Virus record (IMG/VR): IMGVR_UViG_3300025782_000009 | DNA length: 11,396 nt | Source of the DNA: a virus | Taxonomy: Duplodnaviria > Heunggongvirae > Uroviricota > Caudoviricetes | Strand: one strand, 5' to 3' | Part shown: one piece after another, positions 1 to 11,396 of the stretch | Position numbering within the stretch: position 1 is the first letter of the stretch | Layout of the letters: every line of letters begins with the position of its first letter | Position numbers and translations under genes: made by a program | The notes under the pieces: model-generated | Database searches by the model: none | The model's input: the letters and a program-made list of their open reading frames with translations, nothing else | Told to the model about the DNA's origin: nothing

Positions 1-1126
1 CGTCCACCAATTGGCGAATAATCATCGTACCTGCGCGGGCATAACCCCCAATCAGGTGAATAAGACCAAATCCATAGGCTCCAAAGCCAGGAATATAGGT
101 ATATTGAACAAAATGCTGCCTTTTAAGGTACTTTTTATCGCCTTCTTCCCAGTTTCTGCGGATAGAAAGTACTTTTCTTGACCCTCTTTCAATCGTAATA
201 ACATATGGTCTAGCGATTTCGTCCTCATCTTCATCGCCTGGCAGCACATAATCAACGTGGATTTCAGCCAAATGGTATCTATCGTCATCCGTAATTGAGT
301 ATCCAGACTCGTCAGCTTTCTTTTTCTCAATATCAGTTGGGATATGCATGGGTTCACCCAGCTCAACATCCCTATAAAAGCCATTTACTTGTAATTTTTT
401 GATTTCGTTTTTGGTCTTACGCATCAAATGTGTGACGCGCTCACAGTGCATAACACCGCTAGACCCATATGGCATGATCAAATCTTCTGCGCCAACATAC
501 ATAGCGACTGGTCTGCCAAGATTTTGATCCGGATAAAGCTTCTTAAACGCCGATCCAATCAAGCCAAGGTTAAGCAATAGACGTTCGTGCTCTGGACGAT
601 ACTCTGGCATCTTCTCTACCAGGTAATAGTTCATGTGATTCTGAACTCTTTGCGATGCTTCCATCTTGAGGCGGTCTATCGCCCCCATGATTTCAGTCTT
701 TACCGGGCCAGCCGCAGGAAACGTTTCAGTAATCGTTTCTGCTTGGAAGCGAATCCCAGCTTCTGTAAGCACCGTGCTGAAAACACCACAAGCTCCGTTC
801 CAAGGTTCCGTTCTTTCTTCATATCTCATCCCCAATACTTCAAGACCTTTGACATATGTTTCAGCCCAGTCCTTACGGGAATGAACGTCCGCATCCACTT
901 CTTCTATTAACTTAGCCGACAAAGATTGAAGCTCGCCTTCATCCATGTCTTCAGCCAAGTTAGCATAAAAATCTTCTGAGCTTTCTTTTTCATCTTTAGG
1001 ATCTAAGTCAATTTCAATCCCGCCAATGCCAACGTGCACCGCCTCTGGATTTTCAACTTCAATCTCTATATCCGGTTCAACCGTATTGAGTTGCGGAACG
1101 TTTGAATACAATGCTTTATCTAACAT
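1..1126 (-). CDS. Portal protein (P22-like/podovirus-type), 5' part; the gene runs off the left edge of the window
   Basis: Not in the ORF track because no stop codon lies in the window. Hand translation from ATG at 1126 is open for 375 codons: MLDKALYSNVPQL...FYANLAEDMDEGEL...SRKDWAETYVKGLEVLGMRYEERTEPWNGACGVFSTVLTEAGIRFQAE...RPEHERLLLNLGLIGSAFKKLYPD...HFVQYTYIPGFGAYGFGLIHLIGGYARAGTMIIRQLVD. I recognise these motifs from phage portal proteins. An AAGGA RBS is upstream and the gene follows terL. Confidence 0.88.
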   Translation of the reverse strand, partial: MLDKALYSNVPQLNTVEPDIEIEVENPEAVHVGIGGIEIDLDPKDEKESSEDFYANLAEDMDEGELQSLSAKLIEEVDADVHSRKDWAETYVKGLEVLGMRYEERTEPWNGACGVFSTVLTEAGIRFQAETITETFPAAGPVKTEIMGAIDRLKMEASQRVQNHMNYYLVEKMPEYRPEHERLLLNLGLIGSAFKKLYPDQNLGRPVAMYVGAEDLIMPYGSSGVMHCERVTHLMRKTKNEIKKLQVNGFYRDVELGEPMHIPTDIEKKKADESGYSITDDDRYHLAEIHVDYVLPGDEDEDEIARPYVITIERGSRKVLSIRRNWEEGDKKYLKRQHFVQYTYIPGFGAYGFGLIHLIGGYARAGTMIIRQLVD

Positions 1127-1127
1127 A

Positions 1128-1796
1128 TTAAATCCTTGTAGGCTCAGCGCCTTCTAATTTATATCCAACCATTTGGTCGAATGGAACTTCAGGCATAAAT
1201 AATCTCATACGCAATTTATTTAGCCTGTACTTATCTTTTACATATCTATATGAGTGCGTATTGAAATCCAATACAACTCCTTTAGGAATTACGATATCTT
1301 CTTTATTAAATTTATCTTCAATCTCTTCGTGCGTCATGTATGTATCGCCCCACTCATACACAACGTCAGAACCAAAACTTGGTTGAACACGCCAAAAGAT
1401 TTGTTTCTTTTCTTCACCAATTAATTCTTTAAAACCTTCTTGGAAATAATAACAAAGCTTTTCCTCGGCATCGGTGATATTCTCGCCCTTATAAGCAAAA
1501 CATAATGTCGCATATATCATGCGAGCAACATCTGAACCCTCTACATTCATAGACTTTAAAGATGCGGGAATAAAGTGTTTATCAAAATCTTCTCTCTTAA
1601 CTTCCATAAAAGCCGTTGGTTCACCCATGCGGCAATCAAAATTTTTATCAAGCCATTCTGTCAATTGGGTTGCGTTTTTTATTGGCGCGGGTTTTTCCCA
1701 GGGCATTAAACCAGACTGACTAGCCTTTGCCAGTTCAGGCAACATTAAAAATCCAGCACCCCCGACCAGCGCCTTTAATAAACTTCTACGTTCCAT
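1128..1796 (-). CDS. Hypothetical protein with an N-terminal twin-arginine (Tat)-type signal peptide
   Basis: 222 aa ORF with a GGAG RBS. The N-terminus MERRSLLKALVGGAGFLMLPELAKA matches the Tat consensus xRRxFLK, followed by a hydrophobic h-region and an AxA cleavage site. Its TAA stop is 1 nt from the portal ATG. The mature part is not recognised. Confidence 0.75.
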   Translation of the reverse strand: MERRSLLKALVGGAGFLMLPELAKASQSGLMPWEKPAPIKNATQLTEWLDKNFDCRMGEPTAFMEVKREDFDKHFIPASLKSMNVEGSDVARMIYATLCFAYKGENITDAEEKLCYYFQEGFKELIGEEKKQIFWRVQPSFGSDVVYEWGDTYMTHEEIEDKFNKEDIVIPKGVVLDFNTHSYRYVKDKYRLNKLRMRLFMPEVPFDQMVGYKLEGAEPTRI

Positions 1797-1803
1797 GTTT
1801 ACT

Positions 1804-1817
1804 CCTAGTAATATGCT
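1804..1817 (+). repeat. 14-bp direct repeat, copy 1 (CCTAGTAATATGCT); copy 2 is at 2631-2644
   Basis: Exact match read directly from the sequence. It lies in the 22-bp gap between the 267-aa gene's stop and the Tat-type gene's start. Confidence 0.9.
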
Positions 1818-1818
1818 T

Positions 1819-2622
1819 TTAAATTAATCTTACTCTTCCGCCAACTTTAAAATCGCTTGGCATATCTGTCGTGTTTTGCGCTACCTGCTGAACGACTTGC
1901 GGCGCTTGTGTATTTTGTAAGTCTGGTTGTTGAGTTGGTTGAGTTGGTTGCGCTTGCACGGGCGGCGCAACATAGCCAGTTTTATTTTGAATATACTGTA
2001 GCAGCTGTTGATTCTTTGGATTATTTGGTACGCCCGACTCTATAGAATTTTGAACCCGTTCGTTATAGGCCGCAGCTCTAGAACCATCTCCATTCCATAC
2101 ATGGAAAAACGGTTTACCAGTACGGTCAGCAACTTGTTGTTTATCTAATATTGCCGCAGGAAATCCCGCTGCATAAGGATCATATCCTTGCTTAATTAAA
2201 GACTGCTGTAGTTTATAAGCTTGTGGATTATTCCAATTAAAATTGTTGTAGCCTAAATTAGATCGGCCTTCTTCTAAAGCTATTGCCGTTAATTGATGAG
2301 GCGCTAACATTGGAACGCCATATTTTTCATGTGCTGTTTTATACGCGCTTAACAAATTACCCATTGTTTCTTTATCGTATCCGGTATCTATTGTTTCAAT
2401 GCCTGTCTTTGTTTTATCCGATGCGCGGCGAGCTGGTATATATTGACTTGCGGGAACATCTTTTGCAACTGGTCTTAAAAATTCAATTGTCTTTGCAGAT
2501 TCAGGATGGTCTTTTCTCTCTGGTGCTTCACGCCATTTAGGATAATATTGTGAAAGACTTTCAGGCATAGTTCCCCTTGGGTAATAACCGCCCTGTACGC
2601 TATATACTTTTTCATCCGCCAT
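1819..2622 (-). CDS. Hypothetical protein, possibly lysozyme-like/lytic transglycosylase fold with a Q/P/T-rich linker
   Basis: 267 aa ORF with a G-rich RBS. LTAIALEEGRS resembles the SLT catalytic-Glu helix, and VWNGDG..AAAYNERV resembles the SLT YNxG...Y..V region, but no clear GLMQ motif is present. A low-complexity C-terminal linker ends in KVGGRVRLI. The ORF is well supported; the function call is weak. Confidence 0.4.
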   Translation of the reverse strand: MADEKVYSVQGGYYPRGTMPESLSQYYPKWREAPERKDHPESAKTIEFLRPVAKDVPASQYIPARRASDKTKTGIETIDTGYDKETMGNLLSAYKTAHEKYGVPMLAPHQLTAIALEEGRSNLGYNNFNWNNPQAYKLQQSLIKQGYDPYAAGFPAAILDKQQVADRTGKPFFHVWNGDGSRAAAYNERVQNSIESGVPNNPKNQQLLQYIQNKTGYVAPPVQAQPTQPTQQPDLQNTQAPQVVQQVAQNTTDMPSDFKVGGRVRLI

Positions 2623-2630
2623 TTCTACCC

Positions 2631-2644
2631 CCTAGTAATATGCT
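2631..2644 (+). repeat. 14-bp direct repeat, copy 2 (CCTAGTAATATGCT), encoding the terL C-terminal A-Y-Y-stop
   Basis: Exact match to 1804-1817. On the minus strand it reads (A)GA GCA TAT TAC TAG G. Confidence 0.9.
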
Positions 2645-4113
2645 CTACGTCTTTTCCAGTATTGAGGCTCTTCTTCCTCATCACTGGGTAATCTTAAAAA
2701 CCCACCTTGCCTAAATCTAATCAACGCCTGGCTTGAGCTATCCACATAGTCATCATGTTCCGCGTTAGGGAACCTGGCCATCTCTTCAATTAAATCATCC
2801 GCCCACCGTTTATCTGGTGCCCACACCTTACCTGAATTAAACAAATCCGCCACGCTATTAAGACGTACAAATTTGTCATTTCCACGAGTAGGAGTGTACT
2901 CGCTAACCGGTATTCCCATCTGTCTTAATTCAAACACAAGCGGCGCACCAGCTGCCTTAGCCTCAACAATAAACGCATCAGGCTGCCATTCTTTATATCC
3001 TTCCAGCGCAGCTTTCTTAAGTTGAGGAAACTCCAACTTATCTCTATACGCATCAAGGAGAATAATATGCTTATCTGTTGGGTCTTCATTTAAACTAAAC
3101 ACGCCCCAGGTCGTACAAGCCGAATAGTCAGCGCGTTCCGATTTTGTAAATGCGGTATCCCAACTCTGAATAATAAAATCACAAGGCGGCGGCATCTCAC
3201 TCTTCCATCTCTTCCACGATTCTCGCTTAATAATCGCGCCCTCTTCACCAGTCGGCTGCTGTTGATACTGGGCATTCCACTTATAAACCCCAATCTCTTC
3301 CTTAACCGCCATCAATTCCTTGAGCGGCCAAAACTCAGGCCATAGCGGATTTCCACTTGGCATAATCGCCGGTAACTCAATCACCTCCCAGTCCTCGCCG
3401 GAGGCGTTACGCAAAATTTTTCCCGTTAAGTCTTTATCCGACCACCGGGTCATCACGATTACAATCCTACCCCCTGGTTGTAAACGTTGACGCGGGCCAG
3501 ACGTATACCATTCAAACACGGAATCAAAAACTGTAGGATCTCCCTGGGCTAATCTCGCCTCCTGTTCAGAATGCGGATCGTCAATAATCATTAAGTCCGC
3601 GCCCTTACCAGTCATCGTACCGCCCACACCAATCGCTATATATTCACCTTGAGCATTGGTATTCCACTTACCAGCGGCCTTACTATCAGCAGCCAAAGCA
3701 ATACCAGGAAAGATAGAATCGTATTGCTCGCTATCCACCAAATTACGAACCTTTCTACCAAACCCAACAGCCAGATCGGCAGTGTTACTCGACTGGATAA
3801 CTTTTTTATCAGGATAGTTACCCAGGAACCAGCTAGGCAAAAGGTAAGATGCAAACTCAGACTTAGTATGCCGAGGAGCCATATTGATAATAAGACGCTT
3901 AAGATTTCCATGTACAACCTCTTCAAATTTTTTAGCCATCACAGCGTGGTGTCTGCCGTGCACAAAACCCGGCCACATAAATTTTACATACTCAAGGAAA
4001 TTCGCCTGACACTTCTCCCTTGTCAACGCTTCCTTATATTGCGCCATCTGAGCCAAGAATTTCTCCTGCTCATTCACCGGCAACTTAGCCAATAAATCTT
4101 CAATCTGGGACAT
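2632..4113 (-). CDS. terL: Terminase large subunit
   Basis: Walker A-like INMAPRHTKSE, Walker B LMIIDDPH, motif III/coupling region VMTRW, and RNase H-like nuclease acidic residues in SWDTAF, IVEAKAAG and HDDYVDS. The start is placed at ATG 4113, 6 nt from an AGGA RBS, rather than the track's TTG at 4116. Confidence 0.95.
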   Translation of the reverse strand: MSQIEDLLAKLPVNEQEKFLAQMAQYKEALTREKCQANFLEYVKFMWPGFVHGRHHAVMAKKFEEVVHGNLKRLIINMAPRHTKSEFASYLLPSWFLGNYPDKKVIQSSNTADLAVGFGRKVRNLVDSEQYDSIFPGIALAADSKAAGKWNTNAQGEYIAIGVGGTMTGKGADLMIIDDPHSEQEARLAQGDPTVFDSVFEWYTSGPRQRLQPGGRIVIVMTRWSDKDLTGKILRNASGEDWEVIELPAIMPSGNPLWPEFWPLKELMAVKEEIGVYKWNAQYQQQPTGEEGAIIKRESWKRWKSEMPPPCDFIIQSWDTAFTKSERADYSACTTWGVFSLNEDPTDKHIILLDAYRDKLEFPQLKKAALEGYKEWQPDAFIVEAKAAGAPLVFELRQMGIPVSEYTPTRGNDKFVRLNSVADLFNSGKVWAPDKRWADDLIEEMARFPNAEHDDYVDSSSQALIRFRQGGFLRLPSDEEEEPQYWKRRRAYY

Positions 4114-4501
4114 CAAGTTTCCTAAAATTTATATACACCGGCCGCACACTTCTCTCCATCCCCCGCATCTTCTTTAATACGCCAAGTTTAATAAGCCGCT
4201 CAATTATTTCATGCGTACTCCCCAAACTCCTACTTCCGCGGTACTCCATCACCTCCCTCACAGTCGGCCCATATCCCCTCTTCTTCCAATACTCATCAAT
4301 GAATATAAATACGTTTGCTTGATTTTTTGTCATCTTAAGTTCTAAACACTGTTCATAATTTAGATCACTTCGTTTACTTATCATCTTAGGATTTAATACT
4401 TTTGGATAGTCGCATACCAAACGTTTGGCATGACCCCCCACGAAAGTATTAGATTTGGGCATCGTTTTGCTTTTAACGAATGATAAATTATTACTGTTCA
4501 T
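4100..4501 (-). CDS. LexA-type winged helix-turn-helix DNA-binding protein lacking the peptidase S24 domain
   Basis: MTKNQANVFIFIDEYWKKRGYGPTVREVMEYRGSRSLGSTHEIIERLIKLGVLKK...RSVRP matches the LexA N-terminal pattern LTxRQ...GYPPSVREI...S...HL..L...G.I. The true start is uncertain: there are several in-frame ATGs and no clear SD. The 3' end overlaps the terL start. Confidence 0.75.
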   Translation of the reverse strand: MNSNNLSFVKSKTMPKSNTFVGGHAKRLVCDYPKVLNPKMISKRSDLNYEQCLELKMTKNQANVFIFIDEYWKKRGYGPTVREVMEYRGSRSLGSTHEIIERLIKLGVLKKMRGMERSVRPVYINFRKLDVPD

Positions 4502-4529
4502 TCAAAATTTTTTATATATTTTTTTGGGT

Positions 4530-5258
4530 TTATGTTTTGAGATTGAGGGCATCATCCGTTTTTTCTACTGATCGTTCGGGTGGAATAGTATGCTGGAGTA
4601 CATGGGACTCCGCGCGGTTAAAAGTGGGGGGCGGGGTGGGGTGGGTCTCGCCGGCTGCTGAATTTTCCGCGCCCTGGTTGTCTGGCTCGTTACTTTCCGG
4701 GTGCTCGGTTGATTGTGGCTGCAATTCAGTGAGCAGCGACTCTACATCCTTGGTTGTTACGTCCTCCGCTTGTGCATTCATTAGGGATTGAATCTCAGCC
4801 AGTATCTTGCCGCGTATGTTTTCACTGGAGTGGATTACCTTCGACTCCGTGCGGTGCGTGAATAGACTTACCTCAGTCATTGTGCCGATTGTTTTACTAG
4901 CCTGGAGTTTAATCGCCGGGGAAGTGTTGGGGTTTAGCAGCAGTTCCACCATGGTTTGAACGCTTAAAGCCCTCAAAGATTCGGAGTCGTAATATTTCAA
5001 AGCCTCCTTGGATGCTTCTATGGCATTGATTGCAGATTGGATATTATCTTGAGCCTTCAATTTACTCGCCTTCACTGATACGGTTCTTGGGTTTCCCTTG
5101 CTCTTATATGCTCTGCGGTATGCTTCCGAACCAGTGCATTCTCCTAGAGTAATCTCCTGAACGAACTTCTTTTGCTTATGTGTAAGACCTTTAGTAGCAA
5201 TTAGAGGATTAATAATCTTTTGTTCGTTTAGGTGTTCTTTTATAGATTGACGGCTCAT
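4530..5258 (-). CDS. terS: Terminase small subunit
   Basis: LTHKQKKFVQEI...SEAYRRAY...ASKL...IQSAI matches the N-terminal HTH of phage small terminases. It has a GGAG RBS, is the first gene of the operon upstream of terL, and has an acidic/Pro-rich disordered tail. Confidence 0.8.
   Translation of the reverse strand: MSRQSIKEHLNEQKIINPLIATKGLTHKQKKFVQEITLGECTGSEAYRRAYKSKGNPRTVSVKASKLKAQDNIQSAINAIEASKEALKYYDSESLRALSVQTMVELLLNPNTSPAIKLQASKTIGTMTEVSLFTHRTESKVIHSSENIRGKILAEIQSLMNAQAEDVTTKDVESLLTELQPQSTEHPESNEPDNQGAENSAAGETHPTPPPTFNRAESHVLQHTIPPERSVEKTDDALNLKT
4626..4645 (+). other. Potential G-quadruplex-forming tract GGGGGGCGGGGTGGGGTGGG inside terS
   Basis: Four G-runs (6, 4, 4, 3) separated by single-nucleotide loops, read directly. 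On the coding strand it encodes THPTPPP. Confidence 0.55.
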
Positions 5259-5293
5259 TTAAAACTACTCCGCTTCGCTGATAACAAGCCCGA

Positions 5294-5322
5294 ACTGTAC
5301 CAGAACAAAACCCGAAAAGCAA
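5294..5322 (-). promoter_or_regulatory. sigma70-like promoter for the terS-terL-portal operon
   Basis: The minus strand reads TTGCTT-N17-TACAGT, with a TGn extended -10 (TGG TACAGT). The -10 lies about 35 nt upstream of the terS ATG. Confidence 0.55.
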
Positions 5323-5338
5323 ACGCCGTGCCAGTGAA

Positions 5339-5367
5339 TATTGCAAGGGCTAATAATCCATGCAATA
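5339..5367. promoter_or_regulatory. Palindromic operator-like site 1: TATTGCA-N15-TGCAATA
   Basis: Perfect 7-bp inverted repeat. A second copy with identical spacing is at 5426-5454. Confidence 0.55.
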
Positions 5368-5379
5368 GGTTTTACCTAT
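5365..5379. promoter_or_regulatory. Palindrome ATAGGT-TTT-ACCTAT between the divergent promoters
   Basis: Perfect 6-bp inverted repeat with a 3-nt spacer, overlapping the right arm of site 1. Confidence 0.35.
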
Positions 5380-5410
5380 CAACTCCCGATTCTCAGTGAA
5401 AAAATACAAT

Positions 5411-5438
5411 TAGACAAGGTAAACATATTGTATAGAAT
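5411..5438 (+). promoter_or_regulatory. Strong sigma70-like promoter for the small-ORF array
   Basis: TAGACA-N16-TAGAAT, each 5/6 to consensus, with an A-rich UP-like tract upstream. It lies about 45 nt before the ATG at 5484. Confidence 0.65.
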
Positions 5439-5454
5439 AAACGTTAATGCAATA
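5426..5454. promoter_or_regulatory. Palindromic operator-like site 2: TATTGTA-N15-TGCAATA, covering the -10 and predicted start site of the rightward promoter
   Basis: Same half-sites (one mismatch) and same 15-bp spacer as 5339-5367. Confidence 0.55.
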
Positions 5455-5483
5455 CGCAGAAAACAACGACAGGAGCTAACAAC

Positions 5484-5744
5484 ATGACACAACACCAGTG
5501 GAACACCGGCAGACAATACGACCAATATGGTCAAAGGATGATCGCAACAGTGACAGAGGAAGGAATACAGTTTTCAGACCTCTCCCGGCACATTGATGGA
5601 CTAATCCCGCTTGGCGCGTATATGCGAGGCTCAGACCTGGACAAGCGCACCATTGAAGATTTAGTAATGTTCAACTACGACCAGGGCAACTACACCGGCA
5701 ACAACAAAACGCTAATTTGGCAAGGTCTACTGATGAGCCGTTAA
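5484..5744 (+). CDS. Small hypothetical phage protein (NTGRxY...GQR type); the last codons overlap the hammerhead ribozyme
   Basis: 86 aa, AGGAG RBS at 5471, first gene after the promoter. The C-terminal GLLMSR* is encoded by the ribozyme's stem I 5' arm, core and stem II. Confidence 0.75.
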   Translation: MTQHQWNTGRQYDQYGQRMIATVTEEGIQFSDLSRHIDGLIPLGAYMRGSDLDKRTIEDLVMFNYDQGNYTGNNKTLIWQGLLMSR

Positions 5745-5773
5745 TCGGCGAAACCCCGCGAGGGGTCTAGATC
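5724..5773 (+). ncRNA. Type I hammerhead ribozyme, cleavage predicted after GUC at 5765-5767
   Basis: Stem I 5' arm GGUCUA (5724-29). Core CUGAUGA (5730-36). Stem II GCCG/CGGC with a UUAAU loop (5737-49). Core GAAA (5750-53). Stem III (A)CCCC/GGGG(U) with a GCGA GNRA loop (5753-66). C17 is 5767. Stem I 3' arm UAGAUC (5768-73). All conserved core nucleotides and all three helices are present. Confidence 0.92.
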
Positions 5774-5791
5774 AACTTAGGAGCTTAAACA

Positions 5792-5923
5792 ATGTACTCA
5801 GCACAAATAAACTCATTCGGAAACATTATCGTATGCAAGGGCTGCGAGGTTCGCAACTCATACCGCATTATTTTCACTGGTACTTATAACGAGTGCTTGG
5901 CGCTTAAATTCAAAGGAGTTTAA
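5792..5923 (+). CDS. 43-aa hypothetical protein, first gene downstream of the ribozyme cut (not in the ORF track)
   Basis: MYSAQINSFGNIIVCKGCEVRNSYRIIFTGTYNECLALKFKGV*. It starts in a perfect junction repeat, and its stop lies inside the next one. Confidence 0.75.
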   Translation: MYSAQINSFGNIIVCKGCEVRNSYRIIFTGTYNECLALKFKGV

Positions 5924-5926
5924 ACA

Positions 5927-6175
5927 ATGAACTACATCCCAAAAACCGCATTAAAAGATATTACCGAAAAAATGAAAGATGGCTACGACCTGGGGCTCGC
6001 ACTGTTCTCGGTTTCAATCCATTACGCGATTGATCGCCAGGAGCTGCGCGAGGCATACGATAGAAAATTAAAACGTGATGAGCTTTTGTTTATTGCATCA
6101 AATGCACTGCTCGCCCTTGGCATGGTGTCGGCTTTTCTTTGCCCCGTGTTCTTTTACCTTGCCGCCAGGGGTTAA
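5927..6175 (+). CDS. Small hypothetical protein with a predicted C-terminal transmembrane helix
   Basis: 82 aa with a junction-repeat RBS. Hydrophobic stretch LLFIASNALLALGMVSAFLCPVFFYLAA. Confidence 0.75.
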   Translation: MNYIPKTALKDITEKMKDGYDLGLALFSVSIHYAIDRQELREAYDRKLKRDELLFIASNALLALGMVSAFLCPVFFYLAARG

Positions 6176-6177
6176 CA

Positions 6178-6435
6178 ATGAACCAGGTAGAACTAGAAAC
6201 CGGAGCATTCACTCTTACTCACTCGCCAGGACGTGCGCCAGTAGATACAACTGGAGATCTATTTGGAACGCAGAGCCAACTAGAAATTAAAACGCTGCAA
6301 GCATACGCGCCGCAGCTGTTCCACGCGCTTAAGGACGTTCTAGCCCTGCTAACAAACCCGGACGCAGAGCCGGAGGACGCAGACCAGATTACCGCGAAAA
6401 TTCAACAGATATTAAACCAAATCGAAGGAGCTTAA
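6178..6435 (+). CDS. Small hypothetical protein resembling the phage HTPGPW...AAPELLEAL family
   Basis: The start is reassigned to ATG 6178 in the junction repeat (the track starts at 6139). 85 aa with THSPG near the N-terminus and QAYAPQLFHALKDVL. Confidence 0.7.
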   Translation: MNQVELETGAFTLTHSPGRAPVDTTGDLFGTQSQLEIKTLQAYAPQLFHALKDVLALLTNPDAEPEDADQITAKIQQILNQIEGA

Positions 6436-6438
6436 ACC

Positions 6439-6735
6439 ATGAAACAATTTTCACTTGATTACGCGATACACAACGCAAAATTCCCGGACGGAACTAAGAA
6501 CACCGAGCCAGTATTAAACCAGGAGCAGCAGGAGGCAATTCTCGGCATTATCGGGAAAAGGTGCAGACAACCAACCAAGGAAAGATTAGCCCGCCGCTTG
6601 GCACTTCCCTTGGCATTGTGGGAGAGATACGGCATTTATTCCCGCATGATTATTGAAGATCAATCAGCGTATTACATTTGCGGACAATCCTGGCATGATG
6701 AAATGAGAACACTGCGGGAGTGCATACTCAAATGA
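6439..6735 (+). CDS. Hypothetical phage protein with a C-terminal YxxGQ(S/D)(W/Y)xxExRTxR-type motif
   Basis: 98 aa with a perfect junction-repeat RBS; ends YICGQSWHDEMRTLRECILK. ATGA-coupled to the next gene. Confidence 0.75.
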   Translation: MKQFSLDYAIHNAKFPDGTKNTEPVLNQEQQEAILGIIGKRCRQPTKERLARRLALPLALWERYGIYSRMIIEDQSAYYICGQSWHDEMRTLRECILK

Positions 6736-6926
6736 ATAATTTAATAATCGCCTACCATGCAAAATCAGATTTGCGCGGGTGGTCGGAGGTTTGCCGTTAT
6801 CCCGTTGACTGGGAAGGATGGCACGAGTTCGACCGTTCCATGATCGCGGAGTTGCTGCAAACGGGTTCGCAAGTAGTGACCTGCGGGTGGAATATGTACC
6901 AGGTAGTTAAGGAGGCTAAAAAATGA
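6732..6926 (+). CDS. Trp-rich small hypothetical protein
   Basis: 64 aa from ATG 6732, which forms an ATGA overlap with the upstream stop. The track's start at 6720 is less likely. Confidence 0.65.
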   Translation: MNNLIIAYHAKSDLRGWSEVCRYPVDWEGWHEFDRSMIAELLQTGSQVVTCGWNMYQVVKEAKK

Positions 6927-7084
6927 ATCACACCGAACGCGATTACATCCAAGCCGGATTCGACTTTGAACGCGGACGAATTCAGGTGGATATTTTGCGC
7001 CTAATGATCGAATCGGAACGCATAGAAAACCGCCAGGAGGCACGCCGACTAATCGACCAGGGACGCGCAGAGGCACGGCGATAA
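6923..7084 (+). CDS. 53-aa Arg/Glu-rich hypothetical protein (not in the ORF track)
   Basis: MNHTERDYIQAGFDFERGRIQVDILRLMIESERIENRQEARRLIDQGRAEARR*. AGGAGG RBS and an ATGA overlap. Confidence 0.75.
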   Translation: MNHTERDYIQAGFDFERGRIQVDILRLMIESERIENRQEARRLIDQGRAEARR

Positions 7085-7090
7085 AGCACC

Positions 7091-7131
7091 GTTAAAGCCT
7101 TCTAACGAGGGTTTTAACCGGGCATTTGCCC
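7091..7131 (+). other. Twin stem-loop intergenic RNA element upstream of an RBS
   Basis: A 12-bp stem GTTAAAGCCTTC/GAGGGTTTTAAC (two G-U pairs, TAAC loop), one unpaired C, then GGGC-ATTT-GCCC. No U-tract follows. The G-U pairs work only on the + strand. Confidence 0.55.
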
Positions 7132-7155
7132 CAACAACTAAAAGGAACTTAAACA

Positions 7156-7428
7156 ATGAAAACCAAAAAATTTACATTTCACGCAGACCCCGGACACGGA
7201 TGGCTAGAGGTCGAATTTTCCGATTTGGAGGAGCTCAACATCCAGGAAAAAATCAGCGGGTATTCATTTGTTCGCGGTAATAAAGTTTATTTGGAGGAGG
7301 ACTGCGATGCTTACCTATTCATGGAAACCGCCAAGAGTAACGGATGGACTATCAATATTCAAGAGAAGTACCAGGAGAACACGCCGATTCGCAACTACCA
7401 AAATTATCCAAAATTTATAGGAGCTTAA
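7156..7428 (+). CDS. Conserved phage hypothetical protein (DPGHGWL...YLEEDCD type)
   Basis: 90 aa. The motifs HADPGHGWLEV, ISGYSF and VYLEEDCDA are ones I recognise in small phage/MGE proteins of unknown function. Junction-repeat RBS. Confidence 0.8.
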   Translation: MKTKKFTFHADPGHGWLEVEFSDLEELNIQEKISGYSFVRGNKVYLEEDCDAYLFMETAKSNGWTINIQEKYQENTPIRNYQNYPKFIGA

Positions 7429-7431
7429 ACC

Positions 7432-7614
7432 ATGACAACAACACAAATGAACGAGTACCAGTTGAACGGGTACGCAAACCGCAGAGAGTATTTGGAGAGC
7501 TTGTGCGAGGAGTACGACCGCACGATTGTCTACACCCTGGCATCCGTCCTGGGAGCCTCTGAGGACTTTGATGGATTAATCAGCAGCTTAGAGGACTACT
7601 GCGAGGAGTACTGA
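7432..7614 (+). CDS. Small acidic hypothetical protein (GYxxRxxYL...EDFDGL type)
   Basis: 60 aa with a perfect junction-repeat RBS. Acidic C-terminal half. Confidence 0.78.
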   Translation: MTTTQMNEYQLNGYANRREYLESLCEEYDRTIVYTLASVLGASEDFDGLISSLEDYCEEY

Positions 7615-7621
7615 GCCGCCC

Positions 7622-7674
7622 GCCCGGACACGCGCCGGGCATTTTCCCGCCCCAGGGTTCGCCCTGGGTTTAAT
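7622..7674 (+). terminator. Tandem GC-rich hairpins, probable (leaky) intrinsic terminators
   Basis: GCCCGG-ACACGCG-CCGGGC followed by ATTTT (7622-7645), and CCCAGGG-TTCG-CCCTGGG followed by TTTAAT (7651-7674). The U-tracts are short. Confidence 0.55.
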
Positions 7675-7706
7675 GGTGTAGTGACTGAAATTATTAAGGA
7701 GCTTTT

Positions 7707-7844
7707 ATGTGGATAGTTTATTGGATGGAAAAAGATTTAGCCGGGGAATTTTTGCAGCACCGGAAATTTGACAACTACCAGGGCGCACGGGTTTTCGCAC
7801 GTTTAAAACGCGGGCGCGTAGAAAAACGCCTTGCATTTCAATAA
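7707..7844 (+). CDS. 45-aa basic hypothetical protein (not in the ORF track)
   Basis: MWIVYWMEKDLAGEFLQHRKFDNYQGARVFARLKRGRVEKRLAFQ*, with AAGGAG 5 nt before the ATG. Confidence 0.65.
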   Translation: MWIVYWMEKDLAGEFLQHRKFDNYQGARVFARLKRGRVEKRLAFQ

Positions 7845-7902
7845 TGGAATAGTGGCTGAAAGAAACAAAAATGATTACAGAAAATGAATTAGGAGATCAA
7901 AA

Positions 7903-8100
7903 ATGAAAAAATTTTTCGTAACAATGGTTCGAGTTGAGCACATTGTTTATCGCATAGGTGTTGTGGCAAACAATCAAGATGAGGCAGAGGAGTTGGCACA
8001 AGAGAAGTGGGATGAAGGAGACATTGATTTAGGCACTGGCGAAGTTGTGTATGGTGAAGAATTTATTAATTACGTTGAAGAAATGGGAGAAGCAAAATGA
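7903..8100 (+). CDS. Small acidic protein, DpnD/PcfM-like pattern
   Basis: 65 aa with an AGGAG RBS. MKKFFVT...IGVVANNQDEAEELA fits the MKxFxV...VxVEAxxxEEA pattern of that family; recognised by eye only. Confidence 0.6.
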   Translation: MKKFFVTMVRVEHIVYRIGVVANNQDEAEELAQEKWDEGDIDLGTGEVVYGEEFINYVEEMGEAK

Positions 8101-8276
8101 AAAAATACCAAGTGTGCGTAACGATTACTTACGTTGATTATGTTGATGTAGTGGCTGAGAGTGTAAAAGATGCTGAGCTAAAGATTCGCGAACAAATAGA
8201 CTTGGGCGCTATCAACTTCTACAACGAGTGGTCTCCTGAAGTGGCTTGCGAGGCTTTTGAGGTTGAGACTGAATGA
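8097..8276 (+). CDS. 59-aa acidic protein, apparent paralog of 7903..8100 (not in the ORF track)
   Basis: MKKYQVCVTITYVDYVDVVAESVKDAELKIREQIDLGAINFYNEWSPEVACEAFEVETE*. ATGA overlaps at both ends and a GGGAG RBS. Confidence 0.72.
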   Translation: MKKYQVCVTITYVDYVDVVAESVKDAELKIREQIDLGAINFYNEWSPEVACEAFEVETE

Positions 8277-8470
8277 ACTACCAACGCATCCGATTGGATA
8301 CTTGGCTGAGAACCTATGCCCTATTCCCCGAGGAGTACGGGCACTGGTTCGACACGCTAGAAGGTCTTAAAAAAAGTAAATCTGTTACATTTACCCTTAA
8401 GCCAGAGGCTAATACTACTGGCACTGAGGTCTCAATTACACTGGACTACCATGCTAATACCGCCCATTAA
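8273..8470 (+). CDS. Hypothetical protein
   Basis: 65 aa, ATGA-coupled to the upstream gene. No recognisable motif. Confidence 0.5.
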   Translation: MNYQRIRLDTWLRTYALFPEEYGHWFDTLEGLKKSKSVTFTLKPEANTTGTEVSITLDYHANTAH

Positions 8471-8666
8471 AAATAAATCCGTATTCGTTATTTACATTGT
8501 CGCGCAGGATGATGGTGTAGTGACTGCAAGTTCTGATTTTATTGGTGACAATTTAGATGTTAGAAGGGTCGGCTTGGAGGCTTTAAATTACCTCCACGCC
8601 GCATCCATAACTGAAGAAAACAATCTGTACGTCAATAATGTAATCAACTCACTTCAAGTTCAGTGA
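8451..8666 (+). CDS. Hypothetical protein, last gene of the rightward array
   Basis: 71 aa with a weak GGA RBS. It overlaps the previous gene by 20 nt and the convergent primase gene by 18 nt. Confidence 0.55.
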   Translation: MLIPPIKNKSVFVIYIVAQDDGVVTASSDFIGDNLDVRRVGLEALNYLHAASITEENNLYVNNVINSLQVQ

Positions 8667-9473
8667 CCTGAGAAGTGACTGCCCACTCTTAAAAGTACCA
8701 TGTTTCTGATGATGATCGTTGAAATCGTAGCCAACTGTATCGCTAATCCAGTAAGGGAGTCCTATATCCTTTGCTGTTTTTTCGCCTGTATTGGATGCGT
8801 CATTGTCCGCAATTACAAATCCCTTGCCGATATGCTTCGCAACTTTAGCCATGTTGTGCGCGGAGAAACAAACGTAGATTTTGTATCTGTATTTAAAAGA
8901 CTTGAGCACTTCCCGAATACTAAGTGCAGTGGCGTATCCCTCGCAGAATATATTTTGCCCCTTGTTATCGAATATAAAAGTGGCTCCAGAAGTCCGCTGT
9001 CCAAACAAGAATTTCTTTTGCCCGTCCTCCTGGATGAGCTGGCATCCGACCAGTGCGCCGTCTAGTCTCATTGGTATTACCAGGATAGCTTTGCCGTCCT
9101 TGCGCCATACATTTCCCTCCTCGTCCTTAAATCCCTTGCTCTCCAAATAATGATGGTGTAGTGGCTCACATTGGTTGATGATCCAGGCTGCTTTGCTTGC
9201 TGCCAGTCTTTGATGGTGTAGTGTCTGATCGTGTACTGCCTTTGCTTCCCGCGCCATTTGAGTCAGGTTAATTCCAACAGTACTATCAGGTTTCCATACC
9301 GATACTTCAGTATCAGTGGCATGGTTCTGCACCAGCCCATAGTTGCCCATAAACTTAACTGCCCCGTTCTTTTTATGCGGGTGATCGTTTGTGGGATAGC
9401 GAGTCCACCTGCCAAGTGGTGGCGTAGTTTCAATGAGTATGCCGTGTGCCCGTGCAAAGTTAACGAAATCCAT
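8649..9473 (-). CDS. TOPRIM-domain DNA primase (TraC/P4 alpha-like)
   Basis: TOPRIM motifs IFCEGYATALSI and VIADND, a GALVGCQLI..DGQKKFL segment, and an N-terminal GRWTRYPT..HPHKKNG domain. AAGGAG RBS; directly downstream of the helicase. Confidence 0.85.
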   Translation of the reverse strand: MDFVNFARAHGILIETTPPLGRWTRYPTNDHPHKKNGAVKFMGNYGLVQNHATDTEVSVWKPDSTVGINLTQMAREAKAVHDQTLHHQRLAASKAAWIINQCEPLHHHYLESKGFKDEEGNVWRKDGKAILVIPMRLDGALVGCQLIQEDGQKKFLFGQRTSGATFIFDNKGQNIFCEGYATALSIREVLKSFKYRYKIYVCFSAHNMAKVAKHIGKGFVIADNDASNTGEKTAKDIGLPYWISDTVGYDFNDHHQKHGTFKSGQSLLRSLNLK

Positions 9474-9489
9474 TATCTTGTCTCCTTAT

Positions 9490-10971
9490 TCATCGCTTTA
9501 ATCCGCCCTTTTTAATCATCGTTATGTACGATCTTAGTTTCTTATCTACAAACTTCTTTACTTCCTGGTTAGGTTCTATTGCCCTGGATGTATCTAATCC
9601 GCGAGGCCATACGCCGAACTTGTCTCTGTATGTGTGCGCCATTCGCCCATCCGACCACCCGTGATAGCGTTTGTAGTACTGCATCATGTACCAAAATTCC
9701 TGCTTTGAAGTTGTGCCCATCGTGCCTGATAACTCTTGCAGCTCACCCGCAACGGATGAAACCTGGTTTCTTTTCTCTTTAACGTGACCACATCTGTGGC
9801 AAGTATCTCCACCAGTCCACAATGCTCCGCACTTTGGGCATTTGCTTGCTTCTTTCTCTGCCTTTGTGGGTTCTTTCCTGGTCTTTTCTTTGCCGTCATC
9901 TAGTGAATGAACGCCGTTCGCGTATATGTCTTCCCAGTCTTCTCTAAATCTAAGATAGTTGCCTGAATGATCTAGCCATAATGCAAACTCTTTTCCCTCA
10001 TGCCCGCGCATTACGCGCCCCATCTGCTGGATATGTGAGGATAGAGACTTAGAAAATGGTCGTGCTGATATGCCGATCATTACGTCTGAACAATCAAATC
10101 CTTTGGTCAATATATCTGTGGCTATGAGTCCGTGTATCTCTGTGTCCGGTCTTGAGAAGTCTTTGATTACATCCTCTTTGAATTCATCCTTATCCCTGTA
10201 ACTGATAGATACGAAGTTGTATCCCTGCTCTGCGAACTTGCGAGCCAGGTCATTGCCGTGCTCTACTCCCGCACAAAACACGACCGTCTTCTTTGGCTCA
10301 CCAAATATCTCATGCGTTTTCTTAATCCACTCGGCAACAATATCACCCGTGATCTTCATGCCCCTGGTTGTGCTCTCTGATTGTGACCACTCGCCCGCGA
10401 CTTTCTTTGCGCCTTCCATGTCGATCTCTTTGGCTATATATACGCGCAGCGGGACAAGAACCTTCTGGTCTACCAGGTTTTTAGTTGTGACTGTGGATAT
10501 GACGTTCTCATATATCTTGCCCAACCCCTTGGTAAAAGGTGTAGCACTGAGTCCTATGACTTTGATGTTGGGGTTGTTCTTTATGAACTGTACTGTCTGG
10601 TCTCTGGTCTGATGCGCCTCGTCAACTATAAGTAGTTGCAAGTCTGGCATACTTTGCCTTCTCTCCAGGGTCTGTGCGGAGCATACTTGTATCCGCTCGT
10701 AGGGTCTGAACCGCCAGTGACCTGACTGCATTACCCCGTGATCTATCTTGTATTTGTCTAGCCTGGTGCTGGTCTGGTTGCATAGAACGATACGATCTAG
10801 CACCATTGCAGCTTTGTTGAGCTTCTTTTTAGTGGCATCTAATAGTGCGATAGCCATCTCTGTTTTACCTGCTCCCGTGGGCGCGTATAGAACCTGGGTT
10901 CTGTGCCCCTCGGCAAAGCCTTTGCGTAACGCCTCTAATGTAGCGTCCTGATAATCTCTAAGTTGTAACAT
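9490..10971 (-). CDS. SF2 DEAD/DEAH-box helicase with a C-terminal Zn-finger (RadD/UvsW-like phage helicase)
   Basis: Q motif LRDYQ, Walker A APTGAGKT, Walker B IVDEAH, motif III SAT, motif V LTKGFD, motif VI QQMGRVMR, and CPKC...CHRC. GGAG RBS. Confidence 0.92.
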   Translation of the reverse strand: MLQLRDYQDATLEALRKGFAEGHRTQVLYAPTGAGKTEMAIALLDATKKKLNKAAMVLDRIVLCNQTSTRLDKYKIDHGVMQSGHWRFRPYERIQVCSAQTLERRQSMPDLQLLIVDEAHQTRDQTVQFIKNNPNIKVIGLSATPFTKGLGKIYENVISTVTTKNLVDQKVLVPLRVYIAKEIDMEGAKKVAGEWSQSESTTRGMKITGDIVAEWIKKTHEIFGEPKKTVVFCAGVEHGNDLARKFAEQGYNFVSISYRDKDEFKEDVIKDFSRPDTEIHGLIATDILTKGFDCSDVMIGISARPFSKSLSSHIQQMGRVMRGHEGKEFALWLDHSGNYLRFREDWEDIYANGVHSLDDGKEKTRKEPTKAEKEASKCPKCGALWTGGDTCHRCGHVKEKRNQVSSVAGELQELSGTMGTTSKQEFWYMMQYYKRYHGWSDGRMAHTYRDKFGVWPRGLDTSRAIEPNQEVKKFVDKKLRSYITMIKKGGLKR

Positions 10972-11009
10972 TTAATTCTCCACTACCGGGACAAAGCCCC
11001 CGGCTTGGC

Positions 11010-11258
11010 TTAAAAACCATTTCTCTCCTTTAATAATTTCTCTACCCACTCTGCAACCCGGTGAGGATCGTTTGATTTCAATGGATTGAAGTCGTTCCAA
11101 TCAGCGCCATTCAGCCCTACCCATTGTTTCTTTTGCTCCAGCATATCTTCTAGCGCAACGAGACAGTAGTTGCAAAACATTACTTCAATTACACCAAGTG
11201 CTCCAGTAACGCCGTCATCTTCAGAAAAATCACAATCGCAAATAGTACATTTATTCAT
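11010..11258 (-). CDS. Small hypothetical protein: CxxC...CxxC Zn-binding module plus a WVGL...EKLLKERN C-terminal module
   Basis: 82 aa: CTIC and CNYC pairs, then KKQWVGLN...AEWVEKLLKERN. AAGGA RBS and an ATGA overlap with the upstream gene. Confidence 0.75.
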   Translation of the reverse strand: MNKCTICDCDFSEDDGVTGALGVIEVMFCNYCLVALEDMLEQKKQWVGLNGADWNDFNPLKSNDPHRVAEWVEKLLKERNGF

Positions 11259-11396
11259 TTGTTTTCCTTAAAGAAATCTTCTAAAACCTTTGCTGCTTTT
11301 TCGTCCATTCTGTCTTGCCAGTATTTTTTAGCAATGCTAGCTTCCTCTTCGGTCACTGGAATCCATTTGCCGTCCGCATCCTGCTTATTCCACCAA
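11255..11396 (-). CDS. 3' end of a hypothetical protein entering from beyond the right edge
   Basis: Open frame ...WWNKQDADGKWIPVTEEEASIAKKYWQDRMDEKAAKVLEDFFKENK*, whose TGA overlaps the ATG at 11258. Confidence 0.6.
   Translation of the reverse strand, partial: WWNKQDADGKWIPVTEEEASIAKKYWQDRMDEKAAKVLEDFFKENK

Follow-up and report, generated by a model that had tools for sequence, protein, structure and literature searches.

The junction between the first two genes of a small-gene operon in a tailed phage (Caudoviricetes) sequence carries a complete, canonical type I hammerhead ribozyme of 50 nt. Given its observed motif, fold, covariation, strand and gene context, this element is probably a ribozyme that cleaves itself constitutively and so divides the gene 1 message from the remaining operon transcript, a reading in which transcription, cleavage and the effect on RNA fate are the steps that we infer. 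The window, that is, the whole stretch of 11,396 nt analysed here, represents most of the 11.7-kb IMG/VR virus record IMGVR_UViG_3300025782_000009, which is about 19% complete.

Minus-strand genes of the window include those encoding the portal, the large terminase, a protein with a LexA-type DNA-binding domain and the small terminase. The large terminase exhibits 54-56% identity with those of Pelagibacter phage HTVC027P and two other aquatic phages. From about position 5400, a plus-strand run of small ORFs without family match extends convergently towards minus-strand primase and helicase genes, and PHROG and Pfam searches with the small proteins of this operon returned no match. A sigma70-like promoter candidate was found about 300 nt upstream of the ribozyme, at the distance given in an earlier note made from the same DNA. 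Its -35 and -10 positions are conserved in relatives, with a variable spacer, and no terminator-like site was detected from this candidate through the ribozyme, nor at any position before 6238. The same note described the transcript as "early", which is overstated, as this timing was deduced solely from the sigma70-like promoter and the small ORFs. The region comprises the following features:

5411-5438, plus strand: candidate sigma70-like promoter of the small-gene operon, TAGACA-16-TAGAAT (consensus scan, 10 of 12 matches).
5484-5744, plus strand: gene 1, 86 aa, family F15 (from the ORF list; no Pfam or PHROG match).
5724-5773, plus strand: type I hammerhead ribozyme, 50 nt (sequence, minimum-energy fold, descriptor and shuffles, covariation, and 75 bits with its own covariance model).
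5774-5791, plus strand: generic junction cassette with the Shine-Dalgarno sequence AGGAG (5779-5783), common to ribozyme-free junctions.
5792-5923, plus strand: gene 2, 43 aa, family F7, the first gene on the predicted 3' product (from the ORF list).

Within the ribozyme, all on the plus strand, the elements are arranged as follows:

5724-5729 with 5768-5773, plus strand: stem I, GGUCUA/UAGAUC, 6 bp including one G-U.
5730-5736, plus strand: core CUGAUGA, with C3, U4, G5, A6, N7, G8 and A9 all satisfied.
5737-5740 with 5746-5749, plus strand: stem II, GCCG/CGGC, 4 bp, with loop UUAAU; the stem-loop spans 5737-5749.
5750-5753, plus strand: GAAA, providing G12, A13, A14 and the A15.1 of the A15.1-U16.1 pair (U5766).
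5753-5757 with 5762-5766, plus strand: stem III, ACCCC/GGGGU, 5 bp, with the GNRA loop GCGA; the stem-loop spans 5753-5766.
5767, plus strand: C17 (H17, core numbering) of the GUC cut site.
5767/5768, plus strand: predicted scissile bond after GUC (hammerhead numbering, established chemistry).

All 13 invariant hammerhead positions are present, the helices are uninterrupted, and mispairs adjacent to the core are absent. The topology is that of type I, with an open stem I carrying both the 5' and 3' ends and stems II and III closed by loops. The minimum-energy RNA fold of 5712-5780 is exactly the hammerhead three-way junction. Sequence and fold thus agree with the earlier note on every core coordinate, including the three helices, the GNRA loop, the cut between 5767 and 5768, and the numbering of G5 (5732) and G12 (5750). 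A consensus core, no core-adjacent mispair and no bulge in short stems, the acceptance rules of PMC3088659, all apply to this element. A hammerhead descriptor retrieved a single match across the window, on the plus strand only. The proposal of a canonical, sense-strand type I hammerhead in a multi-gene operon is supported. Relaxed to stems of at least 3 bp and a looser core, the descriptor gave 24 matches in 3000 dinucleotide shuffles, or about 0.008 per window. No other known ribozyme or RNA family was detected in the window at E values up to 1, and the 11.7-kb record (about 19% complete) contains this one hammerhead only, a gene-bracketing array being defined by at least two on one strand. 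Two further candidate roles were considered and rejected. Trans-cleavage of other junctions was examined with the substrate 12-mer, which at up to three mismatches had 5 matches against 5.67 expected, none of them on the plus strand except the ribozyme itself. A larger structured RNA containing the hammerhead was also dismissed since the junction leaves no space for it: coding sequence enters the 5' side, and the ribosome-binding site (RBS) cassette adjoins the 3' side.

Rfam searches of the window identified no family at or above its gathering score. Hammerhead_1 (RF00163) had no match on the window at E values up to 10; Hammerhead_3 (RF00008) reached 26.1 bits against a threshold of 48.5, with a wrongly permuted alignment; and the RAGATH-1 hammerhead (RF03152), which consists of an extra 5' hairpin and a hammerhead, scored 16.2 bits against 56.3 (E = 2 on 201 nt). 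The same library (Rfam 15, gathering thresholds) reported none of the type I hammerheads found by descriptor in 12 other loci (L005, L013, L040, L061, L064, L081, L092, L097, L102, L111, L120 and L126), where it recovered four Pistol ribozymes. The miss in the window is therefore a sensitivity gap and not counter-evidence, and current Rfam models do not seem to cover the type I hammerheads of aquatic phages.

Protein-anchored and pattern searches identified the element in three further viral contigs, one with a near-identical copy and two (L005 and L013) with copies that share 74% identity with that of the window across the 50 nt. The 13 variable columns comprise six in loops II and III and seven in stems, and the 13 core positions are free of variation (P about 0.01). 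Every stem difference preserves pairing, with three pairs changed on both sides and one G-U to A-U switch, and loop III is a GNRA tetraloop in some copies and a UNCG-pattern tetraloop (UCCG or UUCG) in others. Paired cells amount to 100%; shifting the 3' partners by one to three columns lowers this to 24-38%. In a shuffle control, 19 of 500 shuffles matched the observed covariation score, a comparison of limited power with only three distinct lineage sequences. The unchanged core and fully compensated stems are the outcome that the earlier note had proposed to look for among related phages. A covariance model built from the three lineage sequences detected no degraded copies in 14 related loci devoid of the element. 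Its presence is patchy, with four lineage contigs carrying it and at least ten related contigs having neither the element nor remnants of it. A megablast search of the region gave no match, blastn against phage records returned only chance-level similarities (E of 3 or more) and thus no cultured relative with the element, and no additional convincing hammerhead emerged from a pattern scan that covered Pelagibacter phage HTVC027P together with four related contigs. An unrelated 26-kb viral contig (L010:12515-12569; also L012) has a hammerhead that shares stem I and the core but differs in its 8-bp stem III and its GGAA loop II; it begins directly after an ORF stop codon, and neither an RBS nor a start codon is obvious in the next 45 nt.

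The element is tightly packed between its neighbours. The 5' half of the ribozyme doubles as the last six codons of gene 1 (GLLMSR) and its stop codon, the UAA (5742-5744) sitting in loop II. In L005 and L013, the stop codon adjoins stem I. The C-terminus of gene 1 is unrelated to that of its homologue in L008, which is devoid of the ribozyme, and judging from these sequences the overlap seems to have arisen as a by-product of recombination, at the expense of the native C-terminus. Because the stop codon lies upstream of the cut, the 5' product would still be a complete mRNA. On the other side, the layout from the ribozyme end to the gene 2 start codon gives the predicted 3' product a 24-nt leader, made of the 3' strand of stem I and the AGGAG cassette and predicted to be unstructured; if the ribozyme is active, this product begins with UAGAUCAACUUAGGAGC, as the earlier note had it. 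The junction cassette also precedes other genes of the window, as well as the same gene in ribozyme-free relatives.

Comparison with relatives revealed an operon that is a mosaic of small gene cassettes joined by this repeated RBS cassette. Gene 2 homologues occur as the first gene, after a plain hairpin or after a hammerhead. Three hammerhead arrangements were found: F15, hammerhead, F7 (the window); F22, hammerhead, F7; and F22, hammerhead, F2. The hammerhead follows the first gene in all three, while the upstream (F15 or F22) and downstream (F7 or F2) genes are exchanged, and families F15, F7 and F2 are also present in relatives without a hammerhead. Since neighbours are exchanged on either side and the ribozyme is retained, it is a discrete 50-nt module, and the existence of close relatives without it indicates that it is dispensable. 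At ribozyme-free junctions (L005:2955-2985 and L006:2757-2785), a 7-bp hairpin with a CUUG tetraloop and no U-tract follows gene F2 directly 5' of the same RBS cassette; this hairpin also occurs upstream of F7 in L020 and L021. This hairpin may fill the same functional place as the hammerhead, either stabilising the 3' end or serving as an RNase site.

A metagenome scan whose pattern constrained nothing beyond the core and the first three pairs of stem I returned more than 119 loci; 101 of 122 raw matches also formed all three stems, and 103 unique hammerheads, from aquatic metagenomes, were retained. A Shine-Dalgarno sequence, start codon and ORF were found within 45 nt after the cut in 63 of the 93 hammerheads with sufficient downstream sequence (median 29 nt), against 14% at random positions. 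An upstream ORF ended between -90 and +45 nt of the stem I start in 94 of 95 cases, mostly within a few nucleotides and usually 3-5 nt before stem I or within stem I or the core. The layout common to this set is thus a stop codon, the ribozyme, then a ribosome-binding site and start codon, and 21 contigs carry 2-5 same-strand hammerheads bracketing 1-4 genes. In 14 of 94 hammerheads (loci L029-L147), the upstream stop codon begins 5-8 nt into the element, a position at which the UGA of the CUGAUGA core could act as the stop codon.

Stem I is short and rich in A and U. In thermodynamic folding that included 30-100 nt of flanking sequence, its probability in the window copy was 0.01-0.23, against at least 0.73 for stems II and III. 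A tertiary contact between stem I and loop II is needed for fast hammerhead cleavage at physiological Mg2+. No clear contact of this type was seen, the best candidate being a 4-bp pairing between loop II and the 3' tail (UUAA with UUAG) that has 5 bp in L005 and 3 bp in L013. Complementarity between loop II and the 3' tail was mildly enriched across the metagenome set (3.65 versus 3.15 bp). The earlier note had also extended stem I through a bulge (5712-5719 with 5773-5780), a proposal that is not supported: the extension costs +2.1 kcal/mol over the hammerhead alone, is absent from the minimum-energy fold, reuses C5773, is out of register in relatives and is unenriched across the metagenome set, where complementarity between the 5' flank and the 3' tail was 3.81 versus 3.79 bp. 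Because no clear tertiary contact was seen and the tail of the best candidate is the generic cassette, the cleavage rate could be low at physiological Mg2+. A near-copy of the ribozyme 3' end (GTCT-TAGATCAACT) was observed within gene F22, about 20 nt upstream of the hammerhead, in L005 (2624-2640) and L013 (4019-4035). Its TAGATC could pair with the 5' strand of stem I as an alternative hairpin, and stem I is indeed replaced in the long-context minimum-energy fold of L013; the window copy has no such repeat.

In the proposed mechanism, the operon would be transcribed from the sigma70-like promoter near 5411-5438, and the 50-nt junction would fold once RNA through 5773 has emerged and cut itself after C5767. 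Hammerhead cleavage leaves one product with a 2',3'-cyclic phosphate end and the other with a 5'-OH end. The 5' piece would be a gene 1 mRNA of about 320 nt, still with its stop codon and with hairpins II and III followed by the cyclic phosphate at its 3' end. Hairpins hinder 3' exonucleases, and a cyclic phosphate end is without the 3'-OH that poly(A) polymerase requires. The 3' piece would be the downstream multi-gene mRNA, starting with a 5'-OH and the 24-nt unstructured leader that contains the gene 2 ribosome-binding site. A likely effect would be that the stability and translation of gene 1 become independent of those of the remaining operon; another would be to provide gene 2 with a context-free leader, as with synthetic ribozyme insulators. 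Any protection of the 3' product by its 5'-OH, including the resistance to RNase E suggested in the earlier note, would depend on the RNases of the host. In the glmS work of Collins and colleagues from 2007, a 5'-OH end was reportedly destabilising in hosts with RNase J1.

The proximity of stop codon and ribozyme raises an alternative in which ribosomes on gene 1 hold the hammerhead unfolded and cleavage takes place mainly when gene 1 is untranslated, the cut being a sensor of translation status and not a constitutive event. Ribosomes terminating in loop II must unfold the ribozyme, and the positions of the stop codon in loop II here, next to stem I in L005 and L013, and 3-5 nt before or inside stem I in most of the metagenome set would all suit such gating, as a ribosome terminating there would, given its established footprint size, occupy stem I and the core. 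This reading is nonetheless unlikely: tight packing is normal in phage operons and calls for no regulatory interpretation, the stop position varies by lineage between loop II and just before stem I, the arrangement of the window looks like the result of accidental recombination in which gene 1 had its native C-terminus replaced, and short ribosome-free intervals suffice for an irreversible cleavage. There is a similarly small chance that the hammerhead is a device specific to the first junction, kept after the first gene of the operon whatever its neighbours, and that ribosome traffic on gene 1 times the release of the downstream mRNA; if so, it would be a natural switch linking translation to RNA self-cleavage.

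Less probable still is a module that spreads by recombination at the repeated junction cassettes and cuts RNA with little or no benefit to the phage. Its patchy distribution (four lineage contigs against at least ten related ones without remnants), a 3' boundary that coincides with the generic cassette of ribozyme-free junctions and the exchange of genes on both sides are what such hitch-hiking would produce, but copies at 74% identity keep a perfect core with every stem change compensated, which indicates purifying selection on activity, and the position after the first gene is constant across the three arrangements. That the element is non-catalytic in vivo, with hairpins II and III acting as a 3' stabiliser or a site for host RNase or protein and the core being fortuitous or a dead relic, is the least credible reading, for the plain 7-bp CUUG hairpin at the equivalent junction of ribozyme-free relatives, the predicted weakness of stem I in long context and the subthreshold Rfam scores are outweighed by the conservation of 13 of 13 core positions across 26% divergence, not expected of a relic, by a very low chance expectation and by the failure of Rfam models on every other canonical type I example tested.

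The proposed constitutive self-cleavage between genes 1 and 2 can be compared with several known systems. In the early genes of T7, intergenic RNase III sites split the early transcript into mRNAs with hairpin-protected 3' ends. The present locus resembles them by an intergenic cut that would yield separate mRNAs, also with hairpin-protected 3' ends. It is not a member of this class, as T7 uses long imperfect hairpins and a host enzyme that leaves 5'-phosphate and 3'-OH ends, whereas self-cleavage here would generate a 5'-OH and a cyclic phosphate.

Hammerheads flanking prophage and phage genes were proposed to cut polycistronic RNAs into gene-length mRNAs, and cleavage was demonstrated for native transcripts of about 2 kb and, both in vitro and within E. 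coli, for native polycistronic prophage RNA (Perreault et al. 2011, PMC3088659). Hammerheads located between genes of phages have been on record since that year, and the locus fits the polycistronic-processing architecture published by these authors: a full consensus core, a location between same-strand genes of a phage operon, variable neighbours and a proposed processing role are shared, in contrast to its occurrence as a single copy in the 11.7-kb record and not as a gene-bracketing pair or triple, its very short type I stems and its overlap with the upstream coding sequence; cleavage is a prediction in the present case. About 40% of the hammerheads in that census were predicted to use a pseudoknot (PMC3088659). 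The hammerhead of haloviruses HF1 and HF2 (HHphage) lies 13 nt upstream of the first early gene, and a transcript 5' end maps within three nucleotides of the cut (PMC3088659). The proposed role is alike, and in HHphage the mapped 5' end coincides with the cut; HHphage is nevertheless a core variant from an archaeal virus placed before the first gene, whereas the window copy is canonical and located between genes 1 and 2 of a virus that presumably infects bacteria. The view that no role had been characterised at such a position, expressed in the earlier note, is contradicted by both the polycistronic cutting and the HF1/HF2 hammerhead (PMC3088659).

In E. coli, the RiboJ insulator was reported to roughly double transcript abundance and to raise protein levels 2-10 fold (PMC6206723). 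As in insulators of this type, the hammerhead of the window is located just upstream of a ribosome-binding site, where its cleavage would remove the upstream context and leave a short, defined 5'-OH leader. RiboJ, by contrast, was engineered from the sTRSV hammerhead with a 23-nt hairpin added after the cut, and the leader of the window is predicted to be unstructured. The glmS ribozyme is likewise a self-cleaving RNA in a bacterial mRNA whose 5'-OH product sets mRNA fate, but it requires a metabolite cofactor, and its cleavage destabilises the downstream mRNA (PMC6765202); a 5'-OH is thus not protective in every host. The biological role of bacterial and phage hammerheads has been described as largely elusive (PMC6765202), and their function was still unproven according to a 2019 review. 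Close relatives of the phage described here offer a natural comparison, with the same gene 2 behind a primary 5' end, a plain hairpin or a hammerhead, which in principle permits a direct test of the effect of the cut on mRNA level and translation.

Two additional observations concern neighbouring elements and the metagenome set. A 3.8-kb metagenome contig (L120:1-3816) carries five canonical type I hammerheads (33-88, 415-468, 825-888, 1203-1257 and 2832-2889) and four Pistol ribozymes (2149-2228, 2449-2513, 3382-3453 and 3719-3789; 44-66 bits), all on one strand and at a density of about one per 400 nt. In the window, the LexA-type protein (133 aa; 4100-4501, minus strand) is encoded between terL and terS, with a Pfam score of 36.8 bits for the DNA-binding domain and a PHROG annotation as "transcriptional repressor". 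Palindromes of the TGCAAT/ATTGCA type occur on both sides of the divergent promoter region (5339-5454) in the window and in relatives, which, together with the LexA-domain protein, suggests from sequence that the small-gene operon may be under repressor control.

Follow-up and report, generated by a model that had tools for sequence, protein, structure and literature searches.

A type I hammerhead ribozyme overlapping the end of a small phage gene, probably a constitutive processor of a polycistronic early message

A phage operon contains, between its first and second small genes, an element (positions 5724-5773, plus strand, as all features below unless indicated) that, judged by its sequence, is a real and complete type I hammerhead ribozyme. 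We propose that it acts as a constitutive processor of the polycistronic early mRNA, whose consensus lends stop codons to the genes placed in front of it, and not as a translation sensor, a reading to which we assign a probability of about two in three. Positions refer to the window, i.e., the whole analysed stretch of 11,396 nucleotides, which belongs to a contig of 11.7 kb from an uncultured tailed phage; related loci carry L numbers.

The 5' strand of stem I (5724-5729) pairs with 5768-5773 through 6 bp, one of them G-U, and it is followed by the catalytic core CUGAUGA (5730-5736), which fits the core consensus of Perreault et al. 2011 (PMC3088659). Stem II (5737-5749) comprises 4 bp (5737-5740 with 5746-5749) and the loop UUAAU (5741-5745). 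The core GAAA (5750-5753), whose A5753 pairs with U5766, leads into stem III (5753-5766), with 5 bp (5753-5757 with 5762-5766) and a tetraloop. The predicted cleavage site GUC/U lies after C5767 (5767-5768), the canonical UH position by the hammerhead consensus, and the 3' strand of stem I (5768-5773) would provide the first six bases of the predicted 3' product. Applying the core criteria of PMC3088659, we have found all the bases of a type I core (C3 U4 G5 A6 N7 G8 A9, G12 A13 A14, A15.1-U16.1, H17) in 5730-5736, 5750-5753, U5766, and C5767. None of the three helices has a mispair beside the core, and the open helix is stem I, as in the type I topology.

The hammerhead goes beyond chance, since 110 of the 114 distinct sequences recovered in a first scan of viral contigs, where only core and loop letters were searched, complete the whole fold, i.e., they also have stem III, the UH site, and exactly 6 pairs in stem I. 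Among five orthologs, two-sided changes were found in three pairs: two pairs of stem II are altered on both sides, and stem III, which reads CCCC/GGGG in the window versus CCGC/GCGG in L004 and L152, also shows compensatory changes. Stems I, II, and III were 99-100% paired in a 47-row family alignment, with many two-sided changes (255 cells), in rows that had been pre-filtered for pairing and thus do not lend independent support to the helices. The unconstrained fold of 5700-5800 yielded z = -0.53, and therefore the folding energy by itself does not mark the ribozyme.

In Rfam the window falls below every gathering score, and its sole match is a partial one to Hammerhead_3 (26.1 bits vs 48.5); no match to Hammerhead_1 (RF00163) is listed for the window, and RAGATH-1 (RF03152) yields none at E ≤ 1. 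The element resembles Hammerhead_1 in its GUC site and in its type I topology, with an open stem I and closed stems II and III, but it scores below that gathering threshold and lacks the distal part of stem I with its internal loop. It shares with RAGATH-1 the type I arrangement, a short stem I, an A-rich 5' stretch, and a phage-like context, but RAGATH-1 requires an extra 5' hairpin and the window fails its model.

Its 6-bp stem I, its flanking As, and its loop consensus make the window ribozyme a typical member of a widespread compact subfamily. A looser second scan and other loci enlarged the set of the first scan to a family of 295, in which stem I has six pairs in 260 members and a G-C closes the helix. 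An unpaired A stands 5' of stem I in 243 of these 260, as the conserved A5723 does in the window, and As on the 3' side, represented here by A5774 and A5775, are present in 234/260 and 205/260. Loop II follows the consensus U-N-A-N-U/G, with the U found in 59 and the A in 57 of the 60 members of an unbiased subset. These conserved features suggest a tertiary contact of A5723 and A5774/A5775 with loop II. We have found no description of such a minimal contact (unpaired A, AA, loop II U-N-A-N-U/G) in the literature examined. Copies in cellular genome assemblies look alike.

Gene 1 (5484-5744) encodes a protein of 86 aa, and its last six codons (GLLMSR) and its stop lie inside the ribozyme. As an earlier note on this DNA had read, the gene runs from stem I across the core into the 5' strand of stem II as GGU CUA CUG AUG AGC CGU UAA, its UAA (5742-5744) is located in loop II, and the predicted cut precedes the ATG of the next gene, at 5792, by 24 nt. 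The translation of gene 1 overlaps the ribozyme physically, and therefore a terminating ribosome must briefly unfold stems I and II. The stop falls in loop II because this UAA is the first in-frame stop in that frame. The same note had suggested checking whether gene 1 homologs lacking the ribozyme end earlier, and in fact they do: the ribozyme-free gene 1 of L007 ends with TWE-stop and is immediately followed by another gene, while other homologs also terminate shortly beyond the conserved Trp. Among the gene 1 homologs compared, the LLMSR C-terminus is found only in P0001, the ribozyme-carrying one. Gene 1 has 136 relatives at E ≤ 0.001, and the model of its product (pLDDT 94.5) contains four strands and a helix, with the lowest confidence in the ribozyme-encoded tail; it has no fold match in the PDB, and its nearest neighbors in BFVD are uncharacterised phage proteins.

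Gene 2 (5792-5923) encodes a conserved small phage protein of 43 aa, with 25 homologs, 124 viral loci, and 16 invariant columns. It was overlooked by the gene caller in L004-L006. Neither gene has a match in PHROGs, Pfam, or PADLOC, nor anything usable in Atlas, and neither matches a PDB fold; in particular, there was no defence or anti-defence match. The link to abortive infection suggested for this locus finds no supporting evidence, since neither gene matches a known family or fold.

Both genes belong to a rightward array of small genes that starts at 5484. A putative sigma70-type promoter (-35 TAGACA, -10 TAGAAT; 5411-5438) with 10/12 consensus matches faces the array; it is the top-scoring site within 5100-8700, and its region is also found ahead of the array in L004, L007, L136, and L152. 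The leftward genes encode the terminase large subunit, whose best annotated relatives are 54-57% identical, a LexA-type DNA-binding protein, and the terminase small subunit. The gene for the LexA DNA-binding domain (4100-4501, minus strand) is flanked by the two terminase genes, an arrangement also found in relatives. The Shine-Dalgarno (SD) sequence AGGAG of gene 1 (5471-5475) is a copy of a phage junction repeat, and the SD of gene 2 (AGGAG, 5779-5783), five bases beyond stem I, belongs to the same repeat. Copies of this RBS-start repeat are found at 5471, 5779, 5914, 6426, 7143, and 7419, and it begins most of the array genes. The gene order of the relatives appears shuffled at these repeat junctions. 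Ribozyme junctions are tightly packed: minus the ribozyme body they have a median length of 17 nt, similar to the 20 nt of other junctions.

The orthologs provide a natural series of junctions around gene 2, in which stop positions are counted from the first core C (position 0). In the window, L001, and L004, the ribozyme, its leader, and gene 2 follow gene 1, whose stop is at +12. In L333 this cassette stands behind an unrelated gene of 75 aa that enters in another frame and ends at +11 with a UGA in loop II, and in L152 it stands behind a third gene, which has its own stop at -9, ahead of stem I. Since one cassette is found behind three unrelated genes, it appears to have been joined to the last codons of different genes, the ORF then running to the first in-frame stop. 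Both independent cases of reading into the cassette terminate in loop II, and the depth of overlap among the orthologs ranges from none to 20 nt, so that the overlap architecture is not conserved. In L136, gene 2 lies directly behind the promoter without any ribozyme, which is also missing in the close relatives L007 and L144; the overlap of ribozyme and upstream gene is optional among close relatives. Of 60 distinct regions upstream of gene 2 homologs, only 3 have a hammerhead in this slot.

Other structures also appear in this slot. L144 (1461-1479) and L153 carry a plain 7-bp hairpin without a U-tract between the same two genes as L333, and L155 (1432-1483) carries, before its gene 2 homolog, a type II hammerhead, a circular permutation with a CCCC/GGGG stem III that is not listed by Rfam. 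Other recurrent hairpin-like elements lie 60 nt upstream of the gene 2 homolog in L193/L194 and in L154/L197/L206; those tested among the recurrent elements before gene 2 homologs gave no Rfam match.

The family follows a rule on stop positions. Among the 226 members with a clear upstream ORF, 219 terminate between -20 and +14: the stop lies at -20 to -7 in 114, within stem I in 41, at the UGA of the core in 46, and in stem or loop II in 18, with none deeper. No ORF that reads into the ribozyme passes stem II (0/105 vs 27.6 expected from random entry frames), and after a dereplication that removed relatedness only in part, with ORFs called mechanically, the figure was 0 observed beyond stem II against 24.3/96 expected (log10 P about -13). 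ORFs terminating in GAAA or stem III were also missing (0 vs about 5 expected), though such stops still precede the cut. A search for hidden read-through or fusion ORFs with alternative start codons found none. The simplest cause of the absence of ORFs past stem II is selection against cutting coding sequence; this absence fits with a family that cuts in vivo, and it would constitute indirect evolutionary evidence of it.

A stop codon sitting in loop II might suggest a designed termination site, but the loop consensus U-N-A-N-U/G itself holds a stop triplet. A purpose-built stop was rejected, since 145 of the 182 ribozymes with an upstream ORF that ends before loop II also contain the triplet, a sample enriched for UUAAU by the first search pattern, and since the upstream stop of the orthologous L152 cassette lies ahead of stem I. 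A triplet that is common even when it is not reached would be there for structural reasons and used when needed.

Thus, we favor the following sequence of events. The promoter would give rise to a long early message, in which the hammerhead would cut after C5767 without requiring any signal. The predicted 5' product, of about 320 nt, would contain only gene 1 and would end at the stem III hairpin with a 2',3'-cyclic phosphate, and the predicted 3' product would start with a 5'-OH and six stem I bases, followed within a 24-nt leader by the standard RBS repeat and then by the remaining small genes. RNA ends of this kind (5'-OH, hairpin) give little access to 3' exonucleases and to 5'-monophosphate-dependent decay, and therefore both pieces could be stabilised independently; the likely benefit would be separately stable messages, an idea that goes back to Perreault et al. 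The ribozyme and gene 2 would move as a cassette that becomes joined to the final codons of various upstream genes. When the join removes the native stop, the ORF would extend to the first in-frame stop on offer in the consensus, which has a UAA in stem I, a UGA in the core, and a UAA or UGA in loop II, and joins carrying the ORF past stem II to the cut would be purged. A ribosome finishing gene 1 would unwind stems I and II and, by estimate, halt short of stem III. This brief unwinding would lower the folded fraction and may slow or time the cut, probably as a modest and tolerated side effect. That a plain hairpin or a permuted hammerhead can take its place agrees with a structural role in processing.

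Several known systems resemble parts of this scheme. Perreault et al. 2011 (PMC3088659) described hammerheads between small genes of phages and prophages, reported cleavage of clustered ones in vitro and in E. coli, and proposed that they cut long polycistronic transcripts into mRNAs of gene or operon length. The window ribozyme shares with them the core consensus, the position between small phage genes, the existence of clustered relatives (four in L169), and the idea of transcript processing, but it is present in a single copy and has no apparent pseudoknot. Stop codons within the ribozyme and a subfamily with 6-bp stem I and a U-N-A-N-U loop II are not described in the passages of PMC3088659 consulted. 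In the group I introns of T4, according to reviews, an ORF that loses its stop extends into the ribozyme structure, a phenomenon named 'core creep' (PMC3073962, PMC3984707), and an in-frame stop excludes ribosomes from the remainder of the ribozyme (PMC3073962). The extension to the next in-frame stop and the variable C-terminal residues added are common to both systems (PMC3073962, PMC3984707), but the introns splice and have a demonstrated effect of translation, whereas the ribozyme considered here would only cleave and lies between genes. The glmS ribozyme also cleaves itself upstream of a start codon and leaves a 5'-OH product, but it is gated by a ligand and triggers decay (PMC6765202), while no ligand-binding part is seen here.

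Among the alternatives, an unlikely one is a family-wide gating by translation, in which the ribosome traffic at the upstream stop blocks or helps the cut without any helix sequestering the SD, so that cleavage would report whether the upstream gene is being translated. The ribosome could either unfold stems I and II or clear away upstream RNA that pairs wrongly with stem I, a weak helix of 6 bp. Counted from the first base of the stop, the ribosomal helicase reaches about 7 nt further. In 210/226 members the stop is at -13 or deeper, within reach of this unwinding site, and therefore a terminating ribosome nearly always contacts stem I; no stop is deeper than loop II. However, the tight packing of the junctions accounts for this closeness equally well, and the variable depth of overlap, even among orthologs, also argues against gating. 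On its 5' side the ribozyme has no spacer that would protect it, as a regulatory use would also predict. The predicted folds show competition for stem I, whose probability is 0.04-0.38 in the window, L004, and L333, but it is also low with shuffled upstream RNA (median 0.011), so that it reflects the folding model. As to the ribosome acting as a folding chaperone at this locus, the low stem I probability in the fold of the whole 5' transcript is therefore uninformative. Termination is, in addition, brief relative to the cleavage times of hammerheads. The T4 introns offer a precedent for gating (PMC3073962, PMC3984707), and a literature search carried out mostly outside subscription journals found no paper on translation control of phage hammerheads. 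We consider it equally doubtful, in general terms, that compact phage type I hammerheads sit on or against the upstream stop because terminating ribosomes gate the cut, so that processing would track the state of translation.

It is rather improbable that the ribozyme is a near-neutral passenger, i.e., a junction cassette that spreads by recombination at the RBS repeats, cleaving, maybe slowly, with little gain to the phage, so that selection only removes harmful placements. Its patchy distribution around gene 2 and the junction repeats that flank the modules agree with this possibility. Nevertheless, the compensatory changes of stems II and III among the five orthologs point against it, as does the fact that the slot has been filled independently by a type II hammerhead in L155 and by a plain hairpin in L144 and L153, as if an end that is structured or processed were needed there. 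In addition, no mobility gene is found nearby.

The earlier note had proposed that an extended stem I sequesters the SD of gene 2. A pairing of CUAA (5712-5715) with UUAG (5777-5780) is possible on paper, but it comes at a cost of +1.3 to +2.1 kcal/mol and has an ensemble probability of ≤0.03. The run of four pairs is whole only in the window; its third pair is broken in 4/4 orthologs, and no two-sided change was found. In 47 family rows the extension columns are 45% and 34% paired, versus 32-36% for the slid background and 99-100% for the true stems, and the flank-to-flank duplex energy (-4.28) is the same as that with permuted partners (-4.29, sd 0.12). CUAA is also present in the ribozyme-free homolog of L007 as part of two gene 1 codons. 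A residual signal was detected in two orthologs even though their upstream genes are unrelated: in this register, L333 retains 5/7 scattered pairs (P 0.023) and L152 retains 4/7 (P 0.19), but at a cost of +7 to +8 kcal/mol. Thus, on energy, conservation among orthologs, family background, and the ribozyme-free homolog L007, the extension, including its 5' strand CUAA as a structural part, was rejected. A weak alternative hairpin (5767-5770 with 5777-5780) covers the same two SD bases (5779-5780) once stem I is open, and these are mostly free in the predicted 3' product, but the hairpin is short of one pair in L001 and L333. In the family, the SD-like motif starts at a median of 10 nt beyond stem I and overlaps it in 1/123 members, and no conserved, stable helix covers the downstream SD. 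The switch built on this extension, in which the shut-off of host translation, for example in abortive infection, would lead to cleavage and release of the SD, is therefore very improbable even though the overlap of gene 1 with the ribozyme and the in-frame stop inside the structure are real, since the SD is an ordinary junction repeat outside stem I in 122/123 members and neither gene has a family, defence, or anti-defence match.

What phage hammerheads are for has been asked since 2011 (PMC3088659), and PMC6765202 still lists it as unknown; this locus does not settle it. It provides, however, a natural allelic series for a clean test, since one ribozyme with gene 2 exists with stops at +12, +11, and -9, or with a hairpin, a type II hammerhead, or nothing in the slot. 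If translation gated the cleavage, this would be a new form of control of phage gene expression and a natural family of translation-gated self-cleaving RNAs with hundreds of members, SD sequestration being excluded in any case; we favor the plain reading of a constitutive processor.

Related elements also occur in clusters. In L169 (989-2212), type I hammerheads occupy four junctions in a row around a gene 2 homolog, and the depth of the upstream stop varies among them. The family members of L169 reach 28.3 and 25.5 bits against Hammerhead_1 (threshold 34), and one of them scores 30.7 bits for RAGATH-1. Arrays of 5-7 type I hammerheads, with 6-8 pairs in stem I, were also found in contigs of gammaproteobacterial metagenome-assembled genomes (L344, L351, and L360), which are probably phage DNA.
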